Shown here piece after piece: positions 1 through 43,592 of a stretch of 43,592 nucleotides of DNA. The stretch spans positions 1 through 43,592 of the IMG/VR virus record IMGVR_UViG_3300005573_000020; one strand, 5' to 3'. How positions within the stretch are numbered: the stretch's first letter is position 1; every line of letters begins with the position of its first letter. Origin of the DNA: a virus. The notes beneath the pieces are model-generated. The model did no database searches. It saw only the letters and a list, made by a program, of their open reading frames with translations, and had not been told where the DNA came from. The translations under genes and the position numbers were made by a program.

Positions 1-121
1 CAAGCATAAAAACTATGGAATTATCATTCAGAAAAATTTTAAGAAAAGAGCAAGATATGGCTGGCAAATGGCGGGTCTGGGTTGAGGTTGCCGATGGCGA
101 GGCAGTGATATTAAAGTTTCA
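1..121. repeat. Terminal direct repeat, copy 1 (circular closure or terminal redundancy)
   Basis: Bases 1-121 (caagcataaaaactatgg...attaaagtttca) are identical to 43472-43592. Confidence 0.95.
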
Positions 122-215
122 CGAAAACCCGACAACCACAAGAGTAAAAGAAGAAACAGCAAGGTATGTTGACAATAAACTAAAAGAAGAAAGAAATGGC
201 ACTCCCAACGCCTGA
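15..215 (+). CDS. Hypothetical protein (66 aa)
   Basis: ATG ORF with the recurring upstream context aaaaactATG, co-oriented with the structural module. No motif recognised. Confidence 0.5.
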   Translation: MELSFRKILRKEQDMAGKWRVWVEVADGEAVILKFHENPTTTRVKEETARYVDNKLKEERNGTPNA

Positions 216-426
216 TAATTTAAAAACGATGGATTATGCCTTTCAGGGGCAGCCATTTGTTGATGTTCCAGCAAAAGATGCGATTGATATTAAGACGATG
301 GACTATGCTTATCGTGCCCAGCCATTCGTTAGAAATTATGGTGCAGCAGCCCCGCCATCGCCGTCAGTAGAAGACGAGCCACAGGTAATTGTATTAAGCG
401 GCAAAAAGAGCAGTAAAAAGAAATGA
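196..426 (+). CDS. Hypothetical protein with an internal duplicated motif
   Basis: KTMDYAFQGQPFV and KTMDYAYRAQPFV occur 20 aa apart. Start and stop overlap the neighbouring genes (coupled). Confidence 0.55.
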   Translation: MALPTPDNLKTMDYAFQGQPFVDVPAKDAIDIKTMDYAYRAQPFVRNYGAAAPPSPSVEDEPQVIVLSGKKSSKKK

Positions 427-929
427 AGTATTTAATCTGGACAATAATTTTAATAATCGGTTTGGGAATAGGATTTGTGATTAAACCAGCAAAGATTCAA
501 ACGATAGAGATTCCGCAAGAATGTAGTTCGGAACAGGTTTTTGGAGGGCAACAAACAACGGAAGGATGGCTAGGTATTTCAAGCAAGAACTTTGATTCTA
601 CAAATGGAGACATGCCGACACTATCAAAAGCTCTAAACCACGATGATGTTTGGGATTGTAAGAATTGCTGGTTCGTCTTGAATCTTTATCAGATATACAA
701 CATTAAGAAGGTTAGGGTGAATCCGAAGGTTAATATTTATATATCAAAAGACAACAAAAACTGGGAGTTGCTCGCCAAAGGTGTTTCGGGAGAAACAGAT
801 GTGGTCGCTAAAATCGGACAATACATAAAAGTTGAAAACTGGGGAGGAAAAGGAGCAAATATAGATGTTTATGGCGAAACACTGCCAATTAAACCGGCAG
901 AAGAATCGCCAATACAAATAAATAATTAA
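423..929 (+). CDS. Membrane-anchored or secreted protein, possible discoidin/galactose-binding-like domain
   Basis: N-terminal hydrophobic helix (YLIWTIILIIGLGIGFVI). The C-terminal pattern VRVNPKVNIYISKDNKNWELLAKG resembles F5/8 type C folds; this is a weak call by eye. Confidence 0.5.
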   Translation: MKYLIWTIILIIGLGIGFVIKPAKIQTIEIPQECSSEQVFGGQQTTEGWLGISSKNFDSTNGDMPTLSKALNHDDVWDCKNCWFVLNLYQIYNIKKVRVNPKVNIYISKDNKNWELLAKGVSGETDVVAKIGQYIKVENWGGKGANIDVYGETLPIKPAEESPIQINN

Positions 930-954
930 AGAAGATAAGAATTAAATAAAAAAT

Positions 955-1461
955 ATGCAAAAAGTACTAAATTCAATATTTATAGTGGTCATTGTTGTTT
1001 CTCTCTTTTGGTTATTTACTCAGCCCAATACATTTGGTGCAAGGGTACCATTCCCGAAAGACGTTAAAAGCGTGATATTTAACGGAAATGTAATTACCTA
1101 TAACGACGCGGCAAGTAAAAGTTTCAGTTCGACTGATTTATGTGATTATGATTTGATACGATACAATGCATATGGCGGAGGAGATGATGTTGGTGCCAGT
1201 TTGTCATTTCCATCATCGGCTTCTATGATTGCGAGTTGTCTCAGAAATACCGGAAGTTCAAGATTTGTTGGAATAGAAAACATCGCAACGAACAGCGGAA
1301 GAGATATAGAATTTAACGAATCCGAAGATTATGATCTTTATCTGCCAACCATAGATAAAGTGGCCACGCTAAGCTACAACGAAATGGGACTGATAAGATT
1401 TACCAATATAAATGGGACAAGCGTAAGTTATGAATTTATAAGATTTACAACCGGAGACTAA
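955..1461 (+). CDS. Hypothetical protein with an N-terminal transmembrane helix
   Basis: ATG ORF; hydrophobic segment IFIVVIVVSLFWLF at the N terminus. Confidence 0.55.
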   Translation: MQKVLNSIFIVVIVVSLFWLFTQPNTFGARVPFPKDVKSVIFNGNVITYNDAASKSFSSTDLCDYDLIRYNAYGGGDDVGASLSFPSSASMIASCLRNTGSSRFVGIENIATNSGRDIEFNESEDYDLYLPTIDKVATLSYNEMGLIRFTNINGTSVSYEFIRFTTGD

Positions 1462-1462
1462 A

Positions 1463-2935
1463 ATGATACCAAAAATAAATCAGGGTTGGACAATAACTAT
1501 AGGAGATAAAGGATGGGATGGTTATTGCCCTTCATATTTCGATAATTCCTATCCCTTTTACGGCAACAAAAATCAGGCATCTTATATGGTAGATGTCGAT
1601 ATTCGGGATCCAAATGTTTTAACTCAAGGAGCGGGAACGGCAAATCTAACCAATGGATCAGAAACGGGGGTAGTTTCAACATTGATTACCAGCATATTAA
1701 AAACTATAACCTCCTCGGATGTTTCATTCGTAATCGGAGGAGACAAGCTTTACAAAATAAGCTCCACCACCGTAGCCAGCGGGGGAACACCATCGTGGCC
1801 ATATACCATTACCGGAACAGGGGCAATAACTGGAAATGACATAGTTCATTATCGGGGAAAACTGCTATATTCCTATAACGACGCCGGTTTAAGCACTGGG
1901 AATATTGGATCATACGATTTGTCAACTACATTCGATGATGATTATTGGACCACAACTTGTAGCGGTTCGGCATTAGAAAACGCAGTTCATTATATGATTT
2001 TGGGAGGCGATGATTGCGTTTATATCACCAATGGACGATATATTGCCCGACTGGAAGGAACAACAGCAGCTGCCGCAGGATTAGATTTTTGGCAAGATTC
2101 AATAGTGGTTTCTTTAACATGGAATTACGATCGAGTAATTGCCGCGGTTAATCGGCCAAATATTAGCGGCTCAAATTTCAACCAATCAAGCATTTATCAA
2201 TGGAACGGAATAAACTCAACATGGGATTCAAACCCGGTAATGGTCAATGGAGAAATAGGGGCATTGTATACCAAAAACGGAGTAACATTTGTTTGGTGGA
2301 AAGATGCCACCACAACCGGAGGATATAATCTTGGATATTTAAATGGATTGCAGGTAACTCAATTGAGAACATATTCAGGATCACTGCCAAATCAATCGCA
2401 GGTAGGAGAATATGATGGTCATCTGGCTTGGATTTCAAGTGGAGCATTAGAATTATGGGGAGCAAAAGACAGGGGCACGGTAAGAATGTTTCCGTATATG
2501 ACTTCAAAATTGTCTACCGCCGGAGCATTTGCTGCACCATTCGGAACCCCATTAATCTCTTCAACCGACGGAGCAGGTGCCTACTGCATATCAAAAGCAT
2601 CGGGATATTCAAAAAACGCAGCATATCACACAATAGCTTATCCGGTAAGCGGACCTACATATAAAAGCCAAATTGATGGAATATTCGTGGAAACCGAACA
2701 AATGTCAAGCGGGGCAAAATGTGATATTACATTTTCGTATGATAAGGCAAAATCTTCATTGGCACTAACTCAAATCGCATATTCGGCCGCAAATAAAACA
2801 AGACATAAAATCTACGATGGCGGATTGCAGGTGGAGGACTTTCGTCTGGATCTCTCGTGGGCCAACGGAAGTGCAACCAACCCCTGCAAGATAAAAAAAA
2901 TTATGATTTTTGGACACTATATAAAGGATACTTAA
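1463..2935 (+). CDS. Virion structural protein (tail-associated, 490 aa)
   Basis: Long ORF tightly packed in the structural block with GGAG 8 nt upstream. No diagnostic motif. Confidence 0.6.
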   Translation: MIPKINQGWTITIGDKGWDGYCPSYFDNSYPFYGNKNQASYMVDVDIRDPNVLTQGAGTANLTNGSETGVVSTLITSILKTITSSDVSFVIGGDKLYKISSTTVASGGTPSWPYTITGTGAITGNDIVHYRGKLLYSYNDAGLSTGNIGSYDLSTTFDDDYWTTTCSGSALENAVHYMILGGDDCVYITNGRYIARLEGTTAAAAGLDFWQDSIVVSLTWNYDRVIAAVNRPNISGSNFNQSSIYQWNGINSTWDSNPVMVNGEIGALYTKNGVTFVWWKDATTTGGYNLGYLNGLQVTQLRTYSGSLPNQSQVGEYDGHLAWISSGALELWGAKDRGTVRMFPYMTSKLSTAGAFAAPFGTPLISSTDGAGAYCISKASGYSKNAAYHTIAYPVSGPTYKSQIDGIFVETEQMSSGAKCDITFSYDKAKSSLALTQIAYSAANKTRHKIYDGGLQVEDFRLDLSWANGSATNPCKIKKIMIFGHYIKDT

Positions 2936-2950
2936 TAATTAATAAATAAT

Positions 2951-4156
2951 ATGCCCATATATACAAGAGCAACACTCAAAACAGATGTTGCCGCCATAAT
3001 TAGCGGAACGGTTTCGGACACCAATTTAAATACTTTAGCCAACAAAGCAGTAAGAGACGTTTTGGTAGAAATAGACATTGCTTCGGCAAAAAGAAGAGCG
3101 GTTTTGTCGCCGAACATGTTCGATGACATTTATCAATACACCTGCCCTAGCGATTTAAAATCACAAAAAATCATTGATGTCAAGCCACAAATAAATAGAG
3201 GATTATTCGATAGCTGGACTCTCGTAACCGAAGAAGAATTTGATCGCCGAAAAGAAGATCACCGGTTAGATAGATACGGAGACCCGATAAACGTTCAAAG
3301 CTCGGAATGGATCGGAGCAAATCTTGTGGCCATCTCTTACCGGGATATGATCAAGAAAATTCTGATTTCCAGACCGATTGACGATAAACATCTAACAATT
3401 GATGATTTAGATGCAGTCGGAGATTGGAAAGCATTCGGAGATGGCACTAATTTAACAAAAGACGCAGACAATTATGTCAAGGGGTCGGCTTGTATTAACT
3501 GGGACATTAACGCAGACGGGGGAACAACCGCAGGCATATACAATGATTCATTGAACGAATTTGATATTAGCGATTACAAGGGAACCGGATCGGCATTTGT
3601 TTGGGTATACATCACCAGCACCACCAACTTGACAAACTTTATATTACGTATTGGTAGCAGTTCATCGGCATATTACTATATAACCGTAACAACAAATAAC
3701 GAAGGAAATTCCTTTGAAGCGGGTTGGAATCTCCTTCGTTTTGATTTTGCGAACAAATCAACCAACGGAACGCCCGATGACGACGCCTGCACTTATGTGG
3801 CTCTTTATATGACAAAAGCCGCAACCAAAATCAGCGAGACCGATTACAGATTTGACTGGTTGGTATTAAAACGAGGCAATCATTATTATGTGGTTTATTA
3901 TTCGAAGTATGGATGGCAAACTTCTGCCGCAGCATATTTGGAAAATTCAACCGCGGATACCGATTATCTGAATCTAGATACCGACGAATACGAATTGGTT
4001 CTTGAAAAATATGCTGAATTATGCGAAAAACATCTCAAGAATTTTGATGAAGCAAAAATTCATAAAGAAGCATATACGGAACTGGCATCAAAATACATCT
4101 TGGATAATCCAAGCGAAGTTAGGCCATTAATTCAAACTTATCACATGATGGAATAA
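2951..4156 (+). CDS. Virion structural protein (401 aa)
   Basis: Long ORF in the structural block. Function inferred from context only. Confidence 0.6.
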   Translation: MPIYTRATLKTDVAAIISGTVSDTNLNTLANKAVRDVLVEIDIASAKRRAVLSPNMFDDIYQYTCPSDLKSQKIIDVKPQINRGLFDSWTLVTEEEFDRRKEDHRLDRYGDPINVQSSEWIGANLVAISYRDMIKKILISRPIDDKHLTIDDLDAVGDWKAFGDGTNLTKDADNYVKGSACINWDINADGGTTAGIYNDSLNEFDISDYKGTGSAFVWVYITSTTNLTNFILRIGSSSSAYYYITVTTNNEGNSFEAGWNLLRFDFANKSTNGTPDDDACTYVALYMTKAATKISETDYRFDWLVLKRGNHYYVVYYSKYGWQTSAAAYLENSTADTDYLNLDTDEYELVLEKYAELCEKHLKNFDEAKIHKEAYTELASKYILDNPSEVRPLIQTYHMME

Positions 4157-4158
4157 AT

Positions 4159-6432
4159 ATGGCAGAACTCTTTGAGGAAAACATAATTACACCCCAAACC
4201 CTCAACGAAATTTTAGGCGGTATGTCTTCTCTGGGGGGATTAGAAGTAGCAGAATCAACGCCCACAGCAACTGGTAACGTCATGGTAAATCCCACAATAA
4301 TCGGCGGAACACTTGACGGAGTATCATACAAATCATCGAGTAGCGAAGCGAAATTGGAGATATTTCCTTCTTGGGACAAGACAATAGGACAGATTGTCAA
4401 AAGTGCATCCGGAACGACAGTTTTCAAAATTGAAATAGATGGAACAAATGCTGGAGACATTACGATCGGAAACTATGCGGGAAATCAGGGAATATTATGG
4501 GACCAATCGGCCGGAACATTAACGGTAAAAGGGGGAGTTGCAGTAGGTTATTTAGACATTCCGGATACGGTAACGGAAGATTCTTTTCATGTTGATTCAT
4601 CGGGAAATACTTGGTGGGGATCACCCGAATTAGCAACTGCACCAGCGAAAATTTTAAATACGGGAGAAGCAACTTTTACAAATGTAACCGCTACCCAATA
4701 TTTTGCTTGGAATGCCGATGTATTTCAATTAAAAGGAATAGTAAGTTTAGTTGGCACATTACAACTTCATTCATTTACCGTCGCAACATTACCAACCGGG
4801 GCAACTTCAACGGGAGCAAAAAGCCCTACCGCTATCGGAAATGATCTTTGGACCAATCCAACCCATGCTTATTACAGCGACAATGTATATGCAACCACAA
4901 ATCTAAGCGGATTAATACAAATCTATAAAACATGGGGAAATAATATTCCCGCCAATTCATATATAAATGGATTATTGGTAAGTGTTGAAGGACATACCGA
5001 CAAAGATGGTGTTGAATTATGGGTTCAACTTTCTTGGGACGGAGGAACCAATTGGACAATTAGCAAAATAGCAACTCTTAATAATGGAGGAGATACAATT
5101 ATTACATTCGGAGGACCAACCGATAATTGGAATCGTCTTTGGACTGATTCGGAATGTAGTGATGCCAATTTATTTGTAAAGATTCAAATGCAAGATTACG
5201 GGGCAGGAGCAACCGCATATGTAGACCATATTACTCTGAATGTTTATTATTATGACAACATGGAGAACCCGGTCGCAGGTGGTTCTTTGGCTTATGTATC
5301 TGATGGACAGAAAGCAGGAGAAACCAGTAACGGAACTGGGAATCTGGCCTTCTATGATGTTAATGGTAATTGGATAGCGGTTGATACGGGGAATCAAATC
5401 AATGCCAACATTGGAACAAAAATTCAATCCCTTGATTCAGATCCAACATCGCCATCGACGGGACAATTTTTCTTCGGAAGCGTAAATGCGAAATTCAGGG
5501 GATACGATGGTGCTAGTTGGAAAGATTTGGCTTGGACGGATGATTTGGCCGATTATGCGAAAGAAATCGCAAGTCCGTCTGATACATTACAACTTAGCAA
5601 TGATACGGAAACCGATAATATCTGGGCGGGATGGGATGCGTGGACAGAAGCAGATGCGATTACATCAACCGTCGCAGGAAAAATCCGAGTTAAATGGGAT
5701 ATTAGAAAATTGTCTGCCAATGCTTATCCCGTATATTCAAAAGTTTATGTAAACGATGTTGCTGTTGGTTCTGCGAACGAACACAATTCTACTTCTTATT
5801 CAACCTATACAGAAATGAGCGTTGATGTAAATGTTGGCGACGAAATTGAAATATATGTTTTGGGAGACCCCGCAACTTCTAATAGTAATAGTATCAGAAT
5901 TAGAAACCTCCGATTGTATTGGGACTTATCAACAAAGGGATATATAGATGCAGGAGACGATACTCCAAAATTTAATGATATAGATTATTATGCAAGCGAT
6001 ACATTAAGACAAAGCAACGATACAGACAAATATACTGCTTCTCAATCTGTTTATGCCAAAGTAAAAGAAATAAAGGTAACGGCGGGAACTCTTACAAATT
6101 GCAGAATTAAATTTGATTTAGCCAGCGGAGGCACTCCAAATTTTGTCAAAGCAAAAATTTATAAAAATGGAACAGCCATTGGAACAGAACGGACTTCCAC
6201 ATCGAGTAGTTACGCAACTTATTCAGAAGATTTTACAATAGATTTTACAACCAATGATTTAATTCAAATCTATGCTTATACGGACAATCCAAGTTATCCT
6301 GCCCATGTTAGAAATTTCAGAATTTATTATGATTATGGAGTTACGAAGTTAGACGGATTGGCATTGGCAACAGAAATTCCCATTGCAACTGCCGACTTGC
6401 CAACCCTTACTTTTACCAATCAAGACCCATAA
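4159..6432 (+). CDS. Tail/receptor-binding structural protein with two tandem C-terminal modules
   Basis: 757-aa Gly/Thr/Asn-rich ORF. Two homologous modules of about 110 aa each start SDTL(Q/R)xSNDT and end R(N)(L/F)R(L/I)YxD (about 5575-5926 and 5993-6335). Confidence 0.6.
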   Translation: MAELFEENIITPQTLNEILGGMSSLGGLEVAESTPTATGNVMVNPTIIGGTLDGVSYKSSSSEAKLEIFPSWDKTIGQIVKSASGTTVFKIEIDGTNAGDITIGNYAGNQGILWDQSAGTLTVKGGVAVGYLDIPDTVTEDSFHVDSSGNTWWGSPELATAPAKILNTGEATFTNVTATQYFAWNADVFQLKGIVSLVGTLQLHSFTVATLPTGATSTGAKSPTAIGNDLWTNPTHAYYSDNVYATTNLSGLIQIYKTWGNNIPANSYINGLLVSVEGHTDKDGVELWVQLSWDGGTNWTISKIATLNNGGDTIITFGGPTDNWNRLWTDSECSDANLFVKIQMQDYGAGATAYVDHITLNVYYYDNMENPVAGGSLAYVSDGQKAGETSNGTGNLAFYDVNGNWIAVDTGNQINANIGTKIQSLDSDPTSPSTGQFFFGSVNAKFRGYDGASWKDLAWTDDLADYAKEIASPSDTLQLSNDTETDNIWAGWDAWTEADAITSTVAGKIRVKWDIRKLSANAYPVYSKVYVNDVAVGSANEHNSTSYSTYTEMSVDVNVGDEIEIYVLGDPATSNSNSIRIRNLRLYWDLSTKGYIDAGDDTPKFNDIDYYASDTLRQSNDTDKYTASQSVYAKVKEIKVTAGTLTNCRIKFDLASGGTPNFVKAKIYKNGTAIGTERTSTSSSYATYSEDFTIDFTTNDLIQIYAYTDNPSYPAHVRNFRIYYDYGVTKLDGLALATEIPIATADLPTLTFTNQDP

Positions 6433-6494
6433 AACAAAGGTCAAAACAAATTAAAATATGGCAACAAACAAACAATAAGAATAATTTAAATAAA

Positions 6495-8432
6495 ATGGCA
6501 AAATCAACACAACCCTTTTACAAATATCTCGGCGACCCAACCATCTACAAAACGAGCGGGGATGTCGCCTTGTCATCAGAACAGCAATTCAAAGACTTGG
6601 GGGGAATTTTGTATTGGCAACAGCCGGGATTCACAGGAGAAACAGTAGGAGTTTACGGCAATGTAGAAATCTTGCCAAAACCGACTACATCAACCCCAAC
6701 CCCAACCCCAACGCCAACTACGACGTCGACGGGAACCCCTTATACGGGATACGTTCCACCGGGAGCGGCCGCTCCATCTCCGACTCCGGCGCCCGCTACC
6801 GGAACAGACACCACAAAACCATATATACGATACGCTGGATCGCCTCATGTTTTTGAAAAATCTACTGGAAGATATATATCTTATGACGAAGCAGTAAAAA
6901 ATAATATCTGGGGACAAGTCGAAGACGTGAGTAGTTCATTGCCAGCAACTCTTGCGAAGAACGTTCCAGGATATGTAGCTCCCGTACTAGCGACATCAGA
7001 CACAGCAACTCAAGCAAGCATTCAGGCAAAAATAGATGAATTAAATAAAGCCGCCGAAGACAAGGCCAAGGCAGAAAGCGAAGCCGCGAAATTGGAAGCC
7101 CAACAAAGATTAGAAGCCGCAAGAACAGCACTGGGATTAGATCCTAAAACAGGAGCAGTAGCCACAAAGCCGGCAACTCCAACATTTCAATCGGATTACG
7201 AGGCATTATTGACCAAGGAAGGAATAACCGGATTACAATCGCAATTAGTGGATCTGGACAAACAAATAGCGGACACACAAGCAGCCCTACGGCAGGGATT
7301 ATATGATGTAGAAGGAAAACTAAAGCCAATGGGGCTAATGAGTGCCGAACAGGAAAAATTACAAAGACAGGCACAGGAAAAATTGGATACCCTAACCCGA
7401 AGCAGAAATGCCCTAGTAGATGAATTGAACAACAAAACGACAATGGTTTCCAATATCATGGAAATGAAAAAATTAGATTACTCAGCTGCCGTGGATGAAT
7501 ATACTCGGGCATTTAACCAAAATCTGGAAGTTCAAAAATTAGTTTCTGCAGAAGAAGAAGAAGAAAGAACCCTCGAAAAGGCACAACAACAGACGGCCCA
7601 AGCCAATCTTACAACCATTATTAACATGGCAAAGGACGCAAAAATGACTTGGAATGATTTAAGTCCAACATTACAAGCAACCATATCCAAATGGGAATTA
7701 CAAGCAGGTTATCCAGCCGGAATGATGCAAGCTTATCTACAGACAAGACCAGATTCAACGATTGTGGCCACAACTACCGGATATGATGCAGCCGGCAATC
7801 AGCAAGTGGCAATCATTTCCAGAGATTCAAAGGGAACGATTTCAGTGCAAACAGTTTCTACCGGAGGAACAAGAGAGGGAGAGGCACTTGAAAGCACCTT
7901 TGCTTTAATACAACAGAACTATGGTGCAAACTATATTTCAAAATCCGATTGGACTGCTTTATCTACTGACTTTGAATCAATTTATAAAAGAGTAATGAGC
8001 GGAGAATTTGGAGTGGAAGGAGCCAGAGAAAAAGCAGGACAGGAGATATTAAAAATTCCAAAATACCAAAAGTATAGCCAATTGGTATGGGATTTGATTT
8101 ACGGAAATGCAAGTAAAGGAATTAATGCAATATTTCCAAATGGTTACGAACAAAGCATCCCCAAGGCAGCCGGACTTCAATTTTCAGAAGATTACATAAA
8201 GAATTTTGCGGATCAATTGGTAACCCAATACGGCAAAGACGGAGCAAGGCAGGCAATAGGAAGTAAAAGCATAAGAATAGATACGGGAGAAAAAGATGCT
8301 TCAGGAAACCCGAAATATCAAGACATTACATTGAACGATAATACCTATAATGCTTTCTTAAAAGCAATTGATCAATCTGGGGCCACCCAGCAGACCACAA
8401 CCACCAACAAACCATGGTGGAAATTCTGGTAA
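6495..8432 (+). CDS. Internal virion / ejection-type protein (Pro/Thr linker plus coiled coil)
   Basis: 645 aa with a TSTPTPTPTPTTTSTGTP low-complexity linker and long Ala/Glu/Lys/Gln heptad-like region. It lies immediately upstream of the giant lytic-domain protein. Confidence 0.5.
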   Translation: MAKSTQPFYKYLGDPTIYKTSGDVALSSEQQFKDLGGILYWQQPGFTGETVGVYGNVEILPKPTTSTPTPTPTPTTTSTGTPYTGYVPPGAAAPSPTPAPATGTDTTKPYIRYAGSPHVFEKSTGRYISYDEAVKNNIWGQVEDVSSSLPATLAKNVPGYVAPVLATSDTATQASIQAKIDELNKAAEDKAKAESEAAKLEAQQRLEAARTALGLDPKTGAVATKPATPTFQSDYEALLTKEGITGLQSQLVDLDKQIADTQAALRQGLYDVEGKLKPMGLMSAEQEKLQRQAQEKLDTLTRSRNALVDELNNKTTMVSNIMEMKKLDYSAAVDEYTRAFNQNLEVQKLVSAEEEEERTLEKAQQQTAQANLTTIINMAKDAKMTWNDLSPTLQATISKWELQAGYPAGMMQAYLQTRPDSTIVATTTGYDAAGNQQVAIISRDSKGTISVQTVSTGGTREGEALESTFALIQQNYGANYISKSDWTALSTDFESIYKRVMSGEFGVEGAREKAGQEILKIPKYQKYSQLVWDLIYGNASKGINAIFPNGYEQSIPKAAGLQFSEDYIKNFADQLVTQYGKDGARQAIGSKSIRIDTGEKDASGNPKYQDITLNDNTYNAFLKAIDQSGATQQTTTTNKPWWKFW

Positions 8433-8433
8433 T

Positions 8434-11400
8434 ATGTTTTTAGACCAATTTATACAATCAATAATACCGGGAAGAACCATAACTGTAACTCCAGAAAAAA
8501 AGTATACTCCGCCCGCAGAATTACCAATGACTTTACCGGGAGCCGAGCCCTTGCCACTCAAAACGGGACAAGCATCTTGGTATGGAAATGAATTAAGGGG
8601 AAGACCAACCGCAAGCGGAGAATTATTTAATCCAGACGATTTAACAGCCGCCTCTTGGGATTACCCATTTGGAACAAAATTAAAAGTCACCAATTTAGAT
8701 ACCGGCAAATCAGTAATCGTAAGAGTAAACGATCGTGGCCCAAATCAAATAAAATATCCAAAAAGAGTAATTGATTTAAGCCAAGCCGCATTCAAACAAA
8801 TAGCTGATCCAGCACAGGGATTGATTAAGAATATAAAAATAGAACCAATTTCAACCAAGCCATCGGCAGACATGATTCCTACGGTGAAATTAACAGAACA
8901 ACCATCGGAACCGTTACAAATCGGAGCCACTCCATTAGAAAGACTATGGAAAGGACAAGAGGTTTTTACTCCCGGAATAACAGAATTCGGCAAGCCAATA
9001 CTTAAAGAATATACGCCAACCGAAAATGTATTTAAGAACTTTATTAAAGAACTACCGGAACAAACCTTAAAATTCTTTCCCTTTACGCGTTTGTGGTATA
9101 AGGCACCCGCTAAAACATTGGGAGAGCGGGTACTTCAAATAGAGGACGAAGCAATTGACTTCCTTAGAGGCATAGCCCAACTTTATGCGAGAGCTGGCTA
9201 TTCGGCATATTCACTTTTAAAGGGAGAAGACATTAATAAACAAATCAAACAAGTTCCTATTCTTGGTCAAGTATCTACTTATGAAAGAGATGCATATGAA
9301 AATTTAATGGCTGGAGCAAGTCCATTAGAAGCAGGCATATCTCTGGGAGCAGAAGCAGCAATTACGTCTTCTCTTATTGCCGGACCGGCAATGAAAGCAA
9401 TTAGGACGCTTGAACCAAAAATAAGATACGGCACACTAGAAACCACATTAAGCAAACAAGACATTTCGGATATAACCGCCGGAAGAATAACTACCGGACC
9501 CAAGGTAGAGGCTTTTAAAGAGGCGATAAATAGTGGAATTAGAATCGCTCAGCAAATAAAAAATGGCAAAAGCGTAGTAGTAAAAGTTAAAACCCCAAGC
9601 GAAATAGGAGAAATTTTATATAGCCCGATTAATAAACAGACCATTAGCAAGGCAATAAATTTAGTGCAAAGATGGGAACCACAAATTGGTCTTACCATAA
9701 AAGATATTTCAAGGGGAATTCCCGAAGAGCCAATTAAACCAATTCCCAAAGAACTTGAACCATCGGTTCAAGAAGCAAGAAAATATAAGACTTTGGAGAA
9801 AATCTTTAAGAATACGATTTACAAAAAATACCTTCTCGATAATGGGGCATATTTTGAATTAGCGGTTAATAAAAAAACAGGAGATGCCGTGTTAAATGAT
9901 GTTTTTGTCCCAGAAAATTTGCGACTGAAAGGAATTGGTTCTCAGTTGGTTCAAGACGCACTCCAAAAATTAAGAATAGATTTTCCTGAAGTTAAAACTA
10001 TTTCTGGTTTTGCTGGTTCAAGAGAGGGAAGGGTTTTAATGAGTAAGTTTGGGATTACAGAAGCACCCTCTAAATTTATTGATATTTATAACCAAGCCAT
10101 TAAAGGAATAAAAGAAATTAAACCAGAAGTTAAATTAACCGCCAAACAGCAATCAATACTCGAAGCCGAATACCAAAAAGAATTCGAAACCATTAAAAAA
10201 GAAACCGAAGACAAACTATTTAGAGACATTAAAGGATTGGGAGGAATCAAGACAGATCCAACAATTAAGGAAGAAATGTCGGATCTGCCAATAGACATAA
10301 TGAGAAAAGATGGTTACACCCCCGACGAGATAGCTCGGGAATTAAACGGCATGGGATATAATTTTGAAGATGGAATGGATTTGGTTGAACGCATCAAAGA
10401 AATACGAACAATGCCAACAAGATATAGACCCGCACAAACATCTTTACAAAAAATGAAAGTAATAAGCGTGAAGATGAGTGAAGCCGTACCCAAAGAAAAA
10501 GTTGCCAATTTAGAGAAAATAGCTCAACAAATTGTAAGAGAAGCTACAATCGGTAGACCAACACCACCAATAAAACCCACAATAGCCAAAGCAACCGGAC
10601 TAAAACCAATTGAAAGATTAATCACCAAGGGAGAAACCGCATTATTAAAAATGCGACTGAAAGCAGAAGAAAGAGGAGCCAAACGAGCCACAATGATTGC
10701 AAGACGAGAAACCCGTGATCAAATACTTTCTCAATTAAGGGAAGAAAAAAAAGAAATCGAAGATGTGCGAAAACAAATTACCGATTATGCAAAACAGAAT
10801 CTTGAACCAAGAGATCGGGGAAGAGCAATGGTTATAGTTCGGGATGCCAAAACACAAGAAGATTTAACCAAAGCATTTGTAAGAATTGAGAGATGGGCAG
10901 AACAATTAGAGAAAAAATCAATAAGAAACGACATATTAAAACTATCAAAAAAACTTACCGAATCGCCAAGCGTAGCAATTGATTACAAAAACAGAATCAA
11001 TGAAGTGCTTTCGAATTACGAGCTAAAAGGTCATACGCAAGCACTCATCGGCAAATTAGAGGCAACCAAAAAATATATCAACGAAAGAATAGCCAAAGGT
11101 GAAGATGTAGAATTGCCGCAAAGGATATGGCGAGCCGTAGATATATTGGCGCGAACTCCATTTGACCAGATTCCATTAAGAACATTAGAAAATATTTATA
11201 ACGAGATACAATTTTTAGGAGCATTGGGTAAAACCAAATGGAGATCGAGAATGGCTCTTTACAATGCCGAAAAAGAAACCATAAAAGACGCCCTATTAAA
11301 AGAAGTTCGGCCAATCCAATATAGAAAAATATTTCAACCCGAGCCAGGAGAAAAAATTACCGCCAGTCAGAAGATGAAAAACTTTATCATTAACGCCATA

Positions 11401-13284
11401 AACAAGGCCAATAAAATAGATAAAGTAATCGCACCCATAGATGTACTGATGGATATTCTTAATGGAGCAAAAGGAACATACACCGGAGCCCACATGTCAA
11501 TGGTTAAGGGGAGAATAGATTATAACTTTAATCAATACCTAAATCTAAAAGATTCACTTCAGGATCCGATTATCGAATTGGCCGAGAAACTAAAATTAAA
11601 GAAAGGAAACTTTGAAAGAATTGGAATTATAGCTGCCAGCGAACAGGAAGGGGGAATAGAAAAATTAAAAAATATCGGGATTACAGAAGAGGACATAGCC
11701 AAAATAAAACTAACCAACGAGGAACAGCAAATGCTTGATAAAATGAGAGAAATAATGGAAAGTCAATTTCCCGCAATTCAACAAATAATGAGAAATGTCT
11801 TTAACCAGCCGGTAGGCAAAGTCAAAAACTATTTCTCATTTATGACCAACTGGAAAGCGATGGATGAAGCTGAAGTATTTCAGAGAATGGGACCAAATGT
11901 TGAAGAATTTGGCAAACCAACCAAGCATGTCGAGATGGGATTTACCAAAGAAAGAACAAGTCCGGGCCAACAAAAAATACAGATAAATGCCCTCAAAATA
12001 TTCATGAAGCATACCGACAATGTGGCATATCTTCTGACTATGGGCAGAGACACCAAAATGATTTATGAGATATTTAATTCTCCCGAATACAAAGAAAAAG
12101 CCGGAGATTTGGCACAACTATTAATGCTCGAATGGATAGATGTAATAGCCAGAAAGGGAGGCGGTGCGGGAGCCAATCAAATAGCGATTCTCGACACATT
12201 AAGAAAAAATATAGGAGCCGGTATTTTGGGACTTAAAATAACATCCGCAGCAATTCAATGGACTTCATTGATTGATGGAATGGGTATGATTGGGCCAACT
12301 TGGGGATTAAAGGGAGCAGCCAACATGGCAAGTAAAGAATGGAGACAATTTATGATGAAATTTCCAGAATTAAGAGAACGAGCCGGCGGAGAATATGCTA
12401 TCCAAGAACTAATTGAAGGAAATTGGTTTAATAGAATTCAAGAAAAGGGATTTCTGCCCTTGGAAATGATAGACAAAATAACTGCAATGTCCGTAGGATC
12501 CGGGGCATACGAAAAGAAAATGCAAGAAATGGGCAAAAATATTGACCTAACAAAAGATCCAGATCCCGAAGCATTAAAATATGCACAATTGGCAGTAAGA
12601 AGAACCCAGGCTTCCATGCTATTCAAAGATGTACCCCTAGCCGTAAGCCGGGGAGTATTAACCGGAAACAGATCAGTAGATAAGACAATCTTTCAATTCC
12701 AAAACTTTCTATTATTTAGATGGAGCAGAATAGAACATGACGCAATCAGAGTTGGGATAGAAACCAAAAGTCCAAAACAAGCAATAAATGTTCTATTTTG
12801 GATAATATTGGCTTCCCTCGCCGCTACGGGAACCCGAATGGGGGTTAATAAATTGATGGATTTCATTCTGGGAAGAGAAGATAAAAAGAAAGAAAAACTA
12901 ATAGCCGCTACGCTTAAAAATATGCTTTACGAAATAACCGGAACAATACCATTTATGGGCAACATATTCGGATCTTACATGTATGACAATTCATTGGTGC
13001 CAATATTGGAAGTTCCGTCAACCGCAATCCAAGGAGCAAAAAGTGCCATTACCGGAAAATCATTAATAACTAAGGCCAAAGGAATCAATAACTTTTTAAC
13101 TTCGATTATGGCAATGCAGGGAGTTCCGGGAGCAATGCAAGCTCAAGGCATTATCCGCAAATGGCTATCTCGGCAAAAAGCCGTTAAACCAACCGGACCA
13201 ATATTGCAAATGCCACGAGCAACCGTAACTATGCCGAAAGCCATTTTGAAAATGCCACGAGCCATATTAACACCACCAAAATGA
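8434..13284 (+). CDS. Giant virion protein with an N-terminal RlpA-like (DPBB) lytic transglycosylase domain and an embedded GNAT-like segment
   Basis: GQASWYGNELRGRPTASGELFNPDDLTAASWDYPFGTKLKVTNLDTGKSVIVRVNDRGP matches the RlpA double-psi beta-barrel signature. LRLKGIGSQLVQDAL resembles GNAT motif A. The ATG at 8434 directly follows the upstream stop (8430-8432), so I prefer it to the track start at 8368. Confidence 0.85.
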   Translation: MFLDQFIQSIIPGRTITVTPEKKYTPPAELPMTLPGAEPLPLKTGQASWYGNELRGRPTASGELFNPDDLTAASWDYPFGTKLKVTNLDTGKSVIVRVNDRGPNQIKYPKRVIDLSQAAFKQIADPAQGLIKNIKIEPISTKPSADMIPTVKLTEQPSEPLQIGATPLERLWKGQEVFTPGITEFGKPILKEYTPTENVFKNFIKELPEQTLKFFPFTRLWYKAPAKTLGERVLQIEDEAIDFLRGIAQLYARAGYSAYSLLKGEDINKQIKQVPILGQVSTYERDAYENLMAGASPLEAGISLGAEAAITSSLIAGPAMKAIRTLEPKIRYGTLETTLSKQDISDITAGRITTGPKVEAFKEAINSGIRIAQQIKNGKSVVVKVKTPSEIGEILYSPINKQTISKAINLVQRWEPQIGLTIKDISRGIPEEPIKPIPKELEPSVQEARKYKTLEKIFKNTIYKKYLLDNGAYFELAVNKKTGDAVLNDVFVPENLRLKGIGSQLVQDALQKLRIDFPEVKTISGFAGSREGRVLMSKFGITEAPSKFIDIYNQAIKGIKEIKPEVKLTAKQQSILEAEYQKEFETIKKETEDKLFRDIKGLGGIKTDPTIKEEMSDLPIDIMRKDGYTPDEIARELNGMGYNFEDGMDLVERIKEIRTMPTRYRPAQTSLQKMKVISVKMSEAVPKEKVANLEKIAQQIVREATIGRPTPPIKPTIAKATGLKPIERLITKGETALLKMRLKAEERGAKRATMIARRETRDQILSQLREEKKEIEDVRKQITDYAKQNLEPRDRGRAMVIVRDAKTQEDLTKAFVRIERWAEQLEKKSIRNDILKLSKKLTESPSVAIDYKNRINEVLSNYELKGHTQALIGKLEATKKYINERIAKGEDVELPQRIWRAVDILARTPFDQIPLRTLENIYNEIQFLGALGKTKWRSRMALYNAEKETIKDALLKEVRPIQYRKIFQPEPGEKITASQKMKNFIINAINKANKIDKVIAPIDVLMDILNGAKGTYTGAHMSMVKGRIDYNFNQYLNLKDSLQDPIIELAEKLKLKKGNFERIGIIAASEQEGGIEKLKNIGITEEDIAKIKLTNEEQQMLDKMREIMESQFPAIQQIMRNVFNQPVGKVKNYFSFMTNWKAMDEAEVFQRMGPNVEEFGKPTKHVEMGFTKERTSPGQQKIQINALKIFMKHTDNVAYLLTMGRDTKMIYEIFNSPEYKEKAGDLAQLLMLEWIDVIARKGGGAGANQIAILDTLRKNIGAGILGLKITSAAIQWTSLIDGMGMIGPTWGLKGAANMASKEWRQFMMKFPELRERAGGEYAIQELIEGNWFNRIQEKGFLPLEMIDKITAMSVGSGAYEKKMQEMGKNIDLTKDPDPEALKYAQLAVRRTQASMLFKDVPLAVSRGVLTGNRSVDKTIFQFQNFLLFRWSRIEHDAIRVGIETKSPKQAINVLFWIILASLAATGTRMGVNKLMDFILGREDKKKEKLIAATLKNMLYEITGTIPFMGNIFGSYMYDNSLVPILEVPSTAIQGAKSAITGKSLITKAKGINNFLTSIMAMQGVPGAMQAQGIIRKWLSRQKAVKPTGPILQMPRATVTMPKAILKMPRAILTPPK

Positions 13285-13538
13285 AAAAAATTATTACAAA
13301 TGGAAATGATCCGCAATTTTCATATGGCAAACTATTAGATTGTCTGATTGTAATCGGATTTTTAATCTTGATATTAACAATAGCGGGAATATTTGTCGGA
13401 GTGTCGCTTTTAATAATAAGCAAAATAACCAACAACCAAACCATCGGAGTATTATTGGATCTGCCATTTTTATACGTGGCATATAGAATCAGTAAAAGAA
13501 TATTAAAGAAACTATACGGGAAAACATTTGAAACATGA
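13281..13538 (+). CDS. Small membrane protein (2 predicted TM helices)
   Basis: ATGA overlaps at both ends. Hydrophobic stretches LDCLIVIGFLILILTIAGIFVGVSLLII and GVLLDLPFLYVAY. Confidence 0.6.
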   Translation: MKKIITNGNDPQFSYGKLLDCLIVIGFLILILTIAGIFVGVSLLIISKITNNQTIGVLLDLPFLYVAYRISKRILKKLYGKTFET

Positions 13539-14791
13539 TTGACTTATCTAAAAAATCGGTTCTCCTTTATGACTACGGCCTCTGCACCGAATTCGCCGTA
13601 AGACTGGCCAGAGATTTTGGGAAAGTTTATTACTACTGTTCATGGGAAGACGCATTTCCAAAATCAAATAAGGCTTTGATTGGCGAAGGATTAGAGGGAA
13701 TAGAAAGAGTTTTAAACTTCTGGGATTATGTAGATAAAGTAGATCTGATTTGTTTCTTTGATACTTATAATGCAGATATAGTAGATTATTTACGCAACAA
13801 GGGATACCGGGTATTCGGGGCCGGACGTGCCGAAATCATAGAAAACAATCGCTGGCAAACCCGAGAACTGCAAAAAGAATTAGGCTTGCCAACCCAAGAC
13901 ACAAAGAGAATAATAGGAATTGACAACTTAATAGAATACCTTAAAAAGAACAAAAAGAAATGGATTAAACTTAATCAATTTAGAGGAGACATCGAAACCT
14001 TCTATCATGAAACCTATGACGAAACCGAAGCACAATTTTTGGGAATTCTAATGAATGAAACCGGAGCCAAAGGCAAAACCTTAGAATTTGTAGTTGAAGA
14101 CGAGGTAGGAGAAGTGGAGCCGGGATATGATGGATGGGTAATTGATGGTCAATACCCGCCAATGGCAATGTACGGATACGAACAAAAGGGCACGGGATAC
14201 ATTGGAAAGATAAGTACCTACGAAAATATGCCCGAAGCGATACGACTTATCAACGACAAATTGGCTTATGTGTTCCGTAGATTAAAAGCAAGAACTCTAT
14301 TTTCAACTGAACTACGCGTAGATAAAAAGGGTAAAGGATACTTAATAGATCCCTGCGTGCGCGCTCCAATGCCCGTGCCCTCAGCTATTCACTTGGAGAT
14401 TTGGCGAAACTTTTCAGAAATCATTTGGTACGGAGCAGGAGGAGAAATAATCGAGCCGCTTCCGATTGCCAAATACGGTGCGGGGATTTGTATGGAATCT
14501 GGCTGGGCTCAAGAACATTGGACACATATCGAAATACCGCCAGAAATAAGACAATGGATAAAGCTAAGAATGGCATTCAAAACAAAAGACAATCATTTTT
14601 ATGCCCTGCCGGGATTTGAATCCCTAGGATCGGTTATCGGACTTGGGAATACAATCGAAGAAGCTATTAACAAGGTTAAACAAAGAGCTTCTCAAATAAA
14701 GGCCAAAGAATTAACCTATTCCATTTCAGGGCTTCAGGAAATAGCCACAAAGACTATTCCTACGGGTCGTCGGTATGGAATAAATTTTTAA
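13535..14791 (+). CDS. ATP-grasp superfamily enzyme
   Basis: Pre-ATP-grasp-like N terminus (VLLYDYG...VFGAG), a central KWIKLNQFRGD segment, EFVVEDEVGEVEPGYDGWVIDG, and LFSTELRVDKKGKGYLIDPCVRAP, which resembles the ATP-grasp catalytic loop. Confidence 0.6.
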   Translation: MIDLSKKSVLLYDYGLCTEFAVRLARDFGKVYYYCSWEDAFPKSNKALIGEGLEGIERVLNFWDYVDKVDLICFFDTYNADIVDYLRNKGYRVFGAGRAEIIENNRWQTRELQKELGLPTQDTKRIIGIDNLIEYLKKNKKKWIKLNQFRGDIETFYHETYDETEAQFLGILMNETGAKGKTLEFVVEDEVGEVEPGYDGWVIDGQYPPMAMYGYEQKGTGYIGKISTYENMPEAIRLINDKLAYVFRRLKARTLFSTELRVDKKGKGYLIDPCVRAPMPVPSAIHLEIWRNFSEIIWYGAGGEIIEPLPIAKYGAGICMESGWAQEHWTHIEIPPEIRQWIKLRMAFKTKDNHFYALPGFESLGSVIGLGNTIEEAINKVKQRASQIKAKELTYSISGLQEIATKTIPTGRRYGINF

Positions 14792-14792
14792 C

Positions 14793-15038
14793 ATGTCGGA
14801 AAAACCAGACATCAAAGTTTTATTGGAAAGAGTAGACAACCTTATTGAAACCAATAAAAACGAACACAAAACAATCATTGACCAGGTTAGAAAAACCAAT
14901 GGCACTCTTGGTGTTCACGATGTCAGAATTGGCAAACTCGAACGATGGAAAAGCACCATAACGGGAGCATTGATTGTTATTAACGTTATCATCGTTCCTA
15001 TTTTGCTTTATTTAATATACATACAACTTACAAAATAA
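14793..15038 (+). CDS. Tail-anchored membrane protein (lysis-associated candidate)
   Basis: 81 aa with a coiled N-terminal part and a single C-terminal TM (ITGALIVINVIIVPILLYLIYI). First gene of the lysis cluster. Confidence 0.5.
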   Translation: MSEKPDIKVLLERVDNLIETNKNEHKTIIDQVRKTNGTLGVHDVRIGKLERWKSTITGALIVINVIIVPILLYLIYIQLTK

Positions 15039-15084
15039 TCCTTTCAATTAACTATTAAAGGATAATAATTAAATATACAAATTT

Positions 15085-16179
15085 ATGGATGACAAACCGA
15101 CAAAATCTGGTTTTATTCCGGAACCGGTTGAAGAAAAAGACTGGACATTTGGTGCTTCCGGTCTTGATACCGAGGCAAAGGTTGCGGACGGAAATTGGAT
15201 TCCTTTTTTACCGGCCAACGAGAAGCAAAGACAGGGATTTGAATCAATGGCTTGCACAAATTTCAGCTCAACAACCGCCATTGAAATTCTATTTACCCGC
15301 TTGATTGACTTAAAACTGATTTCGGTTGAAAACTTAAAATGGTTGAATGATAATGGATATATAGACGATACCGGACACATCAATTTCTCGGATAGGTTTG
15401 ACGCTTTGGTTTCTAATACCGATCCCAATTCGGGAAATACCCTAAAGGCGGTAGCCGAAGGCAAAAGAAAATTCGGGATGATACCCGAGAAAATGCTTCC
15501 TTGGGTTGATAATATAAAGGAATACTTTGACAAAACCAAGATAACCCCCGACATGTATGCGCTCGGGCAGGAGTTTCTTAAGAGATTTCCGATTAACTAT
15601 GAATTGGTCTATACCAAGGATTTTGCCCTTGCCTTGAGAATTTCGCCTTTGGCCGGTGCCTGCTTTGCTTGGAACGGAACGCAAAATGGTGTATACTATA
15701 AGGTGCCATATAATATTAACCATGCCATTTGTATTGTCGAACCGCCGGACATCTGGCAAATAATGGATTCTTACGAACCATTTATTAAGAAATTAGCTAA
15801 TGATTACACTTTCTATGATTACGCAATCCGGTATATCGTTAGGGAGATTACCGGCTTGCCCAATCAAAGTGTAAAAAAAAACATGTATACTTTGCGGAGA
15901 GATCCTCAAAATCCAAACGAGGTTTACGCATTCAACGAAACAAAAAGCGTAAAAAGGCACATTGCCAATAAGCAAACGCTTATAGAGGGAGCAAGACCAA
16001 CCGATCAATATTGGGTTTGGTCCGAAACGCTTCCCATAGTCGTGGCAAGTCAAGAAGAGTTTAATAATGCCGTTGAGGCGGCAGAAATACTTTTGCTTCC
16101 GCCCGATTCAAGATCTTCGGAAGTATCAACCGGAGGATTTAATTTATGGAAATGGATTAAAAGTTTATTTGGCAGATAA
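15085..16179 (+). CDS. Papain-like cysteine peptidase (candidate cell-wall endopeptidase/endolysin)
   Basis: QRQGFESMACTNFSS gives a Gln/Cys nucleophile context. NINHAICIVEPPDIWQIMDSY gives a His plus acidic/amide context, as in clan CA enzymes. Position is between membrane proteins of the lysis cluster. Confidence 0.5.
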   Translation: MDDKPTKSGFIPEPVEEKDWTFGASGLDTEAKVADGNWIPFLPANEKQRQGFESMACTNFSSTTAIEILFTRLIDLKLISVENLKWLNDNGYIDDTGHINFSDRFDALVSNTDPNSGNTLKAVAEGKRKFGMIPEKMLPWVDNIKEYFDKTKITPDMYALGQEFLKRFPINYELVYTKDFALALRISPLAGACFAWNGTQNGVYYKVPYNINHAICIVEPPDIWQIMDSYEPFIKKLANDYTFYDYAIRYIVREITGLPNQSVKKNMYTLRRDPQNPNEVYAFNETKSVKRHIANKQTLIEGARPTDQYWVWSETLPIVVASQEEFNNAVEAAEILLLPPDSRSSEVSTGGFNLWKWIKSLFGR

Positions 16180-16202
16180 TAATTAATTTAAAAATTAAAA
16201 CT

Positions 16203-16436
16203 ATGAACTCAAAGTTTTTGAATCTGAATTTATCAGATTTCGGAAAAGGTCTTATCCTCGCCGTGCTTACGGCTGCCATTGGTTTTGTTTATGCCTTGAT
16301 CAAGGATAAAGGATTTGATATTTCTTCCGCAGATTTAAACGATTTGCTTAAGATAGTTATTACCGCATTTCTCGGTTATCTTAGTAAAAATCTTTTGACA
16401 AACAGCGAGGGAGAAGTTTTTAGAGGCGAGAAATAA
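16203..16436 (+). CDS. Holin-like small membrane protein
   Basis: 77 aa with two TM helices (GLILAVLTAAIGFVYALI and LLKIVITAFLGYLSKNLL) and a charged C terminus. It lies between two wall hydrolases. Confidence 0.6.
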   Translation: MNSKFLNLNLSDFGKGLILAVLTAAIGFVYALIKDKGFDISSADLNDLLKIVITAFLGYLSKNLLTNSEGEVFRGEK

Positions 16437-16439
16437 CCT

Positions 16440-16913
16440 TTGTTTAGGATTTTGTTGGGAATTTTGTTGACTCTGTCTTCTTTAATTCCAAGCAAGACCT
16501 CGGTGGTAACTGAAAGGTATGCCGATAATTTTGTTATGGCTACGCAGCACGAAAATATATCGGAGAAAGACAATTACTTGATTATCAACGAATCTTACGT
16601 CTATGGGACAAATATGAAGCCTGAAGACAAATCATTGGGAGACATAATATCGGAAGAGATTGAAAAATACGACTGGGATATAGATACGGCCACCGCCATA
16701 GCCAAATGTGAAAGCGGACTTAACCCAATGGCCATAAATTGGAAAGATGCCCTGATAACTGGGATGCCATCGATGGGTATATTTCAGCTCAACCGACCAT
16801 ACGATGAAAAATATTTTGATTGGAAATACAATATCTGGGAAGCATACAATCTATATTTAAAAAGAGGTTGGAGGCCATGGACCTGCACAAAGATGATAAA
16901 AAAATATCCTTGA
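16440..16913 (+). CDS. Lysozyme-like (SLT/transglycosylase-like) muramidase with an N-terminal signal or anchor
   Basis: AIAKCESGLNPMAIN...GIFQLN matches the catalytic Glu-Ser and GxxQ motifs of the lytic transglycosylase fold. Hydrophobic N terminus FRILLGILLTLSSLIP. TTG start 4 nt after the upstream stop. Confidence 0.75.
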   Translation: MFRILLGILLTLSSLIPSKTSVVTERYADNFVMATQHENISEKDNYLIINESYVYGTNMKPEDKSLGDIISEEIEKYDWDIDTATAIAKCESGLNPMAINWKDALITGMPSMGIFQLNRPYDEKYFDWKYNIWEAYNLYLKRGWRPWTCTKMIKKYP

Positions 16914-16959
16914 CATAAATAGATTTTATTATTCAAATAAATATAAAAAAGTTATCAAC

Positions 16960-16989
16960 AGCTTGCCTTATTGACAAGCTATTTTTTTT
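16960..16989 (+). terminator. Rho-independent terminator after the lysis module
   Basis: Stem AGCTTGCC / GACAAGCT (7 of 8 bp) with a 5-nt loop, followed by A-TTTTTTTT (16982-16989). Confidence 0.7.
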
Positions 16990-16999
16990 AGAATAAGAT
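16971..16999 (+). promoter_or_regulatory. Sigma70-type promoter candidate for the early module
   Basis: TTGACA (16971-16976), 17-nt spacer, TAAGAT (16994-16999). The -35 lies in the 3' arm of the preceding terminator. Confidence 0.5.
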
Positions 17000-17027
17000 A
17001 AAATTATAATAAAATAACAATAAAAAT

Positions 17028-17213
17028 ATGAAAGAAAAACGACAAAGATTAGAACCAAGATTAATAAAAGAACGAGACAAATTAATCTGCAACCTCTATC
17101 ATAGGCAAAAATTTACAATGGTAGAATTGGGGCAGATTTTTCGTATGTCGACACAACAAATTTATTATATTGTTAAATTGGATAAGATTAAAAAGGACTT
17201 CCTAACAGAATAA
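17028..17213 (+). CDS. Small helix-turn-helix DNA-binding protein
   Basis: 61 aa; FTMVELGQIFRMSTQQIYYIV looks like an HTH (sigma region 4 / excisionase-like). First gene after the promoter candidate. Confidence 0.55.
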   Translation: MKEKRQRLEPRLIKERDKLICNLYHRQKFTMVELGQIFRMSTQQIYYIVKLDKIKKDFLTE

Positions 17214-17217
17214 AAAC

Positions 17218-17643
17218 ATGAAAACCAAAAAATGCACACGATGTAAAAAACGATATCCAGCCGACAGAAAACACTTTAAACCCGCCAATAGAAGTAGCGA
17301 TGGCCTACAAAGCTGGTGTCGCAACTGTTCACGATTAGTGGACCGAAAATACAGCCGGCAGTATCGTAAAGATCATCCGGAATGGAAAAGGGCCGATAAC
17401 GAAAAAAGGGCAGAACAAATGATAAAACTGGCTAAAGAATGGAGGAAGAAACATCCGGAAATAGTAAGATGTTATAAAATCTACAATAAAGCATTAAGAA
17501 ATAGAACATTGAAGAAAAAACCATGTCAGATTTGCGGAAACCCAAAAAGCGAAGGACATCACGAAGATTATTCAAAACCATTAAAAGTAATTTGGCTCTG
17601 CGACAAACATCATCGGGAGGTTCATTCATTGCCAATAGAATAA
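17218..17643 (+). CDS. HNH endonuclease (free-standing)
   Basis: CxxC...CxxC N-terminal zinc motif and C-terminal CQICGNPKSEGHHEDYSKPLKVIWLCDKHHREVH (HNH signature). Confidence 0.8.
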   Translation: MKTKKCTRCKKRYPADRKHFKPANRSSDGLQSWCRNCSRLVDRKYSRQYRKDHPEWKRADNEKRAEQMIKLAKEWRKKHPEIVRCYKIYNKALRNRTLKKKPCQICGNPKSEGHHEDYSKPLKVIWLCDKHHREVHSLPIE

Positions 17644-17692
17644 ACCACTATATGGTCGAGTAGTGGTCAACAAATTAATTAAGATTAAAGAC

Positions 17693-18394
17693 ATGGACAA
17701 CAAACAAACAAAACAACTGACGATTAAAGGCAATTACGACATAACCAAGGTAGATCAAGTAACGAAGATGGCCAAGATTCTGAAAGAACACATAGTAAAG
17801 AATAAACTATACGTTCCGATAGCCCAAAAGAATTATGTAATGGTAGAAGGCTGGCAATTCGCCGGAGGATTGTTGGGACTATTTCCAAGAATCACCGAAG
17901 TTAAAGAATTGGGATCCGGTAAATGGATGACCAAGGCGGAAATAATAGATAAGAACGATAAAACCATAAGCATCGGATACGCTATTTGTTCAAAGGAAGA
18001 GTTAAAGAAAAAGAGTTTTGACGAATACGCCATACTTTCAATGGCTCAGACCCGAGCAATCGGCAAGGCATATAGAAATCTGATTGGATGGGTAATGAAA
18101 TTAGCCGGATACGAAAGCACGCCATCAGAAGAAATGATTAGCGGGGGAACGATCGCAAATGAAATCAAAGTGGTTCAGTTAAAGGGAAGCACATCCAGGG
18201 TTGAAACATTAAAAGCCATGTTGCCGGGAGAAACCGATATACAAAAATTGGCGGCATTCAAAAGAATTACCAAGATAAATATAGACTCATTAGACGTCAC
18301 CGAAGAATATGCCGCAAGATTAATCGGGGAATTACTAAAGATCCAGGCAATGGCCAACAAAAAAAATGGAGGCACGAAAACTATACAAAGGTAA
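17693..18394 (+). CDS. Putative ssDNA-binding/annealing (recombination) protein
   Basis: Lies directly upstream of, and overlaps, a PD-(D/E)XK nuclease gene. Conserved-looking SMAQTRAIGKAYRNLIGW segment. ATG at 17693 preferred over the GTG at 17663. The function is contextual. Confidence 0.35.
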   Translation: MDNKQTKQLTIKGNYDITKVDQVTKMAKILKEHIVKNKLYVPIAQKNYVMVEGWQFAGGLLGLFPRITEVKELGSGKWMTKAEIIDKNDKTISIGYAICSKEELKKKSFDEYAILSMAQTRAIGKAYRNLIGWVMKLAGYESTPSEEMISGGTIANEIKVVQLKGSTSRVETLKAMLPGETDIQKLAAFKRITKINIDSLDVTEEYAARLIGELLKIQAMANKKNGGTKTIQR

Positions 18395-19109
18395 AATACT
18401 CCTAGAATTCCAAGCCGAACCGCATCATAAATTCTTTGTAAATGGAAAACCGGTATTATCGGTAACTGCAGCTACCAGCATGATTGACAAATCCGAACCG
18501 CTAATGGGATGGGCAGTAAACACGATGGGCCTATATCTCGAACAGCATCTTCAACCCAACAAGGAATACACAATAGAAGAATTGATAGACCTAATCAATA
18601 CAGCCAAAAGAAAATACCGGGAGGTAAAGGCAGTAGCCGCAGATATAGGAAAAGAGGCCCACGAATGGGCAAAGAATTACGTCAAGGGACTGAATCCAGA
18701 TATGCCCGAGAATCCGAAGGTACTGAACTCGGTCACAGCATTCCTAAAATGGTATAAAGAAACCAATATCAAGCCGATATCGGTTGAGGAAATAATATAC
18801 AGCAAGAAATATAACTACGCCGGTATCTTGGATCTAGAAGGAAAGATAGATAACAAATACTTTTCAATCATTGACTATAAAACTGGAAGTGGCATCTATC
18901 CAGAAATGAGATACCAAAGAGCCGCATATCAGCACGCCAAAGAAGAGATGATTGGCAGGAAATATGGAGACGGATGGATTATAAGATTTGATAAGGAAAC
19001 CGCAGAATTTGAGGCAAAATGCATTCCGGCCAGCGAACAAGCAAAGGACTTTAAGGCATTTTTAGGAGCTCTTTCTATAAAGAGAAGAGAACAAGAATTA
19101 AAATCGTAG
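18366..19109 (+). CDS. PD-(D/E)XK family nuclease (RecB/Cas4-like exonuclease)
   Basis: YAGILDLEG...FSIIDYKTG (D...D/E-x-K) followed by YQRAAYQHA (QxxxY motif). Confidence 0.65.
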   Translation: MEARKLYKGKILLEFQAEPHHKFFVNGKPVLSVTAATSMIDKSEPLMGWAVNTMGLYLEQHLQPNKEYTIEELIDLINTAKRKYREVKAVAADIGKEAHEWAKNYVKGLNPDMPENPKVLNSVTAFLKWYKETNIKPISVEEIIYSKKYNYAGILDLEGKIDNKYFSIIDYKTGSGIYPEMRYQRAAYQHAKEEMIGRKYGDGWIIRFDKETAEFEAKCIPASEQAKDFKAFLGALSIKRREQELKS

Positions 19110-19226
19110 GAGGAGAGCGGGCGAAAGGCCTAAGGCCGTTAACTCGACATAAGACCGTTTGGGGTTATATAACCTCCCATATTATTAGGAATCGACCACC
19201 CCATATAAAGCGCCCGCTTCGCCTCC
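19109..19226 (+). ncRNA. Candidate structured RNA, or a DNA inverted-repeat element, closed by a long-range helix
   Basis: GGAGGAGAGCGGGCG (19109-19123) pairs with CGCCCGCTTCGCCTCC (19211-19226): 14 bp with one bulge and one mismatch. Internal hairpins GGCC-TAA-GGCC and GGGGTT-ATAT-AACCTC. No ORF. Confidence 0.4.
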
Positions 19227-19260
19227 AAAAAGTTATCAAGCCTTCATAAACGAAATAATC

Positions 19261-20034
19261 ATGTTAGATAATTATATTAAAAATATGCGATGGTTTAAAC
19301 ACTTAATAGAATCAGGCGATGATCCGGACATAGGAACAATAATGGCTAAACTTGGATTTAAGGGTTACTACTTATTCTTCAGGACGATAGAAATCATGTC
19401 GAGAGAGTTTTCGGTTCAAAATCCCGGCAAAAACACATTCAATTTCAACTGGTTTCTACAACGATTCACGCGAACAGTAAGGAAAAAAGATTTAATTAGT
19501 TTCCTAAATTTATGCCAAGAATTAAAAGACAGCGAAGGGAGATCAAGAATATCATATAAGATTATAGGAGATAAAATAGAGCTAAATTGTCCTAAATTAA
19601 AGGATTTAGCAGATAAATATACAGAAGAGATGATGAGAAGCGAAAGGGTCGAGTGGGAAGTAAAAGGGCAGAGTGTGGGAAGTAAAAGGGCAGTAAAAGG
19701 GAAGTTGCTGGATATTCCTTCTACTTCTACTTCTTCTTCTATATATTATTCTACGATTAACGATATACGTAATATAACAGATACACCCTTTGATGATTAC
19801 GACTTGAAGCTATTAGAAGTATTATATAAATTAGGATATAAACTAAAAAGGGGCAAAGAAAAAGAAATGAGCGACTGGTTGGATGATTTAAACAAAGAAT
19901 TTGATGATGTAAACATCCAACAAGAACTAAAGAAATTCTACGATTGGTGGAGCGATAGCAGACGCAAGATTAAAAATTATAAAAACTCTCTCCGAAATTG
20001 GCTGATTAATGCCCGGAGATTCGCTAAAAAATAA
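19261..20034 (+). CDS. Replication initiation/organiser protein (DUF4373-like N terminus)
   Basis: N terminus MRWFKHLIESGDDPDIGTIMAKLGFKGYYLFFRTIEIM resembles the Lin1244/Lin1753-like domain of phage replication proteins. The gene contains iteron-like repeats. Confidence 0.5.
   Translation: MLDNYIKNMRWFKHLIESGDDPDIGTIMAKLGFKGYYLFFRTIEIMSREFSVQNPGKNTFNFNWFLQRFTRTVRKKDLISFLNLCQELKDSEGRSRISYKIIGDKIELNCPKLKDLADKYTEEMMRSERVEWEVKGQSVGSKRAVKGKLLDIPSTSTSSSIYYSTINDIRNITDTPFDDYDLKLLEVLYKLGYKLKRGKEKEMSDWLDDLNKEFDDVNIQQELKKFYDWWSDSRRKIKNYKNSLRNWLINARRFAKK
19653..19704. repeat. Iteron-like direct repeats (candidate origin of replication)
   Basis: GTGGGAAGTAAAAGGGCAG occurs exactly at 19653-19671 and 19675-19693 (22-nt spacing). 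The core AGTAAAAGGG occurs a third time at 19692-19701 (11-nt spacing). An AT-rich tract follows at 19718-19778. Confidence 0.5.
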
Positions 20035-20051
20035 TCATTAACAATAAATCT

Positions 20052-20639
20052 ATGGCAAAAATTCGCCTTAGCCAACAAGAAGAATTAGAGGTTTCAAAGG
20101 AGACTGCCCTAAGAATCAAAGAACAATGGCAGGATCCGGACGTAAAAAACATTGAGATCGGCGGAAAGATATTCAAAAAGAGCCGAATCATTGAAGTTGA
20201 TTCTGGTAATTCAAACTTGCGTGACAAGCCATATAACCTAAAAGACGAAGAGGATCATCGGCTTATTAAAGATTTCGAGCAGGAAATGGAAGATGTAAAA
20301 GCCGAAAAACTTGAGCATGAACTGGAATACTACGGCCGACCCATAAAAATAGTGGATGCGGTTGGCAAGATGCCGGCTAAAAAGTTACCCCCGAACTATG
20401 TGGGCAACGAATTATTGGGAATAATTCATGCCGGAATCATACAATACTGTCTGAGAAATAAAATAATGCATAAAAAGTTTGAACGGTTTTACTGGATTGC
20501 TCCAGAATGTACCGCCTTTCTTGAAAAAAGAAAAGCCCTCCGCGAACTCCAAGATAAAAGAGAATACGCCGAAAAATTAAATCAAGAAGCCATGAGCCAA
20601 ATTGAGGAAAGCAAGAAAGCCGTGGCAAAAAAGATATGA
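20052..20639 (+). CDS. Hypothetical protein (195 aa)
   Basis: ATG ORF with aaatctATG context. No motif recognised. Confidence 0.55.
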   Translation: MAKIRLSQQEELEVSKETALRIKEQWQDPDVKNIEIGGKIFKKSRIIEVDSGNSNLRDKPYNLKDEEDHRLIKDFEQEMEDVKAEKLEHELEYYGRPIKIVDAVGKMPAKKLPPNYVGNELLGIIHAGIIQYCLRNKIMHKKFERFYWIAPECTAFLEKRKALRELQDKREYAEKLNQEAMSQIEESKKAVAKKI

Positions 20640-20764
20640 AACACAAAACCGATAAGGAAAAAATCGGAGACTTTCTAATCATGATCGGATTCATTCTTGT
20701 AGCATTAATATTTGATTTATTATTAATATTGGCAGCAATGGATCTGTTGCCAAAAATAAAATGA
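20636..20764 (+). CDS. Small membrane protein (42 aa, below the ORF-track cutoff)
   Basis: ATGA overlaps with both neighbours. MKHKTDKEKIGDFLIMIGFILVALIFDLLLILAAMDLLPKIK has one TM helix. Confidence 0.45.
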   Translation: MKHKTDKEKIGDFLIMIGFILVALIFDLLLILAAMDLLPKIK

Positions 20765-21123
20765 CACAAGAAAAAGATTTAAAAGAATATACGCCCGCCG
20801 AAATCCAAGTCGCTCTAAGAAGCGAAACGCTTAACGTAACGCCGGACATCTTGGCTCGTTGGCGTCGAAGATTGGCCGCCGAATATGCATTTTATACCGA
20901 GCAAATGAAGGCAGTAATGATTAAGAAACAAGAGAAATGGACGGAGATCAGGCAAAGAGACGACATAAAAAGCGATACACAAGCCGATATGAGATGGGCT
21001 CAAACCCCAGAAGGCCGGGCAGAAATAGAATATAAATGGGAATTAAAGAAACTAGAAAAACTAATCTCGGCTCTTAATCAAGAAGCCGAAATGATTTCAA
21101 GAGAATGGGGGTTCCAAGAGTAA
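20761..21123 (+). CDS. Hypothetical protein (120 aa)
   Basis: ATG ORF coupled to the upstream mini-ORF. No motif recognised. Confidence 0.55.
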   Translation: MTQEKDLKEYTPAEIQVALRSETLNVTPDILARWRRRLAAEYAFYTEQMKAVMIKKQEKWTEIRQRDDIKSDTQADMRWAQTPEGRAEIEYKWELKKLEKLISALNQEAEMISREWGFQE

Positions 21124-21206
21124 TAATTAGCAAGCAAAATAGCACCTTGAAAATAACGTTTCGGCGTTTAAATAAATAGCGAAATTCACTCAAAAGGAGG
21201 TGGTCA

Positions 21207-21476
21207 ATGGCCATTCTAATCGCTTTGTTCTTTTTCTTCGGTTCTGCGATTGAGTGGTCTCTTGCCACTCTTCGCATATGGAATATTTCCAAAGGTCGCA
21301 CGGGTGCGGTAATGCTGATTGTTTTATGCGAGGAGATGCTTATGGTCGGAGCAGGTGCATTGACGGCCTATATCGTCATTAAGACAAATCAGCTTTATCT
21401 CTTGCCGTTTGCGGCCTTGGGAGGTTCATTTGGAGCCGGGATTTCTATGAAACTTTCCAAAAGGAGGAAAAAATGA
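21207..21476 (+). CDS. Small integral membrane protein (DUF5698/UPF0316-like N-terminal pattern)
   Basis: Strong SD (aaaaggaggtggtcaATG). GSAIEWSLATLRIWNISKGRTGAV plus three hydrophobic helices. Confidence 0.5.
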   Translation: MAILIALFFFFGSAIEWSLATLRIWNISKGRTGAVMLIVLCEEMLMVGAGALTAYIVIKTNQLYLLPFAALGGSFGAGISMKLSKRRKK

Positions 21477-21616
21477 ATGAAATTGATGAATTAAAGAGAG
21501 AAAAAGAGAAATTGGAAAAAGAAATTGAGCGGTTAAAAGAAAAATTAAGAGAATTAGAAAGCGAAGTTCGGCGGGAACGATGTCAAAAAATCATCGCCCA
21601 ATGGCAAAATTTATAA
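21473..21616 (+). CDS. Small coiled-coil protein (47 aa, below the ORF-track cutoff)
   Basis: aaggaggaaaaaATG SD and an ATGA overlap with the upstream gene. MNEIDELKREKEKLEKEIERLKEKLRELESEVRRERCQKIIAQWQNL. Confidence 0.5.
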   Translation: MNEIDELKREKEKLEKEIERLKEKLRELESEVRRERCQKIIAQWQNL

Positions 21617-21626
21617 GGAGGACAGC

Positions 21627-22403
21627 ATGTTAAAAACCATTCTTTTGCCCGATATTCATCATCCGTATCACAACAAAAAGGCATGGTTGGTGGTGCTTAA
21701 ATTTATTAAATGGTTTAAACCGCATATTGTTGTTTTGGCCGGCGATGCTTTAGAGATGAGAGCCGTTGATCACTGGAAAAAGGAAAAGGGAAATCTGAAA
21801 TACTTTGAAGGAATACGATTGCTTTCCGATTATCAGCAATTCATCAAGGACATTCTTGAACCGCTGGAAAAACTTTGTCCCAGAGCCAGAAAAATTTATA
21901 TGGGCGGAAATCACGAAGTATTTGCCGATTGTGTGATTGAGGAGAATCCCAACTTGGAAGGAATGATTGAACCAGAGAAAGCACTCAAGCTGAAAGAAAG
22001 GGGATGGGAATGGATCCCTTATTTGATTCGGGGAAGACACGGAAGCGTGCGAAAAGGCATGTTAAAAATTGGCAAGCTGACTATTGTTCACGGCGAATAC
22101 ACCAATAAGTTTCACGCTTCAAAAACGGCTGATTGTTATCTCAAATCGGTTCTTTACTGCCATACTCATGACCTTCAGGTTTTTACGAAGGTTACCGCAG
22201 AAGATCCTTCGGATTATCACACTTGCACTTCGATGGGTTGTTTGTGCGATAAATCTCCTCAGTATCTTTGGGGACGTCCAAATCGATGGGTTCACGCATT
22301 CGGGATTCTTTATACGCGTGAGAACGGACTTTTCAACATTTACACCCCGGTTATCATTAACGGAACTTTCACCTATGCTGGCAAGACCTTTTCCTACAAG
22401 TGA
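21627..22403 (+). CDS. Calcineurin-like metallophosphoesterase
   Basis: Ordered motifs LPDIHHP (DxH), LAGDAL (GD), GGNHEVF (GNHE), VHGEY, CHTHD. SD is taaggaggacagcATG. Confidence 0.85.
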   Translation: MLKTILLPDIHHPYHNKKAWLVVLKFIKWFKPHIVVLAGDALEMRAVDHWKKEKGNLKYFEGIRLLSDYQQFIKDILEPLEKLCPRARKIYMGGNHEVFADCVIEENPNLEGMIEPEKALKLKERGWEWIPYLIRGRHGSVRKGMLKIGKLTIVHGEYTNKFHASKTADCYLKSVLYCHTHDLQVFTKVTAEDPSDYHTCTSMGCLCDKSPQYLWGRPNRWVHAFGILYTRENGLFNIYTPVIINGTFTYAGKTFSYK

Positions 22404-22417
22404 GTTTTGCTATTCTA

Positions 22418-22481
22418 ATGGCAGGGCTATTTAGATGGGATATCACGCCAACAAGAAAAATATGGCGGTTAGCCCTGCCAT
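22418..22481 (+). other. Perfect 11-bp inverted repeat / long hairpin between the phosphatase genes
   Basis: ATGGCAGGGCT (22418-22428) and AGCCCTGCCAT (22471-22481). An inner CGCC/GGCG helix is possible. ATTCT occurs on both flanks (22412-22416 and 22482-22486). Confidence 0.6.
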
Positions 22482-22489
22482 ATTCTTTT

Positions 22490-22873
22490 ATGAAACAAAT
22501 TGATTGGAAAACAATTTTAAAACGCAATGGATTTGAGCCGTCTGTTAGAATGGTAATCAATTGCGACCTAGATGGCACTATCTGCAGGGAGGTTTGTTAT
22601 AGCAGGGAAGAATGCATTAATGCAGTTCCCGTTCCCGAGATGGTAGAATTTTTATGGTCGGCTTATAATGACCGGGAGTATCTTCCGCAAATTATAATTT
22701 ATACAGCCAGACGGACAAAATTTGCCCGAGAAACGATTGAATGGCTGGAGAAAAACAATTTACCTTTTCCTATCAGTTTTAGAAAAAAGTCAGGCGAGGT
22801 TTACATCGACGATAAAGCCATTAATTCCCGAGACATAATCAAGCACATTAAAGGACATAAAATGTTGCATTAA
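22490..22873 (+). CDS. HAD-superfamily phosphatase (nucleotidase-like)
   Basis: INCDLDGTI (DxDxT motif I), IIIYTARR (motif II), KKSGEVYIDDKAIN (motifs III/IV). The ATG at 22490 is preferred because the track's GTG at 22400 would read through the hairpin. Confidence 0.7.
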   Translation: MKQIDWKTILKRNGFEPSVRMVINCDLDGTICREVCYSREECINAVPVPEMVEFLWSAYNDREYLPQIIIYTARRTKFARETIEWLEKNNLPFPISFRKKSGEVYIDDKAINSRDIIKHIKGHKMLH

Positions 22874-22888
22874 TTCTTAAAGCCATTA
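22871..22888. repeat. 18-nt direct repeat, copy 1 (TAATTCTTAAAGCCATTA)
   Basis: Exact match to 23599-23616. It overlaps the stop codon of the HAD gene. Confidence 0.9.
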
Positions 22889-22960
22889 TGAATTTTAATA
22901 TTGCGTCTTGACTATCCCTTAAAGCCGTCTACTAAGCGATAGGGGAAACTACAAGATTGC

Positions 22961-23085
22961 GTGGGGATTGCCTTATACCCACAAAAGCCCGTGTAATATC
23001 TGAAGTCCGGTTTTCTGGACACTTGGATACGGGATGGTAGCTTGCAATGGGGAACTACCGAAGGCACGGACTACCCCATTGCAAG
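22961..23085 (+). ncRNA. Candidate structured RNA (three consecutive GC-rich hairpins)
   Basis: GTGGG/CCCAC (22961-22982). CCCGTGT/ATACGGG with inner GTCC/GGAC (22988-23033). A perfect 12-bp CTTGCAATGGGG/CCCCATTGCAAG with inner CCG/CGG (23041-23085). No ORF; GC content is well above the flanks. Confidence 0.45.
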
Positions 23086-23113
23086 GAGATTTAATAATTA
23101 ACTAAATAAAAAT

Positions 23114-23263
23114 ATGAAAAAAGAAATAAAAAAAGAAATTAAATATAGACATCCCGACAAGACAGAAGAACAAATTGAATATGAAGCCGAGATGAAATTG
23201 AGAGAATTAGCGGATAAAGGAAACGAAGAGGCGATTAGAGAATTAAGCAAAAGGGCTTTTTAA
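23114..23263 (+). CDS. Small charged protein (49 aa, below the ORF-track cutoff)
   Basis: ataaaaatATG context. MKKEIKKEIKYRHPDKTEEQIEYEAEMKLRELADKGNEEAIRELSKRAF. Confidence 0.4.
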   Translation: MKKEIKKEIKYRHPDKTEEQIEYEAEMKLRELADKGNEEAIRELSKRAF

Positions 23264-23277
23264 ACATAATTAAAACT

Positions 23278-23517
23278 ATGAAAAAAGAAATAGAACAATT
23301 AGCAAAGAAATTATTTAATCCATATGCGGAAGAGTTAAAATTCGATGAAAAAGATTGGAGAGTGTTTTTGAATAGGTTATTCGAATTTGAACAAGCGGTG
23401 AGGGAGGAGGTTATTGATGATTTTATTAAAGGTCGCCGTTGCTTATCCTGCGGAGAATTGAAGGGCGAGGGTGGGGAATTGACCGATAGTTGCTTGAAGT
23501 GCTTGGAAGAAAATTAG
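23278..23517 (+). CDS. Small protein with a C-terminal CxxC...CxxC zinc-ribbon-like motif
   Basis: aaaactATG context. RRCLSCGELKGEGGELTDSCLKCLEEN. Confidence 0.5.
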   Translation: MKKEIEQLAKKLFNPYAEELKFDEKDWRVFLNRLFEFEQAVREEVIDDFIKGRRCLSCGELKGEGGELTDSCLKCLEEN

Positions 23518-23534
23518 AGAATTAAATTAAAACT

Positions 23535-23624
23535 ATGAAAGAAGATTGGACGGGTAATAAAGCAACAGCCCGATTGAAAATTTGTCGTGGTTGCCCCCTA
23601 ATTCTTAAAGCCATTAAATTATGA
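23535..23624 (+). CDS. Mini-ORF (29 aa) containing copy 2 of the 18-nt repeat
   Basis: aaaactATG context. MKEDWTGNKATARLKICRGCPLILKAIKL. ATGA coupling to the next ORF. Confidence 0.3.
   Translation: MKEDWTGNKATARLKICRGCPLILKAIKL
23599..23616. repeat. 18-nt direct repeat, copy 2 (TAATTCTTAAAGCCATTA)
   Basis: Exact match to 22871-22888. Confidence 0.9.
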
Positions 23625-23824
23625 GAAGGGAAAGGAAGCCAATTAAACTTGTTTGTCCTTTTTGTGAGCAACCGATTAAGGAGATTCCGAAGGGCTTGAC
23701 AATTGGCGAGATAATTAAGCGTACTAATCAAATAATTAAGTTTTATTCTAATGACTTGGTTTCAGGCCAGACAAAGGAAATACAAAAACAAGCCCCAAGT
23801 GGTAGACGGGATCAGATACGATAG
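23621..23824 (+). CDS. Small protein with a CPFC motif; the 3' 74 nt overlap the next gene
   Basis: ATG ORF. Only the first ~43 codons are outside the DUF1064-like gene, so the functional extent is uncertain. Confidence 0.35.
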   Translation: MRRERKPIKLVCPFCEQPIKEIPKGLTIGEIIKRTNQIIKFYSNDLVSGQTKEIQKQAPSGRRDQIR

Positions 23825-24143
23825 CGGACTAGAGGGAAATCGTGCCGGGGAATTGGCTCTGATGGAAAAGGGAAAACAAATTAAGTCTTGGTGGCGTCAG
23901 GTTACTTTGCCTCTTTATTTCGGGGATTTTAAAATTACGAGTTACCGGATTGACTTTATAGTTTATGAGAACGATGGAAGCATAACGTTGGAAGAAACCA
24001 AGGGGATGGAAACTTATGACTGGAAATTAAAATGGAAATTGCTGGAGGCGATTCTTGCCACCGATTGCGAAGAGAGGGACAGGATTTACGAGATAATCGG
24101 AGCCAATAAAAACACCGAAGTAAGGATGGTTTTAATAAAATGA
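23751..24143 (+). CDS. DUF1064-like nuclease (phage Holliday-junction-resolvase-like family)
   Basis: RKYKNKPQVVDGIRYDSGLEGNRAGEL...YRIDFIVYENDGSITLEETKG matches the KYxNKK-x-DG-x-FDS-x-E and D...E-x-K pattern of DUF1064 proteins. Confidence 0.7.
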   Translation: MTWFQARQRKYKNKPQVVDGIRYDSGLEGNRAGELALMEKGKQIKSWWRQVTLPLYFGDFKITSYRIDFIVYENDGSITLEETKGMETYDWKLKWKLLEAILATDCEERDRIYEIIGANKNTEVRMVLIK

Positions 24144-24212
24144 AAATGTGTTTTAAGTGCTACTGGACAAATCGGCAGAGGCGTGTTTTAATATCAGATG
24201 TGCACAACTGAC

Positions 24213-24241
24213 TTGACAAGGTTATTTTTTTCGGTTAAATT
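24213..24241 (+). promoter_or_regulatory. Sigma70-type promoter candidate
   Basis: TTGACA (24213-24218), 17-nt spacer, TAAATT (24236-24241), in a 235-nt gap without a long ORF. Confidence 0.55.
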
Positions 24242-24284
24242 GAAAGTGTAGGTAAGTAGAATTCATTTCATCGGTATATTTCTC

Positions 24285-24345
24285 AGCTTGCGGGGATATT
24301 AATAAGAGGAGCGCGACTTCTTCCCGCAAGTTGAGTCGCGCTCCT
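24285..24345 (+). promoter_or_regulatory. Leader with two mutually exclusive helices (attenuator or riboregulator candidate)
   Basis: Helix A is CTTGCGGGGA (24287-24296) with TTCCCGCAAG (24321-24330). Helix B is AGGAGCGCGACT (24307-24318) with AGTCGCGCTCCT (24334-24345), a perfect 12 bp, followed by TTTAATT. Each helix sequesters one strand of the other. Confidence 0.55.
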
Positions 24346-24378
24346 TTAATTAAGGACGGCAGGGTTCTTTAAAAATTT

Positions 24379-24564
24379 ATGAAAAACTTTAAAGTTAATT
24401 TAACGAGTAATGAGGTTCGAGTAATTCGCGATGCTTTTCATGAGTATATTGAATTAATGAGGGAGGTGGCAGACGATACCGACGATGACGAAACACGGGC
24501 AGAGGCACTTAATTCTATTGTAGAGATGAAGGCAATTGATAAAAAATTGAGGCAGTCGAAGTAG
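24379..24564 (+). CDS. Small acidic protein (61 aa)
   Basis: ATG ORF downstream of the promoter and leader. Acidic run ADDTDDDETRAE. Confidence 0.55.
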   Translation: MKNFKVNLTSNEVRVIRDAFHEYIELMREVADDTDDDETRAEALNSIVEMKAIDKKLRQSK

Positions 24565-24575
24565 TGATTTGTTTA

Positions 24576-24607
24576 CCGGGCCCAATCGCCTGCCCGATTG
24601 AGCCCGG
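24576..24607 (+). other. GC-rich hairpin without a U-tract
   Basis: CCGGGCCCAATCG / CGATTGAGCCCGG: 12 bp plus one mismatch, 6-nt loop, 12 nt after the stop codon. Confidence 0.6.
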
Positions 24608-24652
24608 AATAGAAATCATTAATTTAAGAGGTCGCCAGCTCTTTAAAAAAAC

Positions 24653-24904
24653 ATGAAAATTGAAAATGCCTTGAATAAGTTTCAAAAATTGGGATTTAAA
24701 GTGAATCAAAGTCAAAACGACCCCCGAGATTATTGGATTGAAGGGAAAAAAGATATTTTATCTTTTTGGACTGATGATAAAGGCGAAATCAGGGGAGGAA
24801 TTAAGGTAAGAGATAAAAATGACCATGATGACGCTATGACTGATTATTCCGCTGGGGTATGGTGTAAAAATCTTTCTCAGGCTCTTCGGTTATTTGATAA
24901 ATAG
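24653..24904 (+). CDS. Hypothetical protein (83 aa)
   Basis: ATG ORF with aaaaaacATG context. Confidence 0.55.
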   Translation: MKIENALNKFQKLGFKVNQSQNDPRDYWIEGKKDILSFWTDDKGEIRGGIKVRDKNDHDDAMTDYSAGVWCKNLSQALRLFDK

Positions 24905-24981
24905 TTTTCTTTTCTCCGCTCATTTATTCTGGCGAGTAAGTGGGCGGGATAAAGGGAATTGAGTTGTCCACAGGCAACCCC

Positions 24982-25010
24982 TTGACACGGGAATAAACGC
25001 TTGCTAATAT
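24982..25010 (+). promoter_or_regulatory. Sigma70-type promoter candidate
   Basis: TTGACA (24982-24987), 17-nt spacer, TAATAT (25005-25010). The -10 sits in the loop of the terminator hairpin below. Confidence 0.55.
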
Positions 25011-25039
25011 AAAAACATAAAATTAAGCAAGTGTTTTTT
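24997..25039 (+). terminator. Rho-independent terminator candidate
   Basis: ACGCTTGCT / AGCAAGTGT (9 bp including one G-U), 20-nt loop, then TTTTT (25035-25039). Confidence 0.5.
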
Positions 25040-25088
25040 AGTGTAGATGACCGGACAAAACCTACAATTATTTTTAATGAAAGTAGGA

Positions 25089-25121
25089 GCATTAATCCGA
25101 CAGGGTTAGTGCATTTTTTTT
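25089..25121 (+). terminator. Rho-independent terminator candidate just upstream of the methyltransferase ATG
   Basis: GCATTAA / TTAGTGC (7 bp including one U-G), 10-nt loop, then A-TTTTTTTT (25114-25121). Confidence 0.6.
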
Positions 25122-25125
25122 ATTT

Positions 25126-26553
25126 ATGACCACAAAGAAAGAAAAGTTGACATAGAAACCAGAGAAAAGAAAAGTTAAAGATCTGAAAATCTGGGACAGA
25201 AATCCAAGACAAATAACGCCGGAAGGATTTGATAAATTAAAAGAAAGAATTACCAAGCGTGGATTTCACGATGTTGTTAAGATTGACACAGATAACACAA
25301 TACTTTCCGGCAACCAAAGAAAAAGAGCATTGGAAGAATTGGGAATTGAAGAAGTTTTTGTGATGGTTCCCAATAGAGCCCTAACCGAAGAAGAAAAAGA
25401 AAAAGTAGCAATAGAATCAAACAGAGAAGACGGACAATGGGATTATGATGTGCTGGCAAGCTTTGATGAAGAACTTTTAAAAGACGTAGGATTTGGGAAT
25501 GAAGAATTGGATAATATTTTTGGATTAGAAGAAGCCGATGATTTTGATGAGAAAAAAGAATTTGAAAAAGCGGTAAAAAATCCGAGAGGAGTAAAGACCG
25601 GCGACATCTGGCAATTAGGAGAACATAAGTTAATCATCGGAGATTGCACTCAAAAAGAAAACTGGGAAAGATTATTAGGAGAAGAAAGATTTGATTTAAT
25701 GTTCACGGACCCGCCATATAAATTGGCCTACTGCAAGAAAAAAGGAAGGAAGGTGAAAACCAGCGAAGGATTTAAGTGGAAGAAAGATAGAGTATATAAT
25801 TCAGTAGGAGAAACAGATAAAGAAGGCAAACCAAAGGGATTTGGAGCGAAACAGAATGGGTTTTATGAAGGAGTAAAACAGAAAGGCGGTGTGCCGGAAT
25901 ATGATGAATGGCTATCAATAGCCAACGAATTTCAAAATCCCAAAGGAGCGAATGTGATGATTTTTGAGAATTGGAAGAACCTTCCAGAATTATGGCTGGC
26001 AATGGAAAAATATTGGAAGATGATGAACATGATTATTTGGCATCTACCAAACAGAATGCAGGGATTTTCCAGGAAATATTATTTTTTTAATAAATATGAC
26101 ATAGCTCCTCTGGCCGGAAACGGAGTGAAAAACGAGGATTATGAGGAAGAACTAGAAATTTATTTACAGGAGAAAGGACAAAAGCTTTTGGATACTTATG
26201 AGGTAAGTTTATACGGCAAGCAAGGGAAGAGTGAATGGAACAAAAAGAAAGGAACGAGATGGGCAAAAGTAACCGATCATATAACATGGACAGCAGAAAC
26301 GGAAAAATCAGGAGGCCAGAATATAATTTTTGGGACGAAACCAATTCAAATTTTAGTGCCTTATATTAAAATCCTAAGCCCGAGAAACGGAATAGTAATG
26401 GAACCGTTCTGCGGAAGCGGATCAACAATCATAGCAAGCGAAATAATGAAGCGTCGTTGTTTCGCAATAGAAATAAGCGAAACCTATGGGGAAGTGATAT
26501 TGAACAGGTTTGAAAGGTTTTCGGGTATTTCGGCGGTTAAACTAACAAAGTAA
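25126..26553 (+). CDS. ParB-like nuclease domain / DNA methyltransferase fusion, with an in-frame TAG at codon 10
   Basis: ParB motifs (LKIWDRNPRQ, SGNQRKRALEELG) lie at 25183-25340. TDPPY (motif IV) precedes FCGSGST (motif I), a beta-class N6A/N4C order. ATG at 25126 and TAG at 25153-25155. The frame is open from 25156, but the first canonical start after the TAG is the TTG at 25330. Confidence 0.8.
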
Positions 26554-26621
26554 GGGAAAAACGAAGCGCCACAGCAAGCCAGGACAAAAGATTAGGGGCT
26601 AAGTGGTAGTTTGATACGGCA

Positions 26622-27071
26622 ATGGACAAAGAACAACAAATTGCTGAAAATACAGCAGAAATACAACACAAAAAGAAAGTTCCGGGAAGGCCATTCGTGA
26701 AAGGTCAATCAGGCAATCCCAAAGGAAAACCAAAGGGAGCAATTTCACTTACTTCAGCTATTAAAAGAAAATTAAAAGAATTGCCTCCGGGAAAAGATAA
26801 AACTTATTTGGAATATATTGTTTCGCAAATACTAAGTCGAGCCGCCGTTGATGGCGATACGCAAATGATAAAAACAGTTTGGAGTTACATAGACGGAATG
26901 CCAAAACAATCCATAGATTTAAGCGGAGATTTGAGAATTAAAACATTACGACAAATCGCCGAAAACACAAAAAAAATAGCAGAAGAAAAATATGATGAAC
27001 CCTCAGGAGATGTACAAAATCAAACAGGAAGTAGCAACGAAGTTCAAGAACAGCAAGGGGGAACCGTTTAG
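26622..27071 (+). CDS. Terminase small subunit candidate (DUF5681-like)
   Basis: PGRPFVKGQSGNPKGKPKGA motif. Immediately upstream of, and overlapping, the large terminase gene. Confidence 0.55.
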   Translation: MDKEQQIAENTAEIQHKKKVPGRPFVKGQSGNPKGKPKGAISLTSAIKRKLKELPPGKDKTYLEYIVSQILSRAAVDGDTQMIKTVWSYIDGMPKQSIDLSGDLRIKTLRQIAENTKKIAEEKYDEPSGDVQNQTGSSNEVQEQQGGTV

Positions 27072-28461
27072 ATTAACCGATGGGCAAGCAGAATTATTTG
27101 CTCTGATTTTTAAAAAGAAATATCCGAGAAATCACATTGAAACACACACCCGTTATGGAAAATCAGACGTAATCTCAATGGCGGTATTGGACAGAGTAAA
27201 TACTTATCCGGAGAAATGGGCAATCGTGGCCGGCAACAAAGAAAAGGCGGGAATCATAATGAGCTACGCAATCGGCCACATCTTTGATAACGAATTTTTT
27301 AGGCAACAATTCATAATTGAAAAAGGCGAAAGCGAAGAAAACATCCGGAGATACAGAAACAAAAGCAGGATAAACTTTGACTTGGGAGATGGAAGAATGG
27401 GCGAGATATTTATTACAACCGCAGAAGGAGCAATGGGATTCGGCGCCCCAAATGTAATCGAGGATGAAAGTGCATTGATTGGCGCAAAAGACCACGCATT
27501 GGTAATGAGAATGCTCGGAGACCAGCCGAAAAACTTTCTGGTGAAAGTGGGAAATCCATGGGAGAGCGAACACTTTGATAAATCAAGAGAAGATCCGGCA
27601 TATCACAAGCTCATAATCGATTACCGGCAAGGAATTCGGGAAGGAAGATTGACGCCGGCATACGTAGACGAAATGAGAAAACAGCCATTCTTTGATGTGC
27701 TTTACGAATGCAAAAGAGCAAGCTCAACAACAATGGATGAGAAAGCATGGATACCATTATTTACCCGTGAAGAAATTGAAAGGGCAATGATCGACCACGC
27801 AGAAGGATTTGGAATTAATAAGTTAGGAGTAGACGTAGCGGGTGGAGGCAGAGCATTCAGCACCATCGTGCAAAGATACAGCAATGTGGCAGTCAAACGC
27901 CACAAATCTAAAGATCCGGACACCATGAACTTGGCCGAGAAAGTAATGACCATGGCCAAAGACGAAAGCCGAGACCGAAAATACAAAATAAGACCAAATG
28001 ATATTTTTGTAGATAGCGTGGGACTGGGCAAAGGAGTTTACGATATTTTAAACAGAAATATGCCCGGAGTTTACGGAGTGAATGGCGGGGAAAAGCCAAC
28101 CACAAAAGAAAATGAATCAAGATTTGTCAATCAGCGGGCCGAATTTTATTGGGCTTTAAAAATGTGGATTTCAAATGGCGGAAAACTTTTAAAAGATGAT
28201 GATTGGTTTGAACTTTTAAGAATTAAATATCGCACCAAACTGGAGGGCACAAGAGGAAAAATGATTATTATATCCAAAGAGGAGATGGCCCGCGAAGGAA
28301 TAGATAGTCCGGATGTTGCAGATGCCCTAATGATGACATTTAGAACCGACGATATTCCGCCAATGGATCAATTTCATCAAGAATATTTAACATATAAAGA
28401 AGCATTAGAAGAGGGAGCGGTTCCCGGATGGGATCCGATGCACCCCTTCAAGAATTTTTAA
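26992..28461 (+). CDS. terL: Terminase large subunit
   Basis: Walker A-like THTRYGKSD, Walker B NVIEDES, and nuclease-domain motifs LGVDVAGGG, FVDSVGLGKGVYD and DSPDVADALMM. Confidence 0.9.
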   Translation: MMNPQEMYKIKQEVATKFKNSKGEPFRLTDGQAELFALIFKKKYPRNHIETHTRYGKSDVISMAVLDRVNTYPEKWAIVAGNKEKAGIIMSYAIGHIFDNEFFRQQFIIEKGESEENIRRYRNKSRINFDLGDGRMGEIFITTAEGAMGFGAPNVIEDESALIGAKDHALVMRMLGDQPKNFLVKVGNPWESEHFDKSREDPAYHKLIIDYRQGIREGRLTPAYVDEMRKQPFFDVLYECKRASSTTMDEKAWIPLFTREEIERAMIDHAEGFGINKLGVDVAGGGRAFSTIVQRYSNVAVKRHKSKDPDTMNLAEKVMTMAKDESRDRKYKIRPNDIFVDSVGLGKGVYDILNRNMPGVYGVNGGEKPTTKENESRFVNQRAEFYWALKMWISNGGKLLKDDDWFELLRIKYRTKLEGTRGKMIIISKEEMAREGIDSPDVADALMMTFRTDDIPPMDQFHQEYLTYKEALEEGAVPGWDPMHPFKNF

Positions 28462-28462
28462 T

Positions 28463-30469
28463 ATGGCAAATCCAACCGAAGAAAAAAAAGATAGCATTCT
28501 CCTTATAGAAGAAAAGGAGCAGGTTGAAGTTCCGGATTATACCCCCGAAGAAATAGAATATCTGCGAAGATTACAAAGCCGGTTAGAGGAAGCACGCAAC
28601 AAAAGAGATCAAGTCTTTGAAGAATTTGATTATCTGCCATACATTTCCTATTGGTATAGCATTGAAAGAGCGGCAAACACCACGCTTCTTCCCAAGAAAA
28701 ACAAAGGAGATTCAATATTCCAATCGGGAACTTTACGCACAAAGATGATGGCATTCCTTTCAACCTATCAGGGATTGAATTTGAAGGGAGACATTACCGC
28801 ATTTAACGAAGACGAAATAGAAATAAACAATCTCGGTCACGCCCTAGAAGACATTATCGAGAAAACCGAAGAGGTCGAGAACGATGAAGAATGGAGAATG
28901 TTAAGGCAATACGAAATGCTAAAACATGGTTATGTGTTCGTAGAAGATATCTGGGAAGAAAAATACGAGATTAGAAAAACCATAGACCGAGAGTTTATGG
29001 GCAAAAAACAGGGAGTGAAGTGGACATCCAAAAAGGTTAAATTGCCGGGAATGCCCAAAAGAACATTATTGCCCGGGCCAGCAGTTTATCTCGGCGACCT
29101 AACCCAGTATATGATTGAAGATCAGCCCTACATTTTTACGGTGGAAATTAAAGATTATTTTGAAGCCAAGAAAATCTATGGAGATTGGGAAATGTGGAAG
29201 TATGTATCAAGGGATTTGAGAAATTGGTCGGGAGCAGCGGATCAAAGAATAGTGCAAAACGCTTGGAGATTATTCGGAGACACCACGAAGAATAAATGCG
29301 AGATTATTAAGTATCAGGACAAGCCAAACCAAGAATATCAAATTTTAATCAACGGAGTTCCGATGTTGCCGATTGGCTATCCGTTTCCGTGGGGACACGG
29401 AGAATATTCGGTGGTTCAGCAGAATCTTGAACCAATCAGACACAATTTTGCATACGGGAAGTCATTCATTTTCAAAAACAAAAATGCGGTAGACATTCTG
29501 GATGAAATGATGAAACTGGCGGTATTGAAAACCCAGGGATCATTCAGACCGGCATTATTAAATATAAGCGATAGAATAGTATCAAGAGACGTATTAATGC
29601 CCGGGAACATTGTGCGGGGATTAAAGCCGGGAGAATTGGTGCCGGTATTGGATCAACAAACCCAGGGGGTAACCAATGCGGAATTCAACATGATTCAGGA
29701 GGTGATAAAGTTCATTGACAGAGGAACGGTTTCGCAGACAACTACCGGAGCAAAAGAAGAAGGAGGAAATGTGACCGCCACTCAAATCATGGAATTACAA
29801 AGACAGGCCCGAGTGATGATGGGATTAACCGACTTGGCCGCCTGTTTATTGGAAAAGAAATTGACCAGCAAACGATTGATGATTATTTTGGAAAATTGGT
29901 TTGACCCCATTGATACAAAAGTTGACGAAGCAAGAAATCTTTTAAACAACAGATACAGAATTATCAGCAGAAAGCGAAGAATTGAAGGAAAGGGACAAGG
30001 ATTAAGAATGGTTATACCCACCAAGGAATTGCCGACCTCCGAACAAATTAAAGAAATGGAGGAAAGCTTTCAAAGAAACACCGGCACGCCATTACAAATG
30101 ATAATGATTGATCCGGACGCCCTAAAAAAAGCCAAACTTACTTGGATTATAAACGTAGTCCCCAAAGAAAAGAAATCAAGCGAATATTCAAAGGTGTTGT
30201 TCGGAGCAATGATGGCCGACGCAAGAAACTTGGGATTGATTCCAAGCCAGAAGTGGCTGGAAGAAAGATTTGCCGAAGAATGGGAAGAAGATCCGAGCAA
30301 AATGTTTGCCAAAGCACCAACTCCGGGAATTCAAGGGATTCCGGGAACGACTACTCCTCCCCCGCAGGCCGTGCAGGGAGCCGTAGCAGGAAAAGAATCA
30401 AGAATAACTACGCCTCAAATTACGCTTCCGATCGGAGGACCAACCGGAACACCGAGAGAACAAATATGA
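28463..30469 (+). CDS. Portal protein (by position and size)
   Basis: 668-aa ORF starting 2 nt after terL. No motif verified by eye. Confidence 0.6.
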   Translation: MANPTEEKKDSILLIEEKEQVEVPDYTPEEIEYLRRLQSRLEEARNKRDQVFEEFDYLPYISYWYSIERAANTTLLPKKNKGDSIFQSGTLRTKMMAFLSTYQGLNLKGDITAFNEDEIEINNLGHALEDIIEKTEEVENDEEWRMLRQYEMLKHGYVFVEDIWEEKYEIRKTIDREFMGKKQGVKWTSKKVKLPGMPKRTLLPGPAVYLGDLTQYMIEDQPYIFTVEIKDYFEAKKIYGDWEMWKYVSRDLRNWSGAADQRIVQNAWRLFGDTTKNKCEIIKYQDKPNQEYQILINGVPMLPIGYPFPWGHGEYSVVQQNLEPIRHNFAYGKSFIFKNKNAVDILDEMMKLAVLKTQGSFRPALLNISDRIVSRDVLMPGNIVRGLKPGELVPVLDQQTQGVTNAEFNMIQEVIKFIDRGTVSQTTTGAKEEGGNVTATQIMELQRQARVMMGLTDLAACLLEKKLTSKRLMIILENWFDPIDTKVDEARNLLNNRYRIISRKRRIEGKGQGLRMVIPTKELPTSEQIKEMEESFQRNTGTPLQMIMIDPDALKKAKLTWIINVVPKEKKSSEYSKVLFGAMMADARNLGLIPSQKWLEERFAEEWEEDPSKMFAKAPTPGIQGIPGTTTPPPQAVQGAVAGKESRITTPQITLPIGGPTGTPREQI

Positions 30470-30648
30470 AGTGTAGAGACTGCAAATATTACAATGGAAC
30501 CAAACATGTAAAAAACCCTTACGTTCAAGGAGTCTATATTAAATGCAAATTAGCTCCTCACAGTTTATTGCCGGATGGCGAAACGTGCCAGTTGGGAAAT
30601 AATCATTATAAAAGAAAATGGTGGAAAATATGGGCGAAGAAGAATTAA
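30466..30648 (+). CDS. Small Cys-rich (zinc-ribbon-like) protein
   Basis: ATGA overlap with the portal stop. MKCRDCKYYNG...CKLAPHSLLPDGETCQ. Only this 3' part of the 30142..30648 track ORF lies outside the portal gene. Confidence 0.5.
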   Translation: MKCRDCKYYNGTKHVKNPYVQGVYIKCKLAPHSLLPDGETCQLGNNHYKRKWWKIWAKKN

Positions 30649-30971
30649 AATTAATGAGGAAAGTTCTCGGTTCAATTGATCTCACAGACATTGAAGAAGA
30701 TTTAGATGAAGCAGAAATATTGGCCAGAGCAGGCGATGCCGAGATATTTTATAGGAATCATTTTGATAAAGTAATTAAAAAACTTATTCAAGATCAATTA
30801 GAATTTATAGGCAAAGAAATTCAACCGGAACAATTGCCGTTTGCAAGGGGAACAATCAACGGACTTTCATTGATAAAACAATGGTTTGAAGACCAAATAA
30901 GATTGTCTTTATCAAGACATGATAAAGAACAAGGCACAGAGCCGGGAAGCAGTGGGCTTCCGCATCTGTAG
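30618..30971 (+). CDS. Hypothetical head-module protein (117 aa)
   Basis: ATG ORF (alternative ATG at 30630) between portal and scaffold. Confidence 0.55.
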   Translation: MVENMGEEELKLMRKVLGSIDLTDIEEDLDEAEILARAGDAEIFYRNHFDKVIKKLIQDQLEFIGKEIQPEQLPFARGTINGLSLIKQWFEDQIRLSLSRHDKEQGTEPGSSGLPHL

Positions 30972-31066
30972 GTCGAGGCCGCGCTGATCGCATCGCAGCG
31001 TTAAAACTGATGTAGTTAAAATGGCTAAATCCATTTTGGAATAATAAATCTAATAAATAAACAATT

Positions 31067-31726
31067 ATGGGCACATTCTTTGACACAGACGGAAACGAAG
31101 TAGAGGCATATACCACAGAAGAAGTTAATGAACAAATTGAATCTGCAAGAGAAGCCGGTAAAGAAGAATTGGCTGAGGAAATGGAAGAACTTAAAGGTCA
31201 AATCGCCGAGAAAGACAATAAGATAAAAGAGTTAGAAGAACTGATGGAAGGCGGCGATGATAAATCCAGGAACTTTGCAAATCTACGTAAAGCCAAAGAG
31301 AAAGCGGAAAGAGAAAGAGACGAAGCAAACCAAAAACTTCTCAATCTCGGTCAGGAAATCGACACCAAAATCAAGGGAGTAAAGGAAGAAATCGCACAAA
31401 GCAGGATAAATGAAGAAATCAAGAAACGCGCCGGCGGAGATATAGAATTGGAAAAGAAAATTAAATTCTATTATAACCAATTCAAGCCAGACGAAGAAAA
31501 AGATCCGAATAAAAAAGAGGAAAACTTCATTAACAGATTGAATGCGGCAGAACTATTGGCAACCGGCGGGAAAGCGATAAGTCCATTGGAAAACGTTGCC
31601 GGTACAAGAGGAGGATACGTTCCGCCGGCCACAAAACCGGGAGAGAAAATATCGGAAGACATAAAACAGATGGCAAAAGAAAAGATGGGATTGACGGATG
31701 ATGATTTTAAAATCGCAGGATTATAG
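31067..31726 (+). CDS. Scaffolding protein candidate
   Basis: 219 aa, strongly Glu/Lys-rich coiled coil, located between the portal and capsid genes. Confidence 0.55.
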   Translation: MGTFFDTDGNEVEAYTTEEVNEQIESAREAGKEELAEEMEELKGQIAEKDNKIKELEELMEGGDDKSRNFANLRKAKEKAERERDEANQKLLNLGQEIDTKIKGVKEEIAQSRINEEIKKRAGGDIELEKKIKFYYNQFKPDEEKDPNKKEENFINRLNAAELLATGGKAISPLENVAGTRGGYVPPATKPGEKISEDIKQMAKEKMGLTDDDFKIAGL

Positions 31727-31739
31727 GCCCAACAAACTT

Positions 31740-32219
31740 ATGGAAAATGAAAAAATTGAAATTTCCAAGTCCGAATTGGCGGAAATCTATAAGAGGCTTG
31801 ATAGCTTGGCAGCGGATAACGAGTTTCTTAAATCGGTTGCCGACAAAAAAGCTGTTGCACTTTATTACCAAAGACATAAAGAAGTAATTCCGCCAAGGGT
31901 AAATATAAGGGCATTGGATGTTGCAAATGAAAAAGGCGAGATGGTTGAAAAGGTAATACTCGGCTGGCGAACGGTTGAAAATGAAGTTTGGAAGGATCCT
32001 CAGACCGGAGCATGGAGAGAGAAACAAACGGTAGAATTGCTGATGGAAGACAAATCGGTGGTGAAAATGGATCTTCTTAATTATGTCCGACAATTCAAAT
32101 ACATCCCCTGCGAAAGAACGGCAGTAATAAAAGATGAGGTAACGGGAGAGCAAGCATTTAAATTGAGAAGATTGGACAACGGAAAAGAATATATAATCGG
32201 AGTTTTATTCGTTAACTAA
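31740..32219 (+). CDS. Hypothetical head-module protein
   Basis: The ATG at 31740 follows the upstream stop (31724-31726). The track start at 31698 overlaps the scaffold gene. Confidence 0.55.
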   Translation: MENEKIEISKSELAEIYKRLDSLAADNEFLKSVADKKAVALYYQRHKEVIPPRVNIRALDVANEKGEMVEKVILGWRTVENEVWKDPQTGAWREKQTVELLMEDKSVVKMDLLNYVRQFKYIPCERTAVIKDEVTGEQAFKLRRLDNGKEYIIGVLFVN

Positions 32220-32220
32220 T

Positions 32221-32400
32221 ATGCCTGGCACAAAAAAACAACAAATTGCGGCTCGCATAGCATTGGCAGCCAAAAAGGGCAAGATCCCCAAATCAAAACT
32301 CAAGGGAGCATCCCTGGCAATGTATGAAGGGATGAGTGCAAGCCAATTGGAAGACTTTGCTAAGGGGCCAACCAAGAAACCAAAAATGGCAGCCCGCTAA
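32221..32400 (+). CDS. DUF3008-like small protein (59 aa, below the ORF-track cutoff)
   Basis: MPGTKKQQIAARIALAAKKGKIPKSKLKGASLAMYEGMSASQLEDFAKGPTKK matches the KxQQxAAxxALAAKxG...LxGAS...M...LxxFA pattern of DUF3008. Confidence 0.6.
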   Translation: MPGTKKQQIAARIALAAKKGKIPKSKLKGASLAMYEGMSASQLEDFAKGPTKKPKMAAR

Positions 32401-32404
32401 AATT

Positions 32405-32839
32405 ATGGACTTCATTGGGAAATACTTCGGACCAAACAAGATAAAAACTGCTTGGGAATCCAAAGACAAAACCTATCTTGGCAAACCGAAAGTAGAATTA
32501 GAATACGAGAACGGAGAAACCGCATCTTACCCCTTAGAGATAGTTGAAAAGTTAGCAAGCGATCAACCAATTGATCTAACAACGCTTAGAGATAAAAGAG
32601 TTGAGCCGGTATTGGAAAAGATATTGGGAATCTTGGCCGATTCGGAATTAACCTTGGATGAAATTTATTATGCCGTAGGACCGAAATTGACAGCCTCCAT
32701 TGAGATGAGTATGGACAAGTGCCAGAATATTTTGTGGAAAGGAAAAGAATTAACTTCGAGATACAAAACCGTAACCTTAATGGATATGGAAAAAGTGCTC
32801 CGTCAAAAATCATGGACAGAGAAGAAGAAAAAAAGTTAA
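32405..32839 (+). CDS. Hypothetical protein (144 aa)
   Basis: The ATG at 32405 comes just after the DUF3008 stop. The track's upstream extension overlaps that gene. Confidence 0.55.
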   Translation: MDFIGKYFGPNKIKTAWESKDKTYLGKPKVELEYENGETASYPLEIVEKLASDQPIDLTTLRDKRVEPVLEKILGILADSELTLDEIYYAVGPKLTASIEMSMDKCQNILWKGKELTSRYKTVTLMDMEKVLRQKSWTEKKKKS

Positions 32840-33228
32840 AAATACTTGCCAGCACCAAGGGAATAGTCCTGCATCTTCTTGCAGAAAAGGCCTACGACAA
32901 AGACAAAAAGGGACACAAGATTGAATTAAAGGACCACGAGGGCAACCAGCAATATCTAAGAAATGATGCCGTAGGATTAATGGGAATTCTGGGAAGATTG
33001 GACACACGCCTCTATACATTAAAAGATCTGAAATTATGGACCAAGATTAGAGACAAACTGAGGGAATGCTATTTTAAAGATACGGACGAACTAGAATTGA
33101 CGTTGGATGAGGCAAAATTCCTTAAAGATTACTTGCTGAATGTTCAAACAAAAGACGCAAAAGACAGATCATTGCAGGAATTTGAAATCAGAACGCTTAT
33201 AGGAATAAGCGAGCAATTCGGTGAATAA
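32812..33228 (+). CDS. Hypothetical protein (138 aa)
   Basis: The ATG at 32812 gives a 28-nt overlap. The track start at 32719 lies deep inside the previous gene. Confidence 0.5.
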   Translation: MDREEEKKLKILASTKGIVLHLLAEKAYDKDKKGHKIELKDHEGNQQYLRNDAVGLMGILGRLDTRLYTLKDLKLWTKIRDKLRECYFKDTDELELTLDEAKFLKDYLLNVQTKDAKDRSLQEFEIRTLIGISEQFGE

Positions 33229-33234
33229 AATTCA

Positions 33235-33254
33235 GCCCTCTTCCTTGTGAGGGC
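33235..33254 (+). other. GC-rich hairpin without a U-tract
   Basis: GCCCTC-ttccttgt-GAGGGC, 7 nt after the stop codon and 4 nt before the tRNA-like gene. Confidence 0.55.
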
Positions 33255-33258
33255 ATGT

Positions 33259-33330
33259 GGCGGGATGGAGAAGTAGTATCTCGGCCGGCTCATAATCGGC
33301 AGATCACAGGTGCAAATCCTGTTCCCGCAA
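33259..33330 (+). tRNA. tRNA-Met-like gene (anticodon CAT), non-canonical
   Basis: Hand-folded cloverleaf: acceptor GGCGGGA/TCCCGCA (G1 x A72 mismatch). D arm GAGA-AGTAGTA-TCTC. Anticodon arm GCCGG-CTCATAA-TCGGC. Variable loop AGATC. T arm ACAGG-TGCAAAT-CCTGT. Deviations: G at position 55, no GG in the D loop, no encoded CCA. Confidence 0.5.
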
Positions 33331-33471
33331 TCACGATCCGCGACAGTGTCAAAAGACGCGGACCCAACATTCGCAGAGAAGCGTAATCTCGTTGGAAGCA
33401 GCACCTTTAAAATAGTTATTGGTCGAATAACGAAATAAAGTTAGGCTGATAACAACTAAACAACCATACAA

Positions 33472-33894
33472 ATGTTTACATTAAAGCAGGGCAGAACCAA
33501 ATTGATGTGGTTGCCGGTAACTGCAAGCACAGCCATTACAAAGCAGAAACTGGTTGCGTGGAGCTCGGGAAAACTGATCGAAGCAACATCTACAACTCCC
33601 AGCTATAATATTGCCGGAGTATTGAAACATACAATTGCTTCAACCGATTCCGACTACGCAACATCACGATTGGTTGAAGTTGAGGTTCCGGTTGAGAAAT
33701 TTGTAGTTTGGGAAGCCGATGTAACTTCTGGACTGGCTACTTCAAGTCTGGGAAATTATTACGATCTCACCGATGGAGGACATGTCGCAACGACAGCGTC
33801 AACCTATGATATCGTACAATGTGTCAAATACATTTCAGCCACAAAGGGCTGGTTTATTCTGAACATTGGACCAGACGGGCATGCTAAGGCATAA
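33472..33894 (+). CDS. Head decoration/accessory protein candidate (DUF2190-like)
   Basis: 140-aa ORF immediately upstream of the capsid gene. The pattern KLVAWSSGKLIEA...IAGVLKH...VEVEVP..FVVWEADV is a weak resemblance. Confidence 0.4.
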   Translation: MFTLKQGRTKLMWLPVTASTAITKQKLVAWSSGKLIEATSTTPSYNIAGVLKHTIASTDSDYATSRLVEVEVPVEKFVVWEADVTSGLATSSLGNYYDLTDGGHVATTASTYDIVQCVKYISATKGWFILNIGPDGHAKA

Positions 33895-33899
33895 AATCT

Positions 33900-34820
33900 A
33901 TGACTGAACTAAACACAATAAGTTTAAATGATTTTGTCAAATTGGCCACCGTGATCTGGATCAAAGGAGCAACGTCGGTCAAGAACTACATGCGGGATTC
34001 GGGAATGGTTCGGGAAATGACGATTCCAGAGAATACTGGAAATACCAGAGAATTCTCCGAAATCGACACCAACGAGTATTTAAGTTATAAGGGGCAAGGC
34101 GATCAAGCCGCTCGGGGCAAGGTTCAACAGGGTTATTCCAAGACCATGACCGCCTATCGAGTAGCCGAAAACATCGGAATTACTTATGAGATGAGAACAC
34201 AAAATAAGTATCCCGAAGTTGTAAGCCAATTACTTAATGGCGGAATGAAGGGTCCGAATACCATTGATCTTGACTTGAGTTTAAGATTGTCCTTTGGTGC
34301 AAGCACAAGCTATACCGACAGAGATGGCAGAACCATTGATACAACCGTCGGCGATGGCTATCAGCTATTTTACACCGCCCACACACTCGCAGGATCTTCA
34401 ACGACCTTCCGAAACCGTTTGGCCAACAATCCTAGACTTTCAAAAGGAGCATTAGAAGCGATTGAAAGACAGGCAATCGAAAATACCTATAACCACTTAG
34501 GCGAGAAAAAGACCATCCCATTTGACATCCTTTGGACCACAGATGATCCAAATACCGTAAATACAGCACAGGAATATCTAAAATCCGTTGCAAGCCCGGA
34601 AGCTACTCATGCCGGAGTAACCAATGTTTATGCCGGAAAGTATAAACACGTGGTTCTTCCGAGAGTGGCACTGACAGCAACGGGAGCACCCGATACAACC
34701 AAGCGTTATTATTGGGGAATTGCTTCATCGCAATTAACTTCATTCATGCTTGGTATTTGGGAAGCTCCACACATGATTCCTCCAACCGAGGGATCAAATG
34801 GCGAAGATGTCCAAACCGAT
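33900..34820 (+). CDS. Major capsid protein, exon 1 (predicted; 307 codons)
   Basis: Position after the scaffold gene; the predicted spliced product is 336 aa. Coding character stops at ...GEDVQTD, after which the sequence becomes a chain of tetraloop hairpins. The 5' splice site after T34820 is supported by a P1 pairing. Confidence 0.6.
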
Positions 34821-35539
34821 AATTCTCAATTGTCGCTTTTAGGAGAAATCCTAATTGAAAAATTCCGTAAATTCAGGGAACATCTTAACTTAACAGTTAA
34901 GACAATCCTGAGCCAAGCCAGATTATATCTGGAAGGTGCAACGACCATAGACGGAACACCCTTCGGGGTGATGAGATGGCCTGAACTATGCAGTAATGCA
35001 TAGAGCAAGGTAGAAATATCCTTGCCTTACAACCCCTTATGCGTGATAATGAAAGAATATGCCAAGAAAAAAAGATTACAAAAAATATAGAGAACAAACA
35101 ATTAGATACAATAAAGAATGGGCGAAAAGAAACCCAGAAAAAGTGAAGGAATACAATAGAAAGTATCGTCAAACCGAAGCAAGAAAGAAAAGTGTAGAAA
35201 AATATGATAAATCAGAAAAAGGTAGAAAAAGGAGAAAGGAATGGTATAAAAGGACGGGAAAATATACAGAATATACGCATAAAAGAAGGGCTATAATCAA
35301 AAATCTTACAGAACATTTCACTTTGTCAGAATGGGAAGAATTGAAGAAAAAATGGAATTACAGATGTCTGGCCTGTGGCAAACAAGAGCCAGAAATAAGA
35401 TTGACCCCAGACCACATAATTCCATTAAAAGTAGGAGGTAAAAATACGATAGATAATATTCAACCTCTTTGTAGCAGATGCAATTCAAGAAAAAACATAA
35501 AGATTATTGATTATAGGTTAATTGTAAAGTAACAAATTG
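34821..35539 (+). mobile_element. Group I-like intron carrying an HNH homing-endonuclease ORF (predicted)
   Basis: P1 is CGAT(34817-20)/GTCG(34832-35) with a U-G wobble at the splice site. P10 is GATTGGGA(35540-47)/TCTCAATT(34824-31). The last intron nucleotide is G35539. Hairpins carry GAAA (twice), UUCG and GUAA loops. The HNH ORF is internal. Confidence 0.6.
35059..35532 (+). CDS. HNH homing endonuclease (intron-encoded)
   Basis: CLACGKQEPEIRLTPDHIIPLKVGGKNTIDNIQPLCSRCNSRKN is a classical HNH motif with flanking CxxC pairs. The N-terminal half is Lys/Arg-rich. Confidence 0.85.
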   Translation: MPRKKDYKKYREQTIRYNKEWAKRNPEKVKEYNRKYRQTEARKKSVEKYDKSEKGRKRRKEWYKRTGKYTEYTHKRRAIIKNLTEHFTLSEWEELKKKWNYRCLACGKQEPEIRLTPDHIIPLKVGGKNTIDNIQPLCSRCNSRKNIKIIDYRLIVK

Positions 35540-35629
35540 GATTGGGACTTCCGAAATCGAGCCGGATACGGCATCGTTATTGTGGGAGCAAATTGGATTC
35601 ATTTCTCTTCCGGTGATGCCACAGCATAA
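35540..35629 (+). CDS. Major capsid protein, exon 2 (predicted; 29 codons plus stop)
   Basis: Start-less ORF DWDFRNRAGYGIVIVGANWIHFSSGDATA* with beta-strand-like composition. It joins in frame to exon 1. Confidence 0.55.
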   Translation, partial: DWDFRNRAGYGIVIVGANWIHFSSGDATA

Positions 35630-35663
35630 TTGACAAAACAATAATAGAAATCCTTGTAGTAAA

Positions 35664-35695
35664 TCTCGTCAGCACATCGTGAATGGCTGACGAGA
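35664..35695 (+). other. Strong hairpin after the capsid gene (no U-tract)
   Basis: TCTCGTCAGC / GCTGACGAGA, 10 bp, 12-nt loop. Confidence 0.6.
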
Positions 35696-35704
35696 ATCAG
35701 AAAT

Positions 35705-35727
35705 CTTGCCCCCTAAAGCCGGGCAAG
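35705..35727 (+). other. Second hairpin after the capsid gene (no U-tract)
   Basis: CTTGCCC / GGGCAAG, 7 bp, 9-nt loop. Confidence 0.55.
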
Positions 35728-35778
35728 TAAATATAAGGCTAAAGGTCGACAACTTAATTAAACATAAAAAACAAACCT

Positions 35779-36774
35779 ATGTTCGAAAATCAACTTAGTA
35801 GATATGGTGCGATTGCAAAGGTTATCACGGATCTTGGACCAACCGGAAAAGTATTCTTTGCGGTAAGCAACAGTGATACAATTTACTCCGATTTCTTATA
35901 TGAATTTCCGAATGACAAAGATGGCGTACCTCGTGTTTATTCAACGATTCAAGGAGCACTTGACGCTTGCGTAGACGGTCGAGGCGATGTTGTTTTGGTT
36001 CTTCCAAGACAGGTTGACCAAACAGACACCGATCCGGGAGACTGGGCAGAAACATTGACAATGAATAAAGCAGGAGTTTCTCTTATCGGAATTTCCAATA
36101 ACAGAACCCAAGGAGGACTTCCTCAAATCAAAATGGGATCAGGCTCAACGGCACTCTTGACGGTGGCCGCTCCAGGATGCACGATTAAGAATCTTGGATT
36201 TAACGGTGCAGGTTCAACCGGAGGCGGAATACTTTTAGACGACGATGGATCAACTAAAACTGCCTGGGGAACGACGATTGAGAATTGTCATTTCAAGAAC
36301 TGCAAGGGTTCAAGTGCTACCAATGCTGCTACCGGCGGGGCAATTCAATGGGCTTCGACCGGTGGGGGTTGGCAAGTAAGGATTAAAGGATGCAGATTTT
36401 ACAAGAATGTCGGCGATATAGTATTGCTCGGCACTTCCGAATCGGTTCCGCAGGATGTTATCATAGAAGACAATATCTTTTCGGGACCCGCGGCAAGTGT
36501 TGACTGCAATCTCTATTTAGCTGGTGGTTCGGGAATGAACGGAGTAATTATCAGAAATAACGTATTCACCGCATTCCCCGCACTTTCTTCTGGAACCAAT
36601 CTTACCTTTATTGTCGCCACCGGATGTATTGGAAGTTTAACCGGCAATCACTTTGCTTCAAATGGGAAGACATTCGGAGCGGCTGGCGATGTTCTTATTC
36701 CAACCACTCTTTTGATGGCTGCAAACTATCAGGAAAAATCAACTTCTGGCAGTGGTGAAATCTTTAGAACATAA
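35779..36774 (+). CDS. Right-handed beta-helix (pectate-lyase-like) virion protein
   Basis: STIQGALDACVDGRGDVVLVLP is an entry motif typical of parallel beta-helix proteins. Repeated G-x-x-I/L-x-N rungs (IENCHFKNC, IKGCRFYKN, IEDNIFSG, IRNNVFT). Confidence 0.6.
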   Translation: MFENQLSRYGAIAKVITDLGPTGKVFFAVSNSDTIYSDFLYEFPNDKDGVPRVYSTIQGALDACVDGRGDVVLVLPRQVDQTDTDPGDWAETLTMNKAGVSLIGISNNRTQGGLPQIKMGSGSTALLTVAAPGCTIKNLGFNGAGSTGGGILLDDDGSTKTAWGTTIENCHFKNCKGSSATNAATGGAIQWASTGGGWQVRIKGCRFYKNVGDIVLLGTSESVPQDVIIEDNIFSGPAASVDCNLYLAGGSGMNGVIIRNNVFTAFPALSSGTNLTFIVATGCIGSLTGNHFASNGKTFGAAGDVLIPTTLLMAANYQEKSTSGSGEIFRT

Positions 36775-36794
36775 TTTTTCCTTGTAAATTCAGT

Positions 36795-36831
36795 TCTCTT
36801 TTGGTCTCTCTGAAAAAGTAGACCAAAGAGA
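36795..36831 (+). other. Hairpin (12 bp, one bulge) without a U-tract
   Basis: TCTCTTTTGGTCT / AGACCAAAGAGA with a 12-nt loop, 21 nt after the stop codon. Confidence 0.6.
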
Positions 36832-36852
36832 TAATTAACTTAATTTAAACCT

Positions 36853-36984
36853 ATGAAAAAGGAAGAAATAAAAGAGAAAAAAGAAAAAGCGAAAAAAGTA
36901 GGCACGGATAAAACCATAGAGCCCGAAGACGAAGCAAGCGACTATGGAGAATACCTTAAAATAAAAAGACAGAAAAAAGAATAA
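36853..36984 (+). CDS. Small Lys/Glu-rich protein (43 aa, below the ORF-track cutoff)
   Basis: aaacctATG context. MKKEEIKEKKEKAKKVGTDKTIEPEDEASDYGEYLKIKRQKKE. Confidence 0.35.
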   Translation: MKKEEIKEKKEKAKKVGTDKTIEPEDEASDYGEYLKIKRQKKE

Positions 36985-37004
36985 TTATTAATTAAAACAA
37001 AAAC

Positions 37005-37631
37005 ATGAAAGATATTGTAGAATATACAATTCTCGACAGGATTGGGATCCTGACCGCTAATTTTACTGCGGCCGTGACCAATGTTATCACTTCTGCTTCT
37101 CATGGACTGAAGAATGGCGACATGATAGTGTTGACCACTACCGGCACATTGCCGGCGGGATTGGAAACCGACACCGTTTATTATGTCCGTGATGCCACCA
37201 CAAATACATTCAAAGTCGCATTAACCCCAGAAGAACCGGAGGTAGATATTACCGACACCGGAACGGGAACACATACTTTTACCATGCACGATATTGGTAA
37301 GAGTATTTTTGTTGGCGATTTGAAACATGTTGAACTCAGCATAGATACTGCTGGAAACGCAGCAATGACCATTAAAGTTCAGACTTCAATTGCAGAAGAC
37401 TGCCCAGATTTCTCGGCTGCCCAAGCTTATGACAATTCTTGGGACTATGCTCAAATGGTTGACCTAGAAGACGGATCGCCAATAGACGGGGATACGGGCA
37501 TAACCTTTACCGGCACAGACGATCACAGACATGTTGAGGTAAACATCAACATGCAAAGATGGTTAAATGTAATCATCAGCGACTGGACGGCCGGAACGGT
37601 AACCGTAAAATTAATGGGTCGAGAAGACTAA
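37005..37631 (+). CDS. Virion structural protein (208 aa)
   Basis: ATG ORF in the tail/fibre block. No motif recognised. Confidence 0.55.
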   Translation: MKDIVEYTILDRIGILTANFTAAVTNVITSASHGLKNGDMIVLTTTGTLPAGLETDTVYYVRDATTNTFKVALTPEEPEVDITDTGTGTHTFTMHDIGKSIFVGDLKHVELSIDTAGNAAMTIKVQTSIAEDCPDFSAAQAYDNSWDYAQMVDLEDGSPIDGDTGITFTGTDDHRHVEVNINMQRWLNVIISDWTAGTVTVKLMGRED

Positions 37632-37632
37632 T

Positions 37633-38478
37633 ATGGCCAGAAGATCATTCGGCAAAAAAGAAAAATCCCCTCTTAAAGAAAAAAGGGGAGAAATACTTGG
37701 AAGCATAAACGAAGCCAGCTTGGAGTTGGAATCCAAGCAGAAGAGGATTGCCACTCTTAAAAAAGAAGAGAATAATTTGGCAATGCTTTCAGAAGCAAAA
37801 AGAAAAGAAATTGAATTTTTTGAAAAAAGAAGGAACGAATTAGATGCTCAATCCGAAGCCAAAAATATAGAAATCGCCAGATTAAAGAACGAAATTGCGA
37901 CAATCATAAAAAACAAGGAAGAAGAAGTGAAAAAGCTCAATATTCAGCAAGCCGGGCTGGAAGAATCGATAAAAAACGCAAAAAACGAGCTTCAGGACGT
38001 CGAAAAGAAGAAAGAGGGGGTATTGGGAGACATAGAGCAGGCAAAAGCAACCCAGAGCAAAATAACGGCTAATTTGGAGGATCTGATACAGAGGATTGAG
38101 GCGGAAACAAAGAGATTGGGCCATCTTTTGACCCAAAACGATACAGAAGAGAAAAAACTGGTATCTGTCAAGGGGGAAAATGAACAACAAAACACGATTC
38201 TTGCCGGAATAAAAAAGGAAATCACCGAGAAAAGTAGGGAATTGGAGGAAATAAACAAAAACATTATGCTGGGGAAAAGAGAATTGGAAGAGATCGGAAA
38301 GAAAAAGGAAGAGGGGCTGATGGGAATTGAAGATAAAATCAAAAAACTTGAAGAAAGAGAACGGCGAGTAAAAGCCCGCGAAGAATATGTAGAAGAATTT
38401 CATGACACCATAAACAAAAGAGTAAGGGTTGCACAAAGACACCTTGATAAACTCGGTATAAAAATTAATCTGCTATAA
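37633..38478 (+). CDS. Coiled-coil protein (281 aa)
   Basis: Continuous Lys/Glu/Leu heptad-like sequence. Starts 2 nt after the upstream stop. Confidence 0.55.
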   Translation: MARRSFGKKEKSPLKEKRGEILGSINEASLELESKQKRIATLKKEENNLAMLSEAKRKEIEFFEKRRNELDAQSEAKNIEIARLKNEIATIIKNKEEEVKKLNIQQAGLEESIKNAKNELQDVEKKKEGVLGDIEQAKATQSKITANLEDLIQRIEAETKRLGHLLTQNDTEEKKLVSVKGENEQQNTILAGIKKEITEKSRELEEINKNIMLGKRELEEIGKKKEEGLMGIEDKIKKLEERERRVKAREEYVEEFHDTINKRVRVAQRHLDKLGIKINLL

Positions 38479-38479
38479 A

Positions 38480-38752
38480 ATGTCAAGAACATTTGCTTCT
38501 AAACATGCTCTGGCTCAAGACCAGATAAGATATTTCATAACCGGAGAAATTCCAACCGGAGCAGTAGACGGGTCAAATAAAACCTTTACGCTTGCTTATA
38601 GCGTAGATTTAGACTACGCAGTAGATATATTTATCAATGGTCAAAGAATCACCGAAGACGACGATTATACGGTTTCCGGATCAACAATTACAATGGCTTA
38701 TGCTTATCCGGAAGGAACAACCATAAGGGTTAATTATCATCGATTACCATGA
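38480..38752 (+). CDS. Small structural protein (beta-sandwich-like; possible fibre adaptor)
   Basis: VDGSNKTFTLAY...IFINGQRITEDDDYTVSGSTITMAY...GTTIRVNY pattern, common at the N termini of phage fibre/adaptor proteins. Overlaps the fibre gene start. Confidence 0.5.
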   Translation: MSRTFASKHALAQDQIRYFITGEIPTGAVDGSNKTFTLAYSVDLDYAVDIFINGQRITEDDDYTVSGSTITMAYAYPEGTTIRVNYHRLP

Positions 38753-41349
38753 AAAAAATAATAATTTTTACAATTATCGGTGCGACAATTCTTGTAGCGG
38801 GATTTTACGCTGGAGGATGGATGGCCAAGAAGGAATCCAATACTCAAATCCCCGAAATAAATATTCCCAATCAAACATCTGATCAAACATTCGGAAGTAC
38901 GGTGCTTGCCCCATTCCAAGGGGGAACGGGAATTGCCTCCTATTCGGTAGGAGAAATGCTTTATGCTTCTGGACCAGCAACACTTTCAAGGTTATTGGCT
39001 TCGGGATCGGAAGGACAGGTTCTAAAAATGATAAGCGGAATTCCTACATGGGGAACCGATGAAACTGGAGCCGCTGGCGAAGTTCACGGACTTCTTAACT
39101 CTGATTATTTTAATGATGTTCTTACTGCCTCTGTTTCGCAGGGGTCTTTGATAATTGGCAATTCAACTCCAAAATGGAGCAAATTAGATATTGGGGCTTC
39201 GCAATCCTTTTTAATGAGCAACGGAACAACTGCCTTTTGGGCCGATTATGTAGATAAAGACACTACTTATACCGCAAGCAATCCATTGTCAATATCCGGT
39301 AGCAATATAATTTCAATAGATTACGCTTCTGCTTCTGGAGGAGGTTATCTCACTAATACTGACTGGACTACCTTTAACAACAAATGGGACGCATTGGGAG
39401 ACATATCTTTGACTAGAGGTTCTTTGATCAGGGGTAGTTCCGGAAATGTTGGAGAAGCATTAAGTATCGGAGCTTCCGGTTCTTTTGTCGGTTCAAACGG
39501 AACAGATACTTTATTTGTTAATCAAACTGGCAATTTAGAAATTTACGGAACTGCTTCAATCTCATCTACTTTATGGGTTGGAGGAGCAATAACGGGAAGC
39601 TTAAGCGGCAATGCTTCAACCGCAACCGCCTTGGCCGCCAATGGAGCAAATTGCCCGGAAGGACAATATCCTTTGGGGGTAGATGCAAGCGGAGCAGTAG
39701 AAAGTTGCACCGCTGATGCCAATACAACTTATACGGCTACAAACCCCTTAAGTTTAGTGGGAACCATCTTTTATATTGATTATGCTTCTTCATCGGGAGG
39801 AGGATATTTAAAGGCAAATGATTACTCGGACATCTTTGGTCACATTGCATCGGTCAACGAGCACATAAATTGGACACATTCAAGCAGTAGCTTTGAGACA
39901 GATAACACGGCATCTATTTCGGGTGCGATATATCTTGGAAGTCTTAAATCCTGCGATACGATTGATACGGATGCTAATGGATTACTCTCTTGCGGCACGG
40001 ATGCCACTGGGGCTGGTAGCAATACATACAACAATCCCCTTTCTTTGGTTGGAACTAATGTCTATATTGATTTAGCCTCAGCAAGCGGTGGAGGATATAT
40101 TTCATCTACTGATTGGACTACATTTAACAACAAACAGGCGGCAATTACCGATGGAACAAATCTAACTTTTTCCGGAACAACCCTAAATGTAGATGACCCC
40201 TTTACAATAGTAAATCTTAATACAACTCATGCTTCAATATCAGATGACCTTGAAGCAAACAAGGGACAATTCGCTTCGCTTTCTGCAACAACTCTTAATT
40301 TCCCCACAGATTCTATAACGGAAGCAAATATAAACTTTTCAACTACCTGTGGATCAGGAAACCATTTGTATATATCGGGAACCAATTTAGCTTGCGAGCA
40401 AGATGCGAATACTACTTATACCGCAACAAATCCTTTGAGTTTGGTGGGAACAGCTTTTAACATAGATTATGCCTCTGCTTCGGGCGGGGGATATTTAACA
40501 TACACCAATTGGGAAGATTTTAACGGCAAACTCTCGTCTTTAAGCATAGACACCTCTGCCGAACTTGCTACTATTCTGACAGACGAAACGGGAACTGCCG
40601 GCAAGGTCGTCTTCAGCACCTCTCCAGAATTTACCACTTCATTTACCACAACAGGAGCATTTGCTATCAATCCCGGCGGAGCCCTAACTATCGGAGACGG
40701 AGGCGATACTTTATATATCAATTCATCCGACTGGGATATTTCAATTACCGGAGATATGACGGGAATAGGAGCGATCACCGCAGATGGCTTGTTCACAGGA
40801 ACGCACGCTTCTCTTTCGGGAGATTTGGATATAGTCGGAGACCTTAATGTTGCCTCTGCTACTTTTGCTACTTTAATCGGAACATCGTCTATTCAGCTTC
40901 CAGCAGGAACTTCAATTACCTTAGACGCAAACGGTGAAGCAGGAGTTGATACCTCTGGTGGACAATTCAATTACTATTCAGACGAAGTGAATATCTTAAT
41001 GGCAACAATGAGCGTTGGGTTCAATCTTGGCTCTACTTCGTTTGAGGTTTCGCCAATCGCAAACTATCGTTTTGATGAACCGGTGACTATTGTTGAGATA
41101 GATTGTTTGGTTGATGGAGGAACATCACAGGTATTTGAAGTTGAAGAATGCGATGCCAATGGTGCAAACTGTGTGGATGTTGACTCTGCGATAACCTGTG
41201 GCACAACCAACACATCAGACGATGGTTCGCTTTCAAACCCAACTATAGACGCAGGAGACTGGATTCAGGCAAGTGTCTCACAGGGAGATACCACAGGAGA
41301 GGTAGATTGGCTTCTGATAACTATTTATTATAAATGGACGGCACAATAA
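38749..41349 (+). CDS. Tail fibre protein with four repeated modules
   Basis: N-terminal TM/anchor-like helix. The motif (N/D)TTYTA(T/S)NPLSLVGT...IDYAS(A/S)SGGGY(L/I)...(D/N)W..FN.K recurs near 39259, 39721, 40021 and 40408. Confidence 0.75.
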   Translation: MKKIIIFTIIGATILVAGFYAGGWMAKKESNTQIPEINIPNQTSDQTFGSTVLAPFQGGTGIASYSVGEMLYASGPATLSRLLASGSEGQVLKMISGIPTWGTDETGAAGEVHGLLNSDYFNDVLTASVSQGSLIIGNSTPKWSKLDIGASQSFLMSNGTTAFWADYVDKDTTYTASNPLSISGSNIISIDYASASGGGYLTNTDWTTFNNKWDALGDISLTRGSLIRGSSGNVGEALSIGASGSFVGSNGTDTLFVNQTGNLEIYGTASISSTLWVGGAITGSLSGNASTATALAANGANCPEGQYPLGVDASGAVESCTADANTTYTATNPLSLVGTIFYIDYASSSGGGYLKANDYSDIFGHIASVNEHINWTHSSSSFETDNTASISGAIYLGSLKSCDTIDTDANGLLSCGTDATGAGSNTYNNPLSLVGTNVYIDLASASGGGYISSTDWTTFNNKQAAITDGTNLTFSGTTLNVDDPFTIVNLNTTHASISDDLEANKGQFASLSATTLNFPTDSITEANINFSTTCGSGNHLYISGTNLACEQDANTTYTATNPLSLVGTAFNIDYASASGGGYLTYTNWEDFNGKLSSLSIDTSAELATILTDETGTAGKVVFSTSPEFTTSFTTTGAFAINPGGALTIGDGGDTLYINSSDWDISITGDMTGIGAITADGLFTGTHASLSGDLDIVGDLNVASATFATLIGTSSIQLPAGTSITLDANGEAGVDTSGGQFNYYSDEVNILMATMSVGFNLGSTSFEVSPIANYRFDEPVTIVEIDCLVDGGTSQVFEVEECDANGANCVDVDSAITCGTTNTSDDGSLSNPTIDAGDWIQASVSQGDTTGEVDWLLITIYYKWTAQ

Positions 41350-41350
41350 T

Positions 41351-43480
41351 ATGAAAAACATTCTACAATTTATTAAAAATCACGGCGGATATTGGTTCGG
41401 ACACTTGCCTTATATCAGACAGGCGATTGTTGCTATTGAAGATTGGATAAATAACAAGGGCAGACCGACTTGGGCTTGGAGGCATAAACTTGCTTGGGCA
41501 ATTCACTTGGCTACTGGAAATTCTATTTTTTACCTTGATTATGTCAATGGAAACGATTCTAACGATGGTTCTACTTGGGCTTTGGCTTGGAAAACCATCA
41601 CTAGTGGTGCTACGGCAGCAAGGATTGCTCCTGGCGATATTATCAGGATTGCTAAAAGTCCAGCACCGACCTCTATTGGAAATGCCACTTGGACTAACCT
41701 GTCAAAGACGGTTAGTTTGGCTTCGGCTCAAACTGCCAATATAGATAGGTGTGAAAGCGCTTGGACTGCTTCAACTAATGTTACAGCTACTACTTCAACA
41801 ACGAGAAAAGAAGGTAGTTATTCCGCGTCCCTTGCCATTGCCGCTGCCTTTACCACTGGTAAGGTTGCTTATAAATCCTTTTCCGCATTAAATTTGTCAA
41901 GTTACCAGAAAATTAGTTTTTGGATACAAAATAGTGCGGCAATCGCTTCGGCAACCGTTTTAAAGGTGGTTCTTTGTTCTGATACGACAGGAAATACTAT
42001 TGTTGATACTTTTTGGATACCAGCCATTCCTTCAACAAGCAGGTGGTTGCCCTTGACCCTTACAAAAGATGGTGGAGGAAACTTGGGGTCATCTATTCAG
42101 TCAATCGCTGTTTACGCTAATTCTGATCCAGGAACGATAACCCTACTGTTAGATGACTTTATCGCCTGCACTACTGACGGGCTTAATCTTCAAAGTTTGA
42201 TTTCTAAAAACTCTAATGAACAAGGTGGGACAGAGGGCTGGTATGGAATACAAAGCATAAATGGGACTACTGTTTTGCTGGATAATGACACAAATGTTGC
42301 AGCTAATGCTGGTAGGGGATATTCAGGAACTACGGAAACCGTAACCACTTATAAAAGGGAAACGATTCAAACTGCTTTGGCTTCGTCTTCTACAACAGCG
42401 GTTCAAGAAGTTCAAGATAGCGGAACTTCAGGAAACAATATACAATTTCAGGGTGGATATAATACTTCTACAACAGTTCAGGACGGCGAAACATTTTTTG
42501 ACGGGTTGAACGGAAATGGTTATGGACTTTATTTAAGTGGTAAATCCTATATTACTTTCAATTATCTTAATGTTTGTCGTTATAACTATGGGGTCTACTA
42601 CTCCAGCAGCAGCAACAACACCATCACTACTCTTTCAAATGCCAATAATAATAGCTACTATGGGGTCTGCTACTACAACAGCAGCAACAATTCCATCACT
42701 ACCCTTTCAAATGCTAATAATAACAGTTATGGGGTCTCCTACTCCAACAGCAGCAACAATTCCATCACTACCCTTTCAAATGCTAATAATAACAGTTATG
42801 GGGTCTACTACTCCAGCAGCAGCAACAACACCATCACTACCCTTTCAAATGCTAATAATAACGGTTATGGGGTTTACTACTACAACAGCAACAACAATAC
42901 TATCAAATCTTTATCAACTTCGGATAATGGAGCAACGGGAATTTATAATGATAAAGGAATAAATTATCTTTTTAATGCCTTAATTGCCGAAGCAACAGAA
43001 GTTTCAGGATATGCAAGTTTTGTCAATTCAAGGATTTTCTCAAACAAGCACGACCAAACCGCAGATAATCACGCAATCTTTACAGATGGAGGGCAGGTTC
43101 ATAGCACTACGGCAGTCAGGCATACAGCTTCGGGCATTGCTTGGAGAATAGATGTAACTTCAACAGATAGAAGTTCATTATATCCATTAGGTTTCAGCAT
43201 AGCCAAAATAGCTGTGGCGGCAGATAGTCAGGTAACAGTAAAAGCGTGGTTTAGAAGAACTAATACTGGAATTACGGGCAGGTTGATTTGTAAAGGCGGT
43301 CAAATTGCTGGGGTAAATAGCGATGTTTATGCCGATATGACAGCAGCAGCGGATACTTGGGAGGAATTAACAATAACATTTACCCCAACTGAAGCAGGAG
43401 TCGTGGAAATAGAAGCACAAGCTTGGGGGGGAACTACATACTCGGTCTATGTAGATGATATGACCATAACTCAAGCATAA
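41351..43480 (+). CDS. Tailspike-like protein with a parallel beta-helix repeat array
   Basis: YLDYVNGNDSNDGS...AWKTITSGA entry motif and an array of 23-aa rungs YGVYYSSSSNNTITTLSNANNNS. Confidence 0.7.
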   Translation: MKNILQFIKNHGGYWFGHLPYIRQAIVAIEDWINNKGRPTWAWRHKLAWAIHLATGNSIFYLDYVNGNDSNDGSTWALAWKTITSGATAARIAPGDIIRIAKSPAPTSIGNATWTNLSKTVSLASAQTANIDRCESAWTASTNVTATTSTTRKEGSYSASLAIAAAFTTGKVAYKSFSALNLSSYQKISFWIQNSAAIASATVLKVVLCSDTTGNTIVDTFWIPAIPSTSRWLPLTLTKDGGGNLGSSIQSIAVYANSDPGTITLLLDDFIACTTDGLNLQSLISKNSNEQGGTEGWYGIQSINGTTVLLDNDTNVAANAGRGYSGTTETVTTYKRETIQTALASSSTTAVQEVQDSGTSGNNIQFQGGYNTSTTVQDGETFFDGLNGNGYGLYLSGKSYITFNYLNVCRYNYGVYYSSSSNNTITTLSNANNNSYYGVCYYNSSNNSITTLSNANNNSYGVSYSNSSNNSITTLSNANNNSYGVYYSSSSNNTITTLSNANNNGYGVYYYNSNNNTIKSLSTSDNGATGIYNDKGINYLFNALIAEATEVSGYASFVNSRIFSNKHDQTADNHAIFTDGGQVHSTTAVRHTASGIAWRIDVTSTDRSSLYPLGFSIAKIAVAADSQVTVKAWFRRTNTGITGRLICKGGQIAGVNSDVYADMTAAADTWEELTITFTPTEAGVVEIEAQAWGGTTYSVYVDDMTITQA
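42589..42936 (+). repeat. Tandem 69-nt (one 72-nt) coding repeats, 5 units
   Basis: Units start at 42589, 42661, 42730, 42799 and 42868. Units 1 and 4, and units 2 and 3, share long identical stretches; unit 5 is diverged. Confidence 0.9.
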
Positions 43481-43592
43481 AAACTATGGAATTATCATTC
43501 AGAAAAATTTTAAGAAAAGAGCAAGATATGGCTGGCAAATGGCGGGTCTGGGTTGAGGTTGCCGATGGCGAGGCAGTGATATTAAAGTTTCA
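43472..43592. repeat. Terminal direct repeat, copy 2
   Basis: Exact copy of 1-121. It restarts the ORF that begins at position 15. Confidence 0.95.

Follow-up and report, generated by a model that had tools for sequence, protein, structure and literature searches.

An amber codon at position 10 of a phage ParB-fold/N6-adenine DNA methyltransferase gene: probably a recent nonsense mutation

Why does a phage gene for a DNA methyltransferase carry a stop codon at position 10, when the same reading frame then stays open to the end of the enzyme? The question is raised by the genome of an uncultured metagenomic phage, analyzed here over a stretch of 43,592 bp that we refer to as the window, in which the frame reads ATG(25126) ACC ACA AAG AAA GAA AAG TTG ACA TAG(25153-25155) AAA CCA GAG and continues after the TAG for 465 open codons up to a TAA. 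Translation from ATG 25126 yields MTTKKEKLT-stop-KPEKRKVKDLKIWDRNPRQ... (also given as MTTKKEKLT-stop-KPEKRKVKDLKIWDRNPRQITPEGFDKLKERITKRGFHDVVKIDTDNTILSGNQRKRALEELG...). A reading made from the letters of this DNA alone, the sequence-only reading in the following, had described the ATG, the nine residues MTTKKEKLT, the TAG and the open frame behind it, and its coordinates proved accurate when checked against sequence and translation. It had further stated that ATG, GTG and TTG are absent between the TAG and TTG 25330 and that canonical initiation would delete the ParB core, and this holds as well: only near-cognate codons are available in that interval (CTG 25183, ATC 25189, ATA 25213, ATT 25249, ATT 25282 and ATA 25300), and the earliest canonical in-frame starts past the TAG are TTG 25330, TTG 25339, GTG 25360 and ATG 25363. 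TTG 25330 immediately follows the ParB GxxRxxA box, here GNQRKRA, and initiation at this codon yields a product without the ParB core. It is this product of 407 amino acids that constitutes the public gene call for the contig (P0001, P0121). In our judgment the TAG is probably a recent, real amber nonsense mutation (TGG>TAG) in a ParB-fold/N6-adenine DNA methyltransferase of the accessory type. The features on which the argument draws are collected in Table 1.

Table 1. Features in and around the interrupted methyltransferase gene, in positions of the window
Feature	Position	Strand	Basis
Structured intergenic leader with five predicted hairpins, a sigma-70-like promoter match (24982-25010) and two terminator-like hairpins with U-runs (~24995-25048; 25089-25112 + T8)	24905..25125	+	RNA fold, promoter/terminator matches
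Ancestral start ATG and nine-codon remnant of the true N-terminus (MTTKKEKLT)	25126..25152	+	N-termini of relatives
In-frame amber TAG, from TGG (Trp) via G>A at 25154	25153..25155	+	Sequence, homolog alignments
58 codons of the predicted ParB-fold core, lost on canonical re-initiation; NPR 25201-25209, GxxRxxA box II 25309-25329	25156..25329	+	Alignment, AF2 model, Foldseek
Earliest canonical in-frame starts after the TAG	25330..25365	+	Frame scan, database gene call
Beta-class N6/N4 DNA methyltransferase domain; DPPY 25708-25719, SAM-binding FxGxG (PFCGSGS) ~26407-26421	25693..26499	+	PF01555, PHROG 498, Foldseek
TAA, true stop of the methyltransferase gene	26551..26553	+	Translation
Packaging genes: DUF5681 protein 26622-27071 (ends in TAG), terminase large subunit 26992-28461	26622..28461	+	Pfam, PHROG

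The C-terminal two-thirds of the encoded protein are readily recognized as a beta-class N6/N4 DNA methyltransferase (PF01555, E 3.9e-16; PHROG 498, E 2.4e-66; PADLOC 'MTase_II'), in which DPPY (motif IV) precedes FxGxG (motif I). Among 41 sequences, D185, P186 and P187 of this domain are invariant and Y188, F418, G420 and G422 nearly so; in ParB box II, R55 is invariant and G52 nearly invariant (41 sequences), and nucleotide binding by this part of the protein is predicted. The N-terminal domain is less easily classified. Its match to Pfam ParB_N is sub-threshold (E 0.014; 15.9 bits versus a cut-off of 26.3), and a search of PDB sequences with the N-terminal 181 amino acids returned noise only, so that a fold search was needed for the ParB assignment. 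In an AlphaFold2 model made from 41 sequences, the N-domain reaches pLDDT values of 75-89, with residues 2-6 forming strand beta1. When this domain of the model was submitted to Foldseek, the CTP-binding domains of ParB, Noc, KorB and PadC were retrieved (E ~1e-5, prob 1.00), while the C-terminal part matched CcrM, M.BceJIV, RsrI and M1.HpyAVI. In addition, PHROG 620 'ParB-like' covers residues 2-142 (E 9e-24) and many homologs carry PF02195. It is on PHROG 620, the PF02195-bearing homologs and the Foldseek match of the model that the predicted ParB fold is based, and not on Pfam ParB_N. The ParB core motifs named in the sequence-only reading are thus borne out by the PHROG profile, the fold matches and the GxxRxxA box, while the Pfam ParB_N match stays below its threshold. 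Fusions of a ParB-CTPase fold with an N6_N4 methyltransferase are a described architecture that is enriched in phages and prophages (PMC12704722). The window's enzyme resembles them in its N-terminal ParB fold with GxxR box, in its C-terminal PF01555 domain with DPPY and in being phage-encoded beside terminase genes, and differs in that the window's copy is interrupted at codon 10 and its ParB domain falls under the Pfam threshold. The enzyme appears to be an accessory, orphan-type ParB-fold/N6-adenine DNA methyltransferase.

What do the relatives of this enzyme carry at the position of the TAG? A search of 5.8 billion clustered proteins retrieved thousands of homologs of 450-500 amino acids that cover 98-100% of the frame behind the TAG. 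When 119 homologs were aligned to the window's full frame, tryptophan was found in the TAG column in 66 of them; the remaining residues (M, L, I) belong to another N-terminal subtype, MEIVxVKI..., for which the column is not comparable. The same comparison had been proposed in the sequence-only reading, and its outcome is uniform on the level of codons, too: all 33 loci of this N-terminal subtype, viral and metagenomic, have TGG at this position, and so do the three nearest relatives (71%, 66% and 66% identity). A stop at this codon occurs in none of the 33 loci and in none of the 66 proteins. A tblastn search with the tryptophan-restored protein as the query against 148 related loci that had been fetched gave 72 alignments reaching the TAG position (58 with W, 9 with Y, 5 with other residues), again without a stop. 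Throughout these 148 loci the match is single and uninterrupted in 146; the exceptions are L070, which has an in-frame stop, and L083, in which the match is split in two. As L070 is the only one of the 148 loci with another in-frame stop, such a stop is not a feature of the family. The residue replaced in the window is an invariant tryptophan that the AF2 model places at the start or edge of strand beta1.

The relatives also inform about the origin of the nine codons before the TAG. Their N-termini read MTTKTKKLNW (L012, L013, L034) or MTTKKETKKLNW (L046), with the ATG located 4-11 codons upstream of the tryptophan. The similarity of MTTK..KKLNW to the window's MTTKKEKLT-stop identifies ATG 25126 as the ancestral start, and the nine codons are a leftover of the true N-terminus and no evolved leader peptide. 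The TAG has arisen in one step, as a TGG>TAG transition (G>A at 25154), which is shared with no relative. According to the sequence-only reading, orthologs that begin downstream and lack the ParB core would have spoken against an interrupted gene; instead, the orthologs start upstream and retain this core. Short homologs were checked for further interrupted genes. P0044 simply has a mis-called start, with an intact MTIPKW... located upstream. In P0108, encoded at locus L069, the upstream TAG is where an unrelated, PD-(D/E)XK-like gene naturally terminates; the end of this gene has taken the place of the first ~45 ParB-domain residues. P0041, encoded at L070, was left as the sole genuine second amber.

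A stop codon within a conserved frame could be a sign of genome-wide reassignment, with the phage or its host using a code 15-like table in which TAG is a sense codon, and the sequence-only reading had referred to reports of stop-codon recoding in phages. The ends of the window share an exact terminal repeat of 121 bp, which identifies it as a complete circular assembly. The single in-frame TAG itself is all that speaks for reassignment, and it is the only homology-supported in-frame stop in ~55 genes. On the other hand, TAG serves as the ordinary terminator of at least nine other genes, whose read-through extensions amount to 0-28 codons and have no homology support; in a greedy gene set, TAA terminates 32, TGA 13 and TAG 7 genes. 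Reading TAG as sense brings no meaningful gain in open reading frames, the total rising from 15102 codons with the standard code to 16118, compared to 18879 with TGA and 21482 with TAA as sense. In the complete genome, ARAGORN and Rfam found a single tRNA, tRNA-Met(CAT), and no suppressor tRNA, a search that a non-canonical tRNA could escape, and no release-factor gene was found among ~20 proteins of the window that were scanned. In recoded phages, as described, late genes hold numerous in-frame stops, suppressor tRNAs tend to be phage-encoded, and TAG is translated as Gln, or TGA as Trp (bioRxiv 10.1101/2021.08.26.457843). With such phages (among others Lak, crAss-like, Garnet, Topaz; bioRxiv 10.1101/2021.08.26.457843) the window has in common that an in-frame TAG lies near the late or packaging module. 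In theirs, however, the in-frame stops are numerous, the codon is avoided as a terminator, suppressor tRNAs or release factors are often present and TAG stands for Gln, whereas the window has one TAG, at a Trp codon, in a genome that employs TAG as a normal terminator and has no suppressor tRNA. Reassignment is therefore vanishingly improbable, and genome-wide recoding is practically excluded; the phage should not be flagged as a user of an alternative code. The case illustrates that isolated in-frame stops of phage genes are cheap to test: one looks at the residue and codon of relatives at that position and at the genome-wide use of the same stop.

Decoding of this one codon, rather than of all, is a separate matter. 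A suppressor tRNA provided by the host or a co-infecting phage, or a leaky UAG-A, could yield a low, tuned amount of full-length ParB-methyltransferase, so that the TAG would act as an attenuator or as a host-dependent switch. A regulatory gate of this sort was what the sequence-only reading had found worth pursuing. The ParB codons past the TAG show no relaxed constraint, the TAG allele is the sole one assembled, in three assemblies, the host is uncultured and the ParB domain of the homolog L070 is likewise interrupted by one in-frame TAG, all of which would fit a gate. We nevertheless consider it very unlikely, since TAG is absent at this codon in more than 90 relatives and is used as a terminator by the phage itself and by the L070 methyltransferase gene, and since the complete genome lacks a suppressor tRNA. 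The residues that amber suppressors and near-cognate read-through are known to place at the codon are Gln, Tyr, Lys, Ser or Leu and not Trp, while the residue replaced here is an invariant Trp at the start of a beta strand. Pyrrolysine is a further candidate for decoding UAG; it would call for pylTSBCD genes in the host, and Patescibacteria, the probable hosts (see below), are not known to use Pyl. Downstream of the TAG, the RNA of 25150-25290, with the stop context UAG-A, folds with z = -1.6, which is not significant, and 14 of 200 shuffled sequences fold equally well. The recoding of TAG known from phages is to Gln (bioRxiv 10.1101/2021.08.26.457843), which also counts against a gate at a Trp codon.

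The amber of L070 does not strengthen the case for a gate. It occupies another codon, which specifies Gln in relatives and would have changed by CAG>TAG, and this difference argues for two independent lesions and not for a shared device. In a large family, C:G>T:A changes have thus produced two nonsense codons independently, and that they came to notice is partly due to the fact that early stops leave a long, retrievable ORF. Programmed read-through is exemplified by the Q-beta A1 protein, made by read-through of UGA. A leaky stop in the window would likewise produce a minor amount of a longer protein. Stops of the programmed kind, however, are kept by relatives and lengthen an upstream protein that is itself functional, while the stop described here is found in one lineage and is preceded by a nine-residue remnant. 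As a specific form of the gate, UAG might be read at a low or condition-dependent rate in the natural host, probably a member of the Patescibacteria, and thereby throttle the ParB-methyltransferase at the head of the late operon, which we regard as highly improbable. If such a switch were real, the L070 amber would be a hint that phage self-methylation is recurrently switched on and off at the level of populations, and functional decoding in a host from the candidate phyla radiation would be the first hint of amber suppression regulating phage DNA modification; nothing in our data favors it. Frameshifting, transcriptional slippage, an intron and an intein were also considered as ways of bypassing the stop and were rejected without computation: the flanking ORFs are in the same frame and collinear with homologs, without a gap.

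How old is the lesion? Over the 58 codons between the TAG and TTG 25330, amino-acid identity to the three nearest relatives is 72-81%, and pN for these codons (0.12-0.15) equals pN among intact genes, with pS being saturated (0.69-0.78). The remaining 407 codons of the methyltransferase frame are open. The lack of decay in the codons following the TAG indicates that the lesion is recent, and purifying selection has acted on the ParB region over practically the entire branch. By the codon data, which fit both, the stop would be either very young or still being decoded.

A trivial explanation for such an undecayed gene would be that the majority base at position 25154 is in fact G (TGG) and that the A is a consensus or assembly error, or an allele of a sub-population. 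The identical TAG allele is present in three assemblies (ENA ERZ27247228 k141_408530, 43,573 bp; JGI 3300027863 Ga0207433_10007098, 18,939 bp; and the window contig, 43,592 bp), with 0 differences over 7.2 kb; being sequence-identical, the three contigs may sample a single population, or partly the same reads, and do not count as independent evolutionary replicates. They do stem from different pipelines or samples and agree on the base: the name of the ENA contig, k141_408530, suggests a MEGAHIT assembly with k=141, and the two JGI contigs differ in length. At normal Illumina depth, single-base substitution errors are rare in a consensus. Among the 5.8 billion clustered proteins there is no full-length TGG allele of this phage, the next match being 71% identical. 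The occurrence of the same allele in three assemblies together with the absence of a TGG allele on record makes a one-off assembly error, which the sequence-only reading had listed as an option, unlikely, and an artefact or minor variant as a whole has a very slim probability. Apart from the identical contigs, strain-level relatives with more than ~76% identity were not found in viral, metagenome and genome collections, and 24600-26700 had no blastn match among 50,697 GenBank phage records, so the phage has no annotated close relative in that set.

Internal initiation after the nine-codon ORF, at TTG 25330, GTG 25360, ATG 25363 or CTG 25183, might still rescue a ParB-less methyltransferase. 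The predicted product would be N-terminally truncated and catalytically intact, and its targeting or regulation would be changed. All of the methyltransferase domain (residues 180-448 after the TAG) lies downstream of these starts, stand-alone N6_N4 methyltransferases are common, and at L069 the methyltransferase frame is still open in a protein (P0108) that lacks the first ~45 ParB residues. Candidate starts were scored with a weight matrix for start sites that had been trained on 48 of the window's genes and discriminates only weakly among candidate internal starts: CTG 25183, situated in an A-rich context like that of true starts, reached the 98th percentile of internal decoys, but TTG 25330 and ATG 25363 only the 78th and the 46th. 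CTG is a very poor initiator in bacteria, and ATG opens nearly all genes of this genome. The canonical starts lie 175-208 nt behind the TAG, a long way for re-initiation, and the methionine encoded by ATG 25363, M70, is shared with the intact relative P0002, so that this ATG is no new adaptation. Moreover, internal initiation might be a consequence of a nonsense mutation and would not constitute an alternative origin of the TAG. All in all, internal initiation of the methyltransferase is possible but unsupported, and we judge it unlikely.

What the comparisons favor, then, is the nonsense mutation that the sequence-only reading had given as one of several options: the codon is one step away from an invariant Trp codon, TGG, the stop is lineage-specific, no further stop interrupts the 465 codons behind it and the flanking ParB codons show no decay, with pN as in intact genes. 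Following the G>A exchange at 25154, which turned the TGG of the invariant Trp-10 into TAG, ribosomes starting at ATG 25126 should terminate after nine residues. We infer that the full-length enzyme would not be made beyond a basal, unprogrammed read-through, and that the allele would effectively be a null allele; initiation at the TTG, GTG and ATG codons at 25330-25363 would give products devoid of the ParB nucleotide-binding core. The phage may tolerate this loss because the enzyme is probably an accessory, orphan-type methyltransferase at the head of the packaging operon. Two points can be raised against a nonsense mutation: a decoded TAG would also leave the ParB region undecayed, and a nonsense codon heading an operon with essential terminase genes might cause polarity; the phage nevertheless assembles as a complete genome in several samples. 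Nonsense alleles of this sort are already known. The classical amber alleles of T4 and lambda ('am') also result from a single-base change of a sense codon to UAG early in a gene that is otherwise intact, and their translation is truncated unless the host has a suppressor tRNA. The case described here differs in that the allele is natural, belongs to an uncultured metagenomic phage and lies in an apparently non-essential accessory gene, with nothing to point to conditional suppression. For the annotation, we recommend that the 407-aa call starting at TTG 25330 give way to 'ParB-fold/N6-adenine DNA methyltransferase, interrupted by an amber codon at position 10 (TGG>TAG)'.

The gene is located directly upstream of the genes for the DUF5681 protein and the terminase large subunit, and its order relative to the DUF5681 gene is kept in 48 related loci. 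Neither a strong promoter nor a strong terminator was found between the methyltransferase and the packaging genes. Upstream, the gene is preceded by the 221-nt leader listed in Table 1, the RNA of which is predicted to fold with an MFE of -75.4 kcal/mol (z = -6.1), the second terminator-like hairpin ending 5 nt before ATG 25126. Rfam assigned no credible family to the leader and gene start, the lone hit being a miRNA model with an E value of 0.69. In L007 and L010 the leader is not conserved and the genes abut. A Holliday-junction resolvase gene and small ORFs are situated upstream. Together with them, the leader may resemble the late-operon leader of lambdoid phages, a resemblance that concerns an element unconserved in the relatives.

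As to the host, a search of 185,579 species genomes with the terminase large subunit as a probe retrieved no relatives. Genomic relatives of the methyltransferase are overwhelmingly found in MAGs of Patescibacteria (candidate phyla radiation), among them Nealsonbacteria (63%), Staskawiczbacteria (61%) and many Saccharibacteria, and some reside on complete chromosomes. This distribution of the enzyme family in MAGs, a weak basis when taken by itself, suggests that the host is probably a member of the Patescibacteria. The GC contents in the comparison of the Patescibacteria relatives and the phage are similar (about 38% versus 39.7%).

Among the 148 related loci, only one other in-frame stop was found in the methyltransferase gene. 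It is a separate TAG (945–947 of locus L070, Logan ERR12814453_462030) in the ParB domain of the 64% identical homologue P0041, and the codon it occupies specifies glutamine in relatives (ADEK*VDD vs ADEKQISD). The ParB domain is altered in another way in homologue P0108 (locus L069, 1–1753), in which the 3′-terminal part of an unrelated PD-(D/E)XK-like open reading frame, lying in the same frame and with TAG as its stop codon, takes the place of the domain's first ~45 residues. The replacement yields a naturally ParB-truncated methyltransferase beside a nuclease-like gene, possibly a restriction–modification-like pairing. In a Candidatus Parcubacteria MAG (L083, 274–2433; BPJI01000005.1), the methyltransferase match falls into two pieces ~770 nt apart, covering query positions 14–167 and 169–473, which suggests an insertion, either an intron or a mobile element, inside the gene.

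A second, related phage (Ga0207433_10011146; loci L005 and L054) is present alongside the window phage in sample 3300027863. The two share 63% identity in the terminase large subunit and 59–61% in the protein encoded at 28463–30469, a putative portal for which no Pfam or PHROG match was obtained. The methyltransferase of the second phage matches that of the window at 71% in its C-terminus, while its N-terminus lies off the contig end; in principle, this enzyme could complement the amber allele (TAG at codon 10) in trans.

ParB-methyltransferase relatives in species genomes (L071–L150) stem almost exclusively from MAGs of Patescibacteria/CPR, with Nealsonbacteria, Staskawiczbacteria, Saccharibacteria and Parcubacteria among the sources; the complete chromosomes CP129476.1 and OZ246412.1 are also included. 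Because of this distribution, the window probably represents a CPR phage. Patescibacteria/CPR commonly carry introns, and the presence of a group I intron in the window would be consistent with such a host. The region 34811–35532, in which a complete intron core is followed by an HNH endonuclease gene (see table), probably represents a mobile intron that carries its homing endonuclease and splits a structural gene, perhaps a tail fibre-like one. The terminal base of the core coincides with the end of the TAG that closes the open reading frame 33900–35003.

Features in the leader, tRNA and intron regions of the window
Feature	Position	Strand	Evidence or remark
Promoter-like site, TTGACA-17-TGnTAATAT	24982–25010	+	sequence match
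Second terminator-like hairpin	25089–25112 plus T8	+	ends 5 nt before ATG 25126
tRNA-Met (CAT)	33258–33332		sole phage tRNA
Group I intron core, complete	34811–35003		Rfam RF00028, 82 bits, E 1.7e-19
HNH endonuclease ORF, 3′ of intron core	35059–35532	+	Pfam HNH E 1.5e-13, HNH_5 E 1.3e-14
Beta-helix protein, 3′ of HNH ORF	35779–36774	+	

The 221-nt intergenic leader upstream of the methyltransferase gene (24905–25125) is strongly structured according to RNA folding (MFE −75.4 kcal/mol, z = −6.1), with five hairpins, and it carries two terminator-like hairpins followed by U-runs. It resembles a late leader of the lambda pR′/tR′ type; alternatively, it is possibly a packaging site. No family in Rfam matched the leader, and neither of the two closest loci (L007 and L010) conserves it.

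An exact direct repeat of 121 bp at both termini (1–121 = 43472–43592) identifies the window as a complete phage genome, circular (or terminally redundant) and ~43.47 kb in size. All of its genes lie on the plus strand, and two ORF calls that overlap the tRNA gene (33255–33386 and 33310–33438) are spurious. Strong AAGGAGG Shine–Dalgarno sequences precede three successive genes in the region 21187–21640 (starts at 21207, 21473 and 21627), while most others, including that starting at ATG 25126, have A/T-rich upstream sequences without such a motif. The three genes may be a module of other origin or under other translational control.

Follow-up and report, generated by a model that had tools for sequence, protein, structure and literature searches.

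Phages SPO1/SP82, Bastille and Twort are large Firmicute myoviruses whose group I introns interrupt DNA-polymerase or nucleotide-metabolism genes. In the nrdD (sunY) intron of phage T4, the whole catalytic core is located 5' of the endonuclease ORF, and the 3' splice site is returned to the core by 3' terminal-domain pairings and P10. The SPO1/SP82, Bastille and Twort introns encode the HNH nicking endonucleases I-HmuI/II, I-BasI and I-TwoI, respectively (cited in PMC3984707). Group I introns are also known in phage capsid genes, namely in lactococcal phage Tuc2009 and mycobacteriophage LittleE (Pope et al. 2013, PMC3706429). The LittleE intron, bounded by a preceding U and a terminal G, was identified through comparison to intron-less relatives and typed as 'most likely group I', and its splicing was confirmed by RT-PCR (PMC3706429). 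Several introns can accumulate together: orf142 of Twort reportedly has three introns (Landthaler & Shub 1999), and each Jug phage genome contains about 18 group I introns (PMC12880540).

We analyzed a 43,592-nt stretch of viral DNA (IMG/VR record IMGVR_UViG_3300005573_000020; hereafter, the window), in which a capsid gene had been predicted to be split by an intron with an HNH gene. The 719-nt segment at 34821..35539 (plus strand, as are all features below) is very probably a mobile group I intron that separates codons D307 and D308 in the gene for an HK97-fold major capsid protein. Exon 1 (33900..34820, 921 nt) includes codons 1-307, ends with ...GAA GAT GTC CAA ACC GAT and is colinear with its homologues up to D307. 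Exon 2 (35540..35629, 90 nt) consists of codons 308-336 (DWDFRNRAGYGIVIVGANWIHFSSGDATA) and the stop codon. The intron contains stop codons in all frames, and its boundaries are fixed by protein colinearity together with the identical boundaries of five other natural variants of the intron; the spliced-exon junction expected from these boundaries is ...CAAACCGAT to GATTGGGACTT....

The original prediction held that the 367-aa ORF at 33900-35003 stops resembling protein after ...GEDVQTD (34820), and all similarity to homologues is indeed lost at this point. The 60-aa read-through tail showed no homologue in the alignment to capsid homologues, and its sequence differs from variant to variant. 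The start-less 29-codon frame noticed seven nucleotides after the HNH stop was confirmed against the sequence (35540-35629, preceded by CAAATTG at 35533-35539), and its reading as a capsid C terminus is borne out by its match to the C-terminal sequence conserved in the family, DWE/DFRNRAGYG...SSGD..A. The proposed joining of 34820 to 35540 keeps both exons in frame and gives a 336-aa product. A similarity search with this joined protein yielded 1658 homologue matches, with homologues of ~335 aa; nearly all among the 120 matches listed are 333-340 aa long with 99-100% coverage. The alignment is colinear from end to end across the near-invariant EDVQTD-DWEFRNRAGYG stretch (DWE/DFRNRAGYG), so that the joined product is colinear with its homologues and the 367-aa read-through is not. 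In a syntenic relative (L003), the capsid gene is uninterrupted at this site, with ...CAAACCGAC running directly into GATTGGGAG.... A tblastn search of 50,697 phage records found nothing similar to the capsid protein; thus, the protein has no cultured relative.

The capsid label was established by fold, since Pfam and PHROG scans assigned no family to the joined protein. The AlphaFold model of the joined product (pLDDT 83, pTM 0.82) gave 364 Foldseek matches in the PDB at E<=1e-3, the best of which are SU10, P-SCSP1u, HK97 and other HK97-fold capsid proteins (probability 1.00, TM 0.42-0.53). The exon 2 residues form two beta strands in this model (308-321 and 327-330) with pLDDT of about 90. 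As modeled, the joined product folds as an HK97-type major capsid protein, which supports the originally proposed 'major capsid' label though Pfam and PHROG did not. Three homologues carry a PF25209 tag, which we failed to reproduce and did not use for the label. The large terminase gene (phrog_2, E 2.7e-18) is located upstream on the same strand (26992-28461), and a beta-helix tail-spike-like gene is found at 35779-36774; the genes neighbouring the capsid gene have no family matches.

The search with the Rfam group I model RF00028, named in the original prediction as a check, matched 34811-35003 over the full model (positions 1-253 of 253) with 82.1 bits (E 1.7e-19; gathering score 50). Over about 120 nt, the intron core shares 70-78% identity with introns of Vibrio, Staphylococcus and Pseudomonas phages, and some of these phage records label the matched segment Intron_gpI. 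The core lacks P2.1, P5abc and P7.1/7.2 and possesses GNRA loops on P2 and P9, a composition that may resemble that of compact bacterial introns. Two positions of the core had been considered, one wholly upstream of the HNH ORF and one overlapping the 3' end of the ORF; the former stands and the latter does not, as the catalytic core is entirely 5' of the ORF.

The five other variants of the intron are found at the same site in diverged capsid alleles (L053, L055, L057, L059 and L061). Every variant follows a U and ends in G, the latter being placed directly before GAYTGGGA; the terminal G proposed at 35539 (the 3' splice site) is therefore present in 6/6 variants. Four of the five other variants score 77-90 bits with the Rfam model. 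No group I match at the Rfam gathering score was obtained for L053/L054, whose introns nevertheless align and pair with the other variants. The covariation alignment comprised five variants, namely the window's copy, L053, L055, L057 and L059. Across this alignment, 95.6% of base-pair cells pair, versus 35-43% with slid partners, and 31/62 base pairs are changed on both sides. Shuffles reached the observed covariation in 0/500 cases on four of five measures and in 9/500 on the fifth. The intron-bearing alleles belong to at least three separate capsid clades in which their nearest neighbours are uninterrupted, and roughly 44 full-length IMG/VR relatives examined included none interrupted at residue 307. 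This patchy distribution among related alleles is consistent with homing.

The covariance-model alignment independently placed the U34820•G34832 wobble of the original prediction at the 5' splice site in P1 (34817-23 / 34829-35), and this pair is kept in all five aligned variants. The P1 pair 34817/34835 is C-G, G-C or A-U across variants and tracks the wobble base of a Thr codon. The internal guide sequence occupies 34824-35, and its 5' part (34824-31) forms the proposed P10 with exon 2 bases 35540-47. In the window, P10 comprises 8 bp (-7.7 kcal/mol), a value equalled by no more than 1.6% of exon shuffles; the four aligned relatives have 5-7 bp, and L059 shows a compensatory U-A to C-G change. 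Both P1 and P10 covary with synonymous exon changes.

Six of the hairpins reported originally correspond to helices supported by the Rfam model and by covariation. AGGA-GAAA-TCCT is part of P2 (34839-44/34849-54), a 6-bp helix with two-sided changes in 3/6 pairs and pairing in 100% of cells; the five aligned variants have a GAAA loop here, and L061 has GUAA. CTTAAC/GTTAAG represents P5 (34883-89 / 34896-902; 3/7 pairs changed on both sides), and CCAGAT/ATCTGG represents P6 (34918-23 / 34927-32, with an outer part at 34912-14 / 34935-37; 4/6 pairs). CACCC-TTCG-GGGTG is P8 with its UUCG loop (34957-61 / 34966-70), CTATGCA-GTAA-TGCATAG is P9 (34986-92 / 34997-35003; 4/7 pairs, 100% of cells paired), and GCAAGG/CCTTGC is P9.1 (35005-10 / 35020-25; 3/6 pairs). 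The P9 loop, GUAA in the window, is of the GNRA type in 6/6 variants (GUAA, GCAA, GCGA, GAGA, GUGA, GUGA). P3 is formed by 34863-68 / 34951-56 (5/6 pairs changed on both sides) and encloses P4, P5 and P6. The earlier assignment of P3 to TTCAGG (34872-77) and CCTGAA (34980-85) has to be abandoned, as 34873-78 is the 5' strand of P4 and pairs with 34906-11 (4/6 pairs changed on both sides), and 34980-81 belongs to P7. Similarly discarded was the AATT-GAAA-AATT hairpin (34853-64), which overlaps the P2 3' strand and the P3 5' strand, both perfectly covarying with their partners, and which is broken in L057 and L059.

The guanosine-binding helix P7 (34943-48 / 34976-81) forms a pseudoknot with P3 and encloses P8; 93% of its cells pair, and two pairs are changed on both sides. 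Position 34944/34980, which adjoins the guanosine-binding pair, is A·C in the window's copy versus A-U in the four aligned relatives. This mismatch may weaken the helix; an alternative register with A34944 bulged, restoring a standard P7, is possible. A further long-range helix between 35027..35032 (UUACAA) and 35522..35527 (UUGUAA) would loop out the HNH gene, its 3' strand lying within the last HNH codons, 12 nt before the terminal G. All six variants have an equivalent of 5-10 bp, in which one pair is flipped from A-U to U-A in L055 and L059. Taken by itself, the window's helix does not reach significance (shuffle p 0.18), and we therefore kept it as tentative. A P9.0 pairing of the UU before the terminal G with AA of J7/9 was rejected, being too short and broken in L053 and L059.

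The predicted HNH ORF (35059..35532, 157 aa) is located inside the intron, 3' of P9.1 (35025), and stops 7 nt short of the terminal G. Residues 103-148 match the Pfam domains HNH (PF01844; 51.1 bits, cut-off 21.4) and HNH_5 (PF14279; 54.3 bits, cut-off 27.5), which confirms the assignment, and the protein also matches PHROG HNH/endonuclease VII families. The two CxxC pairs are intact, as is the DH...N...N motif. The best solved structures are 4h9d (E 8e-7), to which the protein aligns, and 5h0m, with similarity in the HNH motif only. The GC content of the gene is 31%, whereas that of the exons is 45-48%. The HNH relatives at 65-82% identity all reside in residue-307 introns, the closest one (82%) being carried by L053. 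Placement of the HNH homologue P0123 in a residue-156 intron of L049 was wrong; it sits in the residue-307 intron farther along that contig. The domain content and distribution of the HNH protein point to a putative endonuclease with the uninterrupted capsid site as its likely target.

In the capsid genes of relatives, introns occupy at least five positions, near residues 79, 156, 202, 307 and 312, and a single gene has as many as three group I introns (L057, L061). These introns are a mix of ORF-less forms of ~200-270 nt and endonuclease-bearing forms, and the endonucleases across the capsid sites are HNH, HNH_3, LAGLIDADG or none. The residue-312 element in L057 scores 22.5 bits with the Rfam group I model and is likely a group I intron that falls below the threshold; the residue-312 insertion in L002, which is cut by the contig end, gave nothing relevant with Rfam. 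A 15-nt exon (DWEFR) lies between two introns of L057, and it would therefore serve both as the P10 partner of the upstream intron and as the P1 partner of the downstream one. It is possible, but doubtful, that the capsid family of these ~43-kb phages forms an unusually dense arena of homing elements, in which case capsid-targeting endonucleases might act as weapons between co-infecting relatives instead of being purely selfish passengers. The intron endonuclease of PhiPA3 has reportedly been shown to act as such a weapon between co-infecting phages.

It can be asked whether the window's intron is real but decayed, so that this copy is splicing-dead and the contig represents a defective phage with a capsid pseudogene. 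The A·C mismatch in P7 would be in line with this view, as would the search for the exact joined protein in a 15-billion-protein collection, which found neither a spliced product nor an identical uninterrupted allele. Decay is nevertheless very unlikely, given that the score of 82.1 bits over the full model is within the range of the relatives, no other helix is disrupted, P1 and P10 are fitted to the exon sequence of their own allele, exon 2 is intact, in frame and conserved, and the bulged-A register gives a standard P7. In addition, near-identical sequence occurs in several assemblies (four contigs in the HNH cluster, and L001 from a JGI sample, 99.8% identical to the window over the 2.6 kb compared), and the contig ends overlap by 121 nt, which suggests a complete, circulating genome.

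Phage genes that are split by free-standing endonuclease genes and yet work as two polypeptides are known, and the capsid gene might analogously function without splicing, either as the 367-aa read-through returned by gene callers (P0001/P0213) or as polypeptides of 307 and 29 aa that assemble; an in-frame TTG is located at 35537, just ahead of exon 2. We regard this as extremely improbable: the read-through tail, variable and without a homologue, coincides exactly with a full-scoring ribozyme that has covarying helices, the TTG falls within the intron's 3' end, residues 308-336 provide two core beta strands of the HK97 model, and the covariation of P1 and P10 with exon bases is unexplained unless splicing occurs. 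Removal of the interruption as an intein, by translational bypassing or as a group II intron is hardly conceivable, even though inteins, too, typically place an endonuclease gene at a highly conserved motif of an essential gene. Stop codons number 15, 12 and 19 in the three frames of the insert, Pfam detects only HNH domains in the ORF and neither an intein/Hint domain nor a reverse transcriptase, and the Rfam search of the window at gathering scores detected group I but no group II family. A 719-nt insert that follows a U and ends in G also fits group I. The stop codons and the covariance-model match already refute these readings.

With the capsid gene interrupted by a group I intron, we infer that this intron self-splices and homes. 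After transcription, the first ~205 nt of the intron (P1 to P9.1) would fold into a compact ribozyme, and an external guanosine bound in P7 would attack after U34820, held in P1 by its wobble with G34832. The guide sequence would then form P10 with the initial 8 nt of exon 2, and the 35027-32/35522-27 helix probably loops out the HNH gene and returns the distant 3' end to the core. G35539 would take the place of the guanosine in P7, and joining of the exons would yield an mRNA that encodes all 336 aa of the capsid protein. Judging from the characterised HNH enzymes of phage introns, the HNH protein may nick or cut uninterrupted capsid alleles of co-infecting relatives near ...CAAACCGAY-GAYTGGGA..., and repair from the intron-bearing copy would spread the element.

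As a mobile element, the HNH-carrying intron is well supported but of an ordinary kind, and its finding leaves the understanding of group I introns and homing endonucleases unchanged. Its practical consequence is that automated gene calling yields a 367-aa chimera and misses the 336-aa capsid protein, an error common to every interrupted relative found. The six variants of one intron at one site form a usable dataset with clear compensatory evidence for each helix, including P1 and P10. Furthermore, the relatives show that one capsid gene family of uncultivated phages has been invaded repeatedly, at no fewer than five intron sites.

The intron resembles those of Tuc2009 and LittleE in interrupting the gene for the major capsid subunit of a tailed phage, and the LittleE intron also carries a homing-endonuclease gene. 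However, the LittleE endonuclease is LAGLIDADG-like and encoded on the opposite strand, whereas the window's HNH gene is on the same strand. The window's ribozyme scores well above the Rfam threshold and shows covariation, its splicing being predicted from sequence, whereas that of LittleE was observed by RT-PCR. The capsid family of the window is also unrelated by sequence to those of Tuc2009 and LittleE, as judged from the tblastn search. With the SPO1/SP82, Bastille and Twort introns it shares a compact ribozyme with an HNH gene, placement in a conserved stretch of an essential gene and a patchy distribution, but its HNH protein has no close characterised relative. As in T4 nrdD, the whole core precedes the endonuclease ORF, and the 3' splice site is therefore hundreds of nucleotides from the core; the two differ in that the window's intron lacks P7.1/P7.2, since P8 directly follows the 3' strand of P3. 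Finally, the capsid relatives with up to three introns per gene are reminiscent of Twort orf142 and the Jug phages, whereas the window's own gene has one intron and is the capsid gene of a ~43-kb genome that is neither jumbo nor Twort-like.

The plus-strand ORF at 33900-35003 (367 aa) is followed on the same strand by an HNH ORF (35059-35532, 157 aa), a seven-nt spacer (CAAATTG, 35533-35539) and a 29-codon reading frame that extends from 35540 to the stop at 35627-29. Fusing 34820 to 35540 keeps the frame and yields a 336-aa product, as described in the original prediction; the segment removed is 719 nt long. A search at E<=1e-3 found 1658 homologues of this product, and among the 120 listed almost every one measures 333-340 aa and has 99-100% query coverage. 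Their alignment is colinear over the junction (...EDVQTD|DWE/DFRNRAGYG...), which falls where conservation within the capsid family is among the highest: T306 and D307 never vary, and D308, W309, F311, R312 and R314 vary little or not at all. The 60-residue read-through tail of the unspliced ORF aligns to nothing in these homologues, and the colinearity comparison proposed with the prediction favors the joined form. The gene is uninterrupted in L003, a locus on a syntenic 43.7-kb contig, in which the site reads ...CAAACCGAC|GATTGGGAG.... Because the flanking bases differ (A34821 vs G35540, and T34820 vs G35539), the junction cannot be slid without altering the product. The exact joined protein was not found in a collection of 15 billion proteins.

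An Rfam scan of the whole window at curated thresholds produced two matches, a tRNA and the anticipated group I family, RF00028 (Intron_gpI), at 34811-35003 (82.1 bits, gathering score 50, E-value 1.7e-19, model positions 1-253 of 253). The covariance model alone pairs 34815-23 with 34829-37 as P1 and sets U34820 opposite G34832, exactly reproducing the predicted 5' splice site. Helix coordinates were read from the model and then checked on the sequence. P1 (34817-23/34829-35), with U34820•G34832 at the 5' splice site, is followed by P2 (34839-44/34849-54, GAAA loop), P3 (34863-68/34951-56), P4 (34873-78/34906-11), P5 (34883-89/34896-902), P6 (34918-23/34927-32, with an outer part at 34912-14/34935-37), P7 (34943-48/34976-81, a pseudoknot with P3), P8 (34957-61/34966-70, UUCG loop), P9 (34986-92/34997-35003, GUAA loop) and P9.1 (35005-10/35020-25). 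The core is compact, about 190 nt, and has no P2.1, P5abc or P7.1/P7.2, the last being absent because P8 comes directly after the 3' strand of P3. A blastn search aligns about 120 nt of it, at 70-78% identity, with sequences from Vibrio, Staphylococcus (Twort- and K-like), Pseudomonas KIL and other phages, and in several of these records the segment is annotated as Intron_gpI or as part of a split terminase, helicase or polymerase gene.

The original prediction had left two positions for the core, and the helix coordinates place it wholly upstream of the HNH ORF, not overlapping the ORF's 3' end. Two of its hand-drawn helices are replaced. In the P3-like pairing of TTCAGG with CCTGAA, the former serves as P4's 5' strand, and the latter overlaps P7; the AATT-GAAA-AATT hairpin overlaps P2 and P3, whose pairs covary perfectly, and is broken in two variants. 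Within P7, 34944/34980 is an A·C pair in the window and in L001, a 99.8% identical copy of this locus, and A-U in the four aligned relatives. The pair adjoins the presumed guanosine-binding G-C pair, and a bulged-A register is an alternative for the window.

Natural variants were traced through homologues of the window's HNH protein, and in each traced contig the HNH gene follows residue 307 of a gene from the same capsid family. The HNH proteins are 82% (L053/L054), 76% (L061), 69% (L055/L056) and 65% (both L057/L058 and L059/L060) identical to that of the window; the Rfam match is below the gathering score in L053/L054 and reaches 85.6 bits in L061, 83.1 in L055/L056, 90.5 in L057/L058 and 77.4 in L059/L060. 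All six variants have introns of 667-773 nt with a terminal G, an exon 1 ending in ...GAT and an exon 2 starting with GAYTGGGA. We aligned five of them (window, L053, L055, L057, L059) and counted their base pairs in helices P1-P9.1, treating P7 as a pseudoknot. Standard pairs occupy 95.6% of cells, vs 35-43% when partners are slid by 1-3 columns. Both sides have changed in 31 of the 62 pairs, and each of the helices P1 to P9.1 contains at least one such pair. On four of five measures the observed value is matched by none of 500 shuffles; on the fifth, which counts further pair types, 9 of 500 reach it.

The covariation extends to synonymous positions of the exons. The wobble base of Thr-306 and its guide read ACC/GUCG in the window, ACG/GUCC in L053 and L059, and ACA/GUCU in L057; in P10, exon 2 of L059 starts with GAC opposite the guide CGAUU, and the others have GAU with CAAUU. 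Such covariation is hard to explain unless the P1 and P10 pairings are used, and it therefore provides strong, if indirect, evidence that splicing would occur at exactly these sites.

The 157-aa ORF scores above the cut-offs of both Pfam HNH models, matches many PHROG HNH families and aligns to PDB 4h9d and 5h0m over the catalytic motif. Its GC content is 31%, vs 45-48% in the exons. With the ORF placed after P9.1 and before the 3' splice site, some 540 nt separate the terminal G from the core. Directly downstream of P9.1, each of the six variants has a segment able to pair with the last HNH codons (UUACAA 35027-32/UUGUAA 35522-27 in the window; 10 bp in L055), with one A-U to U-A flip in L055 and L059. 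Such a helix would loop out the ORF and leave the terminal G 12 nt away from it. We regard it as tentative, because the pairing in the window alone is no better than in shuffled controls (p 0.18).

In L053, L055, L057 and L059, the HNH start codon falls in a segment of conserved sequence, ...CTTTTATG or ...GCTTATG, which can pair with ATTATAGG toward the ORF's 3' end; this pairing might mask the start codon. The region is about 20 nt longer in the window (35035-35062) and in L061, with a second, out-of-frame ATG (at 35039). The HNH frame of L059 (1749-2219) reads 20 nt beyond the 3' splice site (2199|2200) before its stop, and so the endonuclease gene overlaps exon 2. Free-standing HNH genes lie directly downstream of the capsid gene in L053 (3608-4030, HNH_2), L054 (1748-2059, HNH_2) and L061 (5174-5791, HNH/HNH_5). 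The window lacks such a gene, and tblastn found no second copy of the intron HNH protein in it.

Neither Pfam nor PHROGs assigns the joined protein to a family, and it has no counterpart among the cultured phages of the collection. An AlphaFold model built with 49 homologues (pLDDT 83, pTM 0.82) gave 364 Foldseek matches in the PDB at E<=1e-3, the top ones, at probability 1.00, all being HK97-fold capsid proteins (SU10, P-SCSP1u, HK97 itself) or encapsulins. The large terminase is encoded upstream on the same strand (26992-28461). We accept the product as the major capsid protein on the strength of its predicted fold. In the model, residues 308-321 and 327-330, both from exon 2, form well-predicted beta strands; without exon 2 the fold would thus be incomplete.

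Just downstream of the capsid gene is an unusual neighbour, a right-handed beta-helix gene (35779-36774, plus strand; Pfam Beta_helix, weak PHROG tail-spike match). A tRNA-Met gene (anticodon CAT, 33258-33332, plus strand) lies about 570 nt upstream, and L001, L003 and L047 have a tRNA gene at the equivalent position.

Group I-type insertions occur at four further sites of this capsid family, and those scoring below the Rfam threshold of 50 bits are probable group I introns. An ORF-less insertion of L057 (about 1827-2092, 42.1 bits) splits the invariant QQGY motif near residue 79, and L055 is also interrupted close to this point. The residue-156 insertion of L049/L061, the same contig, scores 50.2 bits and carries a minus-strand HNH_3 ORF (2484-3098 in L061). 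At residue 202, the insertion of L045 (21 bits) encodes a LAGLIDADG-type ORF (3641-4237, ...LAGFIDGEG...), and that of L061 scores 21.8 bits. Insertions at residue 312 (L002, L045, L057) have the P1 UUCCGU/GCGGAA; the L057 copy scores 22.5 bits and measures 206 nt (3557-3762), and that of L045 (locus 3001-5568) measures about 920 nt with an HNH-like ORF (5222-5485). The endonuclease families differ between sites within one gene family. Two genes hold three introns each: L057 (1816-3834; also L058), in the QQGY motif and after residues 307 (2778-3541, 90.5 bits, HNH) and 312, and L061 (1824-5122), at residues 156, 202 and 307. The last two introns of L057 are separated by a 15-nt exon, GATTGGGAGTTCCGT, which, being placed between them, must give P10 to one and P1 to the next.

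That the split gene belongs to a dead genome is argued against by the recurrence of the window sequence in several assemblies and by the identity of positions 1-121 with 43472-43592; this 121-nt terminal overlap makes it probable that the window is a whole genome, assembled as a circle of about 43.47 kb. Intron-bearing alleles occupy at least three places of the capsid neighbor-joining tree, each with uninterrupted nearest neighbours (the window near the homologue P0002, L055 near P0072, and L053, L057 and L059 with P0015). HNH and capsid similarities do not go together: the capsid nearest to that of the window is found in L057, whose HNH protein is among the most distant. This distribution fits horizontal spread by homing, with putative endonuclease cleavage, and/or repeated loss.

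Taken on its sequence, the element is very well supported as a group I intron that carries an HNH gene within a capsid gene, and the main practical consequence is a corrected capsid annotation. The kind is already known: group I introns interrupt capsid genes in phages Tuc2009 and LittleE, the latter with RT-PCR proof (PMC3706429), and the Jug phages are intron-rich metagenomic phages (PMC12880540). Precedents are likewise established for HNH-bearing phage introns and, in phage Twort, for genes with three introns.
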